This document shows, one piece after another, positions 1-64,000 of a stretch of DNA of 64,000 nt. Position 1 is the first letter of the stretch. The number at the start of each line of letters is the position of its first letter. Position numbers and translations under genes: made by a program. The notes under the pieces were generated by a model that saw only the letters and a list, made by a program, of their open reading frames with translations, was not told the origin of the DNA and made no database searches. Origin of the DNA: Firmicutes bacterium HGW-Firmicutes-12 (GTDB taxonomy: Bacteria > Bacillota > Peptococcia > DRI-13 > PHAD01); assembly GCA_002841595.1 (NCBI GenBank), contig PHAD01000001.1, positions 1,415-65,414 on the forward strand. Reading direction: 5' to 3'.

Positions 1-203
1 ATTTTAACTATATTATTTAATATATGTCTTGTTTGTTCTCCAATATTCTTCATTTCATGCCAGTCTTGAACTGCACTTTCATGTACCCATCTAAAAATCT
101 GAGTAGCGCGGAACGGTTTCTCCCCAGCTTCTACTAATAGAGCCTTCAACTCGTCTAACTGTAATCCTCTAATATCAGGTTTTATTTCCTTAGTTTTAAC
201 CAT
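1..203 (-). CDS. rlmN: RlmN (23S rRNA/tRNA adenine C2-methyltransferase), N-terminal 67 codons; gene runs off the left edge
   Basis: Hand translation from ATG at 203: MVKTKEIKPDIRGLQLDELKALLVEAGEKPFRATQIFRWVHESAVQDWHEMKNIG. FRAxQIFxW is the RlmN N-terminal signature. GAGGTG lies just upstream. Position after rsmB matches B. subtilis yloM-yloN. Confidence 0.8.
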   Translation of the reverse strand, partial: MVKTKEIKPDIRGLQLDELKALLVEAGEKPFRATQIFRWVHESAVQDWHEMKNIGEQTRHILNNIVK

Positions 204-225
204 TAGCACCTCATTTTCACTTTTA

Positions 226-1575
226 CTAACAGCTCTTCTCAAGTCCTGCAATAAAGAATCCTTCCATATTATCTTTAAACGGCAAATACTGCCGCATACC
301 TTGCTCCAATTCTTGACGTTCACCTTCATGAGTTATTTCATACGGAAGAAATGTTGAGAGGTTAAACGTCTTTATTTCTGGATATATTTTGATTATTTTA
401 TTAATAACCTCATAGTTTTCCTCCGGTTCAATAGTACAGGTACTATAAATTAACCTTCCCCCGGGTTTTAAACATTTTATAGCGTTCTCGAGTATATTAA
501 GCTGTAATGTGGCTAACGCTGTAATATCTTCAAGCCTTTTGCGCCAGCGCGAATCGGGACGTCGCCGCAATACACCTAAGCCTGAGCAAGGAGCATCCAC
601 TAAGATAAAAGAATATCTATTATAATACTCTTCACTTATCTTTGTAGCATCTTGCAACACTGTTTTTATGATATTTATACCGAGACGAGTAGCATTGTTC
701 TCAATTAATTTAAGCCTGTGCGTATGGATATCACACGCTATAATGAGACCGTTATTATCCATCAGCTGGGCAAGATGGGTACTTTTGCCACCGGGCCCTG
801 CACATACATCTAATACTTCGTGCCCGGATGCAGGTTTTAAAGCATGGGCTACCAGCATGGAGCTTTCGTCTTGAACTGTAAACAGTCCTTTTTGAAAGGA
901 AGGAAGTGATGTAAGCAAAGGTGCTTGTCGAAGAAGCAGCCCCTCTGGAACTCGTCGACTCTTCTCAACTATACAGCCCTCTTTTTCTAGTCGCTCAAGC
1001 AATGATTGCGGGTCAATTTTTAGGGTGTTTGTTCTTATCCACAAATCAGCCGGGGCATTGTTAAAGCGGCATATTTCTTCGGTTGCTGTAAAGCCATAGC
1101 GTTTTATCCAGCGTTCCAGCATCCAGACAGGGTGTGAATATAGTATTTCCAGAAATTTAAGAGGTTCTTTCTCACGATCAGGCCACTTTATATTTTCCTG
1201 TGTACGTAAATAATTGCGTAACACAGCATTAATTAAGCCCACTGTACCTTTGTGAAACAGTTTTTTGGCGTGCTTAACAGCTTCATTAGTTGCTGCAGAA
1301 TCCGGTACTCTTTGCATAAACATTATCTGATATAAGGCTAACCTTAAGATAATTCTTGGTCCCGTTTCGAGCTTTGCTTCCTTTTTTACGAGCTGACCTA
1401 TTATCCAATCGAGTTTAAGCTGGTATTTGACAGAACCATATACTATTTCTGTAATAAAGGCCTTATCAAGAGCTAAAAGTTTCGTTTTTCGCAAGAATTC
1501 GTCAAGAGCAATATTGGCATATGCTCCTTTTTCTACTTCAATCAGAATATGATAAGCTACCTCACGTGCCTGCAT
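226..1575 (-). CDS. rsmB: 16S rRNA m5C967 methyltransferase RsmB (Sun)
   Basis: 449 aa with a NusB-like N-terminus, SAM motif DVCAGPGGKS, DAPCSGLGV and catalytic-Cys motif TCTIEPEEN. Sits in the def-fmt neighbourhood. Confidence 0.95.
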   Translation of the reverse strand: MQAREVAYHILIEVEKGAYANIALDEFLRKTKLLALDKAFITEIVYGSVKYQLKLDWIIGQLVKKEAKLETGPRIILRLALYQIMFMQRVPDSAATNEAVKHAKKLFHKGTVGLINAVLRNYLRTQENIKWPDREKEPLKFLEILYSHPVWMLERWIKRYGFTATEEICRFNNAPADLWIRTNTLKIDPQSLLERLEKEGCIVEKSRRVPEGLLLRQAPLLTSLPSFQKGLFTVQDESSMLVAHALKPASGHEVLDVCAGPGGKSTHLAQLMDNNGLIIACDIHTHRLKLIENNATRLGINIIKTVLQDATKISEEYYNRYSFILVDAPCSGLGVLRRRPDSRWRKRLEDITALATLQLNILENAIKCLKPGGRLIYSTCTIEPEENYEVINKIIKIYPEIKTFNLSTFLPYEITHEGERQELEQGMRQYLPFKDNMEGFFIAGLEKSC

Positions 1576-2268
1576 TTAGTCATCCCTTCCAAAAACACCT
1601 GCTATCATTAGTAGTCTTACCAAATTTAGTATCCCTACCAAGGCAGCGGCTACATAGGTAAGTGCTGCTGCATCTAAAACAGCTTTAGTACCTTTTACTT
1701 CCTGTCTTGATATATACCCTCCACGTTCTAATGCAACCAACGCTCTACTTGAAGCATTGAATTCCACCGGCAGCGTAACGAGCTGAAAAAGTACTACTGC
1801 TGAAAATAAATAGAGACCAGCCGTCACTAAGGGTGGGCTTATAAACAGTCCAATTAAGAAAAGAGGAAACGCCAAGGTAGAGCCAAAATTCGCTACAGGT
1901 ACAAGGCTATGCCTAATATTAAGCGGAAGATATCCCACCGAATGTTGGATAGCGTGTCCGGCTTCATGAGCAGCTACACCAAGAGAAGCTAAGGAATTTC
2001 CGCTATGTACCGGTTTAGATAGCCTTAATACTTTCTTACGTGGGTCATAATGATCAGTTAGGTTACCTTCGATCATTTCAACATTTACATGGCCTGCTCC
2101 CATACTATCTAATATTGCCCTAGCCGCTTTTGCTCCTGTTATTCCGCTAGAAGACGCAACTTTCGAATAACGTTCAAACGTTGTCTTAACCTTCGACTGG
2201 GCATACATTGCTAAAATTAAACCAGGGATTACAATAAACATACTAGGATCAAAAAATGGGTAGAACAT
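1576..2268 (-). CDS. YugP-family membrane zinc metallopeptidase
   Basis: 230 aa with HEAGHAIQH (HExxH), LTDHYDP and terminal TM segments. Confidence 0.85.
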   Translation of the reverse strand: MFYPFFDPSMFIVIPGLILAMYAQSKVKTTFERYSKVASSSGITGAKAARAILDSMGAGHVNVEMIEGNLTDHYDPRKKVLRLSKPVHSGNSLASLGVAAHEAGHAIQHSVGYLPLNIRHSLVPVANFGSTLAFPLFLIGLFISPPLVTAGLYLFSAVVLFQLVTLPVEFNASSRALVALERGGYISRQEVKGTKAVLDAAALTYVAAALVGILNLVRLLMIAGVFGRDD

Positions 2269-2270
2269 TA

Positions 2271-3080
2271 TTAATACACTCCTTTCTTTAAAAAGAAATT
2301 AATGGCATCTTCAACCTTATGCAGATCCACGCATGTATTACAGCAGGGACCTTCGGGTCTTTCATTGATAACTCCAATGACGGGAATACCAGAAACATCT
2401 TTGATACCACTGGTTAAATCTCGTTCACAGGCTATTGCAACTATAGCACCGGGCCGAAGTTCTTTTACTGATTTACGGGCGAGAGTTCCACCTGTAACTA
2501 CCTTTAAATTAATCTTCTTTGTCTTTGTTAGCTTAATTAAATCACCGACTTGACATTTTCCACACTCTTTACAATTACTCATCTTGATAGTGATTTTATG
2601 TGGGCAGTGAACCCATTGTATGCAATGGGGTACTAATACTAATATATTGTTTATAGGTTCTTCATAGTTTTTTATCTTTACTAAATGATTAGAGACCTGA
2701 ATAAAAGAATTCTTAATCCGATCCTCATTCCAACCTAATATTTTTCCAATAACAATTGATATAGGGAAAAGCGTATTTGTTGCTGTCTTCATAATTCTCT
2801 GCATAAATGGCGCCGTTTTGGAATTCCATAATGTCCAGATTAATGCTGCAAAGCCTATTGCCAACAAGAACAAAGCAAAGACAGCTCCTGCTGTAATAGT
2901 ATTAGTAATAATTTTATTAATTAACAAACCTCTCCTCGAGATAAGCCACCAGATGATAATAAAAACCGCAATCAAAAACAGGATACTTATTCCCAAAAGA
3001 CCTATAAACAGCCTTTTGCGCATAGCTTTACCAGTACTAAACATCACTAAAGACATAGCCTTTTTTGATGTTATACCCAT
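2271..3080 (-). CDS. DUF116-family Cys-rich membrane protein
   Basis: N-half is rich in TM segments. C-half carries cysteine clusters (CKECGKCQ, CCNTC). The ORF-track start overlaps fmt by 44 nt, so the true start is probably internal (ATG at 3056, 3044 or 3023). Confidence 0.65.
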   Translation of the reverse strand: MGITSKKAMSLVMFSTGKAMRKRLFIGLLGISILFLIAVFIIIWWLISRRGLLINKIITNTITAGAVFALFLLAIGFAALIWTLWNSKTAPFMQRIMKTATNTLFPISIVIGKILGWNEDRIKNSFIQVSNHLVKIKNYEEPINNILVLVPHCIQWVHCPHKITIKMSNCKECGKCQVGDLIKLTKTKKINLKVVTGGTLARKSVKELRPGAIVAIACERDLTSGIKDVSGIPVIGVINERPEGPCCNTCVDLHKVEDAINFFLKKGVY

Positions 3081-3999
3081 TCATGAAACTATCAGCTGGT
3101 ATTATTCTTTTGCCAAATGGTTGTACCTTGGTCACTAAAATACCCCCTTCTCCCGTTTGTACCACAAAGCCTTCTCCTTTTACTATTTCTAAAACTGTTC
3201 CTGGTTTCTCCGGTTTAGTTTTAGTTTCCCATAGCTTTGCAGCTCTTATCTTTAGTTGTTTATTCTCATAAGTTGTATAGCTCCCGGGCCAAGGATCTAA
3301 TCCTCTAATCTGGTTATGGATTGTGATGGCGGTATCATGCCAATTTATTAGCTCATCCCCACGTTCTAGCATTGCAGCATAACTGGCAACTGCAACATCC
3401 TGTTCAACTGCTTGTATTCTATTATTTAACAGGTCCTCCACTGTCTGCACAAGTAAAGTAGCACCCTTTTGTGCGAGGAGGTCATGTAATTCACCACAAT
3501 TCATGTCCAATGGTATTAGCACCTTTTCTTTTAGTAAAATATCCCCGGTATCTAACCCTTTGTCCATCAGCATAGTAGTAACCCCAGTTTCTTGTTCTCC
3601 ATTAATTATAACTCGGTGTATCGGTGCTGCTCCACGGTATTTGGGGAGTAATGAAGCATGTACATTAATACAGCCATACTGGGGTAAATCAAGAACATCC
3701 TTGGGTAGTATCTGACCGAAAGCTACCACGATAATAAACTGTGGATTTAATTCGGATATCATTTTTATGAATTGTTCATCTTTAATTTTAGTTGGTTGAA
3801 AAATATCTAATCCTAGCGCAAGTGCTTCTTGCTTAACCGATGAAGCACAAAGCTTTTGCCCTCGTCCCTTTGGACGGTCCGGCTGAGTAACAACACCGAC
3901 AATCTCATATCCTTCTCTACTTAGAGCACGTAGTGAAGGAACAGCAAAATCAGGTGTTCCCATAAAGAGTATTCTGGTTTCTTCCATCATAACTATCAC
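3037..3999 (-). CDS. fmt: Methionyl-tRNA formyltransferase
   Basis: FMGTPDFAVPSL and HASLLPKYRGAAPI motifs plus the C-terminal Fmt domain. The ORF-track start is a GTG; ATG at 3990 or 3987 (MEETRILFMGT) is also possible. Confidence 0.95.
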   Translation of the reverse strand: MIVMMEETRILFMGTPDFAVPSLRALSREGYEIVGVVTQPDRPKGRGQKLCASSVKQEALALGLDIFQPTKIKDEQFIKMISELNPQFIIVVAFGQILPKDVLDLPQYGCINVHASLLPKYRGAAPIHRVIINGEQETGVTTMLMDKGLDTGDILLKEKVLIPLDMNCGELHDLLAQKGATLLVQTVEDLLNNRIQAVEQDVAVASYAAMLERGDELINWHDTAITIHNQIRGLDPWPGSYTTYENKQLKIRAAKLWETKTKPEKPGTVLEIVKGEGFVVQTGEGGILVTKVQPFGKRIIPADSFMNGYNIKKGYVFSDV

Positions 4000-4000
4000 T

Positions 4001-4456
4001 CTATTCCACGGTTTTTATATTTTCAGCCTTATCAATAAACAAAACCCCATCTAAGTGATCAATCTCATGCTGCAAGGCTCTAGCAGTAATTTCTTCTCCT
4101 GTAATTTCAATTTCATTTCCTGCTCGATTTAAAGCCCTAACCTTTACTTTGTAAGCACGAGTTACATCGCCAACCAATCCAGGTACGCTTAGGCAGCCTT
4201 CTGTATCGGTTTGTTCGCCCTCACTCATTAATACTTCCGGATTTATAAGCTCCAGTAATTCATCACCAGTATCAACTATAATAACTCTTTTTGATATGCC
4301 TATCTGCGGAGCTGCAAGCCCAACTCCATTAGCTGCATACATGGTATCTTGCATATTATCAAGTAACTTAATAATATTCGGTGTTATCTCCTTGACTACC
4401 CGAGCATTTTCTCGTAATATACTATCGCCCTTTTTGACAATCTGGTAAATAGCCAT
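4001..4456 (-). CDS. def: Peptide deformylase
   Basis: All three Def motifs are present: [26 protein letters not shown]. Confidence 0.95.
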
Positions 4457-4486
4457 TTTACACCTCCTAATTTAGTCATATTACTC

Positions 4487-6913
4487 TCACATTAAATTCA
4501 GTGGTTCTACATCAACTATAACTCGTGGCTCTAAGTTAGAGTGCCCTACCTTGTCACGTGCAAAAGCAGCCAGTGCTTGTAAATGAGCGAGATTACTACC
4601 TTTTAGCAATATATGATATCGAAAACGACCCTTTAAAAAGAAAATTGGGGCTGGAGACGGACCATATATCTCTGCATCATAATTACTTCTTTCTATTTCT
4701 AACTTAAATATTTTCTTTAAAACATCCGTCTTGTCAAGTACTATTTTCTCCTTACTTCCACTAATAAGAACTCGAACTAAATAATGAAAAGGTGGATACT
4801 GCAAGGTCATTCTAATTTCCATTTCCTGGGTAATGTATGTTTCAAAGTCTTGTTCTACCACAGTTTTATATACATAATGATCGGGGTTAAAAGTCTGTAC
4901 AACTACTTCTCCAGCTTTATCGCCACGACCTGCACGGCCAGCAACTTGTGTAATCAGTTGATAGGATCTTTCTCCACTTTGATAATCAGGCATATTAATC
5001 ATGATGTCGGCATTAATAATCCCTACTAGTGTTACCTCAGGAAAATTAAGTCCCTTAGCTATCATTTGGGTTCCAATTATAACCTGGCTTTTACCCTGTT
5101 CAAACTCCTGCAGCAGTTGAAAATGACTTCCTTTGCGCCTCGTCGTATCAGCATCTATTCTCGTATATCGAACTTCTGGGAATAATTTTTCGAACTCTGC
5201 AGCAACCCTTTGGGTACCTGTTCCTAAGTAATGTAAAAAGTGACTACCGCAGGAGGGGCATTTCTGTACTGCCTTCTGTTGATAATTGCAATAGTGGCAA
5301 ATTAATTTGTTTTGTGATTGGTGATAGGTCATAGTAATAGAACAGCGCGGACAATTAATAGTTAGACCACATTCGCGACAAAGAAGAAAAGTATGAAAAC
5401 CACGTCTATTTATGAAGAGTATGGCCTGCTCGTTAGCTTGAAAAACCCTTTCCAGAGACTCTTGCAGGTATTGACTGAATACTCCTTTTTTTCCTTCTGC
5501 AGATTCCTTTTTCATATCCACAATTTTAATTTCTGGTAGTGGTCGTGAAGCTACCCGCAGAGGTAATCGTAGTAACTCATATTCCCCTTGCTGCGCTTCA
5601 TAGCATACTTGTAATGATGGAGTTGCCGAACCCCTAACTATTACGCTCTTATATATTTCAGCAGCTTTTTCAGCTACCCTTCTGGTATCATATCTGGGAT
5701 CAGGTTCATTCTGTTTAAAAGTATTCTCATGTTCTTCATCAATAATAATTAGTCCTAAATCAATAAAAGGGGCAAATACAGCTGACCGTGGTCCTAAGAC
5801 TATACTAGCCTCTCCTTTTTTTATTCTCTGCCATTCATCGTACCTTTCTCCTGCCGACATCGCACTATGCAAGAGGGCTACACCTGATCCAAAATTTTCT
5901 ATCAGAATAGATGTTATCTGTGGGGTCAAAGAAATCTCCGGTACTAGATAGAGTATCTGTCTACCCAACAGAAGTGTTTCTTCAATCGCTTTAAGATATA
6001 CTTCCGTTTTTCCACTACCAGTAACACCAAAAAGCAACCAGTTTTTTCTTTCTTTTCCTCTTATAGATTCACAAATTTTATTAACAGCATAATCTTGGTC
6101 ACTGTTCACACGAGTTGGTCTGCTTGTTTTCATCTTGCCCGTAACAGGGTTTCTTCTTTGGTTAGATTCAAATATGCTAATCCAGCCTTTTTCTTGCATA
6201 GTCTTAACTGAAAGATTTGATAGAACGCATGTTTTCCTAAGTTCCTCTACTGTTTTAGGTCCTTCCTGAAGGCTTTTAATTATTTCAGCCTGTCTAGGTG
6301 CCTTTTTCACTATATTCTGCCAGTCAGGAGCATTTGTAGAGAGCTCAAGATGGACATTCTTCTTTTCGTTAGTATGAGGCACATATTCTGTTTTTATTAT
6401 TAGTAGTCCTTGCTTAAGCAAAAACACTATAACCTCTTTTGCTTCGGCCCCAAATCGTTTTATCAGTTGAGCCACTGATAGACCGTTTTGAGACTTTTTT
6501 ACTACTTCATCATAAATAAGCCGCTCCAGGTTCCCTAACAAAAGATGTTGACTTGTATCATTATATCCCTCGACAAGGTACTTTCTTTCTTTTTGTCTTA
6601 TAGGTGGTGGGAGAAATAAGTGCACAGTTTTGTTTAATGAACATAGATAGTATTCACTCATCCAGCGAGCAATCTCCAGTCCAACTGCCGTGATTAATGG
6701 CCCCGCGGACAAAGTATCTTTCAGTGGTAATAGCCTACTTATCTCAGGTCTCTTTTCGTAAATATTAATTATAAGTCCCTTTTCTAATTGACCCCTTACA
6801 GTAACAGCCACAAGATTACCCGTTTCAATCATACTTAAGTGATCAGGTATACTATATGTCAGTATTTGGTCATAGTTGCTTTCAGGACGAAGGATTAGGA
6901 CATCTGTAAACAT
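4487..6913 (-). CDS. priA: Primosomal replication-restart helicase PriA
   Basis: 808 aa with Walker A GVTGSGKT, IIDEEH box and the Cys4-type zinc region CRECG..CPRC..CHYC..CPSCG. Confidence 0.95.
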   Translation of the reverse strand: MFTDVLILRPESNYDQILTYSIPDHLSMIETGNLVAVTVRGQLEKGLIINIYEKRPEISRLLPLKDTLSAGPLITAVGLEIARWMSEYYLCSLNKTVHLFLPPPIRQKERKYLVEGYNDTSQHLLLGNLERLIYDEVVKKSQNGLSVAQLIKRFGAEAKEVIVFLLKQGLLIIKTEYVPHTNEKKNVHLELSTNAPDWQNIVKKAPRQAEIIKSLQEGPKTVEELRKTCVLSNLSVKTMQEKGWISIFESNQRRNPVTGKMKTSRPTRVNSDQDYAVNKICESIRGKERKNWLLFGVTGSGKTEVYLKAIEETLLLGRQILYLVPEISLTPQITSILIENFGSGVALLHSAMSAGERYDEWQRIKKGEASIVLGPRSAVFAPFIDLGLIIIDEEHENTFKQNEPDPRYDTRRVAEKAAEIYKSVIVRGSATPSLQVCYEAQQGEYELLRLPLRVASRPLPEIKIVDMKKESAEGKKGVFSQYLQESLERVFQANEQAILFINRRGFHTFLLCRECGLTINCPRCSITMTYHQSQNKLICHYCNYQQKAVQKCPSCGSHFLHYLGTGTQRVAAEFEKLFPEVRYTRIDADTTRRKGSHFQLLQEFEQGKSQVIIGTQMIAKGLNFPEVTLVGIINADIMINMPDYQSGERSYQLITQVAGRAGRGDKAGEVVVQTFNPDHYVYKTVVEQDFETYITQEMEIRMTLQYPPFHYLVRVLISGSKEKIVLDKTDVLKKIFKLEIERSNYDAEIYGPSPAPIFFLKGRFRYHILLKGSNLAHLQALAAFARDKVGHSNLEPRVIVDVEPLNLM

Positions 6914-7030
6914 TCTCTACACCACTTGTATATTTTGTCTTGTTTACCCAATTGTATCATTTAAAAACCACATACGATAGGTTATAGTTATCCATCTATT
7001 ATATTAAGATAAGATTAAAGGCCTTGTCGG

Positions 7031-7066
7031 AAAAAAGGATGCTGGCATTATCCCCTGCCAGCATCC
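7031..7066 (-). terminator. Rho-independent terminator after metK (usable in both directions)
   Basis: GGATGCTGGCA (7037-7047) pairs with TGCCAGCATCC (7056-7066) around an 8-nt loop. An A6 run at 7031-7036 gives a U-tract on the minus strand, and TTTT follows on the plus strand. Confidence 0.7.
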
Positions 7067-7109
7067 TTTTAAAATAATACACGTTATCCAGCATATCTGT
7101 TTTTTTATA

Positions 7110-8297
7110 CTATTTTATATTAAAATAACTTTTCAATTCTTCGACCTTATTTAGTCTCTCCCAAGACAAATCCAGATCATTGCGGCCAAAATGGCCATAG
7201 GCAGCAACTTGTCGATAAATCGGCTTGCGTAGTTTTAAGTCTCTTATTATTGCGGCAGGACGAAGATCAAATATCTCCTTTACTGCCATGACGATATCTT
7301 CTTCAGATACCTTTCCAGTATCAAAGGTTTCAAGCATGATACTTACGGGGCTTGCTACTCCAATAGCATAAGCCACCTGAATTTCACACTTGTCAGCAAG
7401 GCCGGCAGCTACAACATTCTTTGCAACATGCCTGACCGCATATGCCCCCGAGCGGTCAACCTTAGTCGGGTCTTTACCTGAAAAGGCACCACCGCCGTGG
7501 CGGGCCATTCCCCCATATGTATCTACGATTATTTTTCTACCGGTTAAGCCAGCATCACCGGCCGGTCCACCAATAACAAAGCGCCCAGTAGGATTAATCA
7601 TATAACGGGTAGAATTATTTACTAACTCTGCAGGCAGTACAGGAATAATTACTTCCCTGATTATTTCTTCAGTTATATCTTTTACCATAACACTATCTGC
7701 ATGTTGCGTAGAAAGAACTATAGTATCAATCCTAACCGGTCTGCCTTCATCATATTCGACTGTAACTTGGGCTTTACCATCGGGTCGTAAATAAGGAAGT
7801 TGCCCACTCTTTCTTGCATCTGCCAATTTCCTAGTTATTTTGTGAGCCAAAGATATAGTAAGTGGCATATATTCAGATGTTTCGTTCGATGCATAACCAA
7901 ACATCATCCCTTGGTCACCTGCACCGATAGCATCAATCATTTCTTCGCCCAGCTTTGCTTCAAGAGCTTGATCTACGCCAAGAGCAATATCCGGTGATTG
8001 TTCATTTATGGCGGTAAGTACCGAACAAGTATCACAGTCAAAGCCGTACTTTGCTCGAGTATATCCAATATCCTTGATGACTTCACGTACTATCTTAGGA
8101 ATATCTACATAACAAGAGGTTGTTATTTCCCCAAATACTAATACTAATCCGGTAGTAACTGAGGTTTCACAGGCAACCCTGCCCATGGGATCTTCTGCAA
8201 GAATTGCATCTAAGACACCATCAGAAATCTGATCAGCCATCTTATCTGGATGACCCTCGGTAACTGATTCGGATGTAAAAAGCTTTTTCTTGGTCAT
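7110..8297 (-). CDS. metK: S-adenosylmethionine synthetase
   Basis: [17 protein letters not shown] and [16 protein letters not shown] motifs. Only 6 nt separate it from coaBC, so there is no room for a riboswitch. Confidence 0.97.
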
Positions 8298-8303
8298 TAG
8301 CCT

Positions 8304-9515
8304 TCACTCCTTAAAATGAAGCAATTTAATAGCTTCAATAATGATTTCCCTTGCTGTTTCTTCCTTGCTCATCTGGGGTAGTGCTTTTGTTTTACCGTCG
8401 GCGAAAATAAGGGTAACTATATTTGTTTCACCGCCAAAACCAGCTCCGGGTTGAGTAATATCATTAGCAACAATATAATCCAGGTTCTTGGCCTTTACTT
8501 TTTCAGCTGCATATTTTAGTACATCTTTTGTTTCAGCAGCAAAACCAACTAATACCTGATTGACTTTTTTCTTTCCTAACTCGAAAAGTATGTCTGGATT
8601 CCTTTCTAATTCTATAGATAAATCTCCTGGTTGCTTTTTTATCTTGTCATTAGCCGTATATTTAGGCCTGTAATCAGCTACAGCCGCTGCTTTAACTACT
8701 ATATCGCATTCTGCAAATTCCTCTATAACGGCATCTCTCATCTGCAAAGCAGTTTGTATGCGGATTAGTTTAATACCCTTGGACGTCCCCTGATTTGTTG
8801 GACCGCTCACAAGAGTTACATCTGCACCTAGTAATAGCGCCTGTCTAGCTATGGCAAAACCCATTTTGCCCGTACTATGATTTGTGATATATCTCACCGG
8901 ATCTAACGGTTCGCACGTTGGCCCTGCCGTCACAAGTACTTTACGTCCATTTAAAGGTTTTACCTTAATAAGAAGCTCTTCAGCTCTATCCAAAATTACT
9001 TCAGGGTTAGCTAAACGCCCCTTCCCTTCATAACCACAAGCCAATATTCCTTCTTCCGGTTCAACAAAATAGTAACCCTTACGTTTTAAATTTTCAATAT
9101 TCTCTTGCACAATAGGGTTAAGATACATATTAACATTCATAGCAAGAGCAAAAAGCACTGGGGCTTTAGTTGCCATAATTGTCGTCGTCAATAAATCATC
9201 GGCAATACCGCAGTTAATCTTCCCTATTATATTGGCCGTAGCGGGTGCTATTATAAATAAATCTGCTCTATCAGCTAGTCCAATGTGCTCAACATTTGTT
9301 AAGCATTTTTCAGTAAACATCTTAATAAATACCGGATTGTTGGAAATTGTACGTAAGGTTAACGGCGTAATGAATTCTTGAGCAGCATCCGTCATTACAC
9401 AGAAAACATCTGCCCCTCTTTTTTTAAGTCTACTAACCAGATCAGCACTTTTATAAGCTGCTATTCCGCCGGTAATACCTAAAATGATGTTTTTACCTTC
9501 ATACACTAGGCCCAC
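8304..9515 (-). CDS. coaBC: Bifunctional phosphopantothenoylcysteine decarboxylase / synthetase
   Basis: Flavoprotein N-domain (GITGGIAAYK) plus a CoaB C-domain. The AAGGGG SD favours GTG at 9506 as the actual start. Confidence 0.93.
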   Translation of the reverse strand: MGLVYEGKNIILGITGGIAAYKSADLVSRLKKRGADVFCVMTDAAQEFITPLTLRTISNNPVFIKMFTEKCLTNVEHIGLADRADLFIIAPATANIIGKINCGIADDLLTTTIMATKAPVLFALAMNVNMYLNPIVQENIENLKRKGYYFVEPEEGILACGYEGKGRLANPEVILDRAEELLIKVKPLNGRKVLVTAGPTCEPLDPVRYITNHSTGKMGFAIARQALLLGADVTLVSGPTNQGTSKGIKLIRIQTALQMRDAVIEEFAECDIVVKAAAVADYRPKYTANDKIKKQPGDLSIELERNPDILFELGKKKVNQVLVGFAAETKDVLKYAAEKVKAKNLDYIVANDITQPGAGFGGETNIVTLIFADGKTKALPQMSKEETAREIIIEAIKLLHFKE

Positions 9516-9525
9516 CCCTTACGGT

Positions 9526-9741
9526 TTACTTAATACCACTATTAGGCGATTCGAATAACAGTTTCCCACTAGCTATTTCCTCTAGTGCCTGAGTGACCGG
9601 TTTTATTATTTTTGCATTTGACTTTTCAGTCAACAAAGTAGTACCTTCTGTAATCAGACGGGCCCTTTTGGCAGCTGCTACAACTAGAGCATACTTTGAT
9701 TCTGTTCTTTGTATTAAGCTATCAATTGCCGGTTGGCGCAT
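9526..9741 (-). CDS. rpoZ: RNA polymerase omega subunit
   Basis: 71 aa with SKYALVVAAAKRARLI. Lies between gmk and coaBC as in Bacilli. Confidence 0.9.
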   Translation of the reverse strand: MRQPAIDSLIQRTESKYALVVAAAKRARLITEGTTLLTEKSNAKIIKPVTQALEEIASGKLLFESPNSGIK

Positions 9742-9755
9742 ATATTTACCCCCTT

Positions 9756-10364
9756 TTATTTTTTATGATTATGTATTCTAGTTCTTTCCGCCAGAATAAT
9801 ACAGCGAATTAATTCAACAGCCTTTTGCAGATTATCATTTTCAACCATGTAATCGTATTGCGGTAACAGTGCTATCTCATCATCTACCTTCTCCATGCGT
9901 TTGGCAACTTCTTTTTCATTCTCTGTGCCGCGGCAGGTAATTCGACGTATTAACTCCTCTTTTGAAGGCGGTACTATAAATATAAAGACTCCCTCAGGCT
10001 TTCTTTCTTTAACCTGAAGGGCGCCCTGAACATCAATCTCTAATATACAGTCTTTTCCTCGACTCGTAATCTCCTCAACAAATAGTTTTGGAGTTCCGTA
10101 ATAATTATCATATACCTTTGCCCATTCAAGAAAAGCATCTTCTTCTACCATCTTTAAAAACTCATCTTTACTATAAAAAAAGTAGTCCTTACCGTGAACC
10201 TCTCCTAACCGAGCCTTTCTGGTTGTTGCTGAAATAGAATAAACAATATCGGAGTAGTATCGCAGTAACTCCTTGCAAATAGTACCTTTACCTACACCTG
10301 AGGGTCCGGAAAGTACAATAAGGTTCCCTTTTTCTTTTCTATAAACATCTGCAATGCTGCTCAT
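9756..10364 (-). CDS. gmk: Guanylate kinase
   Basis: P-loop GPSGVGKGT, SATTRKAR and YGTP motifs. Confidence 0.95.
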   Translation of the reverse strand: MSSIADVYRKEKGNLIVLSGPSGVGKGTICKELLRYYSDIVYSISATTRKARLGEVHGKDYFFYSKDEFLKMVEEDAFLEWAKVYDNYYGTPKLFVEEITSRGKDCILEIDVQGALQVKERKPEGVFIFIVPPSKEELIRRITCRGTENEKEVAKRMEKVDDEIALLPQYDYMVENDNLQKAVELIRCIILAERTRIHNHKK

Positions 10365-10375
10365 TTCATTCTCCC

Positions 10376-10648
10376 TTATGATATATTATCGTCACCTACA
10401 GATGTTTCCTTTGAGCTTAAGCGGTGAGCTACAGTTTCAGGCTGAACAGCAGACAAAACAACGTGATCGCTATCCATAATAACAACTGCGCGAGTCCTCC
10501 GCCCATAAGTTGCATCAATCAGCATTCCTCTATCTCGTGCTTCTTGAATTATTCTCTTTATAGGTGCAGATTCTGGACTCACAATAGCAATAATACGATT
10601 GGCAGATACAATATTACCAAAACCGATATTAATTAGCTTTATGTCCAT
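10376..10648 (-). CDS. remA: RemA (DUF370) regulator
   Basis: Strongly resembles, over its whole length, my recollection of B. subtilis RemA: [62 protein letters not shown]. Confidence 0.92.
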
Positions 10649-10672
10649 CAGTTAACCTCCAAAAAACATTTT

Positions 10673-11551
10673 TCACTCGATATTTTGTACCTGCTCACGC
10701 AGTTTTTCGAGTTCACTTTTCATTTCTAAGACATATTTTGTTATTTCCAGATCATTCGCTTTCGAACCAATTGTGTTAACTTCTCGGTTTATTTCCTGAA
10801 TTAGAAAGTCAAGTTTGCGGCCAGTAGAAGCCTTTTCTTGCAATATGTCATTAAATTGATTAAAATGGCTCAGCAATCTAACCAATTCTTCATCTATACT
10901 GCTTTTATCGGCAAATAGCGCTACTTCAAGTGCTAAGCGGTTCTCATCAACTTGTTCACGTTCCAAAAGCTCCTTAAGTCTATTATGCAGTTTCTCCCTA
11001 TATTGGCTTACTACTAAAGGGCTCTTTTCTTCAATTTTCTTATGTAGTTTTTGTAAATATATTAAGCGTTCCATTAAATCAGCTGCGAGCTTCTCTCCTT
11101 CGCTATCTCTCATTGCCAGCATTACGGCAAGGGCTTTTTGCAAGACCGGCAAAACTTCCTTCCAAATATCATCCAAGTTTTCATCTGTTTCTTCAATTTT
11201 TAATACACTTGGCATATTTGCTATTTCTGCTATACCAATATTAAGCGAAGCACCGGTAATAGCTGCCAATTCCTTCATTGCTTTATAATATGCCAAGGCT
11301 AAATCTTTGTCAACTTGGACCTGTTCTTGACTGGTACTCGTATTCTCTAGCTTAAGATACACCTCTACCCGACCACGAGATATCTCCTTTAAGATATAAC
11401 GGCGAATTGTTTCTTCAAGCATAGTATATTGCCGAGGCAGTCGTATAATTACCTCACTATATCTATGATTAACTGATTTTATCTCCATTGTAACCTGCTT
11501 GATAGCCCCTGTATATTCCCCTCGACCAAAACCTGTCATGCTTCTTGTCAA
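10673..11551 (-). CDS. yicC: YicC/YloC-family endoribonuclease
   Basis: N-terminal SMTGFGRG, C-terminal DUF1732-type EINREVNTIGSKAN. Syntenic with yloC. Confidence 0.88.
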   Translation of the reverse strand: MTRSMTGFGRGEYTGAIKQVTMEIKSVNHRYSEVIIRLPRQYTMLEETIRRYILKEISRGRVEVYLKLENTSTSQEQVQVDKDLALAYYKAMKELAAITGASLNIGIAEIANMPSVLKIEETDENLDDIWKEVLPVLQKALAVMLAMRDSEGEKLAADLMERLIYLQKLHKKIEEKSPLVVSQYREKLHNRLKELLEREQVDENRLALEVALFADKSSIDEELVRLLSHFNQFNDILQEKASTGRKLDFLIQEINREVNTIGSKANDLEITKYVLEMKSELEKLREQVQNIE

Positions 11552-11663
11552 TACAGCAACCCCCAGACATTTTCTTATGTTATTCCATACAAATTATACC
11601 TCTTATTTGTACAAATATATACCCCGGCCTATTAAACTGTGAAGCGGGGATATTTTCATATCC

Positions 11664-12905
11664 CTACATTTTTGCTTTTATTCTCTCGATAGCCTTATTA
11701 GTATTTTCTCTGGTGCCAAAGCCAGTTAACCTGAAATAGCCTTCACCACTCGCACCAAAACCAGCCCCTGGTGTCCCGATAACGTTTGCCTCTTTCATCA
11801 GTTTATCAAAGTAGTCCCAGGATTTCATATTTTCAGGTGTTTTCAACCAAACATACGGTGAATTCACACCTCCGAATACTTTTAGTCCAAGTTTATCTAA
11901 AGCTACTCTGATAATTCGAGCATTTTCCATATAATAGCTAATTAATTCCTTAACCTGTTTTTTTCCTTCTTCCGAAAACACCGCTGCCGCAGCAGCTTGA
12001 ACTGGGTATGATACACCATTAAATTTAGTGCTCTGCCTTCTTACCCATAAAGAGTTAAGACTATGGGCCTCACCTAGTTTATCATATAACATCACGTCTT
12101 TTGGCACTATAGTATAGGCACATCTTGTCCCAGTGAAACCCGCAGTTTTAGATAAACTTCTAAATTCAACCGCTACCTCACGAGCACCTTCAATCTCAAA
12201 GATACTGTGCGGAACATCGGGTTCTTGTATAAAAGCTTCATATGCCGCATCAAATAGAATAATTGCTTTATTAGCCCGCGCATAATCAACCCATTCTTTT
12301 AGTTCCTCTTTGGAGAGCGTAACTCCGGTCGGATTATTAGGGAAGCATAGGTAAATCATATCAACTTTTGTACTAGGCAAAGTAGGTTTCATCCCGTTAG
12401 CCTCCGTACAAGGCAGATAAACAACGTTGTCATATTGTCCTTTTACATTCAATTCACCAGTGCGACCAGCCATAACATTGCTATCAATATAAACAGGGTA
12501 AACTGGGTCACTAACGGCTATTATATTTTCAAGACTAAATAACTCCTGAAAATTCGCTGTATCATTCTTGGCTCCATCACTTACAAATACTTCATCAATT
12601 GAAATATCTACCCCCCTAGATTTAAAATCATTCTCTACCAATTTCTCTCTTAAGAAATCATAGCCCTGTTCAGGACCATATCCCCTAAACTTTTCTGGGA
12701 TTGACATTTCATCAACAGCCTTCTTCATCGCTGCGATTACAGCAGGAGGAAGAGGCCTGGTTACATCTCCAATGCCTAAACTTATAATATCGGCTTGAGG
12801 GTTGTCCCCTTTATATACATTAACCCTCCTTGCAATTTCAGAAAAAAGATAGCTCCCAGGAAGCTTTAGATAATTCTGGTTAATATTCGCCATAACTTTA
12901 TCCAT
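11664..12905 (-). CDS. dapL: LL-diaminopimelate aminotransferase
   Basis: Class I aminotransferase with PLP-lysine motif [15 protein letters not shown]. DapL-type N-terminus [18 protein letters not shown]. Directly downstream of dapF on the minus strand (22-nt gap). Confidence 0.82.
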
Positions 12906-12927
12906 CCTTTCTTATATATAATATAGC

Positions 12928-13776
12928 TTACTTAATAAGCGAACTGTCCAATACTTCACCACTAAACACTAACTCGGCTGGCCCCGTCATATAGATATGG
13001 TTATTATCAGCCCATTCAATATTCAAAACACCTCCGGGTAGTTCTATCTTAGCTATCTTGCCGGTTTTCTTGTTAACATGCGCTGCAACTAAGGTCCCAC
13101 ATGCTCCTGTACCGCAAGCCAGTGTTATACCGGCCCCTCTTTCCCAGATACGCATTTTCATTTCGTGGTCATTTATTACTTCAACAAAATGAACATTGGT
13201 TTTTCTTGGATATGCGGGATGTGACTCAAGTGCCGGACCATATTTTTGTAAATCTACTTTTTCAACGTCATCAACAAAGACAATGCAGTGTGGCACTCCC
13301 AATAATACACTTGTTACATTAAAGGATGTATCTAATACCTGTAGTTTTTCGTTAATAGCTTGTTTTGTATCTCCAAGCATAGGAATATCTATCCTATTTA
13401 ACGACGGCACTCCCATATCTACTGTTATGCCCTTTACTTGCCCCGCTTCTGTAACAAGTACTGGGACCATAATTCCGGCTAATGTTTCAACTGTAAATTG
13501 CAGCTGTTGAACATGTCCGTACTCGTAAACGTATCGTGCAAAACACCTAATACCATTACCGCACATCTCTGCCTCACTACCATCCGAATTAATAATCCGC
13601 ATCCTAATATCGGCCTTATCAGAAGGTAGAACAACCATTAAGCCATCTGCACCAATGCCGTAATTTCTATGGCAAAGGTTCTTGGCAGTCTCATTTAAAT
13701 TATCTGGTAGTTTTTCTCTAATTCCATCTATGATAATAAAGTCATTGCCAATCCCGTGATATTTAGTAAACTTCAT
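12928..13776 (-). CDS. dapF: Diaminopimelate epimerase
   Basis: Both catalytic-Cys motifs are present: NSDGSEAEMCGNGIRC and LACGTGACG. Confidence 0.95.
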   Translation of the reverse strand: MKFTKYHGIGNDFIIIDGIREKLPDNLNETAKNLCHRNYGIGADGLMVVLPSDKADIRMRIINSDGSEAEMCGNGIRCFARYVYEYGHVQQLQFTVETLAGIMVPVLVTEAGQVKGITVDMGVPSLNRIDIPMLGDTKQAINEKLQVLDTSFNVTSVLLGVPHCIVFVDDVEKVDLQKYGPALESHPAYPRKTNVHFVEVINDHEMKMRIWERGAGITLACGTGACGTLVAAHVNKKTGKIAKIELPGGVLNIEWADNNHIYMTGPAELVFSGEVLDSSLIK

Positions 13777-13792
13777 ATTTTCCTCCTATGTC

Positions 13793-16540
13793 TTATAAGA
13801 AAGTCAATTTCCTCTTTCTCCTGATTTTAACAGCACGATACAATCCCTGCAAGAGGGTAGTTCCAATTGAGACAGTAATTATCAAGATCCAGTGCCATAA
13901 TTCAAGTGGAATTGTATTAAAAGTCTTCTGAAAAAAAGGCAAGTAAATTACCATTAACTGCATTAATATTGAAGCCAACACTGCTCCTAGTAAATACTTG
14001 TTGGTGGCAATCCCTAACTCAAATATTGAATATCGCTCCGATCTACAATCGAATACATAGAATAACTGAATAAATACTAAGGCTGTAAAGGCCATTGTCC
14101 TAGCTAAATCTAGGTTTTTTCCCCCAGCAAAAAAACCAATTATATAAATACTTAATACCGCAATACTAATTATTGTTCCTCTTACTATGATCCTTCTAGG
14201 TAGTCCATGCGCAAAAATGCTTTCTTTTGGGCTCCGTGGTCTCCGTTGCATTACATCGGGATCTCCGGGATCTAAGCCTAAAGCTATAGCAGGCAAACCG
14301 TCAGTGACAAGATTCGTCCATAGAATTTGTATCGGTAATAGTGGCAACGGAAGTCCCAGCAAGGTTGCGATAAACATAGTTAAAACCTCACCGGCATTAC
14401 ACGATAACAAATAGCGAATGAATTTCCTGATATTATCATAAATAATACGCCCTTCCTCAATGGCTGCTACAATTGTAGCAAAATCATCATTACCTAAGAT
14501 CAAGGAAGATGCTTCTTTAGTTACATCAGTTCCCATAATACCCATCGATACACCAATATCTGCCTCTTTTACAGCTGGAGCATCATTTACACCATCTCCT
14601 GTCATAGCAACAATGTGTCCTGATTCTTTCATCAGTTTTACAATTCTCAGCTTATGCTTAGGTGATACTCTGGCGTAAACGACAGTTTGATTAATGATAT
14701 CCTTCATTTGATAATCACTCATTTTATCTAATTCTTGTCCTGTTAGAACAAGCTGCGATGGATCGGTTAATATACTTAGCTCTTTTGCCACGGCTTCTGC
14801 AGTCAATTTATGATCACCAGTTATCATCACTGTTTTTATTCCAGCCATACGACAAGTTCCGACCGCTTTCTTGGCCGATACTCGAGGCGGGTCTATCATG
14901 CCTGCCAAACTAATAAAAATAAGATTATCTTCAATTGCACTCTCATCTTCTAAGTCTATGCTTTCTGGTATTTCTCGATATGCTAAACCCAATACCCTAA
15001 GAGCTTCTGATGCCATACTTTCATTACCAAAAAGCACTTTTGCTTTTAGTTCGTCAGTTAAGGCAAGAACCTCTCCTTCCCAGTATATCCTGTTACAAAA
15101 ATTTAAGATAACATCAGGAGCACCTTTACAAAATACTGTTCTTTTCTTGCCATCTATTGCTTCATATACAACACTCATTCGCTTTCTTTCAGAATCAAAT
15201 GGTATTTCCAAAATCCTATTTTCTCTCTTATCATATTCTTCTCGCCAGATGCCGGCCTTAGCCGCGCTGACCAATAAAGCCCCTTCTGTTGGATCCCCAG
15301 ATATTTGCCAGTTGTTACCATCATTTTTACGAAATAGACCTCCAAGTGGTATATTGTTTTTCTTTAACACTGCGTTATTACATAGAGCTGCCGTTTTCAA
15401 AGCTTCTTTTAATAGGTTCCTGGTATTCTTTTCGTCCTTATCAAAGATAAATTTACCGTGAGGCTCATATCCCTCTCCCGATACACCTACCATACTTCCT
15501 GCTAAATAAAACTTTCTAACCGTCATCTCATTCTGGGTTAGTGTACCGGTCTTATCAGAACAGATCACGGTAGCGCAGCCTAAGGTTTCTACAGCGGGCA
15601 GCTCTCTTACTATAGCTTGGCGCTTTACCATTTTTTGAACACCAATTGCTAAAGCCACTGTTACAATAGCCGGTAGCCCCTCCGGGATAGCTGCAACGGC
15701 AAGACTCACACCGGTAAGAATCATAGTATAAACCGGTTCTCCGCGTAATACCCCTGCAACACTTACAATAGCTACTATTACCAGACAAATAAAGACTAAC
15801 CAGCGCCCTAGCTGGGCTAATCTCTTTTGTAATGGAGTATCCTCATCTTTTACTTGTTGAATATATCCCGCAATTAATCCCATTTCGGTATGCATCCCTG
15901 TTTCTACTACAATGCCAGAGCCTTTTCCCCTCGTAACAACCGTACCCATATATCCCATATTTCTACGATCACCCAGTGATGTTTCTTCAGTATATATTTC
16001 TTGCGGTCGTTTTTTTACTGGAACAGATTCTCCCGTGAGAGTTGCTTCACTAACCTCCAATTGACTAGCTTCAATCATCCGTAAATCTGCAGGTATAATG
16101 TCACCTGTCTCCAGCAAAACAATATCTCCGGGAATAAGTTCTTCAGCCGGAATGTTTAGAATTTGTTTATCTCTAATTACTCTTGCTTCAGGAGCAATCA
16201 TCTTTTTCAATGCTTCTAAAGAACGTTCAGCTCTGTATTCTTGCACGAATCCTAATGCTGAGTTAATTACAATTATTGCTAAAATAGTTGCGGCATCGGC
16301 ATACTCTCCTAGTAACGCCGAAACAATGGCAGCGGCTATCAATACCAATACCATAAAATCAGCAAACTGTGAAAAAAAGATGGCAAGTAAAGAAACCTTT
16401 TTCGTTTCAGTTAGTCTATTATAGCCTACAAGGGCTAACCTACGCTGTGCTTCATGCGCGTTTAACCCATTTTCTTTTTCAACAATTAAATCAGCGCTGA
16501 CTTCCTGTACCGACATGCTATACCACCTATTTTTGTCCAT
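13793..16540 (-). CDS. yloB: P-type Ca2+-transporting ATPase (YloB-like)
   Basis: DKTGTLT, TGES and MTGDGVNDAPA motifs with 10-TM topology. GGAGG lies 7 nt before ATG 16540; the ORF track starts at 16576. Confidence 0.9.
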   Translation of the reverse strand: MDKNRWYSMSVQEVSADLIVEKENGLNAHEAQRRLALVGYNRLTETKKVSLLAIFFSQFADFMVLVLIAAAIVSALLGEYADAATILAIIVINSALGFVQEYRAERSLEALKKMIAPEARVIRDKQILNIPAEELIPGDIVLLETGDIIPADLRMIEASQLEVSEATLTGESVPVKKRPQEIYTEETSLGDRRNMGYMGTVVTRGKGSGIVVETGMHTEMGLIAGYIQQVKDEDTPLQKRLAQLGRWLVFICLVIVAIVSVAGVLRGEPVYTMILTGVSLAVAAIPEGLPAIVTVALAIGVQKMVKRQAIVRELPAVETLGCATVICSDKTGTLTQNEMTVRKFYLAGSMVGVSGEGYEPHGKFIFDKDEKNTRNLLKEALKTAALCNNAVLKKNNIPLGGLFRKNDGNNWQISGDPTEGALLVSAAKAGIWREEYDKRENRILEIPFDSERKRMSVVYEAIDGKKRTVFCKGAPDVILNFCNRIYWEGEVLALTDELKAKVLFGNESMASEALRVLGLAYREIPESIDLEDESAIEDNLIFISLAGMIDPPRVSAKKAVGTCRMAGIKTVMITGDHKLTAEAVAKELSILTDPSQLVLTGQELDKMSDYQMKDIINQTVVYARVSPKHKLRIVKLMKESGHIVAMTGDGVNDAPAVKEADIGVSMGIMGTDVTKEASSLILGNDDFATIVAAIEEGRIIYDNIRKFIRYLLSCNAGEVLTMFIATLLGLPLPLLPIQILWTNLVTDGLPAIALGLDPGDPDVMQRRPRSPKESIFAHGLPRRIIVRGTIISIAVLSIYIIGFFAGGKNLDLARTMAFTALVFIQLFYVFDCRSERYSIFELGIATNKYLLGAVLASILMQLMVIYLPFFQKTFNTIPLELWHWILIITVSIGTTLLQGLYRAVKIRRKRKLTFL

Positions 16541-16642
16541 ATAAGAGCCTCCTGAATTAAGAATACTTCCTTTCATACATATTCTTAATCATTCATAAAA
16601 ATAACCCCTCCTCCTAGCAAAAACGCAATCCAAGTTATTGAT

Positions 16643-16659
16643 TGCATTATGATAATGCA
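16643..16659. promoter_or_regulatory. 17-bp perfect palindrome in the divergent ATPase/rqcH promoter region
   Basis: TGCATTAT-g-ATAATGCA, read directly from the sequence. Function unknown. Confidence 0.3.
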
Positions 16660-16727
16660 TGATAGGGATTGATAAGATATACTAGTAGTCGTAACTTTAA
16701 TATTCATTATGATTGCGAGGAAAAATA

Positions 16728-18500
16728 ATGTCATATGATGGTATAGTAATGCGTGCTGTCACCCTTGAATTAAACGAAAACCTTCAAGGTGCGCGCATCG
16801 ATAAGATATTTCAGCCAAGTAAAAATGAGCTTTATCTTAACCTCAGGCAGACAGGCCATACATACAGGCTCTTGCTTTCTGTTCTTGCTCAAGAAGCAGG
16901 AGTTTATCTCACTTCACGACCCAGTATTAACCCAACAACACCGCCACATTTCTGTATGCTTCTGCGAAAGCACTTAGAAGGAGGAAGAATTACAAATGTT
17001 TGCCAAAACAGCCTAGAACGGATCATTGAAATCACCTGCGATGTAATCAATGACTGGGGTGAACCAGCCCAACGCAAACTAATTATAGAAATAATGGGCA
17101 AGCACAGTAATATTATCTTGCTAGATCCTGCCACTGACCGTATTATTGATGCCATCCATCGTATTTCTCCGTCTATAAGTAGATACCGCCAGGTACTGCC
17201 AGGCCTTTCTTACCAAACACCTCCTCCTCAAGAAAAGCTTATCCCTTGGGAGGTTGAACAAGAAGTCTTTTACGATAAGCTCTTAAGCTATTCATTATCT
17301 CAAACACTTTATAAGGCTATTTTATCTAGTTTTATCGGCCTAGGACCACAAACTGTCGAAGAAATTATATATAGGAGCGGACTGTCGTCTAGCCTATCTA
17401 TTGAGTATTGTGGTGAATATGAATTAAATAAGCTCTGGCTTGCTTTTAATCAGTTTGCTAAGGCTATCAAGGGTGGAGACTTTTCCCCTGAAATAGTATT
17501 TTTAGATAAAAAACCACTTACTTTTTCAGCACTTGCTTTGACCCACTATTCCTCTCATTTCCGTCAGAGCTTTCCTAGTATGAATGAAGCAGTTGATAAG
17601 TACTACAATTTCAAAAAAGAAACTAATCAATTTCAACAGAAAAAAAATGACCTTAATCAGGTTATAAAAAAAGAAACCGAGCGATGTGAAAAAAAAGCAG
17701 GGTTACAGTTAAATACTATCAGCGAAGCTAAAAACTCGGATCATTACCGACTATGGGGTGAACTCCTCACTGCTAATCTTTACGCCTTAAAACCAGGAAA
17801 GGAAGCTCAGGTAAATAATTTCTATACAGAGGAAGGCCAAACAGAAATAATTCCTTTAGAAGAACACCTAACTGTCCTGGAAAATGCTCAGCGCTATTTT
17901 AATAAGTACCGCAAAGCTAAAAATGCCGCACAAAAAGCCCAGCCCCAGTATGAAGAAACCCTAGCCGAGCTTAACTACCTTTTCAGTTTGGCAACGTCCT
18001 TGGAAAATGTCGATATTCTATCAGAGATCGAGGAAATAAAAGATGAGCTTCGAGAAGCCGGCTATATAAAAACTATCATCTCGAAAAAAAGCAAAGTTAA
18101 ACCCTCTACCCCAGAAGCTACTATTCCGCTAAAACTTCTACTAGACGGATGGGATATTTATGTTGGAAGGAATAATAAACAAAACGATCAACTAGTAACA
18201 AGAATTTCCAAGCCAGAGGACCTTTGGCTCCATACAAAAGATATTCCTGGCTCGCACGTAATAATAAAAAGCCAGGGAAATACGTCTATCCCGGAGAATA
18301 TCCTCGAGAAAGCCGCTCTTCTGGCTGCTTATCATTCTAAAGCGCGTAGTTCAGCAAATGTTCCTGTTGATTATACCTTGCGTAAATATGTTTGGAAAAT
18401 TAAAGGTGCAAAACCAGGTATGGTCCATTACGAAAGTCAGCGCACAATCTATGTAACTCCAAATAAAGTCATCATAGATTCTCTCCTCGAATCTATCTAA
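16728..18500 (+). CDS. rqcH: Ribosome quality-control factor RqcH (NFACT / fibronectin-binding protein A family, YloA)
   Basis: NFACT-N domain, coiled coil and NFACT-R (DGWDIYVGRNNKQNDQLV..PGSHVIIK). GAGGAAAAATA precedes ATG 16728. Divergent from the Ca-ATPase as yloA/yloB are in B. subtilis. Confidence 0.88.
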   Translation: MSYDGIVMRAVTLELNENLQGARIDKIFQPSKNELYLNLRQTGHTYRLLLSVLAQEAGVYLTSRPSINPTTPPHFCMLLRKHLEGGRITNVCQNSLERIIEITCDVINDWGEPAQRKLIIEIMGKHSNIILLDPATDRIIDAIHRISPSISRYRQVLPGLSYQTPPPQEKLIPWEVEQEVFYDKLLSYSLSQTLYKAILSSFIGLGPQTVEEIIYRSGLSSSLSIEYCGEYELNKLWLAFNQFAKAIKGGDFSPEIVFLDKKPLTFSALALTHYSSHFRQSFPSMNEAVDKYYNFKKETNQFQQKKNDLNQVIKKETERCEKKAGLQLNTISEAKNSDHYRLWGELLTANLYALKPGKEAQVNNFYTEEGQTEIIPLEEHLTVLENAQRYFNKYRKAKNAAQKAQPQYEETLAELNYLFSLATSLENVDILSEIEEIKDELREAGYIKTIISKKSKVKPSTPEATIPLKLLLDGWDIYVGRNNKQNDQLVTRISKPEDLWLHTKDIPGSHVIIKSQGNTSIPENILEKAALLAAYHSKARSSANVPVDYTLRKYVWKIKGAKPGMVHYESQRTIYVTPNKVIIDSLLESI

Positions 18501-18515
18501 AATCGACCAAGACAA

Positions 18516-20007
<1,492 letters not shown>

Positions 20008-20016
20008 CTGCTTCTC

Positions 20017-20460
20017 CTATTTTACTTCGCTTCGAATTAGTTGCCAGGATAAAAGAATGACCCCAATAACAATAGCGGAATCTGCTATGTTAAAAACATA
20101 AGGCCAGATACCACGAAAATCAAGATAATCTACTACTAAACCGCTGTGAATTCTATCAATCAAGTTACCCATTGCTCCTCCAGCCACCAAACCTATGGTT
20201 ATGGATAGAAAGGCACTTTGTTGTCCAATTGTATAAACGAGATAGAATAGCAGTATCAAAACTACAATAGTCACAATAATAAAGAACCACTTCTTATCAG
20301 TTAAAATCCCGAAGGCTGCCCCGGGATTTTTTACGAAAGTAATATGAAAAAAACCTTTAATAACAGGGATTGTCTGTCCTAATTCCATGTAAGCCGTTAC
20401 TAAAAACTTTACTCCCCTGTCTAATATTAATACTACTATAGCAATAATCCAAAATAGCAT
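20017..20460 (-). CDS. lspA: Lipoprotein signal peptidase II
   Basis: 147 aa, 4 TM, with NPGAAFG and FNIADSAI (catalytic Asp) motifs. Confidence 0.92.
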   Translation of the reverse strand: MLFWIIAIVVLILDRGVKFLVTAYMELGQTIPVIKGFFHITFVKNPGAAFGILTDKKWFFIIVTIVVLILLFYLVYTIGQQSAFLSITIGLVAGGAMGNLIDRIHSGLVVDYLDFRGIWPYVFNIADSAIVIGVILLSWQLIRSEVK

Positions 20461-20540
20461 CTATTTACTCCATCTTTTTAGTATTTTAAGCTCTATATTG
20501 AACTCATTTTAACATAGACAATAAGTATAGTAAACTTTTC

Positions 20541-20828
20541 CTATTTCTGCAAACTGTAATTCACTAATTTTACTAAATGAGCAATAAAATCTCCGAGTAG
20601 CGGGAGATTCAACAGAACAAGTTTCTGCAAGAACCATATGACCAGAGCCCCCAGTATTGTAAACCCTATCGCCATTCCAAAACCACGAGCTAGACCAGCT
20701 ATAAAATTTGTTATCAGTAATCGTCGAGTATTATTTAGATATTCCACATATTCGGCTATTTTAAGCTTCTCCATCGCTACAGCTAACTGCTGTACTTTTT
20801 CTTCTAATTTTTCTTTTGAAATATCCAT
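20541..20828 (-). CDS. DUF5665-like small membrane protein
   Basis: 95 aa with a coiled N-terminus and two TM segments (ITNFIAGLARGFGMAIGFTILGALVIWFL). Begins 2 nt after the upstream GGDEF gene ends. Confidence 0.6.
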   Translation of the reverse strand: MDISKEKLEEKVQQLAVAMEKLKIAEYVEYLNNTRRLLITNFIAGLARGFGMAIGFTILGALVIWFLQKLVLLNLPLLGDFIAHLVKLVNYSLQK

Positions 20829-20830
20829 TG

Positions 20831-22258
20831 CTACCTCACAACCTCAAGTAAAACTTCATTTTCAATTACTTCGAGGAAAGTTTTAACAAGCTCAGGTTGA
20901 AATTGAGTGCCCGAGCATCTTACTAATTCTCGTAAAGCATCTTCTTTAGTCTTAGGAATGTTATAGTACCTGGGATTTGTCATAGTATCATATGCATCTA
21001 GTATAGAAATTATCCTACAATCCATAGGTATGTCCTTTCCGCTAATCTTTGCGGGATAACCCGTCCCATCCCACCATTCATGATGATGTAGGATTAGTCC
21101 GGATATATGAGACACCTCACCCGATCTAGAGGCAATATTATATCCTATATTAACATGTGTTCTAACTCTATTTCTCTCCTCCTGGGTTAATTCTCCTGGT
21201 TTAAAAAGAATCTCATCGGGAATTCCTATATTTCCAAGGTCATGTAGTTTTGCGAGAAGAATTAAATCTTCCTTTTCTTTTTCACCTAAATCCAGTCTTT
21301 TGGCCATTTCTTCAGCTAGAAGTGCCATTCTATCCGCATGTCCCTGGGATATATAATCTCTTTCTGATAAGGCCGAAAGAAAGAAATCAATGACTCTACC
21401 TTTTATATGAACATCTTTATTAAATTTTTGATAATACATATCATCATCAGCACGATGATAGATATCATATACAGTTTCATATTCGTTATTTTGATCCGAG
21501 GTTGCTACCCCAACGGACACACTAAGCGGTATGAAGGGGTTTTTATTATTATGATTTTCTACCGCCTCCAATATATCATTTTTCCTTTGCTGAGCAACAG
21601 TATTGGGCATATTTGGTAACAATATACAGAACTCATCTCCGCCAGCGCGTACTAGAGTATCTTCTTTGCGGATAGAGGTCTTTAATAGTTCTGCCACAAA
21701 TTTTAACTGTTTATCCCCAGCCTGATGGCCGAAGGTATCATTGACAATTTTATGACCATCTATATCTATTGATATCATACTTAAGGGTAGTACCTCACGA
21801 ATATTTCTGCTTATTCGCTTCATTTCATATTCAAAATACGAACGGTTATACAAACCTGTAAGAGTATCAAAAAAACTTAAATATCTGTACTTCTTTTCAC
21901 TTTCTTTTAACTCATGCTGTTTGTTCCTTAGTTCCTCCAGCATTTTATTAATAGAACTTCCCAGTTCCGCTACATCGTTCAAGCCGGTTATGGTAATAAA
22001 TGCCCCGGGCTCACTCTTAATTCTTATATATTCTATACCTTCATGAATTTGTCTAAGAGGATGTGAATACATTTTTTCGATATATAAGTTCATTACAAGC
22101 CCCACAATAATTCCAACGGCTGCCATAGTAAGATAAAAGTAAGATATGCTTTGTGTATTAGGCAGTTTTAGGAACAATCGGTTAGATAAACAAGCAATAA
22201 CCATGGTACACATAAATGTAATACCGGTTATTCTTAACCAATTACCCTTGTTAAACAT
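20831..22258 (-). CDS. Membrane GGDEF + HD-GYP c-di-GMP protein
   Basis: 2 TM and a linker, GGDEF intact (RAGGDEFCILL) with an RxxD I-site (RKED), and HD-GYP (LHDLGNIG, HHHEWWDGTGYP). GGAGG lies 5 nt before ATG 22258. Confidence 0.88.
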   Translation of the reverse strand: MFNKGNWLRITGITFMCTMVIACLSNRLFLKLPNTQSISYFYLTMAAVGIIVGLVMNLYIEKMYSHPLRQIHEGIEYIRIKSEPGAFITITGLNDVAELGSSINKMLEELRNKQHELKESEKKYRYLSFFDTLTGLYNRSYFEYEMKRISRNIREVLPLSMISIDIDGHKIVNDTFGHQAGDKQLKFVAELLKTSIRKEDTLVRAGGDEFCILLPNMPNTVAQQRKNDILEAVENHNNKNPFIPLSVSVGVATSDQNNEYETVYDIYHRADDDMYYQKFNKDVHIKGRVIDFFLSALSERDYISQGHADRMALLAEEMAKRLDLGEKEKEDLILLAKLHDLGNIGIPDEILFKPGELTQEERNRVRTHVNIGYNIASRSGEVSHISGLILHHHEWWDGTGYPAKISGKDIPMDCRIISILDAYDTMTNPRYYNIPKTKEDALRELVRCSGTQFQPELVKTFLEVIENEVLLEVVR

Positions 22259-22366
22259 TTTGTCCTCCAATTTTAATAGATTAATAGACCTATATTTTTA
22301 TTCAACATTTTTTTATTTTCACCTTCTACTTTTTTTTATTTTTCTTTCTTTAACTCTTGAGGACAG

Positions 22367-22412
22367 AAAAAACTAGCTGTTATTCTCATAAAACAAGAAA
22401 ATAGCAGCTAGT
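22367..22412 (-). terminator. Rho-independent terminator after the DUF711 gene
   Basis: ACTAGCTG..CAGCTAGT extended stem (22372-22412), followed on the minus strand by a U-run (A-run 22367-22371 on the plus strand). Confidence 0.7.
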
Positions 22413-22436
22413 TTACTTAATACACTAGCAAAATTA

Positions 22437-23804
22437 TTAATTTGTTAGGGCTGTTATTGGGGCAGGTATTCTTCCTCCTCTTTTAATGAATACGTCCGGC
22501 TTGTATTCATGAGCTTTCATTATTGGAGCACTACCAAGAAGTCCACCGAATTCAACCTTTTCTCCAATTTTCCCCCCTGGGACTGGGATTATCCTCACAG
22601 CAGTAGTTTTCTTATTAATCATTCCAATAGCAGCTTCATCAGCAATTATTCCGGCAATAACCTCAGCTGTTGTATTCCCCGGTACGGCAATCATATCTAA
22701 TCCTACCGAGCATACACAGGTCATAGCTTCAAGCTTATCAATTCCTAAGCTTCCCTCTTCAACTGCCCGTATCATACCGGCATCCTCACTCACCGGAATA
22801 AAAGCTCCACTCAAGCCCCCCACATATGAAGAGGCCATCGCACCACCTTTTTTAACAGCATCATTCAACATCGCTAACGCTGCTGTTGTACCGTGTCCTC
22901 CGGTCCTTTCCAAACCCATAGCCTCCAGAATATCAGATACGCTATCTCCAACTGCAGGGGTAGGTGCCAACGATAAATCTACAATACCAAAGGGAACATT
23001 TAATCTTTTTGCAGCTTCTCGGCCTGTCAACTCACCCATACGAGTTATTTTAAAAGCCGTATGTTTAATTATGTCTGCTAACGTACCAAAATCAGCATAA
23101 GGTTTGCTTTTTATAGCATTTAGTACAACGCCAGGTCCACTTACGCCAACATTTATTACTACCTCAGGTTCACCTACGCCATGAAAGGCTCCGGCCATAA
23201 AAGGGTTGTCCTCAACAGCATTACAAAAAACTACCAATTTGGCACATCCTATTGCGCCTTGGTCTTTGGTTAATTCAGCAGTTTCTTTAATTATTCGTCC
23301 CATGCGGTAAACCGCGTCCATATTAATACCAGCTCTGGTTGTAGCCACATTTACTGATGAACAAACTCTTTTTGTTACCGCTAAGCTTCGGGGGATAGAC
23401 TTTATAAGACACTCGTCTCCTTTAGTAAAACCTTTATGGACAAGAGCAGAAAAACCTCCAATGAAATTAACACCAACCTGTTGGGCAGCCTTATCTAAAG
23501 CTTCAGCCAAAATTACATAATCTTCTTCAGCACTGCTTTCGGCGACTATTGATATGGGAGTGACGGATATTCGTTTGTTAATAATTGGAATGCCATATTC
23601 CTTTGATATATCTTCTCCAACTCTAACCAAGTTTTCAGCCCTTTTGGTAATCTTGTCATAAATTTTATTTGCTGTATTGCTAATTCTCTCACAAGAACAA
23701 TCTCTTAAGCTTATTCCCATCGTAATAGTACGTATGTCCAGGTTCTCCGCCTGAATCATATGGATAGTTTCAAATATCTCCTCCGGTGCAAATGATATTG
23801 GCAT
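22437..23804 (-). CDS. UPF0210 / DUF711-family protein
   Basis: 455 aa. N-terminus [23 protein letters not shown] is typical of the family. Paired with an upstream ACT protein, as is common in Firmicutes. Confidence 0.8.
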
Positions 23805-23816
23805 TATTGTAGCCTC

Positions 23817-24125
23817 CTAAATTCGGTGCATAAATTTAAATATATCTTCATGCTGGGCGTTTATTTGAACACCTATTGCTTCCCCATTCTCTTTGAGGAT
23901 GACCTGCAACTCCTGTAAACTAATCTTAGCGTTTTCCAAATCAACAATCATAATCATTGTAAAAAAATCCTGTAAAATCGTTTGGCTGATATCCAAAATA
24001 TTAACATTCTGATTAGACAAAGCCATTGAGACTCTAGCAATAATACCAACCTGATCAGTACCAACAACCGTTATAATTGCACGGTTCTGAGAACTTTTCA
24101 TAATGTCGCTGTTTTTCTGCAGCAT
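23817..24125 (-). CDS. ACT-domain protein (UPF0237 family)
   Basis: AIITVVGTDQVGIIARVS matches the ACT fold. GGAGGG lies 6 nt before ATG 24125. Confidence 0.8.
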   Translation of the reverse strand: MLQKNSDIMKSSQNRAIITVVGTDQVGIIARVSMALSNQNVNILDISQTILQDFFTMIMIVDLENAKISLQELQVILKENGEAIGVQINAQHEDIFKFMHRI

Positions 24126-24232
24126 TAAATTCCCTCCAAGCCTATATGAGAATCATAATATAATCAATAATTATATCAGAAATCACCATAAAATATATAG
24201 AGGTATACTAATATTTATTGGTTTTTACTGCT

Positions 24233-24691
24233 TTAATTATTTATGGCAACACTAAAGGCAGCAGCATAAATATTTTTGCATATATCTTTAAAATACTCAT
24301 TCGCATCATCTTCTAAACCTGCAAGTGTACAAAAACCAGCTCCTGAGAGAATAAGGATAATGCGGGCTTTCGTATTTTGAAAATACTTCCAATATAGACC
24401 ATCGGTAATCAAAAAGCTTTCCTCTTCAGAGATCATTTGTTTTTCCATAAAAGCTGACAGATCATTCTTTTCCGGATTAAAATTGTGCAAAGACAGGGTT
24501 TTATCCTTTACGGCCGCTCGAAATCTTTTGTATTCACTGTATTCCGGAGTAAGCAAAACAAGTTCATAACCCCTGCGGGATAAGAACCTTAAAGCTGATA
24601 TTGCTTCAGGGTAGATCTCAATGGTTTCCTTTTTGTCTCTTGATACCGAATAGAGAGTCCCCATTCCTGGAAAGAAAATAACCTTTATCAT
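24233..24691 (-). CDS. HAD-IIIA (GmhB/HisB-N)-like protein lacking the nucleophile motif
   Basis: Its length and motif order align with my recollection of GmhB, but DxDGT is replaced by FFPGMGTL and TNQSG by TPEYS. An SD (GGGGTGTGGAGG) precedes ATG 24691; the ORF track starts at 24769. Confidence 0.4.
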   Translation of the reverse strand: MIKVIFFPGMGTLYSVSRDKKETIEIYPEAISALRFLSRRGYELVLLTPEYSEYKRFRAAVKDKTLSLHNFNPEKNDLSAFMEKQMISEEESFLITDGLYWKYFQNTKARIILILSGAGFCTLAGLEDDANEYFKDICKNIYAAAFSVAINN

Positions 24692-24820
24692 TCCTCCACA
24701 CCCCCGTCCTTCTAATATATGACGGGTAAACTTCTCTTGTGCATGTGTTAAAACAAAAGAACAGTTCATAAGTAATTCAAGTACTTATGAACTGCGCCTA
24801 CTTTAATGCTTTTTTTATTA

Positions 24821-25303
24821 CTAATCAATACAATCTGCTATTTCAACTGCTGACTTTTCCATCAATAAAGTGGAATTGCGAAATAACTTACCTACTATTT
24901 TACCAGGTAGAACGCGCGCTCCTGAGTTTGTGGCCATACTACTCATAAGCTTGATAGCTTGCGAACCACCTAAGCCAGAAAATGTGAAACCCATAGTTAC
25001 AAAAGGTATTACTTTCTTATGAGTTAAACCTTTTAGCTCCTTCATGCAGGCTATTAGAACCGGCGAAGCTGAAAAAGCCCAGACAGGTCCACCAAAAAGC
25101 ACAGCATCATAATCTGCACAATCCGGTATATTTAAGATAGAAAACTTTTTAGAGTTTCGCACTGAACCTGAATTAACCGGGACATCCGTTTTTAGTTCAA
25201 TTATTTCAGCTGTATGCCCCCGTTTTAAAAGTTCTTTCTCAATAATTTTAGCAAACTTAAGAGTTGTACCCGTTTGTGAATGAACGGTAATCCCAATATT
25301 CAT
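24821..25303 (-). CDS. Flavodoxin-like fold protein
   Basis: 160 aa with N-terminal ITVHSQTGTT and a GGPVW loop, as in flavodoxin-family proteins. Confidence 0.65.
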   Translation of the reverse strand: MNIGITVHSQTGTTLKFAKIIEKELLKRGHTAEIIELKTDVPVNSGSVRNSKKFSILNIPDCADYDAVLFGGPVWAFSASPVLIACMKELKGLTHKKVIPFVTMGFTFSGLGGSQAIKLMSSMATNSGARVLPGKIVGKLFRNSTLLMEKSAVEIADCID

Positions 25304-25349
25304 TCTAATCGTCTCCTTTTTTCTTTTCTTCTTCCTACACTAAAAAAAT

Positions 25350-26030
25350 CTAATCCACTAAGTTATCGTCAGTTAGTCTTCCATCACCCGTTACCGGAAT
25401 GACATCTCCTAAGTATGTTGGTTTTGGCTGAATAAATTTTGCTATGAAATAATCCTTATTTCTCGCCGCAATTTCCCTAATTTCATTTTTCAGCATAACT
25501 CCATTATAAACATGTATATCAGAAGCAACTCCATATGCTTCAAGCCCTAATTGTTTAGCAATATATATAGCCCTCATCAAATGATACTTTTGTGTGACAA
25601 TAATTATTTTATCTGCTAAAAAGATGTCTCTAGCACGATAAATGCTCTCATAAGTACTAAAACCTGCATGATCCATAAAAATATCTTCCGCTGGTATTCC
25701 TTTTTCCATAAGATATGCTTTCATAGTATTGACTTCATCATAATCTTTTCTGCCATGATCACCACTTACAATGATTTTCGTCGCCTTCTTCTGTATATAT
25801 AGTTCATAACCGACTGTTAATCTATCTTTTAGCATTAATGAAACATTCCCATCTGAGAATACACGAGCACCGAGTATAACTACTGCATCGACTTTAGTAG
25901 CGTCCCCAGCATCGATTATGTAGCTCATTCCTGTCTTTTTTACATGTTGACTGATACTAAATACGGCTATGACGATGATGATACATAGTACACTTACAAT
26001 TCTAATCCAGCGTTTTTGAAATCTTCTCAT
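25350..26030 (-). CDS. SanA / DUF218 (YdcF-like) membrane-anchored protein
   Basis: N-terminal TM segment, then VVILGARV..KIIVSGDHGRKDYDEVNTMKAYL..IFMDHAGFSTYES, which is typical of SanA. Confidence 0.8.
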   Translation of the reverse strand: MRRFQKRWIRIVSVLCIIIVIAVFSISQHVKKTGMSYIIDAGDATKVDAVVILGARVFSDGNVSLMLKDRLTVGYELYIQKKATKIIVSGDHGRKDYDEVNTMKAYLMEKGIPAEDIFMDHAGFSTYESIYRARDIFLADKIIIVTQKYHLMRAIYIAKQLGLEAYGVASDIHVYNGVMLKNEIREIAARNKDYFIAKFIQPKPTYLGDVIPVTGDGRLTDDNLVD

Positions 26031-26194
26031 AGTGCTAATCCTTCCTAAAAATATGCTGTCTTTTTTAGTAGATTATATACTAAGACTTATTGCACTCCCA
26101 TTTATGGTTTATTAGCCCATGCTTGACATATGTTGGTATATTCCATATCCATAAATAGTTCTTTTATGTTTCAAATTATTCTTCCTCCATGCTC

Positions 26195-26836
26195 TCATTC
26201 TTTTCTTTTTGTGAGTAACATTTCAAATTCAAAATCAGTAATTCTTAATCTTTTTATGAATGGGAACATAACAAGCGCTACTATTCCTGCTAATAGTATT
26301 AAATGATTTGTTTCAATCATAATAAATCCTAAAAGATCCATTACCAACAAAATAGCTATAATAATTGCCAAAGCCCAACTCAATCCCCATACCCATAAAG
26401 AAACTCTATCCCGTTCATTTTTCTTTTCGGCAATAATTGAATTTAACCTGCTATTTTGCAAAATATTAAAACTAATAATATCCGAGAGAATTTCTGCATA
26501 ATCTTCAAATTGACTATAGGTATTATATATGTCTACTTTTTTAATCTGAAAAGGTTTTTCTCCTTCCACCGAGAAAACAAGGTATGTTAAAACACTCTTA
26601 TTACCCATAGCCTTTATATACTTCCGTAACTGGTGGTATCCACTTTGCATAGTACTAGAATTCTTATGTTCTTTAACTTCAAATATTGCCATCGGTTCCT
26701 TCGATTCAGGATCTATAATCGCAAGATCAACTCTATATTTACCAACGGGCCAGTCCATTACTATCGATGACGGAGGATACCCTCTTTCTATTAGGTAATT
26801 GATCAGTTCATTAAAAATACTAATTTCTAGTACCAA
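26195..26836 (-). CDS. PD-(D/E)xK nuclease-fold (HsdR_N-like) domain fused to two C-terminal TM helices
   Basis: LIERGYPPSSIVMDWPVGKYRVDLAIIDPESKEPMAIFEVK carries the D...E-x-K arrangement of the type I R-subunit N-terminal domain. The C-terminus has LWVWGLSWALAIIIAILLVMDLL and LILLAGIVALVMFPFI. Confidence 0.5.
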   Translation of the reverse strand: MVLEISIFNELINYLIERGYPPSSIVMDWPVGKYRVDLAIIDPESKEPMAIFEVKEHKNSSTMQSGYHQLRKYIKAMGNKSVLTYLVFSVEGEKPFQIKKVDIYNTYSQFEDYAEILSDIISFNILQNSRLNSIIAEKKNERDRVSLWVWGLSWALAIIIAILLVMDLLGFIMIETNHLILLAGIVALVMFPFIKRLRITDFEFEMLLTKRKE

Positions 26837-26847
26837 CCTTATTCACC

Positions 26848-27468
26848 TCAATAAGCTATCCTTGCAACCGCCCTTACTAAAGAAGCATCCGCTTTAATTT
26901 TTAAGGGGAAAGCAAATAATTCAATTCTATTTTCGTTGAGTAGTAAACCTAGGTTACAGAGATTTTCTAGTAAACACATTTTCTTTGAAAACAAGTATTT
27001 ATGGATTAAAAAGGGATGCTTATCCGGTGAAGGAGTATCCATACCAATTAACTTTACATTACTCTCAACTAAGAATTCAGCCATACTAAAATCTATAACT
27101 GGATGTGTTGTATAGTACTCTTTTTGGCCATATTTTTTTTCATGGCCAGTATACAACAACACAATACTGTTATTCTTTAATTTTTCCTTATAGCTATCCT
27201 TATATTTAATTATTTCTTCCTCACTAACATCGAGAACACATGCTTCTCCACAAAAATTTTCAAGGTCATACTCGCTAATATAACTTGTGCTTTTTGTTAA
27301 ATGCATAGGTGAATCGACATGCGTTCCGGTATGTGTTCCAGTTTGAAAGCAATAATTGTTATATTCATCTTTTTCTAAAAACCTATCCTGAAATAATGTT
27401 GGTTCGTTATCATATGGATGTGTTGGCATCCCATTCTCAATAGAATAACTTAAATCTATTAGCTTCAT
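26848..27468 (-). CDS. Cyclase-family protein (arylformamidase / kynurenine formamidase fold)
   Basis: HxGTHxDxPxH motif present as HTGTHVDSPMH. 11-nt gap to the downstream PD-(D/E)xK gene. Confidence 0.8.
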   Translation of the reverse strand: MKLIDLSYSIENGMPTHPYDNEPTLFQDRFLEKDEYNNYCFQTGTHTGTHVDSPMHLTKSTSYISEYDLENFCGEACVLDVSEEEIIKYKDSYKEKLKNNSIVLLYTGHEKKYGQKEYYTTHPVIDFSMAEFLVESNVKLIGMDTPSPDKHPFLIHKYLFSKKMCLLENLCNLGLLLNENRIELFAFPLKIKADASLVRAVARIAY

Positions 27469-27545
27469 ATTTTAACTAGTTTCTCCTTCCATCGCAATAC
27501 TGACAAAAGACACCTCTGAAACTGAAATTTTCTACCTTTTACTCT

Positions 27546-27842
27546 TTAGTAGCTAATAACTCTATAATACCGTGTAAACATTCGACTAACTGAAGTATGA
27601 TTGTCGCCTTCCTTTTCAAACAATAAGCCAGCGCCCATTTGTTCAACATACTTCCATCCCTTATTATCCATAAATTCAATAAAAGGTAAACACATACACT
27701 TCATTGCAGACACCAATAAACAAATAATACTCCACCGTATCATTCTTGATGAAAAAGTCCACATCCGTCTTTTTAATCAGGCTCTTCTTAAATACTGTGG
27801 TTGTGAATATCGACCCATTTGAACTTTTGTATAAGACACGTG
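27546..27842 (-). pseudogene. Frameshifted remnant of an unidentified gene
   Basis: Two consecutive minus-strand frames, NGSIFTTTVFKKSLIKKTDVDFFIKNDTVEYYLFIGVCNE and FIEFMDNKGWKYVEQMGAGLLFEKEGDNHTSVSRMFTRYYRV, read through one another. The first has no start codon. Confidence 0.25.
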
Positions 27843-28577
27843 CTATTTTAATATAGGTAGCAATGTTCCCATTATTGCTGCAATAGCATCCATAGCCCAA
27901 TGCGCAATTATAAACGGCATTAATCTCTTGGTACGAAGGTAAATTAAAGGCATTGCTATGGTAAGAGGTAAAAATGATACCATTCGAAAAATTATATATT
28001 GCCAGTCTAGCATTAGTGGAAGAGCAGTATGCTGAAGCATCCAGCCAAGACTAACAAGCCCAATAGCTACCCATTTATTTCTAAAGCAATTTTCAAGACG
28101 GGTAAGAGAATAGCCTTGATATGTAATTTGCTCAGCAAACCCCCATAATATAGGAAATAATGTGACGCTATAAATTGCACCCCATAGTGGTATTCCCCCC
28201 ATAATTTGTGGAGGATAGGGAGTTTGGTATACAAGTAAATGGGTCAGACTAATCCCTACCACCGAAATTGGCATAAATATCAAAATATAAAGTAAACCGG
28301 TCAATACACCTTTCAAGATATGTTTTTTGTCTATATTGACAAGATCTAAAAGGGTCTTACCTTCTTTTCGTATCTGCCAGACAATAATAGCCAAACACCC
28401 AATATCAATAAACGACCCATATACAGTAAACCAATGGCCAGCAGACTGCAGCGGAGTAGGATTGTTTTGCAATAAGTATATCCCAGCTATAAATAGCTGT
28501 AGAACAACTGCTAAAAAGAAACGCATAAAAACCAAAATTAATGGCCATTTCCATTGTCTCTCATAACTTAAATTCAA
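27843..28577 (-). CDS. CPBP (CAAX/Abi) family intramembrane protease-like protein
   Basis: 7-8 TM segments with degenerate motif 1 (GFAEQITYQGY) and His motifs (LQHTALP, IIAHWAMD). Confidence 0.55.
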   Translation of the reverse strand: MNLSYERQWKWPLILVFMRFFLAVVLQLFIAGIYLLQNNPTPLQSAGHWFTVYGSFIDIGCLAIIVWQIRKEGKTLLDLVNIDKKHILKGVLTGLLYILIFMPISVVGISLTHLLVYQTPYPPQIMGGIPLWGAIYSVTLFPILWGFAEQITYQGYSLTRLENCFRNKWVAIGLVSLGWMLQHTALPLMLDWQYIIFRMVSFLPLTIAMPLIYLRTKRLMPFIIAHWAMDAIAAIMGTLLPILK

Positions 28578-28618
28578 CTTAACAACCTCTATTCATATTC
28601 CTGATTTATTTCAACTAA

Positions 28619-29539
28619 TTACTTCAATCCGAACAAATCACCTATCGACTTATGCTCACGGTGTAACAACCATACTACAATCATACCAAATATAAAGGTT
28701 GAAGAAGCTGTCTCTATCATGTGACTAAATCGTATGCTTGCTATCGGTAGAAGTGGATTTGCTAAAATGTGTCCAATATTCTGCGGAATAGAAAAGAACA
28801 GACCTACTAGGATAGCCGTCCACCGAGCATTGACCTTTGAGCCACGAATTACCGGAAGAGCGCACAATGTCCAAAGCATTGCTCGAAGAATCTGAAAGGG
28901 AAATAATCCAGGATCTGTATGAAAAGTATTAATTGTATGCGTCCAAAGTGGTAGCATTTCTCCGGGGTTTCCGTAAAAAGCACGTAATTCTGGATTTTGC
29001 CAGGCAATGAAATACCCAGCACTCCAATACAGAACAAGATAGGTCATCGCTATAAGGACTAACTTCAATACCCACTCTTTCCCCTCCATAATACGTCCTG
29101 GATTTGATACAAAATCAGACTTCCCTTTACCTTTACCTTTACCTAAAATAAATACTGCTAATGGGACAAAGATAAACGCTATAGGAATACCCATCAAAAA
29201 CAAACGTGGTAGAAGTTCGACACCAACTGTAATATTTGAAAGGAAATACCATGTCTCAATTTGCATCACAAAGGTCACTGCACCGTAATAAGCAAGTGAT
29301 AATCCTAAGACAAGTTTCCAGCCTCTCCAGCGCGAGCTTAAGACCAGTGCCATTACCAGCAGTGTGCTGACAATACTTATTATTAATATTGCAGTTTCAG
29401 CTGATACAAGGCCTGGCTCTGATTTAATATTCGGAATAAGTCCTGAAACTAACTGCGCTCCAAGGATAAAAAAGATGTTGAATAAAATGACTAGTACAAT
29501 AAAACGCAAAATCCAACCTAAAACATTAAGTGGTTTCAT
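28619..29539 (-). CDS. Polytopic membrane protein of unknown function
   Basis: 306 aa with roughly 8 hydrophobic segments and a GKGKGKGKS loop. I recognise no family. Confidence 0.5.
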   Translation of the reverse strand: MKPLNVLGWILRFIVLVILFNIFFILGAQLVSGLIPNIKSEPGLVSAETAILIISIVSTLLVMALVLSSRWRGWKLVLGLSLAYYGAVTFVMQIETWYFLSNITVGVELLPRLFLMGIPIAFIFVPLAVFILGKGKGKGKSDFVSNPGRIMEGKEWVLKLVLIAMTYLVLYWSAGYFIAWQNPELRAFYGNPGEMLPLWTHTINTFHTDPGLFPFQILRAMLWTLCALPVIRGSKVNARWTAILVGLFFSIPQNIGHILANPLLPIASIRFSHMIETASSTFIFGMIVVWLLHREHKSIGDLFGLK

Positions 29540-29548
29540 AAATACCTC

Positions 29549-29767
29549 CTAGTCTAAAGTTTCCTCGAAAAATAGTTTTCTCATCTCAATTACTTCTTTA
29601 AAATCTACATCGTACCAGTCTACCTTACTGTTATTTATTCTATAATACCTACTATCCAGTCCACAACCCAAATGCAAGGCGATACTATCAGTGTTTAACC
29701 CATTGTATATTCTAATAACCATGCAACCAGGCTTATTATAATGGGAATTATAACAAATAGTATCCAT
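29549..29767 (-). pseudogene. Internal fragment of an LCM/TcmP-type class I SAM-dependent methyltransferase
   Basis: Only LHLGCGLDSRYYRI..VDWYDVDFKEVIEMRK (SAM motif I region) survives. It is 72 codons long, overlaps the upstream gene and lacks the C-terminal two-thirds. Confidence 0.5.
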
Positions 29768-30177
29768 ACTCTTTTCTTCCTTTTCTGTACATAAGGATGT
29801 ACTTCCGATTTTTTCGGTTCTGCTTTTTGCTCTGGTTCATCTGTTTTTAAATTGATTATCTCGCTGGCTTCTACTAGTCTACTTTCCGGAACATATATCT
29901 CGCTTCCTAAAGCGTTCATTCCCATATATATTCTCAGATAACCTCCGGCCCCTTTTTCCTTTCTTAATACCGGAATTTCGCTGCTTTTTATGAATGATTC
30001 TACTATATCTGCTTCTCTTTCATTTTGAGTTTGAAGAAGCAAGCACCACTTATCATCTTCATAGATATCAAACTGCCCCTCTTCTATGTTCAAGTTGTCC
30101 ACCAGTTCTACCGCGCAGTCGCTACATATATCAAAACCTTCCCGATATTCAGTTTTGCAATTTGGGCACCATGGCAT
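29695..30177 (-). CDS. Zinc-ribbon + DUF2007-like domain + C-terminal TM protein
   Basis: N-terminal CPNC..CSDC ribbon, a DUF2007-like core (EADIVESFIKSSEIPV..IYVPESRLVEASEII) and a C-terminal TM segment. Confidence 0.6.
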   Translation of the reverse strand: MPWCPNCKTEYREGFDICSDCAVELVDNLNIEEGQFDIYEDDKWCLLLQTQNEREADIVESFIKSSEIPVLRKEKGAGGYLRIYMGMNALGSEIYVPESRLVEASEIINLKTDEPEQKAEPKKSEVHPYVQKRKKRVWILFVIIPIIISLVAWLLEYTMG

Positions 30178-30275
30178 TTACCCACCTCCTTAAATTTATG
30201 CTAGCTCAAACTATCCTTATTTCCAATATTACAGATAAATGTAAAACTGAATGAATGTATAAACAGAACTTAAGC

Positions 30276-30416
30276 TCACTGAAATCTAATTATTATACCA
30301 GCAATAAGGGGACTAATAAATATCGCTATGTATATTAGTGTAATCCAAGGTTGATATTCAACGTACATACTTGTATCATAAATAGAATTATTCCTCTTAA
30401 TTTCTTCAATAGTCAT
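30276..30416 (-). CDS. Possible 46-aa small membrane protein (below the ORF-track cutoff)
   Basis: Hand translation: MTIEEIKRNNSIYDTSMYVEYQPWITLIYIAIFISPLIAGIIIRFQ. GAGGT lies 6 nt upstream of the ATG. Confidence 0.3.
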   Translation of the reverse strand: MTIEEIKRNNSIYDTSMYVEYQPWITLIYIAIFISPLIAGIIIRFQ

Positions 30417-30628
30417 AGTTTTACCTCTTAATGTTAATATTCTATTTTTATTTCCAATACTTTAGGACGTTAAATATCATTTGTTTTTTTAGCATTTTTA
30501 TAACCAGCCATGAAAGCTTATTATGATTATTAACTTTTTCAATAATTGCTTTACCAAAATTGCTAGCCTTTTCAGTTAGGATTTACTAACTCCTTTACAC
30601 TGCATTTTATTAATCATTCAATCAAAAA

Positions 30629-30667
30629 GTAACATATACTTGACATATGTAATATATATGTTACAAT
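30629..30667 (+). promoter_or_regulatory. Sigma-A-type promoter with an embedded inverted-repeat operator for the XRE gene
   Basis: TTGACA (30640-30645), 16 nt, TACAAT (30662-30667). Perfect 10-bp inverted repeat GTAACATATA (30629-30638) / TATATGTTAC (30655-30664), plus a central palindrome ACATATGT (30643-30650). Confidence 0.5.
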
Positions 30668-30690
30668 CGTATCTAGGAGGTGATCTAGGT

Positions 30691-30894
30691 TTGCTAAATC
30701 GTATTAAACTAGCTCGTATGGAACTCGACCTAACTCAGCAACAACTGGCAGAAGCTGTTGGAGTCACTAGACAAACTATAAATTTAATTGAGAAAGGTAA
30801 CTATAACCCTTCTATAAAATTATGTTTAGCCATTTGTTATTCCTTAAATAAAACCCTAGATGACTTATTTTGGATAAAGGAGAACGAGAAATGA
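30691..30894 (+). CDS. XRE-family HTH transcriptional regulator (YozG-like, 67 aa)
   Basis: LTQQQLAEAVGVTRQTINLIEKGNYNPS is an HTH_3 motif. TTG start at 30691 with AGGAGG 10 nt upstream. Confidence 0.85.
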   Translation: MLNRIKLARMELDLTQQQLAEAVGVTRQTINLIEKGNYNPSIKLCLAICYSLNKTLDDLFWIKENEK

Positions 30895-31313
30895 AGAATC
30901 AGATTCAAGATGAAAGAATTATTCAAGAAGCTCGCAAACAAAACAGCTTTGGATTTACAATCTTGTACTTCGGCATTTTACTGGATTTATTATATCGGCA
31001 GTTTATTCTTCTAGAACCCATTTCAAGGTATTGGGACATTGCACTACTGTTTTTCGGAGTCACATTTTATTTGGCCTTTAAACGTGTAAGCTCAGGCCTT
31101 CTTACTAATAGGGTTAATTTGAGTCGTATTATACCATCATCGATCGTTGCAACTGTTGTTTTTTTAATCGTTAGTTTCTGGTGGTTAGACAACAAAGCCC
31201 CGTTAGAACTTATAATAAGTGGTATTATCTTCTTCATCGGATACTATGCTATAAACTTATTAATGCAGTATTTTTCACGCAAAAAGAATAATGATATGTT
31301 AAAAGACGATTAA
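30891..31313 (+). CDS. Membrane protein partner of the XRE regulator
   Basis: ATGA start/stop overlap with the XRE gene, with AAGGAG 8 nt upstream. 4 TM segments. Confidence 0.6.
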   Translation: MKNQIQDERIIQEARKQNSFGFTILYFGILLDLLYRQFILLEPISRYWDIALLFFGVTFYLAFKRVSSGLLTNRVNLSRIIPSSIVATVVFLIVSFWWLDNKAPLELIISGIIFFIGYYAINLLMQYFSRKKNNDMLKDD

Positions 31314-31925
31314 ATATTCCCCTCGGTAATTCCCGTACAATCGATGGTTTTGATCATCATTTTCAGTGTTGGCAACGGTTTTGAAAGCTTTTACTTTAGA
31401 TAATTCCGCCAATTCTAATTGGGATTTTACTCCCAATTCTTTAGCTGCCCTAATTAAGACATTTGCACATGCAACTGCGTCTTCTTCGGCGTTATGGTGT
31501 ATAAAATCTAATCCTAAATAAGCTGCCATGTGGTTTAAAGCATAGCTTACGTGATTTGGCCAGGTTGCTTTCGATATAATTCTGGTACAGCAATAATCAA
31601 ATTCTGGATAAGGTACTTGATACTCATCCAACGTATTGCGGAGAACACTTATATCAAAGCTAGCATTATGAGCAACAATAAGCCTTTTTTCAAAAAAACA
31701 TTTTATACTAGGCCATAATTCATTAAAATGAGGTTCATTTTTAACATGTTTCTCAGTTATCCCATGTAATGCAACATTAAATGGATTAAAATACATCATG
31801 GGTGGTTTAATTAAATATTGTTGCCTCTCCACAATTTTATTGTCACTCACAACCGCAAACCCAATAGCACATGCACTTGATCTAAATTCATTTGCTGTTT
31901 CAAAATCGATTGCAACAAACTCCAT
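31299..31925 (-). CDS. DEDDh 3'-5' exonuclease (DnaQ/epsilon-like)
   Basis: ExoI AIDFETAN, ExoII HNASFDISVL and ExoIII HNAEEDAVACA motifs. Its 3' end overlaps the convergent membrane gene by 15 nt. Confidence 0.85.
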   Translation of the reverse strand: MEFVAIDFETANEFRSSACAIGFAVVSDNKIVERQQYLIKPPMMYFNPFNVALHGITEKHVKNEPHFNELWPSIKCFFEKRLIVAHNASFDISVLRNTLDEYQVPYPEFDYCCTRIISKATWPNHVSYALNHMAAYLGLDFIHHNAEEDAVACANVLIRAAKELGVKSQLELAELSKVKAFKTVANTENDDQNHRLYGNYRGEYLIVF

Positions 31926-31963
31926 AAAATCCTCCTTACTCCACGCTTCTTAAGGAAATAGCA

Positions 31964-32590
31964 CTATCTTCTATTTCTAATTACTTTCCGTTCCCAGATA
32001 AAAAACAACCAAGAGAATGCTAACATTTGTATAGTTACTTCTGGTACACCAATTAAATGTTCTGCTAAGGGTGTATTTGTATATATTAAACCTTCAATTG
32101 AACCCGGAGTTGCTGATCTAACAATTGGAGAATCCAGTGGTCTGAAATTTGCAAATACTTCCGATTTAGAAAATATAACTCCATAGTTTTGCATTTTTAT
32201 AAAAATTAGACCAGTAATTACACCTGTAATTGTATAAACAGTATTTTGATGTTTTTCAAAATTATACAATATTTTGGCTATAGCAAATCCAATGTCTTTT
32301 GTATCAATAAAACAATATAAATCTTCAGGTTTGCCTAAATGAGGTGGCCTCATTAAAAATACTCTATCTACATCATCTAAGGCTTTATCAAATGTATTTT
32401 TATCTAGAAAGTCAAAGTTAACTAATTCTACATTATTGAACTTATCCTTTGATTTGTTTATAGAAGTTACAGCTCCAATAACTTCTTGGTTCATTTCAAT
32501 CAAAAATCGGGATACATATATCCCAACGTTTCCTATCGTCTCTTCTGGTTTTCCACCTAGTTCTATAATCCATATTATTACCAACCTCAA
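31964..32590 (-). pseudogene. NmrA/YtfG-like NAD(P)-binding protein with an internal deletion and a degenerate Rossmann motif
   Basis: VDRVFLMRPPHLGKPED joins directly to FIDTKDIGFAIAKILYNFEKHQNTVYTITG; roughly 90 aa separate these in my recollection of the family. The GxxGxxG region reads LGGKPEETIGNVG. Confidence 0.4.
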
Positions 32591-32752
32591 GCAACAAAAT
32601 AATAGCTTTGTTCATTGTTTTTCAACAATGAAAGTATTAACTAAAAAAGAGAATGGTCATAGAATATAATTTATGGTAGACTTAAAATATTTAATTTTTG
32701 GTCCAGAGTACATAAAATATAATTTTAACGAAAGTAGGTCAAAGGGTTGTTT

Positions 32753-33172
32753 ATGTATGTGTTTTCAATCGTACTTATAGTATCTTCAAACATCTTATAC
32801 AATTTATGCCAAAAATCCACACCTCAAAGGGCTAACCCGTTTTCAGCATTATTTATTACATATTTGACTGCAACTTTTATTACTATTTTAATATTTCTAT
32901 TTAACAAAGCCGATAAAACATTCCTTCAATCATTTAAAGATTTGAATTGGACCAGTATCGCTCTTGGTATTTCAATCGTCGGTCTTGAATTTGGCTACTT
33001 AATGGCTTACCGAGCAGGTTGGAAAATAAGTGTGGGCTCTTTAGTAGCCAATATCGCTCTTGCTTTAATGCTTATTCCGATCGGGATATTCTTTTTTAAA
33101 GAAGGTTTTGGTTACAACAAAATCTTTGGTGCGATATTATGTATTATTGGACTAGTACTTATCAACAAGTAA
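32753..33172 (+). CDS. Small DMT/EamA-like membrane transporter
   Basis: About 139 aa with 4-5 TM segments and the C-terminal EamA-like motif KIFGAILCIIGLVLINK. AAAGGG lies 6 nt before ATG 32753. Confidence 0.5.
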   Translation: MYVFSIVLIVSSNILYNLCQKSTPQRANPFSALFITYLTATFITILIFLFNKADKTFLQSFKDLNWTSIALGISIVGLEFGYLMAYRAGWKISVGSLVANIALALMLIPIGIFFFKEGFGYNKIFGAILCIIGLVLINK

Positions 33173-33179
33173 AGCAATG

Positions 33180-33677
33180 TTAGAGGTATTTTACTTGAGT
33201 TTTTAATGCAAAGGAAAATTTATCTACTGCCCTTAGTGTCGCGATTATTCCGTCAAGATGATCATATTCATGTTGTAACAACTCAGATAACGAACCCTCA
33301 AGCATCATTGTGCTTTCATTCCAATCATTATCTTTATACCTAATACTGCTATTTTTGTATCTCTTCACTTTCACTAGAAGGTTCGGAAAACACATACAAT
33401 CGTCCCATACTTCAAAGGTTTCATCCCCTTTTGTTTTCAATACTGGGTTAATGAAAACTACTGGTCTTTCAATATACATATAAATTAATCTTTTCATAAT
33501 TCCAATTTGTGGGGCTGCTATCGCACGACCTACTCCATGTTTTTTCCGAAAATCCATAAGTGTATCATGCAAATCTTGAATAACTGTGTTAATGCACTCT
33601 AACTCTGATTTTTCCCATGGCGTACTCACTTCATATAATTGAGGGTTACCTAATAGCAACAATTCTCGAACAGCCAT
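33180..33677 (-). CDS. Second, divergent peptide deformylase-like protein
   Basis: Motif 1 GVGRAIAAPQIG, motif 2 altered to DDCMCFPN (Cys kept), motif 3 HEYDHLDG. Confidence 0.8.
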   Translation of the reverse strand: MAVRELLLLGNPQLYEVSTPWEKSELECINTVIQDLHDTLMDFRKKHGVGRAIAAPQIGIMKRLIYMYIERPVVFINPVLKTKGDETFEVWDDCMCFPNLLVKVKRYKNSSIRYKDNDWNESTMMLEGSLSELLQHEYDHLDGIIATLRAVDKFSFALKTQVKYL

Positions 33678-33764
33678 ATCTAAATCATCTCTCTTTCAAT
33701 AATGTACAAACTTAAGGCGAAACTATGGTTAGCGGGAACTTAATGTTCGCATACCTGGTCATCT

Positions 33765-33914
33765 TTAGTTATTTATACTCTCTAAAAAAGGTTTGATTAT
33801 AACCAATGCTTGTGACGCAATAACATTTTGAAAAAATAGATTAATAGTAACAAGTTCAGAATTAGTAATTGCAAAAATTAGACTTGAAATAAACAGAATT
33901 TGACTCTTTTGCAT
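33765..33914 (-). CDS. Possible 49-aa single-TM protein, fourth gene of the CheR operon
   Basis: MQKSQILFISSLIFAITNSELVTINLFFQNVIASQALVIIKPFLESINN. AAAGGGA lies 7 nt upstream, and the ORF starts 16 nt after the response-regulator stop. The ORF-track version (start 33992) overlaps that gene. Confidence 0.3.
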   Translation of the reverse strand: MQKSQILFISSLIFAITNSELVTINLFFQNVIASQALVIIKPFLESINN

Positions 33915-33930
33915 TTTCATATCCCTTTCT

Positions 33931-35805
33931 TCAGAAATCACCAGTATCGCTGTTAATTGCATTGTTTGGGATTGAGAGAAATGCTTCCACAATTTCAGGA
34001 TCGAACTGAATGCCTGTATTTTTCTTCAACTCATCAATCGCTTTTTTCTTGCTCATTGGTTTCCTATAGGATCTTTGTGATGTCATGGCATCATACGCAT
34101 CTGCAACTGCGATGATTCTTGATTCGATTGGAATTTCCTCTCCTTTTAGTCTATTCGGATAGCCCATTCCATCCCATCTTTCGTGATGTGCTACAACATA
34201 ATCGGAGATTTCAGCAAATTCTTTGACCGCAGAAAGGATGCGCCTGCTTGATTCTGGATGTTTACGAATCTCAATCCATTCATCCTCATCAAGCGTTCCA
34301 TATTTATTAAGCACTTTTTCATCCACACTGATTTTTCCAATGTCATGAACAAGTCCGGCTATTTTGATGGTATTAATTTCATCCTCATCAAAATTAAGAG
34401 CTAAAGCAATTAATTCACAAATCTGGCTAACCCGTTTTGAATGTGCACTTTCCCTTGCACTTTTTTCAAAAAGACTGTTCATAATCACTTCTATTGTCTT
34501 ACTTCTCATGCTGGCGCTTTCAAATGCTTTATGCTTGTACATATAGTTTTCAGCATTGGCAAAAATTTCATTGATGTCCTCACGAACTTCCGACTTTGTC
34601 GCATGCCCAAATGATATCGAGAGCACATAAGTATTAGTATTGCCTTTGACAATATTTTCTCTTATACGCCTGATAAGGTTTTCTGCACTATTTCGGTCTG
34701 TTTGAGGCAATATAAGTGCGAACTCATCTCCGCCAACTCTAGCGATAATATCGTCGGCCCGGCAGGCTTCTTGGATTACCTTTGCAGCTTTCTTGAGCAA
34801 TTCATCTCCCGCAGCATGGCCAAAGGAATCGTTGACCAGTTTAAGTCCATTCACATCAGCCATTACAATGGTTAGAGGAAGATTTCTGGCTTTATCCAAG
34901 CGCTTAACCTCCTCCTCAAAAAAACGTCGGTTATATAGCCCAGTCATATGATCGTGATAGCTCAGAAAAAGCAATTTTTCTTCTGCTTTCTTGCGCTCTG
35001 TAATATCAACTCCAATGGAAAAAAAATGCTTTAACAAACCTTGTTCATCAAATATTGCACTGTCCCGCCATTCCTGCCATTTCTCTTCACCATTCAGCAT
35101 TACTTTATGAACATACTGGTTTGAAGGATTTCTGGGACTTAAGGATAGATATTTTTTCCTCACCTTTTCTCTTGAATTCTCGGGTAATAAATCAAGAAAG
35201 GCCTTGCCAATCAGATCTTCCCTGCTCATTTGAAAATATCTGCAGTAGGTTTTATTGACATATGTCAAAGTGCTGTCAGGCATAAATTCACAAATAAGCG
35301 CCGGCAGGTCATCCAATATATTTTTGTACTTCTCTTTTAAATCAATAATGTCTTTTGTTCTTTCATTTACCAGAACATTCAATTTTTCGTTTTCATTACT
35401 GTTTATGATATTCCTTTCTCTAATTTTCAGCATTCCACGAAGCTGAACATAGAATTCTATTTCATCGATGGGTTTGTTAATAAAAGCTTCCGCTCCACTT
35501 TCCAAAGCCTTTAAACGATTTTCCTTATCACTTTTTAATGCAGTCACAAAGATTACCGGTATCCCATTATGCCTGGGGTTCGCTTTCAGCCGCCGGCAGG
35601 TCTCGTAGCCGTCCATGCCTGGCATGAGAATATCAAGGAGAATAACATCAGGTTCATTGACCTTAGCTATTTCTATACCTGCTTCTCCGCTTTGGGCTGT
35701 GAAAATCTCGACATGAGGGAACGACTCATTAATCAGTGCTTTTAAGCTGATCAGATTACCCTGATTATCGTCTATCAGGAGGAATTTACTTTTCTTATTT
35801 CCCAT
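33931..35805 (-). CDS. Response regulator REC-PAS-GGDEF-HD-GYP
   Basis: REC (LLDILMPGMDG), PAS, GGDEF (RVGGDEFALIL, I-site RADD) and HD-GYP (HDIGKISV, HHERWDGMGYP). GAGGGGG lies 6 nt before ATG 35805, and the gene overlaps the HK stop by 11 nt. Confidence 0.9.
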   Translation of the reverse strand: MGNKKSKFLLIDDNQGNLISLKALINESFPHVEIFTAQSGEAGIEIAKVNEPDVILLDILMPGMDGYETCRRLKANPRHNGIPVIFVTALKSDKENRLKALESGAEAFINKPIDEIEFYVQLRGMLKIRERNIINSNENEKLNVLVNERTKDIIDLKEKYKNILDDLPALICEFMPDSTLTYVNKTYCRYFQMSREDLIGKAFLDLLPENSREKVRKKYLSLSPRNPSNQYVHKVMLNGEEKWQEWRDSAIFDEQGLLKHFFSIGVDITERKKAEEKLLFLSYHDHMTGLYNRRFFEEEVKRLDKARNLPLTIVMADVNGLKLVNDSFGHAAGDELLKKAAKVIQEACRADDIIARVGGDEFALILPQTDRNSAENLIRRIRENIVKGNTNTYVLSISFGHATKSEVREDINEIFANAENYMYKHKAFESASMRSKTIEVIMNSLFEKSARESAHSKRVSQICELIALALNFDEDEINTIKIAGLVHDIGKISVDEKVLNKYGTLDEDEWIEIRKHPESSRRILSAVKEFAEISDYVVAHHERWDGMGYPNRLKGEEIPIESRIIAVADAYDAMTSQRSYRKPMSKKKAIDELKKNTGIQFDPEIVEAFLSIPNNAINSDTGDF

Positions 35806-38779
35806 AAAGTACCCCCTCAATGATTCTCATGAATTGCTTTTCAATAATAGGCTTGGGAATGAATGCATCAAATCCATGGGCCAAATATATTTCTCGATCT
35901 GTAGTCATGGCACTTGCTGTAAGAGCAATTATAGGAATATGTGCTAGGTTAGGGTTTTTCCGAATAGCCCGGAAAGCTTCCACACCATCCATTCCAGGCA
36001 AGGCAATGTCCATCAAAATCAAATCCGGCATATGAATCCCGGCTAGCTCAACAGCAGCTTCCCCATCCTCAGCCTCTACGATGTTAAAGATATCCTTTAG
36101 CAAAGCTTTCACAGTAAGCCTGTTATCCGGATTATCCTCTACTACTAAAACAATAGGCTTCTCAGGTATTTCCATTTGTTCCTTATGAACTGGTTTGGTT
36201 GGTTTCACCGCCGGAAGGAACATGGATGCCACTGCATCCTGAAGTTCCCTTCTGTCCAAGCTGCCCTTTTGAATCAACTGATGGACATTATTAAGCGCTA
36301 ATGTTCTCAATTCTTCTTTTTCAATATGCTTGGCGGTCAGAACCAAAACCGGAACATGAGCGCTCTTGTAACTATTTCTAACTTCCTTCAAAACTTGAAA
36401 CCCATCCTTTATCGGCATCATTAAATCAAGAATGATGCCATCCGGAATGCTTTCTTCCATTTTTTTCAGGGCCTCGGCACCATCATTGGTCACAGTGATT
36501 TGATATTCCTCCTCAGAAAGGGCGTCACGCAGCTGAATAATAGCCGGTTCGCTGTCTTCAACAATTAAAAGCTTATAGCCCTTGTCCCTTATGTCTGCAC
36601 TTTGGGTTTCTGTTATTGTTGAAATCTGATTAGCATAGCTGGAGGTATCTGGTTTATACACTTCTTTTAATAATTTTGTTGCTTCCTGCTGCAAGGGAAT
36701 TGTTACGGTAAATATGGACCCTTTGTCAAGGGTGCTTTCCACTTCAATCCTTCCACCCAACATCTCTGTGTATCTCTTCGATATGGCAAGGCCAAGCCCG
36801 GTACCGCCATATTTTCTGGTGGTGCTGCCATCAGCTTGTCTGAATTCCTCAAAAATATGTGTAAGATGTTCCTTTACAATCCCGATACCCGTATCAGAGA
36901 CCGCAATGACAACTTGTCCGTCACTTTCATATGCGGAAACTTCCACCCTTCCTTCGTCTGTGAATTTGATGGCATTACCCATTAAGTTTTGCAGGATGTG
37001 GCGCATTTTTTGTTCATCACTGACCAAGGGTATTTCCCTATCGGCATTGTTATAAACGATTTCGATGCCTTTCTGTTCCGCAACCGGCCGCAGCATCTCC
37101 AAGAGTTCGTTTATAAGGCTGTTTAGGTTAAAGTAGTCATTTTCAATTTCCACACGTCCGGACTCAATTCTTGAAATATCCAAAATATCGTTGATCATAG
37201 CCAGAAGGCTCTTGCCGCTTTTATCAATTACCTCAAGATAGCTGTATTCTTCGTCAGATATTTGATTCTTCAGTCGACGATAGAGAACACCTGAAAGAGC
37301 TATGATAGAGTTCAAAGGTGTTCGCAGTTCATGACTCATATTGGAGAGGAAGTTCGTTTTAAGCCTGCTGACTTCACTCAGTTCTTCATTTTGCTTTTCT
37401 AACTCAGTCTTTTGTTGTTCAATTTCAGCGGCCTGGATCTGAAGTTCAGCTTGCTGTTGTTTCAGCTCTTCATTTTTAGTTTCTAGTTCGTCTCTTATTT
37501 GTCTGATTTCATTATTACTCAAAATCCCAAGCATTCGTGTGTTCAGAATCGGGTAAATATTTTCAATAAGATTTAACGCCATCGGCTCAAAGCCGCTGAT
37601 ACTTGCCAGCGTTACAATTAAAATCACTTCATCCTTTTCCACGATTGGGATTGTGATGATTTCCTTTGGAAAAAGCTCACCGTAAGGGAGAGGATGCTGG
37701 AATCGAACATCCTCCGTGTTCAAGGTAAATTTTTCAATCTTTCCTGAGGCAACGACCCGTCCAAGATCGCCTTCCAGATGCTCAATGTTAAATGAAGCGC
37801 GGCCTTGATCGTTCATGCCAATGGAGGTTGCTATTTCGAAAATTTTTTGATCAGTTGAGCGTAAATATACTGCGCCAAGCTCGCCGCCAGTGTGTTTTAT
37901 CATACTCAAAAGCACTACTTGGAAAAATTGATTTATTAATTCGGTGCTCAGTAACTTATTGGTAATAACGCTAGCTTTTTCATTAATAATCATTTCGAGC
38001 TCCAATGTATTGAACATTTCGTTCAGCGCTTTGGAGATTTTGCCAAATTCGTCAGGACGAATTATCCGGGACCTCGTTTCATACTTGCCTTTAGAAAAAT
38101 CCTCCATGACACGCTGCATCTCAAAAAGTGGTGTTTTTATTAGCTGATAGATATACCGGGATAATACAAAAACTAAAATTAAACAAAGAAGTATGATAAT
38201 CCCCATCTGGAGATACGTTGTTCTAAGCGTCCCCATTGAATCGGCATAGAGCTCATCCGCTATATTTTTTGCAAAGCTATCAACTGCTTCAAGCTTTTCT
38301 GATAATTGAAGTTTCAGCGGGGAAGGTCCTACATATTCCCCCATACTTTTGAAAGCAGCCGCTCTATCTCCTTGCTCAATAAGCTCGATACGCTTTTCAA
38401 TGTTCTCTTCCCATAATAAATATGCTTTTTCTATTTCCAAAATATCTTCCTGGGAACCCATATAACGCTCTTTTAAAATCTGAAATTGCTGTTCTATATC
38501 GACTTTTCTCTTGATAATTTCATTCCGCCAATAGGTCATGCCCTCTGGTTCTTCTACTATAAGCATTATCCGCATGTGCAAAGTTATATTATCTGTGGCA
38601 ATTTCTAATTTGGAGATGGCTCTTCGAACCTGGAGCGGATTATTATACAGCTTTTCTGAATAGGAGTGCGTATTATATATTTCCCAGAAACTAACGATTG
38701 ATAATAGTGCTAATAAGAACAAAACTATAGCATAGCTTAATTTTATTTTGCTCCCAACCTCTAAATTATTTATTTTCAT
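35795..38779 (-). CDS. Hybrid sensor histidine kinase (TM, helical sensor, TM, HAMP, GAF, coiled coil, HisKA, HATPase, REC, REC)
   Basis: H-box SHELRTPLNSI, N-box NLMGNAIKFT, G-boxes DTGIGI and GGTGLGLAISK, receivers with ILDLMMP and LMDIALPGMDG. GAGGGA lies 6 nt before ATG 38779; the ORF track uses TTG 38806. Confidence 0.9.
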   Translation of the reverse strand: MKINNLEVGSKIKLSYAIVLFLLALLSIVSFWEIYNTHSYSEKLYNNPLQVRRAISKLEIATDNITLHMRIMLIVEEPEGMTYWRNEIIKRKVDIEQQFQILKERYMGSQEDILEIEKAYLLWEENIEKRIELIEQGDRAAAFKSMGEYVGPSPLKLQLSEKLEAVDSFAKNIADELYADSMGTLRTTYLQMGIIILLCLILVFVLSRYIYQLIKTPLFEMQRVMEDFSKGKYETRSRIIRPDEFGKISKALNEMFNTLELEMIINEKASVITNKLLSTELINQFFQVVLLSMIKHTGGELGAVYLRSTDQKIFEIATSIGMNDQGRASFNIEHLEGDLGRVVASGKIEKFTLNTEDVRFQHPLPYGELFPKEIITIPIVEKDEVILIVTLASISGFEPMALNLIENIYPILNTRMLGILSNNEIRQIRDELETKNEELKQQQAELQIQAAEIEQQKTELEKQNEELSEVSRLKTNFLSNMSHELRTPLNSIIALSGVLYRRLKNQISDEEYSYLEVIDKSGKSLLAMINDILDISRIESGRVEIENDYFNLNSLINELLEMLRPVAEQKGIEIVYNNADREIPLVSDEQKMRHILQNLMGNAIKFTDEGRVEVSAYESDGQVVIAVSDTGIGIVKEHLTHIFEEFRQADGSTTRKYGGTGLGLAISKRYTEMLGGRIEVESTLDKGSIFTVTIPLQQEATKLLKEVYKPDTSSYANQISTITETQSADIRDKGYKLLIVEDSEPAIIQLRDALSEEEYQITVTNDGAEALKKMEESIPDGIILDLMMPIKDGFQVLKEVRNSYKSAHVPVLVLTAKHIEKEELRTLALNNVHQLIQKGSLDRRELQDAVASMFLPAVKPTKPVHKEQMEIPEKPIVLVVEDNPDNRLTVKALLKDIFNIVEAEDGEAAVELAGIHMPDLILMDIALPGMDGVEAFRAIRKNPNLAHIPIIALTASAMTTDREIYLAHGFDAFIPKPIIEKQFMRIIEGVLYGK

Positions 38780-38798
38780 ATTGTATCCCTCGCTTTGT

Positions 38799-39617
38799 TT
38801 AAACAATGGTTTTCTTAGAAACAGGACCGGATTTGACGACCGCAGTGATTCCCATTTGCTTCGACAATATAGCTTTCTCCGCTTCTCCGACTACCAAATA
38901 CCCTCCGGGAGACAAGGCTTTTATAAGTTTATTGATAATAAACCGCTGCGCCTTGTCATTATAGTAAATCAGCAGGTTGCTGCAGATGATCAGGTCAAAA
39001 TGCCCATAAATGCTCTCCGGAGGAGAGACTGTGTTTTGATCTAAAATGTCATAATATAAAAAGTCTACACTGTTCTTTATATCAGGGGCTATCCGATAAG
39101 CATTCCCCGTCTGATCAAAATGATCATCAAGGTAACCAAGCGGTACCTTTTTTAGTTCATTCCTATTGTATATTCCATACCTTGCGCGGTCGAGTGCTTG
39201 GTTTGAAATGTCCGTGGCATACATATGCAGCCGCATTTTAGACTTAAATAGCTCTGAAACTTCCCGAGCCAGCATAAGAATAGAATAGGGCTCTTGACCG
39301 GCCGAGCAGCCGACTGACCACATCCGGATCTCCCGGCTGTCTTTTTTACTGTTGAAAATATCCGGCAGCACGCGGCTTTCCAGCAGGGCAAAAGCAAAAG
39401 GTTCCCTGAAAAATTCTGAATACCCATTATTCAGCAGCGCAAGGAATAAAACACTTTCTTCGCCACTTCTTTCAAGGATTTCTTCATATTGCTTTGCTGT
39501 ATCAATCTTTAGTTCCTTCATCCTTTTAATAACAGTCGTTTCTATCAGTTTTGGGCTGAAGTTCTCAAGAGATTTCATTGCGCATATATCTGCCACAGAA
39601 AATATTTCTTTTTCCAT
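38799..39617 (-). CDS. cheR: CheR-type protein-glutamate O-methyltransferase (orphan)
   Basis: FFREPFAF, IRMWSVGCSAGQEPYSILML, ATDIS and FDLIICSNLLIYY..LSPGGYLVVGEAE, which is the full CheR N- and SAM-domain motif order. Confidence 0.85.
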   Translation of the reverse strand: MEKEIFSVADICAMKSLENFSPKLIETTVIKRMKELKIDTAKQYEEILERSGEESVLFLALLNNGYSEFFREPFAFALLESRVLPDIFNSKKDSREIRMWSVGCSAGQEPYSILMLAREVSELFKSKMRLHMYATDISNQALDRARYGIYNRNELKKVPLGYLDDHFDQTGNAYRIAPDIKNSVDFLYYDILDQNTVSPPESIYGHFDLIICSNLLIYYNDKAQRFIINKLIKALSPGGYLVVGEAEKAILSKQMGITAVVKSGPVSKKTIV

Positions 39618-39649
39618 TACATTTACCTCCAGTCCCTACTTTCTACTTC

Positions 39650-40053
39650 CTAATTCTCGGATTTCAGCTTAATTCTATTTCCTGGCAAGGCTTCAAAGAT
39701 TTTATGATATTTTCCGCATCTTGCTCTTACCTGCGTGTATTTTGCCTTTTCACCGTTTTTCTTTACATATAATCTTCTCTCATAAATCTCGTCCGCCAGG
39801 TCGGCTGCATGCATGATATAGTCATCTTTTTCAAGCAAAATGAGCCGCATCGCTTCGTGTAAAGTATAATTCTTGTTCGAAACAGCAGCGTTTGCGAATA
39901 AGTTCCCATTGGCTTCGTATTTCTGAATAATAAAACTACTCGTCCATTGAGTTCGACCATTTCTAGCACTGAATCCAGCTCTGCTAAAAATTTTTCAAAG
40001 GTTATTAAATTTTCGAGTTTTATTTCTATTTTTCGACACCTCGCAAATATCAT
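39650..40053 (-). pseudogene. Frameshifted small gene: Phd/YefM-like N-terminal part plus a winged-helix (HARE-HTH/Mrr_N-like) C-terminal part
   Basis: Frame A reads ITFEKFLAELDSVLEMVELNGRVVLLFRNTKPMG. Frame B continues NLFANAAVSNKNYTLHEAMRLILLEKDDYIMHAADLADEIYERRLYVKKNGEKAKYTQVRARCGKYHKIFEALPGNRIKL. Neither frame alone makes a plausible protein. Confidence 0.3.
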
Positions 40054-40208
40054 ATATCGTCCGATAAATTTTGGTAAATACAATTATATATGTAATTGTA
40101 TTTAAACTGCAGCACACTCTGCAATTATTTCAATAGCTTATAAAGCCTAAAAATACTCACAGCTAAGGCAAACCGCCCTTATCTTTTAATTTCTGTGCCA
40201 TCCTTAAA

Positions 40209-42926
40209 TCAAATTTCACAAATATCACTAATAACATTGTCAATAAAAACCGAAACAATTCTAGGATCAAATTGTGTCCCAGAACATTTTCTCAACTCAG
40301 CAATTGCTTCTTTTTTTGTTAAAGTATTTTTATATGTTCTTTGCTCTGTCATAGCATCATACGCATCGACAACAGCGATAATCCTCGCCATAATAGGAAT
40401 TCCTTCTCCTTGCAATCCCTCGCAATAGCCTGATCCATCCCATCTTTCATGATGAGCGGCAATCACATAACTTATGTCCTCATATTCATCTGTCTCCTCC
40501 AAAATCGCAGCTCCTTTTATCACATGCTGTTTCATCAGTTCCCACTCTGAATCGTTGAGTTTTCCCTCTTTATTGAGAACCGTTTCACTTATACCAATTT
40601 TGCCAATATCATGAAGCATTCCCGCTATTTTTATTCTATTAATGCTGTAAATATCCCAGCCTAAAGCTTCTGCTATTGCTTCACAGTGTTGTGAGACGCG
40701 TTCGGAATGCCTTTTTTCTCTCTCGCTTTTTTGAAATAAAGTACTCATCATTGCCTTAATCATGTTGCTTCGCGTACTTTTATCATTATAATACTTTCTT
40801 CGATAGAGGAACCCTTCAGCCTCCTTCATTAGACCATCTAAATCTTGATTGTGGTCTATTTGCATACCGTAACCAAAGGAAACTGACAAATACACTTTAG
40901 CCTCTTCACTATTCGTAAGCACAACATATTTATCCAATTCTTTTTCAAGAAGATTAGTCAACTTCATAACATATTCTGATGTAGCATTCGTAATCAAAAT
41001 GCCGAATTCATCTCCACCAATCCTAGCTAGAATATCATTGCTTTGGATTAATAAACCAATCTCTTTAGCCACCTCTTTAATAAGCTCATCGCCTATTGCA
41101 TGGCCGAAACTTTCATTAACCATTTTTAAACCGTTTATATCCCCTACAATAATAGCTAAAGTCTGATTTTGCTTTTTATTTAACCTATAAAATGATTCCT
41201 CAAAATACCGTCGGTTATAAACCCCCGTCAAATAGTCTTGGAAGGCCAGCGTTTTTATCTCTTTCATAGCTTCCTCTTTTTCGGTCACATCAAAGATAAT
41301 CGATATTAACACTTGTTTTTCATTGAATATTATTGGACTGCAGTGGACATCCACCACTCGAATTTCACCATTTTTCAATTTATGCAGTAACGTGAAATAT
41401 TTTTGTGCTCTTTCTAGTGCTCTGAGTCTTAATTCCTTCACCTTTTCGGTTTCCAGCATATTGATATCCTGAATGTGCATCTCTAGAAATTCTTCCTTAG
41501 TATAGCCATAAAAGTCTATGGCAGTTGGATTAGCATCTAGTATTTTTCCTGTTTCAGGTTCTATAAACAAAATAACTGCCGAATTATTTTCAAAGATCGC
41601 TCTTAACCTTTTAAGCTCATTCTTTTCTTTTTCTTCCAGCTTTTTTCTTTCAGTTATATCAGTCCCAATTGAATAATATAGCTTGGCTTTGCTATTGTTG
41701 TCAAAAATTGCTCTATTCTTCCATTCATACCAGAACAACTTGTCATTTTTTAATATCTGTTGAACATAACCGTTTGATGAATTCTGCTGGATTAAAGATG
41801 AATATTCTTCAGCAGCTTTTTTCCGTTCATCATCGGGTAGAAGATGCAAATATTTCTTTCCTAGCAATTGTTCCTTTGACATGTCATAATAATCACAATA
41901 CTTTTTATTCACATATGTAAGTGTGCTGTCAGGTAGAAATTCAGCTATCAATGCGGGCAAATCATCCAGAATTCTCCTGTATTTTTCCTTCATTTCAAAG
42001 ATATCCTGAGTCTTTTTTTTAACTTCTTTTTTAAGACGATTAACCCAAAAAAGCGATACCAATAATGAAATTGCTATTATACCCCCAAGTATAAGTATCA
42101 ATATAATCAAGGGTCCATAATCATTTTCTATATCGATATCCACCCATTTGTTAATGATGGCCTGCTTTTCTTCTTCAGTTATACCGGCCATAGTCTTATC
42201 TATAACGCTGACTAATTCCGGCCAGCCTTTGCGAGCTGCAAAATGCAAAGAGTTCTTTTTTTCAGCTTCAAAAGCTATTAATTTAAGGTCTGGTAAGGCT
42301 ACGGTTTTAATCAGGTAATTTATTACCGTAAGATTCCCAACAAAAACGCACTCTGTGCCGTCGGCTACGGCTGCCAGCGCGGATTCAACTGAATCATAGA
42401 GACTTAGATTTATTTCCGGAAAGGACAATAAATAGCTGTGATGTGAGCTGTTTCTTTGAACAGCAACAGTTAAGCCCTCTAAATCTTTTATACTGGATAT
42501 GTCAGTTTCCGTGTTTTTTATGACTATTGCTCTTTTGAAGTAACAATAAGGTTTGGAAAAGAGGAAGTACTGTTCCCGTTCCTCATTTTTGCCAATAGCT
42601 GGAAGTATATCGATTTCTCCTTCGATTGCCAAATCATAAGCTTCCGGCCATGTCAGACCCTGAACCACTTCAAAAAGAAGTCCGGTTCTCTCACTAATAA
42701 TTCCAAGATAATCGGCTGCAATACCCTTATATTCAGCTTCCTCATCTATGAACTCAAAAGGTTCAAAACCCGGATCGACACCAATTCTTATAACTGGGTG
42801 CAGCTTAATAAAGGTCTGCTCGTCTTCAGTCAAACGAATATTATTGTCCAAGGCATAGCAAGGAGCAGTTATAATTAACAAATATATTAACAATAGTAAG
42901 CTGAGAAATAAGCGCTTAAACATCAT
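40209..42926 (-). CDS. Periplasmic solute-binding (SBP_bac_3) - TM - PAS - PAS - GGDEF - HD-GYP(GYC) protein
   Basis: Signal/TM MMFKRLFLSLLLLIYLLIITAPCYA, PBPb-type domain, 2 PAS, GGDEF (RIGGDEFGILI; I-site position reads QSND), HD (LHDIGKIG) and HHERWDGSGYC. GAAGGAG precedes ATGATG at 42926/42923. Confidence 0.9.
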   Translation of the reverse strand: MMFKRLFLSLLLLIYLLIITAPCYALDNNIRLTEDEQTFIKLHPVIRIGVDPGFEPFEFIDEEAEYKGIAADYLGIISERTGLLFEVVQGLTWPEAYDLAIEGEIDILPAIGKNEEREQYFLFSKPYCYFKRAIVIKNTETDISSIKDLEGLTVAVQRNSSHHSYLLSFPEINLSLYDSVESALAAVADGTECVFVGNLTVINYLIKTVALPDLKLIAFEAEKKNSLHFAARKGWPELVSVIDKTMAGITEEEKQAIINKWVDIDIENDYGPLIILILILGGIIAISLLVSLFWVNRLKKEVKKKTQDIFEMKEKYRRILDDLPALIAEFLPDSTLTYVNKKYCDYYDMSKEQLLGKKYLHLLPDDERKKAAEEYSSLIQQNSSNGYVQQILKNDKLFWYEWKNRAIFDNNSKAKLYYSIGTDITERKKLEEKEKNELKRLRAIFENNSAVILFIEPETGKILDANPTAIDFYGYTKEEFLEMHIQDINMLETEKVKELRLRALERAQKYFTLLHKLKNGEIRVVDVHCSPIIFNEKQVLISIIFDVTEKEEAMKEIKTLAFQDYLTGVYNRRYFEESFYRLNKKQNQTLAIIVGDINGLKMVNESFGHAIGDELIKEVAKEIGLLIQSNDILARIGGDEFGILITNATSEYVMKLTNLLEKELDKYVVLTNSEEAKVYLSVSFGYGMQIDHNQDLDGLMKEAEGFLYRRKYYNDKSTRSNMIKAMMSTLFQKSEREKRHSERVSQHCEAIAEALGWDIYSINRIKIAGMLHDIGKIGISETVLNKEGKLNDSEWELMKQHVIKGAAILEETDEYEDISYVIAAHHERWDGSGYCEGLQGEGIPIMARIIAVVDAYDAMTEQRTYKNTLTKKEAIAELRKCSGTQFDPRIVSVFIDNVISDICEI

Positions 42927-43146
42927 GCTCTCCTTCGTAAATAGTGTTCTGCATGAGTTCTCCGACTGGAGGTTCAACCGGAAAACGAACATACTATGAG
43001 TTGTTGCAAGCTAATCTTTCAAAGACCGAGTCAAGCTCTGGTAATAATCTTTCATAGGGAATCAGATTTCTGAGTTCTATATCCATTTTCCGACACTCTT
43101 CGACACTCAAATTTATCATACAATAAGGAGCATAGTTTTTCAATTT

Positions 43147-43198
43147 ATATATATATGTATTTATTTATATATAAATATAAATAAATACATATATATAT
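43147..43198. repeat. Perfect 24-bp-arm palindrome (AT-rich hairpin)
   Basis: ATATATATATGTATTTATTTATAT (43147-43170), loop ATAA, ATATAAATAAATACATATATATAT (43175-43198). Arms verified base by base. Followed by an (ATAA)n-like tract to about 43215. Confidence 0.9.
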
Positions 43199-43241
43199 AA
43201 ATAAATAAATAAATAAAAGTTTTATTAAAAACACAAAAGAA

Positions 43242-43586
43242 TGTCCTCTTGCTTGTGGTACAAAAAACTCTTGCGAAAGCCCCTGCTCTAATGCTAAATA
43301 CGGTCGTACTTTCCATACTTTTTCTGAGGATAATCTAAGGCTGTTTCCCAAAACCCCTAGATATTCAGAAAAGTGGCAGCATATTTACAAACGGCGTACT
43401 TCTGTTGAACGTTCTAATAAACGTGAAAAAGTTGATTATCACTTAGAATCTGGACGCCACCGTTCCACTAAAAACTGGTACATTCGTACGTACTATATCA
43501 AGATGTGTCAACACATAGATGCTTGGTACAGCACTCAAAATGTAACTTTAAAACTTCCAGAACTCATTTTCAACCAAGCTGCCTAG
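43242..43586 (+). mobile_element. C-terminal fragment of a DDE transposase (IS4/IS5/IS1182-like); no start codon, N-terminal part absent
   Basis: Hand translation: CPLACGTKNSCESPCSNAKYGRTFHTFSEDNLRLFPKTPRYSEKWQHIYKRRTSVERSNKREKVDYHLESGRHRSTKNWYIRTYYIKMCQHIDAW. This matches the Y-x2-R-x3-VE-x3-K transposase C-terminal signature. The frame is closed by TAA at 43206. Confidence 0.6.
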
Positions 43587-43839
43587 CTAGCACCATTTAT
43601 AAAAATTTCATATTGGTACGTTTATTTGGCATACCCTTTTTTACTATTTGTGTTAAAAACATAGTTTTTTCTCTGAAATCAGTTAATTCCCAGTGAATTT
43701 TTGCCAATTTAACCTTTAAGTGCTTTTTTATTCCGAGAGGCTATTTAATAATAACAATATTAATATATCGCAATGATTTCTAACTACCATTATAGTCATA
43801 ACATTGGGAATTATAAATGCCTTGCATGGGCTACTATAT

Positions 43840-44610
43840 TCATTTTCTCGCTTGACGAAGTGCAATCTTATCTATCAATGCTCCAATCATTCTTTTTGGT
43901 AAGCTCAACTTAACATCATAATAATATACTGAGTTAAACCACCCACGCTCTTTATAATACTGATAATCACGATATTCTTTATTTGTTTTAAAAGAGTGTA
44001 AGGTCCTAACAAAGCGAAATATAACTAATTTCTTCAAGTTAGGACTAGGTGACTTTAATCCTACCATTTTCTCATAGAACCGTTTAGCTGCTTCACCAAT
44101 TTTTTTATTCATTATATCTGTATTATCTACGTTCACTTCATAGTTAGGCATAGTAAAACCAACACCTCGGCAAATATTAAACCCCCAAAACTCACCAACC
44201 GTGTTCAAGTATTTTAATATTTCTTTGTAACCGAATGCACCTTCAGTAACAATAGGAACCCAGGCTATATGAAAAAAACAAGGGCGATGAAATACATAAG
44301 ATAATCGATCAAATAAATTTTTAGTAATAGCAGGAATTTGCAGTGAATAATTCGGCACTGCAATAATTACTCCATCTGAACTACTCATTTTATCAAAGAT
44401 AACTGTCTTATCATCTTTTAATGGGCAATATTCTTCCCCTCGTTCCAAGCATATCCCGCAGCCTCTACATGACTGTATGTTAAGGTCTCTTAGATATAAG
44501 TATTCAGTTTCGATTACCCCATATATATTTAGATATTCTTCAAACATCTTTACAATTTTATATGTTCTTCCGTGTGTTCTTGGACTTCCAATAATAACTA
44601 ATACTTTCAT
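43840..44610 (-). CDS. Flavodoxin-like NAD(P)H-dependent FMN reductase family protein with a Cys cluster
   Basis: MKVLVIIGSPRTHGRT (FMN_red N-terminus), CRGCGICLERGEEYCP and VIIAVPNYSLQIPA. Confidence 0.72.
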   Translation of the reverse strand: MKVLVIIGSPRTHGRTYKIVKMFEEYLNIYGVIETEYLYLRDLNIQSCRGCGICLERGEEYCPLKDDKTVIFDKMSSSDGVIIAVPNYSLQIPAITKNLFDRLSYVFHRPCFFHIAWVPIVTEGAFGYKEILKYLNTVGEFWGFNICRGVGFTMPNYEVNVDNTDIMNKKIGEAAKRFYEKMVGLKSPSPNLKKLVIFRFVRTLHSFKTNKEYRDYQYYKERGWFNSVYYYDVKLSLPKRMIGALIDKIALRQARK

Positions 44611-44848
44611 AATTTACTCCCTTATTAAAGTATTATATGACTATATTTTATGCCATTCTCTTTCTTCATTTATTGATTTTTCTGCAAGTTTCATGTCTTT
44701 CATTATTACATATTCATCATTTTCAACCTCAATTAACACAATGTACCTCTTCTCAGCCTATTTCTTAAATTCCTTCTCTGTCAATACCAATTTTTCTTGA
44801 TTTTCTTTAACCAGTTTAATTGATTCTTCTTCACTCATCTTTTCCGAA

Positions 44849-45345
44849 TTATTTTTGCACTAATAAAACTTTTCCTGCTTCTACTAATTTGAGAAATTTA
44901 ACTTTAAACCCATATGCTTTTCTAACTCTGTAATAATTTTTTACCTCTTGACCGGCATTAACCTGGTATACGACGATGTAACTGCTGCTCTTTACTATAT
45001 TGCTTAACTCTGATTATTTTTGTTACAATAAAGCCCTTAGAGGATTCTTACAAGAAGTTTTCCCATACAGTTTGTATCAGGTATCCACGCAACTCCCTTA
45101 ACAACTTTTTTCATACCATTTTTAAATCCTGAGTTTATTACTTCAATTCTTCCATCACTTCGAAGATTGTATGTTGCTGTTACGTTTTCAAGATCTTTTT
45201 CAAATGGATGTGGAAATCGAGCAATCTCATACCATGTACCAAGATATCTTTTTAGGTCGACATTACATATTGGGATGATGTGCTTTGTGCTTCTCCCAAA
45301 TATACTACTGAAAATTCCCATACCCTTCATCCTTTCTATCCCCAC
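44849..45345 (-). pseudogene. blc: Bacterial lipocalin Blc, disrupted by a stop codon and frameshifts
   Basis: The N-terminal 102 codons carry VDLKRYLGTWYEIARFPHPFEKDLENVTATYNLRSDGRIEVINSG and end at a premature TAA (45037). The C-terminal lipocalin part (YIVVYQVNAGQEVKNYYRVRKAYGFKVKFLKLV, compare YLWILSRTP..EVK..GFDVSKF) continues in another frame down to 44849. Confidence 0.6.
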
Positions 45346-45375
45346 AGTACTGTTATAGTTTACAGTATTTGAACC

Positions 45376-46068
45376 TTATAGAAACAAGTAATTTGCCCAA
45401 TCCATTAATCCATGAAAAATTGCTGGTGCATATATTGTATTGTATTTACGATACAAGAAATCAAATATAACATGCCAGATAAAAGTAAAGATTAAAGTTA
45501 TCCAATTTAATTGAAGGTATGTAAATAACCCCATTTTTGCTTGACCCATTTTAAACGGAATATGGATTAACATAAATAGGATTCCACCTAATATAATTGC
45601 AAGGATTGGTTTTTTTACGAGTCCATATATTCTTGTTTGAATGTATCCTCTAAATATGAGCTCTTCTACTAAAGAAATCACTAACATATAATAAATAAAA
45701 TTCTTTGCAATACTTTGAAGTGGAGCCAATTGACTTCCTTCAACTATATTTATTACGTTATTCCCAATAACTATTAAAACTCCCAAAACACTACCCAAGA
45801 TGATAGATTTAACTGCATTGCCTTTAGTAAAACCGATGGTCGTTATTTTTTGTTTTCTTAATAATATGAACCATATACATAAGATTGCCAACACCATATT
45901 GACCTGTATTCCTAAGTACACTCCTTTATTGGCATATAGTTGTCCCATAAAATAATATGTAACCATAACTATTCCCCAAACGACTATCGCCATCATAGTA
46001 TCTTTTTTTTGGTACTCGGCAACTTGTTCTTTATAGGATTCATCAGTGTTAAAAAAATTTATAAGCAA
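45376..46068 (-). CDS. CPBP family intramembrane glutamic endopeptidase
   Basis: Canonical motif 1 LVEELIFRGY, motif 2 FMLIHIP and motif 3 FHGLMDW. Multi-TM. Confidence 0.8.
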   Translation of the reverse strand: MLINFFNTDESYKEQVAEYQKKDTMMAIVVWGIVMVTYYFMGQLYANKGVYLGIQVNMVLAILCIWFILLRKQKITTIGFTKGNAVKSIILGSVLGVLIVIGNNVINIVEGSQLAPLQSIAKNFIYYMLVISLVEELIFRGYIQTRIYGLVKKPILAIILGGILFMLIHIPFKMGQAKMGLFTYLQLNWITLIFTFIWHVIFDFLYRKYNTIYAPAIFHGLMDWANYLFL

Positions 46069-46089
46069 GTCTTTTCTCCTTTACCTTAT

Positions 46090-46250
46090 ATTATACATTG
46101 AAGTTTACAATAAGGTAAAATGCCACCATGTTATCAGAGATATCTAGACCATGTATATTGACTTCTCTATCCTTCAGATAACGAGATATTTCACCTGGCC
46201 CACACCCAACCTCAAGATTATTACCTTGTTTTATTATTCGAAAGGCAAAC
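46090..46250 (-). pseudogene. N-terminal fragment of a class I SAM-dependent methyltransferase with a frameshift inside motif I
   Basis: MFAFRIIKQGNNLEVG then an out-of-frame GPGEISRYLKDREVNIHGLDISDNMVAF. The DNA reads gttgggtgggccaggt where gttgggtgtgggccaggt would give VGCGPG. Truncated after about 53 codons. Confidence 0.4.
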
Positions 46251-46376
46251 ATATCTAATAATGCTCCTTTCCTACCCTATTCATAAACTAAACAGTGAGC
46301 ATCCTATTGTCGAGTATTAGTAATTACTTCCTCTGAATAAGATGTATTACTTATACAAATTCTGATGGGAGCATAT

Positions 46377-47369
46377 ATGAAGAATAAACTGTTAACCCAA
46401 CTTCTGATTTTTTCCCTTCTTTTCTTAACCTGGTGGAGTATAGAAGACCTGAAACCTCCTATGCCTGTTTCAAGCAAAATTAGCTCTCTAATCCCTATAT
46501 TCCCGAGTGTACAGATTGATTTTTTACTATCTGAAAACACTTCCTATGTTGAAGAGGCGCTCGATCAAACAGCAAAAACTCTAATCCAATATATCTCTCC
46601 CGAACTAAGTGATGAGTCTTGGCAATCTCAATGCATTTTCCTTGATCTATTAGGTGATAGAGATCAAGAGCTTGTTGTGTCCCTGACCCTGTCCCCCGAC
46701 AGAGGGTACTTAGCCCTAGTAAATAAACAAAATGGCCAATATACACTCTATTACTATCTAGATAATCTTCTTCCGCTCGGTAAAATAGATAGACTTAACC
46801 TTCCAGGAAACAAGGACATTCTTGTAACGCGTGAAGATCATAATGAAAGAATGGGGGCTTACACCGAAACCAAAACCTTAAAGCTATGGACATGGCAAGA
46901 TAACACACTCCGGCAGCTCTGGAGCGAAAACTCTTTTTGGGAAATGAACTGGATTAATACTTGGGAAAACCCTAATGCTAACCCTCGAATCTGGTCTAAA
47001 CTCGTGCAGGACCTTACCGTTAGCTATGAAGTAACCCCTGTAACAACAGTAAAAATTGAAGGCGAGCAATTCTACTATAAATCCCCTGCCTCTGAGTACG
47101 AAACACTTCCACCACCCTATAAATTCCAAGAACAAACAAAACGCTCCATTGAAGCATCGTTTAGATGGAACGAAGAATGGCAAAGATTTGTATTAAATAC
47201 TGGTTTGCTGACCCTTCCTGATAGCAACCCCCAAAGGATAGCTATATTAAAGGATATGGAAGCTCAACTGGAAGCTATGGTTATAGCAGAGCAAAGAGTG
47301 TTTTATCAGGTTATTAACGAAGACGGCCAAATATTCTTAGCCAACAAGCAATACGTTAAACTAGATTAA
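46377..47369 (+). CDS. Hypothetical exported or membrane-anchored protein
   Basis: About 330 aa with an N-terminal hydrophobic anchor MKNKLLTQLLIFSLLFLTWW and GGGAG 5 nt before ATG 46377. W/Y/E-rich. I recognise no family. Confidence 0.55.
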   Translation: MKNKLLTQLLIFSLLFLTWWSIEDLKPPMPVSSKISSLIPIFPSVQIDFLLSENTSYVEEALDQTAKTLIQYISPELSDESWQSQCIFLDLLGDRDQELVVSLTLSPDRGYLALVNKQNGQYTLYYYLDNLLPLGKIDRLNLPGNKDILVTREDHNERMGAYTETKTLKLWTWQDNTLRQLWSENSFWEMNWINTWENPNANPRIWSKLVQDLTVSYEVTPVTTVKIEGEQFYYKSPASEYETLPPPYKFQEQTKRSIEASFRWNEEWQRFVLNTGLLTLPDSNPQRIAILKDMEAQLEAMVIAEQRVFYQVINEDGQIFLANKQYVKLD

Positions 47370-47382
47370 ACTAATCTTCCTT

Positions 47383-48630
47383 TTACTTGTTTATTAAAGC
47401 GGCATTCTCACCTGCAACAAAGCCCGTAGAAAAGGCTGCCTGCAAGTTGTACCCACCAGTATAACCATCAATATCTAACACTTCTCCAGCAAAATACAAG
47501 CCCCTAATCAGCTTAGATCCCATTGTGCGCGGATCTATTTCTTTTAATGATACTCCGCCTGCAGTTACTATTGCCTCTGTTAGAGAACGTGGCCCTTCTA
47601 TGGTCATTGTTAAACCAGTTATTGTTTTCAACAAATTGCGGCGTTCCTCTTTGGTAACTTGGTGGACAAATTTTTCTGGATCTATACCACTCAGATCTAT
47701 TACATATGCAATCAAATTCTTGGGCATTAGCTCATCAAGAGAATTCCTTAACTGTTTCCTTTGGTATTTCTGAAAATCCCTTTGTAATCGTTTATCCAGC
47801 GTTTCCTCATCTAAAGCTGGTTTGAGATTAATACTTAGTTTCAGTCTACCAGGCACTCTAGCTTTATCAACTACAGCTCTGCTCAATGTAAGTATTATAG
47901 GGCCGGAAACTCCAAAGTGGGTAAACAGCATTTCCCCAAATTCACTTTTGATTACTTTATCACCGTCCATAATTGAAGCTTCAACATTCTTCAATGTCAG
48001 TCCCTGTAATTCCTTTACCCAAGTCTCTCTGATATTCAAGGGCACTAAAGCCGGTTTTGCCGGAACTACCTTATGCCCTATTTCTTCTGCCCATCTAAAC
48101 CCATCACCAGTAGAACCAGTTCCTGGATATGACTTACCACCAGTGGTGATGATTATGCGCGAGGAATCAATAAATCCTTTATCAGTTTTAATTCCACGTA
48201 CCTCTCCGTTATGTATCATTACTTCCAGAGCTGTTTCTTCTAAGCGAATCTCTACGCCATTGTTTTTGATATATTTCGTTAATGCTTCGACAATGTCTTC
48301 CGCTTTGTCTGAAACAGGGAATACTCTCCCACCTCTTTCAATCTTAACTGGAACACCCTGTTCTAAAAGCAGTTGCATAAGGTTATGACTGGAAAACCTG
48401 CTCAAAGCACTATAGAGGAATTGTCCATTCACCGGTATATTTTCTATAAATTCCTTAATATCTGCAGTGTTGGTTACATTACAGCGTCCCTTCCCTGAAA
48501 TACTTATCTTTCGGCCCAGTACCTTATTCTTTTCGAGCAGTACAACCTTAGCTCCCATCTCTCCGGCCCTGGCAGCCGCTATCATACCTGACGCTCCGCC
48601 ACCAATAACCACTACCTTTTTTGCAGACAT
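47383..48630 (-). CDS. HI0933/YhiN (BaiN-like) family FAD-dependent oxidoreductase
   Basis: VVVIGGGASGMIAA dinucleotide motif, GKGRCNVTN, and C-terminal GLYFAGEVLDIDGYTGGYNLQAAFSTG. Confidence 0.85.
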   Translation of the reverse strand: MSAKKVVVIGGGASGMIAAARAGEMGAKVVLLEKNKVLGRKISISGKGRCNVTNTADIKEFIENIPVNGQFLYSALSRFSSHNLMQLLLEQGVPVKIERGGRVFPVSDKAEDIVEALTKYIKNNGVEIRLEETALEVMIHNGEVRGIKTDKGFIDSSRIIITTGGKSYPGTGSTGDGFRWAEEIGHKVVPAKPALVPLNIRETWVKELQGLTLKNVEASIMDGDKVIKSEFGEMLFTHFGVSGPIILTLSRAVVDKARVPGRLKLSINLKPALDEETLDKRLQRDFQKYQRKQLRNSLDELMPKNLIAYVIDLSGIDPEKFVHQVTKEERRNLLKTITGLTMTIEGPRSLTEAIVTAGGVSLKEIDPRTMGSKLIRGLYFAGEVLDIDGYTGGYNLQAAFSTGFVAGENAALINK

Positions 48631-48653
48631 GTTTATACCCCCATATACCTGAT

Positions 48654-48690
48654 AAAAGCCCTGGTATCCTAAACCTTACCAGGGCTTTTT
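48654..48690. terminator. Bidirectional Rho-independent terminator (serves ileS on the minus strand)
   Basis: GCCCTGGTA (48658-48666) pairs with TACCAGGGC (48677-48685). Flanked by AAAA on one side and TTTTT on the other. Confidence 0.7.
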
Positions 48691-48801
48691 CATTAAATTA
48701 AATATCTATCTATTTTTCATATTCTGTTCCTAGCTACCGGTAAATATGCTTATTATACTCCAAATTTACTTGTTTTCATCTAATAATTCTGTTTAATTGT
48801 A

Positions 48802-51579
48802 TTAATTACTCATAACTGTAGCACAGCGCTGGCATAGTGTGGGATGGTCCTCGTATTCACCGGTTGTTTCGGAATAAATCCAGCAACGTTCACACTTTTC
48901 ACCCGGTGCTTTACCAATAAATACTCCCAGGCCAGGCATTTCATCATTGTAGTAAGCTTCCGCCGGCGCTTCTTCCTTATTTCTTACTACTACATTTGAA
49001 GTAATAAATATTGTTGGAAGCTCTATTTCAAGTTCTTTTAAGAATTCATACCATTCACCTGCTGCATAAATCTGTACCTGTGCATCCAATGAATGACCAA
49101 TCATCTTTTTCTTTCTTGCTTCCTCCAAAGGCTTAGCTACAAATTCCCTTAACGCAAGAATTTTATCCCAGCGTGTCTCAAGGTCTACATCTAGATATTC
49201 TTCATGATATTCTGGCCAGCCTGCTATCTGTACACTTATCTCTTCCTCTTTATGAGGCAAATATTGCCAGATCTCTTCTGTGGTATAGGCGAGTATGGGG
49301 GTAAGCATTTTTACCAACCCAAAGATTATTTCGTGCATAGTTTGTTGAGCACTGCGTCGCTCCAGCGATTCCGGTTTAGCCGTATAAATACGGTCCTTAA
49401 TTATATCCAAGTAGAAAGCACTCATATCTACTGCGCAGAAATTATGGATACTGTGATAAACAACATGAAACTCATAATTCTCATAAGCCTCAGTTACCTT
49501 CTTCACCAGCTTCTGCAACTTAATTAAGGCCCATCTGTCAATCTCGAGCATTTTTTCATAAGGTAAGCTATCTTTTTCCTGATTATAATCATAGAGATTT
49601 CCAATTAAATACCTACAGGTATTACGGATTTTTCGATAGGTTTCAGTTACCTGCTTCAAGATATTCGGTGAAGCAGCCACGTCATTTCGATAGTCCGCTG
49701 ACGAGGCCCATAGTCTTAAAATGTCTGCTCCCATTTGGTCGATAACATCTAGCGGATCTATCCCGTTTCCAATAGACTTTGACATTTTCCGACCTAATTC
49801 ATCAACAAGAAAACCATGAGTCAAAACAGCCTTATATGGTGCAATACCACGTACAGCTACTGAGGTTGATAAAGATGAATTAAACCATCCTCTATGCTGA
49901 TCGCTACCCTCCAAGTATAAATCAGCAGGCCAGGATAGCTCTGGTCTTTGTTCAAGCACGGCAAAATGACTTGACCCGGAATCAAACCAAACATCCATAA
50001 TGTCAGTTTCTTTACGGAACTTTTCTCCTCCGCATTCTGAGCAAACAAGACCAGGAGGAATAAGGTCCGCAGCATCTCTCGCCCACCAAACATCAGAACC
50101 ATACTCTGCAACCAAATCTTGCAGATGTTTTATTGTCTCATCATTTATTATCTCTTTATTACAATCAGCACAGTAAAAAATAGGTATTGGTACACCCCAG
50201 GTGCGCTGCCGCGAGATACACCAATCTCCCCGATCAGCTACCATATTATGAATTCGGTCTCGACCCCAAGACGGAATCCAGTTAACCTCATCAATAGCTT
50301 GTAGCGCCTTTTCACGGAAACCATCAATAGAAGCAAACCATTGCTCCGTTGCCCTGAACATAACAGGCTTTTTGCAGCGCCAACAATGCGGAAACTGGTG
50401 CTTAATAAAGCCCAGTGAAATAAGCTTATCTTGTTCCTTTAATTCTGCCGTTATAGCTTTGTTGGCATCATCAACAAACATACCTGCAAACTTCCCGGCC
50501 TCTGCAGTAAAACGTCCTTGATCATCAACCGGGGAGAGTACTTCGAGATTATATTTTTTCCCAACTTCAAAGTCTTCTACACCATGCCCCGGAGCTGTAT
50601 GCACACAGCCTGTTCCCTGTTCCGTAGTAACATGATCTCCTAATATAACGACAGATTGTCTCTCGAAGAAGGGATGCTTACAGATAACACCTTCTAAGTC
50701 CTCACCCTTGTATGTTTCTTCAACATGATTTTCAGGATTGCCGAGCACCTCTAAGAAAGCTTCCTGAAGTTCATTTGCAATAATAAACCTTTCTTCTCCA
50801 ACAACGAGCAGATCATATTGCAGCTCTGGATGTAAGCAGACCGCCATATTAGCTGGCAATGTCCATGGTGTAGTTGTCCAGATAACAAACGATGTATTAT
50901 CCTGACCAAGGAGACCATTTCCTTGAATGACCGGAAATTTAACATATATTGAGGCCGATCTCTTTTCCGCATACTCAATTTCTGCTTCAGCTAACGCCGT
51001 CTCACAAGTAGAACACCAATATACCGGTTTTAGCCCCTTATAAATATAGCCCTTTTTAGCCATTTCCCCAAAAACCCCAAGCTGTACAGACTCGTACTTA
51101 GAATCAAGAGTTATATATGGATTGGACCAATCGCCACGCACTCCAATTCGTTTAAACTGTTTTCTTTGTACATCAACATATTTAAGGGCAAATTCTTTAC
51201 ATTTTTTTCTGAATTCTAGTGGATTTATTTCTTGTCTTTTTAGACCCAGTGCCTTAATAGCCTGTTGTTCAATAGGAAGACCATGAGTATCCCACCCCGG
51301 AACATAAGGTGCATCATACCCATTTTGGCTATGATATTTTACAATCATGTCCTTTAAAATTTTATTGAAGGTCGTACCTAAATGAATATTACCATTTGCA
51401 TAGGGTGGCCCATCATGCAGGATGAACTTAGGTCGGCCAAGGCATGCATCCTGGACTACACGATACAATTCAATGTCCTCCCACTTCTGCAGTATTTCCG
51501 GTTCTCGTTGCGGGAGATTACCCCTCATTGGAAACTCAGTTTGGGGAAGATTTAGCGTTTCATTATACTTCTTTGTCAT
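48802..51579 (-). CDS. ileS: Isoleucyl-tRNA synthetase (type 1, C-terminal zinc-binding)
   Basis: HIGH-type PYANGNIHLGT, KMSKS, and C-terminal CERC..CQRC. GAGGTGG lies 6 nt before ATG 51579 (MTKKYNETLNLPQTEFPMRGNLP); the ORF track starts 9 codons earlier. Confidence 0.97.
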   Translation of the reverse strand: MTKKYNETLNLPQTEFPMRGNLPQREPEILQKWEDIELYRVVQDACLGRPKFILHDGPPYANGNIHLGTTFNKILKDMIVKYHSQNGYDAPYVPGWDTHGLPIEQQAIKALGLKRQEINPLEFRKKCKEFALKYVDVQRKQFKRIGVRGDWSNPYITLDSKYESVQLGVFGEMAKKGYIYKGLKPVYWCSTCETALAEAEIEYAEKRSASIYVKFPVIQGNGLLGQDNTSFVIWTTTPWTLPANMAVCLHPELQYDLLVVGEERFIIANELQEAFLEVLGNPENHVEETYKGEDLEGVICKHPFFERQSVVILGDHVTTEQGTGCVHTAPGHGVEDFEVGKKYNLEVLSPVDDQGRFTAEAGKFAGMFVDDANKAITAELKEQDKLISLGFIKHQFPHCWRCKKPVMFRATEQWFASIDGFREKALQAIDEVNWIPSWGRDRIHNMVADRGDWCISRQRTWGVPIPIFYCADCNKEIINDETIKHLQDLVAEYGSDVWWARDAADLIPPGLVCSECGGEKFRKETDIMDVWFDSGSSHFAVLEQRPELSWPADLYLEGSDQHRGWFNSSLSTSVAVRGIAPYKAVLTHGFLVDELGRKMSKSIGNGIDPLDVIDQMGADILRLWASSADYRNDVAASPNILKQVTETYRKIRNTCRYLIGNLYDYNQEKDSLPYEKMLEIDRWALIKLQKLVKKVTEAYENYEFHVVYHSIHNFCAVDMSAFYLDIIKDRIYTAKPESLERRSAQQTMHEIIFGLVKMLTPILAYTTEEIWQYLPHKEEEISVQIAGWPEYHEEYLDVDLETRWDKILALREFVAKPLEEARKKKMIGHSLDAQVQIYAAGEWYEFLKELEIELPTIFITSNVVVRNKEEAPAEAYYNDEMPGLGVFIGKAPGEKCERCWIYSETTGEYEDHPTLCQRCATVMSN

Positions 51580-51692
51580 TTCTATCCACCTCATACTTTT
51601 TAGCATTACTTATAAATAGAATTCTTGGGTTCAGGTGGTTTTTTTACACCATCTGAACCTTAGAAACCGTTATCCACGGGCTTAGCCCTCGG

Positions 51693-51945
51693 ATAAATAA
51701 TAAAGAACCCTTCCCTATAGGGGACGAGTTCTACCCGTGGTACCACCCCACTAACAGTGATATCTCACTGCCGCTTTGGATCCATATAACCGAGACAAGT
51801 CGGAAAAAAGCTCCTGAGTGATTTTCACCTTTAATAGTTTCAACCCGGCTCTCACCCCCGCGGGCTCGCTGCATAAAACTCCTTTATAGGCTACTTTCTC
51901 ATTCATTGCAATTTTATTTCTATATTTATATTGGATATAACTTAT
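51693..51945 (-). promoter_or_regulatory. T-box riboswitch leader, Ile (AUC) specifier, with an intrinsic terminator
   Basis: Minus-strand reading shows the AG-box GGGTGAGAG, specifier loop GTGAAAATCACTC (AUC followed by A), F-box-like CGGTTA and T-box GGGGTGGTACCACGGG (51734-51749). The terminator stem GAACTCGTCCC/GGGAAGGGTTC (51705-51731) is followed by TTTATTATTTAT. Confidence 0.88.
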
Positions 51946-51952
51946 GAAAAAT

Positions 51953-51982
51953 AGTATAAAACATTTCTTTAGTAAAAGTCAA
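51953..51982 (-). promoter_or_regulatory. Putative sigma-A promoter of the ileS leader
   Basis: TTGACT (51982-51977), 18 nt, TATACT (51958-51953). Confidence 0.5.
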
Positions 51983-51991
51983 ATATTTAAT

Positions 51992-52294
51992 CTACTTAAC
52001 ATCGGTACCGACTCTTTCTAGTAGCTGTTCTTTACTTAATCCCTTAACCTGCACTATCTTGTGTCTACTAGTGTGCCCTGTTACAATTTCAACTGTATTT
52101 CTTGCTATTTTGAGCCACTGCGCAATAAACCTTATACAGGCTTCATTGGCCTCGCCGTCAACAGGTGGAGCTGTTAGCCTCAACTTTAGTGCATCTCCCT
52201 GAATTCCAGATATTTCATTCTTAGCTGCACGAGGCTGTATTTTCAGGCTAAACTGTACCCCTGTATTAGTTTCTGTTATCCTCCATGAAGTCAT
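51992..52294 (-). CDS. yggU: DUF167 (YggU) family protein
   Basis: QPRAAKNEISG..LKLRLTAPPVDGEANEACIRFIA..VEIVTGHTSRHKIV. GGGAG lies 10 nt before ATG 52294. Overlaps the end of divIVA. Confidence 0.8.
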   Translation of the reverse strand: MTSWRITETNTGVQFSLKIQPRAAKNEISGIQGDALKLRLTAPPVDGEANEACIRFIAQWLKIARNTVEIVTGHTSRHKIVQVKGLSKEQLLERVGTDVK

Positions 52295-52781
52295 TAATTT
52301 CAGGCTCCCTTTTTTCTTTAATGCTATCATCCCTACATAAATCATGATCCTCTAACAGTTCAAGCTGCGTTGCCAAAAAACTCTTCAACTTAACTCTCAT
52401 CTGCTTTTCTAAAGCTTTGAGAGTCTCTACCTTTTTGATAGCTTCAGTAACATCATCATGTGCTCCACCAACGATCTGTTCTGCTTTCTTTCTTGCTTCC
52501 CAGATTGCCAACTCTGTTTCTTTCTCAGCATTACGTTTAGCTTCTTCAGCCATCTTCTGTGCAAGCACCATAGTATTTTGCAAGGTTTCCTCTATGTCAC
52601 GATAGCGATCTATATTCTCTTTTTGTCTTCTTATTTCTTCTTGTAGATCGATATTATTTTTATAAAGTGTTTCATAGTCCTTAATTACCTCATCAAGAAA
52701 ATCATCTACATCATCTATATCATAACCACGTAAGCTTTTTTTAAATTCCCTATTATGAATATCTAAAGGAGTTAACACCAC
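52266..52781 (-). CDS. divIVA: DivIVA-domain cell-division protein
   Basis: LTPLDIHNREFKKSLRGYDIDDVDDFLDEV followed by a coiled coil. Confidence 0.88.
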   Translation of the reverse strand: MVLTPLDIHNREFKKSLRGYDIDDVDDFLDEVIKDYETLYKNNIDLQEEIRRQKENIDRYRDIEETLQNTMVLAQKMAEEAKRNAEKETELAIWEARKKAEQIVGGAHDDVTEAIKKVETLKALEKQMRVKLKSFLATQLELLEDHDLCRDDSIKEKREPEINDFMEDNRN

Positions 52782-52795
52782 GAACCCACCTCTTT

Positions 52796-53602
52796 CTAGT
52801 TTAATCTTTTTAAAGAAAGCTTTATTCTTCCCTTTTTAGTCTGACCATGAATACTTTCTATAACAACACGTCCCCTGCCTCTACAGGAAATGACATCACC
52901 TTCATTCAGCTGATAATCTAAGCGTGCAATCTCCTGCCAGTTCACCTTAAACCTTCCCGCTAATATTTCACGTGTCAACTTGCTTCTTGAAGTAGCAAAA
53001 CCGGCTGCCGCCACGGCATCTAAGCGTACCGACGATACCGTAGTTTCTATTATTTTACTGTCTTTATCTTCTGTTTGAAAGCTACCGGGTTCAATTTCCT
53101 TAATCTGCAAGGGTACTCCTTTAACCTTAAGGGGTTGTTGTCCAAGATAATCTGTAATCTCACGAGCAACTGCAATAACACAACCTTTCTCCAAGGGCCA
53201 TATATCGCCTAGCTTTTCACGCCTTATACCCGTACCTAAGAATGTCCCCAGAAAATCCCTATGAGTAATTTTGGCAGCTATATACTTTTGGGGTGGGCAG
53301 TTCCCTTCACAGTCCAGTAAGGCAACATATTCTTCGTTCGAAGCTAGCTCACAAAATTGGGGACATATTATTAATCGCTTTCTCTCAGAATTTATACTGC
53401 CGCCATCAAAAATAAAATTTACCTCAGGATAATTGATTATTAGGCGATTTGACAATTGTTGAAGGTGAGGATCAATAAAGTCAGTTGTCTGTATCCTCCT
53501 GGTTCTTTCCGCTATGTGCACCTTATCCAAAAGCCTTGCCATGTAGTGTTTTTCTTCTTCAGTAGTTAAAGGACCTAAGGATAGTCTCTCTTCCTTATTC
53601 AT
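52796..53602 (-). CDS. ylmH: YlmH-like S4-domain RNA-binding protein
   Basis: C-terminal S4 motif VRLDAVAAAGFATSRSKLTREILAGRFKVNW. Syntenic position before divIVA. Confidence 0.8.
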   Translation of the reverse strand: MNKEERLSLGPLTTEEEKHYMARLLDKVHIAERTRRIQTTDFIDPHLQQLSNRLIINYPEVNFIFDGGSINSERKRLIICPQFCELASNEEYVALLDCEGNCPPQKYIAAKITHRDFLGTFLGTGIRREKLGDIWPLEKGCVIAVAREITDYLGQQPLKVKGVPLQIKEIEPGSFQTEDKDSKIIETTVSSVRLDAVAAAGFATSRSKLTREILAGRFKVNWQEIARLDYQLNEGDVISCRGRGRVVIESIHGQTKKGRIKLSLKRLN

Positions 53603-53862
53603 TATAAATAACTTAAAAGATTAAGTACTAACATTTCGAGCACCTGCAGAACCAAAAGTGCGAAAAGAGGCGAAAAGTCTATCATCATTTTTCTACCCAT
53701 TAGCTTTCTGAATGGTGCTAAAGCAGGCTCAGTAACCTCATAGATAAATCTGAAAATAGATTTATACGGATCATGCGGTACCCAAGAAAGAACAACGCGT
53801 ATAATGATCAACCAATAATAGACATCAAAGGCTATACGAATATAAGGAATAAACCGATACAT
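53602..53862 (-). CDS. ylmG: YggT/YlmG family membrane protein
   Basis: 86 aa with the YggT pattern IIRVVLSWV..P..F.Y.VTEP.L.PFR. Confidence 0.82.
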   Translation of the reverse strand: MYRFIPYIRIAFDVYYWLIIIRVVLSWVPHDPYKSIFRFIYEVTEPALAPFRKLMGRKMMIDFSPLFALLVLQVLEMLVLNLLSYL

Positions 53863-53887
53863 ATTTCACGCTCCCAATATAAAATTA

Positions 53888-54688
53888 CTATAATTGCTCT
53901 GCTCTTTTTGCCGCAGCTAGTACTGTTTCCATTAAGGTTCCCCTCAGTCCTGCTTTTTCCATTTGAAGTAGCCCGTAAATAGTTGTTCCGGCAGGAGATG
54001 TAACCATATCTTTTAACTGTCCTGGGTGCTTTTTCGTTTCTTGCACCATCAGAGCAGCTCCCTTAACCGTATCGACTGCAAGCATATATGCGATATCACG
54101 TGAAAGTCCCGCCAGGACTCCCCCATCAGCCAAGGCCTCAATCATTAGATAAACAAAGGCCGGCCCACTCCCACTCAATCCTGTCACTGCATTAAACATA
54201 GTTTCCGGCAATACATTTACACGGCCAACAGCCTCAAAGATCGTTAATACTTCCTGTAGTTGTATGTCCGTAGTATTGGTTCCCCCTGTCATAACAGTAG
54301 TACCTTCTCCTATTAAGGCAGGAGTATTGGGCATTACGCGTACCACATTACTACCAACTGGCAATAATGCTTCTATTTTGGCAGTAGTAACACCCGCTAA
54401 AATAGAAACAAGTATCTTTTCATTATTGAAGCTTGTAACAAAACTTTCAACTGCCGCAGTGAGGTTCTGCGGTTTAACTGCTAATAAAATAGCCTCTGAA
54501 TGGTCTACCAAATCCTCATTATCCTTAGCCCTTACAATACCATATTCTTTATGAAGATAGTCCGATCGCTCTTGACTTTTTTCACTAATCCAGATATTTT
54601 CCGGGTTTATACCCTTGGTCAAAAGTCCTTTGATGATGGCTTCTCCCATTGCCCCGGCACCAATAAAACCAATTCTTTTAAAATTCAA
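53888..54688 (-). CDS. proC: Pyrroline-5-carboxylate reductase
   Basis: IGFIGAGAMGEAI, RVMPNTPALIGEG and SPAGTT motifs. Confidence 0.93.
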   Translation of the reverse strand: MNFKRIGFIGAGAMGEAIIKGLLTKGINPENIWISEKSQERSDYLHKEYGIVRAKDNEDLVDHSEAILLAVKPQNLTAAVESFVTSFNNEKILVSILAGVTTAKIEALLPVGSNVVRVMPNTPALIGEGTTVMTGGTNTTDIQLQEVLTIFEAVGRVNVLPETMFNAVTGLSGSGPAFVYLMIEALADGGVLAGLSRDIAYMLAVDTVKGAALMVQETKKHPGQLKDMVTSPAGTTIYGLLQMEKAGLRGTLMETVLAAAKRAEQL

Positions 54689-54693
54689 TACCC

Positions 54694-55161
54694 TTACCCC
54701 CTGCTAAATTCTGTGCCCTGATTAAGCTTATTTATCCATGCAAAAACCTCTTTGGGTTGACTCATGGAATTAATATCTCCAGATATGTCTACGTTACTTG
54801 GAACTGCAATAATAATGCCCGCACCTATTTTTTGTAATGTTCCGCCCAGTGCATACGCGGTACCACCTACAAAATCAATAATTCTCCGAGCGGTGCTTAT
54901 ATCCATATTCTCTAAATTAATTATGACTGTACGCTTGTTTTTTAAGCTGTCCGAAATCTGTTGACAATCATCAAAGACAACCGGTTCAATTAGTACTACT
55001 TTGATTTGTTCTTTACTTGTATTAAAAGGAACCAATTGCCCTTTAGATTTGCGCTGTTTCAATTCTGGCATGTCATCTATCATATTCTCTTGCTCTGTTA
55101 TAACCTCTTCTCTAATCTCTGTAAATCCCATTATATCCAAAAATTTGTCCACTACTCCCAT
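54694..55161 (-). CDS. sepF: Cell-division protein SepF
   Basis: C-terminal SepF core VVLIEPVVFDDCQQISDSLKNKRTVIINLENMD..ARRIIDFVGGTAYALGG. Confidence 0.9.
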   Translation of the reverse strand: MGVVDKFLDIMGFTEIREEVITEQENMIDDMPELKQRKSKGQLVPFNTSKEQIKVVLIEPVVFDDCQQISDSLKNKRTVIINLENMDISTARRIIDFVGGTAYALGGTLQKIGAGIIIAVPSNVDISGDINSMSQPKEVFAWINKLNQGTEFSRG

Positions 55162-55179
55162 TTGTTTCTCCTCCTCAAA

Positions 55180-55878
55180 TCAATTTCGCCTACCAAAAAT
55201 CCTGCTTCCTACCCTAATAAGGGTGGCACCCTCTTCTACAGCTACTGTAAAATCAGAGCTCATTCCCATCGACAGTTCTTTCATTTCTACTCCCTCAATT
55301 TTCATATCTTCAATAGTCTTAGCCAACAACCTGAGTTGTTTGAATACAGGTCTGGCTTCTTCAATATCGGAAACATAAGGGGCAATTGTCATAAGTCCTT
55401 TAATCTTAATTCCTTTTAAAGTAGAAATTTCCTTAATTTCTGTCAATAATTCTTTAGAATCAAAGCCGCTTTTGCTGATTTCACCTGCAATATTAACCTG
55501 GAGGAGTACATCTACTACTATATTTCTAGCAAGGGCCTCACTACTTATGGCTTGAGCCAGTTTGTATGAATCAACAGAATGAATAAGTGCCACTTGCCCA
55601 ATAATGTATTTTATTTTATTTCGTTGAAGCGTTCCGATTAGATGCCATTCAATCTCGTCGGACAACTCCATTTGTTTTTGTATCAATTCCTGCACTCTAT
55701 TTTCACCAAAAACATCGAGGCCTTGCTGAATTGCTTTCCTAATTACTTCTACAGGATGTGATTTAGAAACTGCTATAACCTTTATTTCATCAATATTACG
55801 TTCACTTCTCCTACAAGCCTCAGCAATCTCCTCCTTAACCTCATTCATGTTAGCTCTAATACGATCCATAACACTCAC
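55180..55878 (-). CDS. yggS: YggS/YlmE PLP-homeostasis protein
   Basis: VIAVSKSHP (PLP-binding Lys), FGENRVQE, HLIGTLQRNK and LSMGMSSDF motifs. Confidence 0.9.
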   Translation of the reverse strand: MSVMDRIRANMNEVKEEIAEACRRSERNIDEIKVIAVSKSHPVEVIRKAIQQGLDVFGENRVQELIQKQMELSDEIEWHLIGTLQRNKIKYIIGQVALIHSVDSYKLAQAISSEALARNIVVDVLLQVNIAGEISKSGFDSKELLTEIKEISTLKGIKIKGLMTIAPYVSDIEEARPVFKQLRLLAKTIEDMKIEGVEMKELSMGMSSDFTVAVEEGATLIRVGSRIFGRRN

Positions 55879-55888
55879 TGCACTCCAT

Positions 55889-56986
55889 TCAATCTTTATA
55901 GGTATCTAGCCTTTGCCCTTCTTCTACAAATCCTGGCGTTGCAATAATCCAATTCTTTGATGGGAGGCCTTCTATTGCAACTTTACTACCTACCTTTCCT
56001 ACGATACCTACCTCCTGCCACCTTACAAGACCCTGATCAAGGAGATATACTCCTACCTTATTATCTAGATGTACCAAAACATCTTGTTCTAAGATAATCC
56101 CCTCATAATTATCAACAATTATACTTCCATTGATTTTACGATACTCTCTTAGTATAGGAGTAGCTGGAATTTCAATTAATACTCTCATTATCGAATCGTA
56201 ACGTTCTATTTCATCAATAACTCCCTGTATCCGTAAGTTACCTTCAGCCTCAAGCTTAATAACTATCGTGTTTCCAATTTGAATTAGGCTATCATCTGGT
56301 AGTTCTATTTCTGTAAATAAATATTGCGGTGCCAAATTATCAACAATCTTAAACAATCTCTGTCCGGCTTCTATTTCACTATTATTTTTAGTTTCTCCAC
56401 TCTCAACTGCCACTAACCCTTTTTGGAGTTCAACTAATTTGTTCAAATCCAATTGTGACCAAACATCAGGATTGCATAATTTCTCATATCCATCTGTATA
56501 ATATGAAAGCATTCCGGCATAAGGACTCATAATTGGTATTCTTTCAGTTTGTTCAAGACTTGTCCCTATAGTTTTCACAAGATAACCGACAACAGAATTA
56601 TTAGCGACCCTGTCACCTTCCTGATACTTTCTTTCATAACGTCCGCGAATTGGAGAAGTTACGGTTTTCTCGCTTCTTATTAATAAAAAGCTTGCATCTC
56701 TAGTATCTTCCAATACTGAATATTCTACCGGAATGGTTTTAACAAAAAATTGCAGAACAAAAGTTTTAGCATGACCCCTACTAAAATAGATAACTAGAAC
56801 AACAAGAGATAACAGCAGTATGGTCCTTACTATCCGTTTAACCCTATACCTTCTGCCGTTTCTTTTTATTTCTCTCTTTTTATGTGTATCTGCCGTATTC
56901 ATCTTTTGGTCCCGCTTATTCTTATCTTGATTATATATCAAGTATACGTTCTTCTTTGATCTCACGTCCATCACGCCTTGATGCAT
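55889..56986 (-). CDS. Single-pass membrane protein with HlyD/membrane-fusion-like hybrid-barrel features
   Basis: Basic N-terminus plus a TM segment, with lipoyl-like hairpins (SPIRGRYERKYQEGDRV, IMSPYAGMLSYY). The family call is tentative and the start is uncertain. Confidence 0.4.
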   Translation of the reverse strand: MHQGVMDVRSKKNVYLIYNQDKNKRDQKMNTADTHKKREIKRNGRRYRVKRIVRTILLLSLVVLVIYFSRGHAKTFVLQFFVKTIPVEYSVLEDTRDASFLLIRSEKTVTSPIRGRYERKYQEGDRVANNSVVGYLVKTIGTSLEQTERIPIMSPYAGMLSYYTDGYEKLCNPDVWSQLDLNKLVELQKGLVAVESGETKNNSEIEAGQRLFKIVDNLAPQYLFTEIELPDDSLIQIGNTIVIKLEAEGNLRIQGVIDEIERYDSIMRVLIEIPATPILREYRKINGSIIVDNYEGIILEQDVLVHLDNKVGVYLLDQGLVRWQEVGIVGKVGSKVAIEGLPSKNWIIATPGFVEEGQRLDTYKD

Positions 56987-57235
56987 AGTTAAGTCATTAA
57001 GTATTACTAATTCTACAGATAGGAAAAGTTATCCTCCTTAAACTCAATAAAAAACCATAAAGCGAAACTTAATTCAGACGGAATAAAGATAAGGATCATC
57101 TACTTCATAGATGTACAGTGTCTACTAGGCTCAATTTAATCGCCAAGTAGCACTAGCATGAATATTAGTTGAGCCATTCCACGCTAGAAACATTTACGGA
57201 CTTGTTCGTTAGTAGTTACTGTGTGCAAAGCTAGT

Positions 57236-57269
57236 TTAGCGCCGTTTAGAGAAACTTAGCGGCGTTTAG
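57236..57269. repeat. Two 14-nt direct repeats, 20 nt apart, in a 400-nt intergenic region
   Basis: TTAGCGCCGTTTAG (57236-57249) and TTAGCGGCGTTTAG (57256-57269), with one mismatch. Adjacent hairpin AGCTAT-N7-ATAGCT (57268-57286). Confidence 0.6.
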
Positions 57270-57385
57270 CTATCGGACAAATAGCTTAAGCCCACCAATA
57301 AAATCCTTAATTACAGATTTAATCAGTAGGCTATCCTAATAAACTAGCTATTCAAATTTGAAGCTTTTAATCTAATAATTTTTTA

Positions 57386-58051
57386 CTAATCATTTAGTTC
57401 TTTTTTAATCCCTGTTACTAGAAAAATAACTCTTTCCCCAATATTCGTCGCATGATCAGCAATTCTCTCTATATAGCGCCCTACAAACATTAAACTAGTT
57501 GCTTGAGAAATTGTTTTAGGATTTTCCATCATATAAGTCAAAAGTTCTCTTATAACCTGCGCATAAATATGATCTACCTCATCATCGTCCTTACACATTT
57601 GATAGGCAAGCTCTATATTTTCGTAGGCAAAAGAATCCAATGCATCCTTGAGCATTCTTTGTGTTAATAGACTCATACGAGGGATATCAATCAACGGTTT
57701 AATAAGGTCTTCTGCACCGATACGCAAAGTTACTTTAGCAATGTCCTCACAATAATCAGCCATTCTTTCTAAGTCTGTTATAATCTTAAACCCTGCAGTA
57801 ATCCTTCGCAAATCTTTCGCAAAAGGCTGTTGTGTAGCTATTAATCTCAGGCATTTATGCTCAATTTCTTGTTCTAGCGAATCTATTTCGTTCTCCATTT
57901 TTAAAACTTCTTGAGCCAACTTTAAATCCTGAAGCTTTAGCGACTCCACAGAATTATCAAGCATATTCTCAACAATACTTCCCATACGTAAGATATCCTG
58001 TACCAGACTACCCAGACTATCGTCAAAACTCTGTCTTATCACAAGTATCAC
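57386..58051 (-). CDS. phoU: Phosphate signalling regulator PhoU
   Basis: Two PhoU repeats with conserved DLERMADYCEDIA and YIERIADHATNIGE. Confidence 0.9.
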   Translation of the reverse strand: MILVIRQSFDDSLGSLVQDILRMGSIVENMLDNSVESLKLQDLKLAQEVLKMENEIDSLEQEIEHKCLRLIATQQPFAKDLRRITAGFKIITDLERMADYCEDIAKVTLRIGAEDLIKPLIDIPRMSLLTQRMLKDALDSFAYENIELAYQMCKDDDEVDHIYAQVIRELLTYMMENPKTISQATSLMFVGRYIERIADHATNIGERVIFLVTGIKKELND

Positions 58052-58130
58052 TCCCCCTTAATAGCTCTAGAATAAATATCAATACAAACTGTTAGGTATA
58101 GATATTCATTAATCGTAAGTATACTTATGC

Positions 58131-58892
58131 TTAACCGAAGCGCCCTGTTATATAGTCTTCTGTTTGTTGATGACGAGGGTTCGTAAATATTATATCCGTA
58201 GCATCATGCTCAATAATTTCTCCGTTTAGGAAATATGCCGTGGAATCCGATATCCTAGCAGCCTGTTGCATATTGTGTGTAACAATAACAATGGTATAAT
58301 CATTCTTTAAATCCCGTACAAGCTCTTCTATTTTTAGAGTAGAAATAGGGTCTAGCGCTGAAGTGGGCTCGTCCATTAACAGCACCTCCGGTTCAACAGC
58401 TAACAACCTAGCTATACACAACCTTTGTTGTTGTCCACCGGATAATCCTAAGGCAGACTTATACATTCGTTCTTTTACTTCTTCCCATAGGACTGCTTGC
58501 CGCAGGCTTCTTTCCACTATTTGGTCTAGTTTTTTTCTATCCTTAATTCCATGAATACGAGGCCCATAGGCAATATTGTCATAGACAGACATCGGAAACG
58601 GATTAGGTCGCTGAAAAACCATGCCTACCTTTTTACGCAAGGCTACCACATCAACATCCGATTGGTATATCTCTTTGCCGTCAATATAAACCTCACCATT
58701 AGTCTTCACACCATCAATTAGGTCATTCATCCTGTTTAAAACACGCAAGAAGGTAGACTTTCCGCAACCGGACGGACCTATAAATGCGGTTATACTATGT
58801 GAAACAATCTGAATGTTCACATTATTTATAGCTTGATGTTCACCATAAAAGAGATTTAGATTTTTAACCTCTATTTTGTTAATTTCCCGCAT
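58131..58892 (-). CDS. pstB: Phosphate ABC transporter ATP-binding protein PstB
   Basis: Walker [10 protein letters not shown], signature LSGGQQQR, Walker [12 protein letters not shown] and C-terminal YITGRFG. GAGGTGG lies 6 nt before ATG 58892. Confidence 0.92.
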
Positions 58893-58982
58893 GTATGACC
58901 ACCTCGTTTCACTACCCATATTATATATGAAATCTAACATAATTTGCTTATGTAAGCGTTAAGATTATGTTAATTCTTAGTT

Positions 58983-60350
58983 TTAATTTATAGGTAGTAT
59001 TATAGTAACGATGGTACCTTTTTCCTCTTCAGATTCAATCTGAACCTGACCGCGATGTCGTTCAACAATATGCTTAACAATCGATAATCCTAAGCCTGTG
59101 CCCCCTGCTTTTCTAGATCTTCCTTTATCTACTCGGTAGAAACGTTCAAAAACTCTAGCCAAGCTTTCAGCCGGAATGCCTATCCCTTTGTCTATTACTT
59201 TAATCGACCTGCCTTGCTCGCAAATACTAATTTCTATGTTTACAATTCCACCATCATAGGAGTATTTAATGGCATTTTCTAGAAGATTAATCAGGACCTG
59301 CTCTAACATTCCGGGATTACCAAATACACTGCCAGCTCCCGTATTAACCGTACTTTCAATAGTAATATTCTTTTCCAAAGCCACAGGCTCAAGCAGTTTT
59401 ATAATGTGGTCAAGCATATCTTGTGAACTTATCCATTTCTTAGCTAGCTCAATTCGCCCTGTTTCAAGCTTCGACAAATATAATAGATCACTAATAAGTC
59501 TATTCAAGCGGTCTGTTTCAGTATTGATTATCGTCAAAAACTTTTTAGCCGTTGGCCTATCGTCGATGGCACCATCTAACAAGGTTTCTACATAACCTTT
59601 TACAGAGGTAAGCGGTGTCCGCAATTCATGCGAAACATTTGCCACAAAATCGCTTCTAACCTGCTCTAATATCCTTACTTCAGTTACATTACGCAGAACA
59701 ACTATTACTCCCTGGGATACTTCATCCTTTCCAATAATAGGAGTTATATAAACCCGGTAATACTCTTGATCTGTAGGTGACAGATTAGCCTCAATAACTT
59801 GTCTAGAACCATCAGAAAGGCATTTTTTTAATAAATCAGCCAACTGATGATTGCGCAATATTTCCAAGAAAAAACGTTTTTCAGCTTCTACAAAAGTAAT
59901 TCCTATCATATCTTCTGCAGTTTTATTCATTAAAAGAAGCCGTCCTGTAATATCAAAGGCTAACACCCCTTCTACCATACTGGTAAGGATGGTCTCCATT
60001 TGATCCTTTTCATGTTCAGTTTTCAAAAGACGACTGTTTAGTTTACTTGCCATTAATTTTAGTGATTCGTTGAGATTGTTTAGTTCATCATCTTTATTAA
60101 TAATTACACTTTGGCTAAAGTCCCCCTGAGCAATGGCTTTTACCATCTCATTCAAATCGCGTATAAAAACAGTCTGATTATTATCAATCCACAAATAGAA
60201 CATCATAATACCGACAAATAAAACCAACAAAACAACAGGTAGATTATATACTCCCTGCATAATATCACGTGATATATATAACAAAGTAATTATTGTTAAC
60301 GCCGCACATATTGCGCCGGCTGCCGCTATTTTAAGAGAAAATTTGCTCAT
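58983..60350 (-). CDS. phoR: Phosphate-sensing histidine kinase PhoR
   Basis: TM, HAMP and PAS domains, H-box SHELRTPLTSVKGY and GGTGLGLSIVKH. TAATATG junction with the phoP stop. Confidence 0.85.
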   Translation of the reverse strand: MSKFSLKIAAAGAICAALTIITLLYISRDIMQGVYNLPVVLLVLFVGIMMFYLWIDNNQTVFIRDLNEMVKAIAQGDFSQSVIINKDDELNNLNESLKLMASKLNSRLLKTEHEKDQMETILTSMVEGVLAFDITGRLLLMNKTAEDMIGITFVEAEKRFFLEILRNHQLADLLKKCLSDGSRQVIEANLSPTDQEYYRVYITPIIGKDEVSQGVIVVLRNVTEVRILEQVRSDFVANVSHELRTPLTSVKGYVETLLDGAIDDRPTAKKFLTIINTETDRLNRLISDLLYLSKLETGRIELAKKWISSQDMLDHIIKLLEPVALEKNITIESTVNTGAGSVFGNPGMLEQVLINLLENAIKYSYDGGIVNIEISICEQGRSIKVIDKGIGIPAESLARVFERFYRVDKGRSRKAGGTGLGLSIVKHIVERHRGQVQIESEEEKGTIVTIILPIN

Positions 60351-60351
60351 A

Positions 60352-61050
60352 TTACCCCTTAAACCTATAGCCAATACCTCTGATTGTTTCAATCAAATCC
60401 GATTGGTCTATCTCACTTTCTAATTTTTGTCTTAAATGTCGGATGTGTACGTCTACTGTGCGTGTATCTCCAGCAAATTCATAACCCCAAATATTCTCTA
60501 AAAGAAACTCACGAGTATAAACCTTGCCCGGATTAACCGCTAGTTGCATAAGTAGCTGAAATTCCTTGGGTGTTAGCTCCAAAACCTTATCATCCAATAC
60601 TGCTTCATATCTTTCTGGATATATTTGAAGTTTCCCTCGAATAATTGGTTCATTTTGTTTTTCCATACTTTGGCTATTCCCCTGACTTCTTCGCAAGAGT
60701 GACTTAACTCTTGCTACCAACTCCCTTGGACTAAAGGGTTTTGTTAAATAATCATCTGCCCCTATCTCAAGCCCTACTACACGATCAATTTCCTCAACCC
60801 TTGCAGTAAGCATAATAATGGGCAACATCCGTGTTTTCTCCTGTTGGCGAAGATGACGACAAATATCGAGCCCATCCATTCCTGGTAACATCAAATCTAA
60901 AATCAATAATTCTGGAGGATTATCTAAGATTCTTTCCAATGCTTTTGAACCATCATCGGCACATTCAACTACGTAACCAGATTTCTCAAGATTAAACTTA
61001 ACTAGTTCACGGATGCTTACTTCATCATCCACCACCATGATTTTTACCAT
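60352..61050 (-). CDS. phoP: OmpR-family response regulator PhoP
   Basis: REC (ILDLMLPGMDG) plus a winged-helix Trans_reg_C domain (TVDVHIRHLRQKLE..IETIRGIGYRF). Confidence 0.9.
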   Translation of the reverse strand: MVKIMVVDDEVSIRELVKFNLEKSGYVVECADDGSKALERILDNPPELLILDLMLPGMDGLDICRHLRQQEKTRMLPIIMLTARVEEIDRVVGLEIGADDYLTKPFSPRELVARVKSLLRRSQGNSQSMEKQNEPIIRGKLQIYPERYEAVLDDKVLELTPKEFQLLMQLAVNPGKVYTREFLLENIWGYEFAGDTRTVDVHIRHLRQKLESEIDQSDLIETIRGIGYRFKG

Positions 61051-61065
61051 TACTTGTCACCCCTA

Positions 61066-61887
61066 TCACTTTAACATGATAATTGCAGCCTGTCTGCCTG
61101 CCATTCCTCTTCGATGAGAGAAAAAGTTTTCTTGACAGCAATAAGTACACATACCAGCAACTGTTATATTCTCTTGTGGTACGCCTGTCTGGCAAATTTG
61201 GCGTAAATTAGCCTCCCACAGGTTCAGTTGAGCATAGCCATCTATATCAGAAGTTGTCAATAATTCTTCCCATTCTTTTGGATAAGCTCTTTTCACTTCA
61301 TCTATTACAGGTCTATCTACCTGATAATGACAAGGTCCGATGCTTGGCCCAATTGCTACTAAAATGTCTTTAGGATTAGATCCGTAATTTTCTCCTAACG
61401 CCTGAACAGTTTTTGCCGCTATCTTTGCTACTGTTCCCTTCCATCCGGCATGTGCCAAACCCACAGCTTTCTTTACAGGATCAAGAAAAAAAACAGGCAC
61501 ACAATCAGCGTAAAATAATATTAGTGGAATTTCTCGCTCATTTGTAATTAGAGCATCCGTATCTGCTATAGCTGTTTTCGACGTCAAAGCACCGGCTCCT
61601 CTATCAGAGCCTTTGACAAGATAAATATTATCACCATGTACCTGGCAAGCACCCACTAGGGTATGTGAATCAATACCCAGTGCCTGACATAAGCGTCTTC
61701 TGTTTTCAAGTACATATTCCAGATTATCTGCAGTCAAAACACTAAGGTTAAGACTTTCAAAACTCTTTTTGCTTTTTCCTCCTTTCCTGCTACTAAAAGC
61801 ATTTATTACCAAATCTGTTGTATCAAATGCAGATATTGTATAATAAAGGAGTTCATTTTTTTCGCATGGTAAGAAAGCTCTTTTCAA
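61066..61887 (-). CDS. pgeF: YfiH/YlmD laccase-domain protein (peptidoglycan editing factor / purine nucleoside phosphorylase)
   Basis: QVHGDN, ADCVPV, HAGWKGT and CTYC motifs. Confidence 0.9.
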   Translation of the reverse strand: MKRAFLPCEKNELLYYTISAFDTTDLVINAFSSRKGGKSKKSFESLNLSVLTADNLEYVLENRRRLCQALGIDSHTLVGACQVHGDNIYLVKGSDRGAGALTSKTAIADTDALITNEREIPLILFYADCVPVFFLDPVKKAVGLAHAGWKGTVAKIAAKTVQALGENYGSNPKDILVAIGPSIGPCHYQVDRPVIDEVKRAYPKEWEELLTTSDIDGYAQLNLWEANLRQICQTGVPQENITVAGMCTYCCQENFFSHRRGMAGRQAAIIMLK

Positions 61888-62001
61888 TCTTCTTCCCCCA
61901 TCAATTTTTATTGACTTCTATTTTACCTTCTTTTTAACAAAAAAGCCACTGACTTAAGTGACCAAGAGATAATACCCATATTAAAAATCAAAATAAAAGA
62001 A

Positions 62002-62043
62002 AAGGTGCTTGTGTCTATCTTTCTGCTTTAGACACAGCACCTT
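62002..62043 (-). terminator. Rho-independent terminator after the Cys-rich gene
   Basis: AAGGTGC..GTGTCTA / TAGACAC..GCACCTT stem begins 8 nt after the stop. It is followed on the minus strand by TTCTTTTATTTTGATTTTT. Confidence 0.75.
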
Positions 62044-62050
62044 GTTGATT

Positions 62051-62821
62051 TTACGGCTGAGGAGGAGGACACTGTGCACAACGACCTGGTTCCAAGTCAG
62101 TTTCCTCGCAGAAACTAGGGCATTGAGCAGGTCTTTCAAACGGTACACATTCACCCGGTAATATAGGAAATGGTAGATCAATACATTCCTCTACACAAGT
62201 TGGCAAGCAAATTATCGAACGACCTGATTCTAGAGCAAAGAACTCCTTCTCCACAGTTACTTCAATCGCAAAAGGTGGAAAAGTTGATGGGAAGCCGCTC
62301 GGACGAGGTACAACAACTGCACGAATACAATCTAGATTTATTCTCCTGATACAAAGATCTAAAGCTTCAGGCTGACAAAGCACACATCCACCATCAATTT
62401 CCTCGACCGGGACCGCCAATTCACGTTGGAAACACTGGCTGGCCATGCCGACCTCTAAATTATTACTAATTGGATCAAAGAACTCAAACCAGATACGAAC
62501 CTTGTAGGTAACGGTAAAGAATACACAATCACCTATTCTGCGTGGCCCCATCCCGCCGTGGGGAACTGGTTCATTGCCCACACCACAGATAGCGAAATTA
62601 CTTACGACACAGTTTATCGGACACGCATCAGCTGGAATAGGCCTACCACTTTCTGTTTCAAATAGATAGTGGATATCGTGAAAACACTTCGTGCCAGAAG
62701 CGCACACCTTTTCCATTATTACAGGGGTGCATTTGAATTTTTTCAAAAAGCAACGCCGGGCTAGTGCCTGAATCTCTGGGTCATTCCACATTCTTTTTAC
62801 ATTCAATTTTAATTCTTCCAA
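62051..62821 (-). CDS. Cysteine-rich (21 Cys / 256 aa) protein of unknown function
   Basis: TTG start with GAAGGAGGGAG 3-6 nt upstream. Ends in CPSFCEETDLEPGRCAQCPPPQP. No signal peptide is evident. Has its own terminator. Confidence 0.6.
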   Translation of the reverse strand: MEELKLNVKRMWNDPEIQALARRCFLKKFKCTPVIMEKVCASGTKCFHDIHYLFETESGRPIPADACPINCVVSNFAICGVGNEPVPHGGMGPRRIGDCVFFTVTYKVRIWFEFFDPISNNLEVGMASQCFQRELAVPVEEIDGGCVLCQPEALDLCIRRINLDCIRAVVVPRPSGFPSTFPPFAIEVTVEKEFFALESGRSIICLPTCVEECIDLPFPILPGECVPFERPAQCPSFCEETDLEPGRCAQCPPPQP

Positions 62822-62912
62822 ATTTCTCCCTCCTTCATAATCATATCTACCCTATAATATGAAGATCATGTTATAGAAGAAACTTGGCATATTATATTTG
62901 ACAATAATTTTT

Positions 62913-63758
62913 TTATCCACCAAAATGTTGTGTTAACATCATCCCATACGGTCCGCCTTTTTTAATACCAATTCCAATATTTTTGTAATTTGGGTTAAGA
63001 ATATTCTTTCGATGTCCTGAGCTATTCATTAGCGAATTATGTGCCATTGTTACGGATGGAGCACCGGCTAAATTTTCACCTAGATAACCATAATCCGAGC
63101 CAACCTTTTGTCTAATAATTACACTAAACTGACCCCAAGTAGGCGATGTATGGCTAAAGTAATTATTATCGATCATATCTTGGCTTTTTTCTCTAGCACT
63201 TTCTACTAAACGCATGTCCACTTTTAACGGTGCTACACCAGCTTTTGCTCTTTCTTGATTCACAAGATTAATCATCTCTTGTTCTTCAACTGTTAAACCA
63301 GGAACAGGATCTGGCTGTGGTGTTGGTGCTGGTGCTGGCGTTGGTGTTGGTGTTGGTGTTGGTGTTGGTGTTGGTGTTGGTGTTGGTGTTGGTGTTGGTG
63401 TCCCGATTTTAGCCTGATATTTATCTTTTAAGGCATTATATGTATACAAATCTACTATACCAGTCATATATTGATTAGTGGACCGTTGGAAATAATAGAC
63501 TGCATATGCGGTAACCGTGGTATAATATGTACTTGTATTACCCTTTAAATGCATAAAATTTAGCGCATCAAGCATTGTTTTGATTTCTTTAACTACCGGT
63601 TTGTTATCGCCTAATTTAGCTATTATTGGATTTTCCGTACTATTTGGAGCAGGGATGCGCGAGGGATAAGTTGCTGCTAAAAGTGATGGTGCGAAAACTG
63701 TAAATGAGAAAAATAATAGGAGCAGGATACTCAGGGACACTTTGGTTCTCTTTTTCAT
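62913..63758 (-). CDS. Secreted PG-binding-domain + (TP)n linker + CAP/SCP (YkwD-like) protein
   Basis: Signal peptide KKRTKVSLSILLLLFFSFTVFAPSLLAA, a PG_binding_1-like segment, a TP repeat, and CAP motifs YFSHTSPTWG, GENLA and GHRKNILNPNYKNIGIG. Confidence 0.8.
   Translation of the reverse strand: MKKRTKVSLSILLLLFFSFTVFAPSLLAATYPSRIPAPNSTENPIIAKLGDNKPVVKEIKTMLDALNFMHLKGNTSTYYTTVTAYAVYYFQRSTNQYMTGIVDLYTYNALKDKYQAKIGTPTPTPTPTPTPTPTPTPTPTPAPAPTPQPDPVPGLTVEEQEMINLVNQERAKAGVAPLKVDMRLVESAREKSQDMIDNNYFSHTSPTWGQFSVIIRQKVGSDYGYLGENLAGAPSVTMAHNSLMNSSGHRKNILNPNYKNIGIGIKKGGPYGMMLTQHFGG
63337..63402. repeat. Hexanucleotide tandem repeat (GGTGTT)n encoding the (TP)n linker
   Basis: Nine perfect GGTGTT units (63343-63396), flanked by the variants GGCGTT and GGTGTC. 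Confidence 0.95.
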
Positions 63759-63784
63759 GTTGTCATTCCCCTCTTTTTTTGATT

Positions 63785-63816
63785 ATATGTTATTTCTTAT
63801 CCACAAAATAACATAT
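63785..63816. promoter_or_regulatory. Perfect 11-bp inverted repeat in the 5' region of the CAP gene
   Basis: ATATGTTATTT (63785-63795), 10 nt, AAATAACATAT (63806-63816). Lies 27-58 nt upstream of the start codon. Confidence 0.4.
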
Positions 63817-63933
63817 TTAGAGAATAAAGTCTCGTGGTAATTGTAGGAAGTTGGCGGCACTTCTTTTAGATGTTGTAAGTTGTTGGTTTTGATTGTCCCT
63901 TGAGCTACAAGGACTTGTCACATATTATAATAA

Positions 63934-63966
63934 AACAGAACCTTCATTTGTTATGAAGGTTCTGTT
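63934..63966. terminator. Strong bidirectional hairpin terminator near the right edge
   Basis: AACAGAACCTTCA (63934-63946), 7-nt loop, TGAAGGTTCTGTT (63954-63966). TTTTTATTT follows on the plus strand and an A-run precedes it. Probably ends a minus-strand gene lying beyond 64000. Confidence 0.6.
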
Positions 63967-64000
63967 TTTATTTGGTAATAAGCACAATAATTACCTATTT

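Follow-up and report, generated by a model that had tools for sequence, protein, structure and literature searches.

The orphan CheR-type methyltransferase RsbM methylates the signalling helix (S-helix) of RsbK, a CHASE3-HAMP-GAF hybrid histidine kinase of Bacillus cereus, without a cognate esterase; deletion of cheB has no effect, and RsbK-like kinases have been reported in 10 phyla (PMC4574943). The histidine of RsbK is H505, and the output of the system is RsbY, a REC-PP2C protein feeding sigma-B partner switching. The RsbK-RsbM-RsbY module is reportedly also treated by Chen et al. 2012 and by de Been et al. 2010 and 2011, the 2012 work being said to place the methylation sites of RsbK at E439 and E446.

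A partial parallel exists in Pseudomonas putida, where the CHASE3/GAF hybrid kinase CfcA (H496), encoded in cfcABCDE, adjoins CheR and CheB genes; mutants in cfc genes other than cfcA kept the phenotype, and methylation of CfcA is not shown in the papers describing the cluster (PMC4951495, PMC6849547). The Wsp system of Pseudomonas (WspA-F/WspR) combines a 4HB_MCP_1 sensor and CheR-type methylation with a phosphorylated REC-GGDEF output controlling c-di-GMP, and in CheB-CheR-PAS-HisKA fusions a CheR domain is functionally coupled to a non-chemotactic HisKA kinase. A census of sensory inputs to c-di-GMP, published in 2022, mentions CheR only within chemosensory systems (PMC8846402), so that an input route through a CheR-kinase pair appears to be unappreciated in the c-di-GMP field.

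Here we describe an operon within a 64-kb window (the whole stretch of DNA analysed) that is probably a c-di-GMP-output variant of the B. cereus RsbM/RsbK methylated sensor kinase scheme, and not a new principle. The architectural likeness to the published RsbK/RsbM (BC1008 and BC1007) covers a membrane hybrid kinase with an outside sensor of the 4HB clan, HAMP, GAF, S-helix, HisKA, HATPase and C-terminal REC; a CheR-type methyltransferase in the kinase operon with no cognate esterase (here within +/-8-10 kb); a methyl acceptor in the helix just before the H-box, a predicted one in our kinase; and a REC-containing enzyme as output. What is new relative to RsbM/RsbK is the output (REC-PAS-GGDEF-HD-GYP instead of REC-PP2C), the presence of two receivers in the kinase where RsbK has one, and the gene order, cheR-kinase-response regulator as opposed to rsbK-rsbM. 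The sensor scores as 4HB_MCP_1 here and as CHASE3 in RsbK, two families of one Pfam clan. An earlier note on this DNA, which knew of no characterised operon of separate CheR, kinase and c-di-GMP enzyme genes lacking a demethylase, overstated its novelty, because esterase-free methylation of the RsbK S-helix by RsbM had already been characterised; the cfc genes are a further, partial precedent.

The other systems stand further off. CfcA, too, lies beside a non-chemotactic CheR (CfcB), and a c-di-GMP enzyme with a REC domain, CfcR, needs it to be active, but the cfc cluster includes a CheB (CfcC), which the window cassette does not, and CfcR is a REC-GGDEF-EAL protein encoded elsewhere, whereas our response regulator is part of the operon. 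Wsp, as a complete chemosensory pathway, includes CheA, CheB, CheW and an MCP signalling domain, all of them absent from the window, and unlike Wsp the present system unites receptor and kinase in one HisKA-type protein. The CheB-CheR-PAS-HisKA fusions, found among the weaker matches (for example L040, L043, L044, L061, L068, L071 and L077, all seven with a CheB domain), are single polypeptides of 1400-1900 aa that have neither the 4HB-HAMP-GAF sensor nor the Glu/Gln ladder described below.

All three genes lie on the minus strand. The first (38799..39617; start ATG 39617, stop TAA 38801-38799, from the sequence and ORF list) encodes a CheR-type SAM-dependent protein-glutamate methyltransferase of 272 aa. 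A 19-nt spacer containing GAGGGA separates its stop from the ATG (38779) of a 994-aa hybrid sensor histidine kinase (35795..38779; stop TAA 35797-35795), which in turn overlaps by 11 nt a 624-aa response regulator (33931..35805; ATG 35805, preceded by GAGGGGG, and stop TGA 33933-33931). Both junctions thus carry a Shine-Dalgarno sequence, and packing is equally tight in the related cassettes L003, L006, L008 and L089. The operon of three genes is genuine and conserved. Every coordinate, spacer and overlap given in the earlier note agreed with a direct reading of the sequence, and a Pfam scan upheld its domain calls for the three proteins.

The methyltransferase matches the Pfam CheR domain (E = 1.4e-47) and, in phmmer searches, the solved CheRs 5FTW, 5XLY and 1AF7 (E = 1e-26 to 1e-23). 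The motif set quoted previously (FFREPFAF, WSVGCSAGQEPYS, DLIICSNLLIYY and GGYLVVGEAE) is present in full in its translation. Pfam CheR_N gave no match at E < 0.01, and in the AlphaFold2 model (pLDDT 90) residues 22-63 are helical; the top 10 PDB matches of this model are all CheRs, and Foldseek aligned it over its full length to 5FTW, 1AF7 and 5Y4R (TM 0.65-0.79). In the model both domains of the CheR fold are kept, the N-terminal one being helical. On alignment, FFR, GxGxEPYS, TD, FDxxxCxN and IY are invariant in 40 relatives and common to CheB-linked CheRs, R213 excepted, and within the clade of kinase-linked CheRs FFR, GxGQEPYS, TD, FD, CxN and Y218 are invariant; the catalytic and SAM-binding motifs are therefore intact apart from R213, and the degeneration that the earlier note had named as fatal to its reading is not seen. 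R213, invariant in CheB-linked CheRs, is S in the window protein and S or C in most clade members, and the N-terminal helix residues R28 and L29, likewise invariant in CheB-linked CheRs, are substituted in this clade. Together these replacements are consistent with a substrate other than that of CheB-linked CheRs. By sequence, the window protein belongs to a kinase-linked CheR subfamily that is set apart by its N-terminal helix and by R213S/C.

The neighbourhood of this subfamily is strongly conserved, a point the earlier note had proposed to examine. Among contigs of species-representative genomes, a homologous kinase of ~990 aa lies directly downstream of the CheR gene in 23 of the 24 top-ranking relatives (L009-L032; gene content of L011, L022 and L030 assigned by tblastn), a set that spans Bacillota, Chloroflexota, Verrucomicrobiota, Bacteroidota and Desulfobacterota as well as one archaeal (Methanoregula) MAG; the pairing also occurs in L003, L006, L008 and L089. 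A paralogous second cassette is found within the same MAG as the window (37% CheR and 44% kinase identity), and the CheR and kinase identity matrices are correlated (r = 0.80; Mantel test, 0/2000 permutations). The pairing is no chance adjacency. While the kinase is constant, the third gene differs among loci (REC-GGDEF-HD-GYP, REC-HD-GYP or REC-HK), which points to the kinase as the partner of CheR.

These data bear on the idea that the gene is simply the chemotaxis CheR of the organism, displaced from its che cluster and methylating MCPs, with the kinase adjacency meaningless. In both sequence and fold the protein is a true CheR, the inventory of che genes covers the 64-kb window (CheB/CheD or MCP substrates may lie elsewhere in the MAG), and at one of the related loci (L019) the gene immediately upstream is a CheV-like CheW-REC gene. 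Nevertheless, we regard displacement as highly improbable. It would leave unexplained the kinase adjacency across phyla and its duplication in the MAG, as well as a substrate-recognition N-terminal helix and residue 213 unlike those of CheB-linked CheRs; moreover, the protein scores 108.5 bits on the NCBIfam CheR equivalog model NF007902, far short of its cut-off (435 bits). An NCBIfam scan returned a specific equivalog for none of the three cassette proteins. As previously claimed, CheA, CheW, CheB and MCPsignal domains were not detected by Pfam among ORFs >= 100 aa of the whole window, nor did tblastn with CheB and CheW probes find a match in it. Within +/-8-10 kb of the clade loci there is no CheW outside L019, and a CheB catalytic domain occurs at 0 of 29 loci (L001-L032 minus L021, L022 and L030, in which the ORF caller missed the CheR gene), as compared with 33 of 56 loci carrying other kinds of CheR.

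The kinase matches 4HB_MCP_1 (aa 5-181), HAMP (212-260), GAF_2 (283-406), HisKA, HATPase_c and two Response_reg domains in Pfam, and its parts are arranged as TM, 4HB sensor, TM, HAMP, GAF, S-helix, HisKA (H483), HATPase, REC (D785) and REC (D924). Hydropathy in 19-residue windows places the membrane segments at ~aa 8-37 and 184-215, with ~150 aa outside. The GAF match is a weak one, its 22.5 bits falling short of the gathering score (28.6); in precomputed annotation, kinase relatives carry GAF and GAF_2 matches that are not marked as weak. The description of the kinase as beginning like a chemoreceptor holds for the sensor and HAMP but goes no further, the protein having no MCP signalling domain. 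An exhaustive HMMER search with the sensor region recovered 178 cluster representatives (E <= 1e-30), nearly all of which align colinearly with residues 1-472; a word-index search with residues 1-470 gave just 3 matches, its index being swamped by coiled-coil words.

The S-helix (aa 424-470; 37370..37510, minus strand) is the predicted methyl-accepting segment. It follows the heptad L-x-x-Q-x-x-E without gaps up to the H-box and is shared across the kinase family; the coil ELETKNEELKQQQAELQIQAAEIEQQKTELEKQNEE quoted in the earlier note is present in the kinase translation. Four glutamates form a ladder: E438 (codon 37468-37466), E445 (37447-37445), E452 (37426-37424) and E459 (37405-37403), that is, H-45, H-38, H-31 and H-24. 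In an ungapped, H-box-anchored alignment of 25 kinases these positions are 88-100% conserved, and among 130 family representatives 82-91%; the full set of four occurs in 21 of 25 kinases of the family and in 0 of 40 control kinases. The Glu/Gln ladder is, as judged from these alignments, specific to the cassette kinase family, and its conservation makes E438, E445, E452 and E459 candidate methyl acceptors. E439 and E446 of RsbK, which we take to lie at H-66 and H-59 from H505, would share the heptad phase of H-45 and H-38. The ladder could also be purely structural, for example through inter-helix salt bridges with N, K or A at the e position. A Rosetta-stone search for CheR-kinase fusions among 149 family representatives yielded one fragmentary 388-aa protein (P0266), which we do not rely on.

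The response regulator combines Response_reg, PAS, GGDEF (E = 2.9e-36) and HD_5, i.e. HD-GYP (E = 6.6e-42). Its translation contains D58 in REC, an I-site RADD (349-352), GGDEF (358-362), and the HD (487-488), HH (540-541) and GYP (548-550) motifs, so that by its residues the protein keeps the catalytic motifs of both a GGDEF cyclase and an HD-GYP phosphodiesterase. A gene of this type also comes after the kinase in L003, L006, L008, L010 and L089, and no PP2C, STAS or anti-sigma gene was found in the 64-kb window. It could be argued that the target of methylation is this regulator or another c-di-GMP enzyme (for example its PAS-GGDEF-HD-GYP part) and not the kinase. The one exception among the 24 relatives, L021 (a Christensenellaceae MAG), has CheR directly preceding a REC-less PAS-GGDEF-HD-GYP gene with no kinase, the product being 40% identical to the window regulator, and all Firmicute cassettes have a GGDEF-HD-GYP output. 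Outside Firmicutes, however, the third gene is mostly REC-HK or other while the kinase is invariant, the family-specific Glu ladder sits in the kinase, and L021 looks like the remnant of a cassette deletion, since its regulator homologue has no REC domain. A regulator target thus seems very unlikely.

We consider it likely that the three genes constitute a methylation-tuned two-component system, in which CheR sets the output of the kinase to the response regulator through the signalling helix. Judging from domain order, the membrane kinase would sense through its extracytoplasmic four-helix bundle and cytoplasmic GAF, and the signal would pass from HAMP along the long coiled-coil helix to the DHp histidine H483. 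The co-translated CheR-type enzyme would use SAM to methyl-esterify at least one glutamate of the helix, as shown for RsbM/RsbK, the candidate acceptors E438, E445, E452 and E459 occupying the g position of consecutive heptads. Neutralisation of these charges would alter how the coiled coil packs and its interplay with the receivers at the C-terminus, thereby setting the kinase/phosphatase balance. Phosphoryl groups would pass from H483 to D58 of the regulator, a route that is uncertain because Pfam found no Hpt domain among ORFs >= 100 aa across the 64-kb window; the receivers D785 and D924 are probably inhibitory or sink domains, as proposed for D827 of RsbK. Phosphorylation of the regulator would then shift the balance between cyclase and phosphodiesterase. 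As the module has no dedicated esterase, methylation would act as a set-point or licensing mark and not as a fast adaptation loop. As regards the neighbouring kinase, the earlier proposal that the methyltransferase acts on the kinase or a partner, and that methylation and phosphotransfer together set c-di-GMP turnover, is supported by the conserved pairing, the Glu ladder, the intact motifs and the RsbM/RsbK precedent (PMC4574943), its implied novelty aside.

The lack of an associated esterase means that a reversible covalent cycle is not evident, and this, with the replacement of R213 in most of the clade, would also fit a non-catalytic, SAM-sensing CheR-like partner that binds the S-helix, SAM or SAH occupancy being the signal without turnover. 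We find this unlikely, given that every other catalytic or SAM signature position is invariant across the clade, as fits a working enzyme, and that RsbK is indeed methylated by RsbM (PMC4574943).

If CheR does methylate the kinase, a mechanism known from a single model (sigma-B control by RsbM/RsbK in B. cereus) would extend to c-di-GMP signalling in anaerobic Firmicutes. The CheR-kinase pair is a portable two-gene unit coupled to varied outputs across phyla. The conserved ladder offers concrete, testable candidate acceptor sites and could help to explain how covalently neutralising charges on a signalling helix translates into control of the kinase. The kinase family comprises about 180 sequence clusters at 50% identity, drawn from no fewer than five bacterial phyla plus one archaeal MAG. 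More speculatively, the cassette may stand for a large and so far unnamed family of "methyl-set" hybrid kinases that work without an esterase, in which 4-5 g-position glutamates on a Gln-cored coil are methylated at several sites to give a slow rheostat or memory, or a read-out of SAM/SAH, that directly gates bifunctional GGDEF-HD-GYP enzymes in Firmicutes. Such a family, if real, would provide a route from methylation to c-di-GMP without a chemosensory array.

Several features flank the operon. Downstream, 16 nt past the stop of the response regulator gene, begins a small hydrophobic ORF of 49-51 codons (33765..33920, minus strand; ATG 33914, alternative ATG 33920), which the earlier note had listed after the three genes. 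With no Pfam match and no conservation (tblastn returned the identical contig alone, and nothing in the related cassettes L003, L006, L008 and L010), it is probably outside the system and possibly not a gene. Upstream lies a gene for a 927-aa SBP_bac_3-PAS-PAS-GGDEF-HD-GYP protein (40209..42992, minus strand; Pfam), a comparable flanking GGDEF-HD-GYP gene being present in L010 and absent in L003, L006 and L089; it may work alongside the cassette but is not conserved as part of it. The 106-aa and 66-aa ORFs between this gene and cheR have no significant Pfam match. Promoter and terminator scans of 33.1-43.4 kb gave counts equal to the expectation from shuffled sequence, so no transcript boundaries can be claimed. 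A repeat search detected an intergenic 15+15-nt inverted repeat (TAAATACAATTATAT/ATGTAATTGTATTTA; 40075..40104) upstream of the cassette, which may be an operator or functionless; a weak promoter-like hexamer pair (40078-40049) overlaps it.

The CheR-like methyltransferase, the hybrid histidine kinase and the REC-PAS-GGDEF-HD-GYP regulator are encoded head to tail on the minus strand, and a reading of that strand over 33600-40300 together with the ORF table bore out all the coordinates, and every peptide motif, quoted in an earlier note on this DNA. The CheR-like ORF (39617 to 38799) is followed by a 19-nt spacer with GAGGGA and then by the kinase gene (38779 to 35795), which overlaps by 11 nt the regulator gene (start 35805, end 33931), whose start is preceded by GAGGGGG. 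A small ORF on the same strand starts at 33914, 16 nt past the regulator end, and probably lies outside the system. In Pfam, the CheR-like protein matches CheR (E = 1.4e-47); the kinase matches 4HB_MCP_1, HAMP, GAF_2 (weakly), HisKA, HATPase_c and two receivers, with an outside domain of ~150 aa between two hydrophobic segments; and the regulator matches REC, PAS, GGDEF and HD_5 (HD-GYP).

The surroundings were surveyed across all other ORFs of at least 100 aa in the window, using precomputed annotation of the identical contig for 28.6-51.6 kb. Around the cassette lie housekeeping genes, additional proteins of the GGDEF-HD-GYP type and a pair resembling PhoR/PhoB. CheA, CheW, CheB, an MCP signalling domain and HPt were not found among these ORFs; CheB and CheW probes likewise gave no tblastn match in the window.

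The pairing of the methyltransferase with the kinase is conserved far beyond this contig and is no accident. When the nearest CheR homologues were looked up by exact protein, the same three-gene order turned up in four further places: a paralogous locus elsewhere in this MAG (L003/L004, P0031), Gottschalkiaceae bacterium SANA (L006), a metagenome contig (L008) and Dehalobacter sp. DCM, whose genome is complete (L089). In all four, the gene junctions overlap or leave almost no gap. An alignment of 40 CheR relatives was then used to scan 185,579 species-representative genomes, yielding 80 loci in which ORFs were called and searched with domain probes from the window proteins, three loci being re-called by tblastn. 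For 23 of the 24 top-ranking CheR matches (L009-L032, E <= 6e-44), the gene directly downstream encodes a ~990-aa homologue of the window kinase that aligns with it from end to end, including the sensor. These 23 loci span Bacillota, Chloroflexota, Verrucomicrobiota, Bacteroidota, Desulfobacterota and relatives, and one Methanoregula MAG. The sole exception is L021, where the CheR gene is followed by a REC-less PAS-GGDEF-HD-GYP gene whose product shares 40% identity with the regulator of the window. The weaker CheR matches (L033-L088) belong to CheR-HK fusions of 1400-1900 aa or to classical CheY/CheB/CheR clusters, and a catalytic-domain probe, verified with Pfam, detected CheB in 33 of these 56 loci; the same probe found none within 8-10 kb on either side in the kinase-linked CheR clade. 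Pairwise identities of CheR and kinase are correlated (r = 0.80; Mantel, 0/2000 permutations), which is only consistent with inheritance as a unit, since shared phylogeny contributes to the correlation.

Three of these loci show peculiarities of their own. L021 (7905-10786 of the Christensenellaceae MAG chromosome OY771363.1), with no kinase between the CheR and PAS-GGDEF-HD-GYP genes, is apparently a deletion derivative or remnant of the Firmicute cassette, and provides a natural test for a second CheR target. The pair binned in the archaeal Methanoregula sp. MAG (L013) sits on a 4.7-kb contig (JAPKXV010000050.1, 638-1420 and downstream), and its placement could reflect horizontal transfer or a binning error. 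In a Deltaproteobacteria MAG (L019), a CheV-like CheW-REC gene (6763-7716) precedes the kinase-linked CheR by 234 nt; no other neighbour of chemotaxis type was seen in the clade.

What follows the kinase, on the other hand, varies. The third gene encodes a REC-(PAS)-GGDEF-HD-GYP protein wherever it can be seen at a Firmicute locus (the window, L003, L006, L008, L010 and L089), a REC-HD-GYP protein at L020, a 1657-aa REC...HD-GYP protein at L011, a REC-PAS/GAF-HisKA_3 kinase at L024 and a REC-HisKA kinase at most Gram-negative loci. Across these loci it is the kinase gene that stays beside the CheR gene while the third gene changes, which makes the kinase, rather than the output protein, the likely CheR substrate.

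The CheR-like protein itself retains the hallmarks of its family. Searches against solved structures match it to the CheRs 5FTW, 5XLY/5Y4R and 1AF7/1BC5 with E-values of 1e-26 to 1e-23, and the ten best PDB matches of its AF2 model (pLDDT 90) are CheR structures aligned over the full length, separated from the next match by ten orders of magnitude in E-value. Invariant or near-invariant within the clade are FFR69-71, W100, C104, GQE107-109, S112, TD135-136, FD207-208, C212, N214, Y218 and E247; the signature positions are common to the clade and to CheB-linked CheRs, and the degeneration of SAM-binding residues that the earlier note had considered is not seen in the alignment. Differences between the two groups are concentrated in the N-terminal helical domain, where R28 and L29, invariant in 12 CheB-linked CheRs, are replaced by S/T and I/L in the kinase-linked clade, which has R32, Y44 and E54 as residues of its own; those in the catalytic domain are few (R213 to S or C, N190 to D, F219 to Y). 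Since the N-terminal domain of Salmonella CheR touches the receptor methylation helix, the N-terminal changes would fit an altered substrate. As judged from its sequence, the enzyme is predicted to be competent but specialised.

A candidate set of acceptor sites lies in the helix preceding the H-box of the kinase. When 25 non-identical kinases were anchored on the phospho-histidine, the ~55 residues before it aligned without gaps and showed a strict heptad pattern, with Leu at H-51, -44, -37, -30, -23 and -16 (counted N-terminally from the histidine), Gln at H-48, -41, -34, -27 and -20, and Glu, 88-100% conserved, at H-45, -38, -31 and -24. In the window kinase this Glu ladder comprises E438, E445, E452 and E459, ahead of H483. 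With the sensor and helix (residues 1-472) as query, HMMER was run exhaustively; 178 cluster representatives scored E <= 1e-30 and 643 scored E <= 1e-10, nearly all of them colinear over the query and with sensor-GAF-helix-HK-REC-REC as the dominant architecture; the ladder positions are Glu in 82-91% of the 130 representatives with a recognisable H-box, but in only 2.5-37% of 40 HisKA kinases of other kinds found at the CheR loci, and all four are present in 21/25 family kinases versus 0/40 of these controls. With Leu at 'a' and Gln at 'd', the ladder Glu would occupy 'g', flanking a parallel coiled-coil core, where neutralisation of their charge would be expected to alter packing. In Bacillus cereus RsbK, Chen et al. 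(2012) reportedly identified E439 as the preferred methylation site and E446 as a minor one. Relative to H505 these correspond to H-66 and H-59, seven residues apart and presumably in the same heptad phase as ladder positions H-45 and H-38. Five relatives (P0159, P0173, P0187, P0191 and P0251) carry an extra N-terminal segment of ~228 aa ahead of the 4HB sensor; that this segment is a CheR domain was ruled out.

On the output side, the regulator keeps the phospho-acceptor D58, an RxxD I-site (R349-D352), GGDEF (358-362) and the HD (487-488), HH (540-541) and GYP (548-550) signatures, and because of this both cyclase and phosphodiesterase activities are plausible. As neither the cassette nor the window contains an HPt domain, direct phosphotransfer from H483 to D58 would be favoured, and the kinase receivers (D785, D924) may have an inhibitory or sink role, as proposed for D827 of RsbK.

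That a kinase can be controlled by methylation is already known from B. cereus RsbK/RsbM. RsbK (CHASE3-HAMP-GAF-S-helix-HK-CA-REC) is co-operonic with RsbM, a CheR-type methyltransferase that methylates its S-helix and thereby represses sigma-B; RsbM was termed an orphan, "unpaired to a cognate methylesterase", deletion of the only cheB in B. cereus had no effect, and the authors counted 127 RsbK-like kinases across 10 phyla (PMC4574943). The genomic RsbK-CheR association is credited to de Been and colleagues in a 2026 paper (PMC12848376). By architecture, rather than by sequence comparison, the cassette has the defining features of RsbK/RsbM, CHASE3 and 4HB_MCP_1 belonging to one Pfam clan, but it differs in its output (c-di-GMP instead of PP2C and sigma-B), its two kinase receivers, its gene order and the subfamily of its sensor. 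The earlier proposal that the methyltransferase acts on the kinase, with methylation and phosphorelay together setting c-di-GMP turnover, has good support from genome comparison and from precedent, while the accompanying view that nothing comparable had been characterised falls with RsbK/RsbM. Our literature search found no description of an operon combining CheR, an RsbK-like kinase and REC-GGDEF-HD-GYP; what the cassette brings is not a new principle but a clean set of predicted acceptor sites, together with a clade that is widespread and has yet to be studied by experiment.

In Pseudomonas putida cfcABCDE, the CHASE3/GAF hybrid kinase CfcA (H496), required for the GGDEF/EAL regulator CfcR, is encoded beside non-chemotactic CheR and CheB genes (PMC4951495, PMC6849547). 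At L033 (Flavobacterium sandaracinum), a locus bearing CheB and CheR domains, a 1174-aa kinase has a different E/Q-rich helix (QNLKQQQEELQMTNEELEEQTQSLEE...) before its H-box, and may point to another class of methylated kinases that comes with an esterase and possibly resembles CfcA.

Several minor features of the window, which derives from the MAG Firmicutes bacterium HGW-Firmicutes-12, are also worth recording. Its 64 kb encode three tandem GGDEF-HD_5 (HD-GYP) proteins, all on the minus strand: a short one of 479 aa (20831-22270), the REC-PAS type of the cassette regulator (33931-35805) and an SBP_bac_3-PAS-PAS type (40209-42992); one more is found in the paralogous cassette of the same MAG (L003), and the source organism appears to rely heavily on such bifunctional enzymes. 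Between the SBP_bac_3-type gene and the cheR-like gene, a spacer-free 15+15-nt inverted repeat (40075-40104, 93% complementary) overlaps a weak promoter-like site and may be a candidate operator. The gap upstream of cheR is filled by ORFs of 106 and 66 aa in different frames (39650-40083 region, minus), neither with a Pfam match; residues 15-69 of the former have a 38%-identical copy at 42934-43098 (minus; E = 1.7e-7), just upstream of the SBP_bac_3-type gene, and could be the remains of a duplicated gene in decay, or else a leader element that is repeated. Finally, the window holds two peptide deformylase genes (4001-4456 and 33180-33677, minus), one in the usual def-fmt context and the second directly downstream of the signalling cassette.
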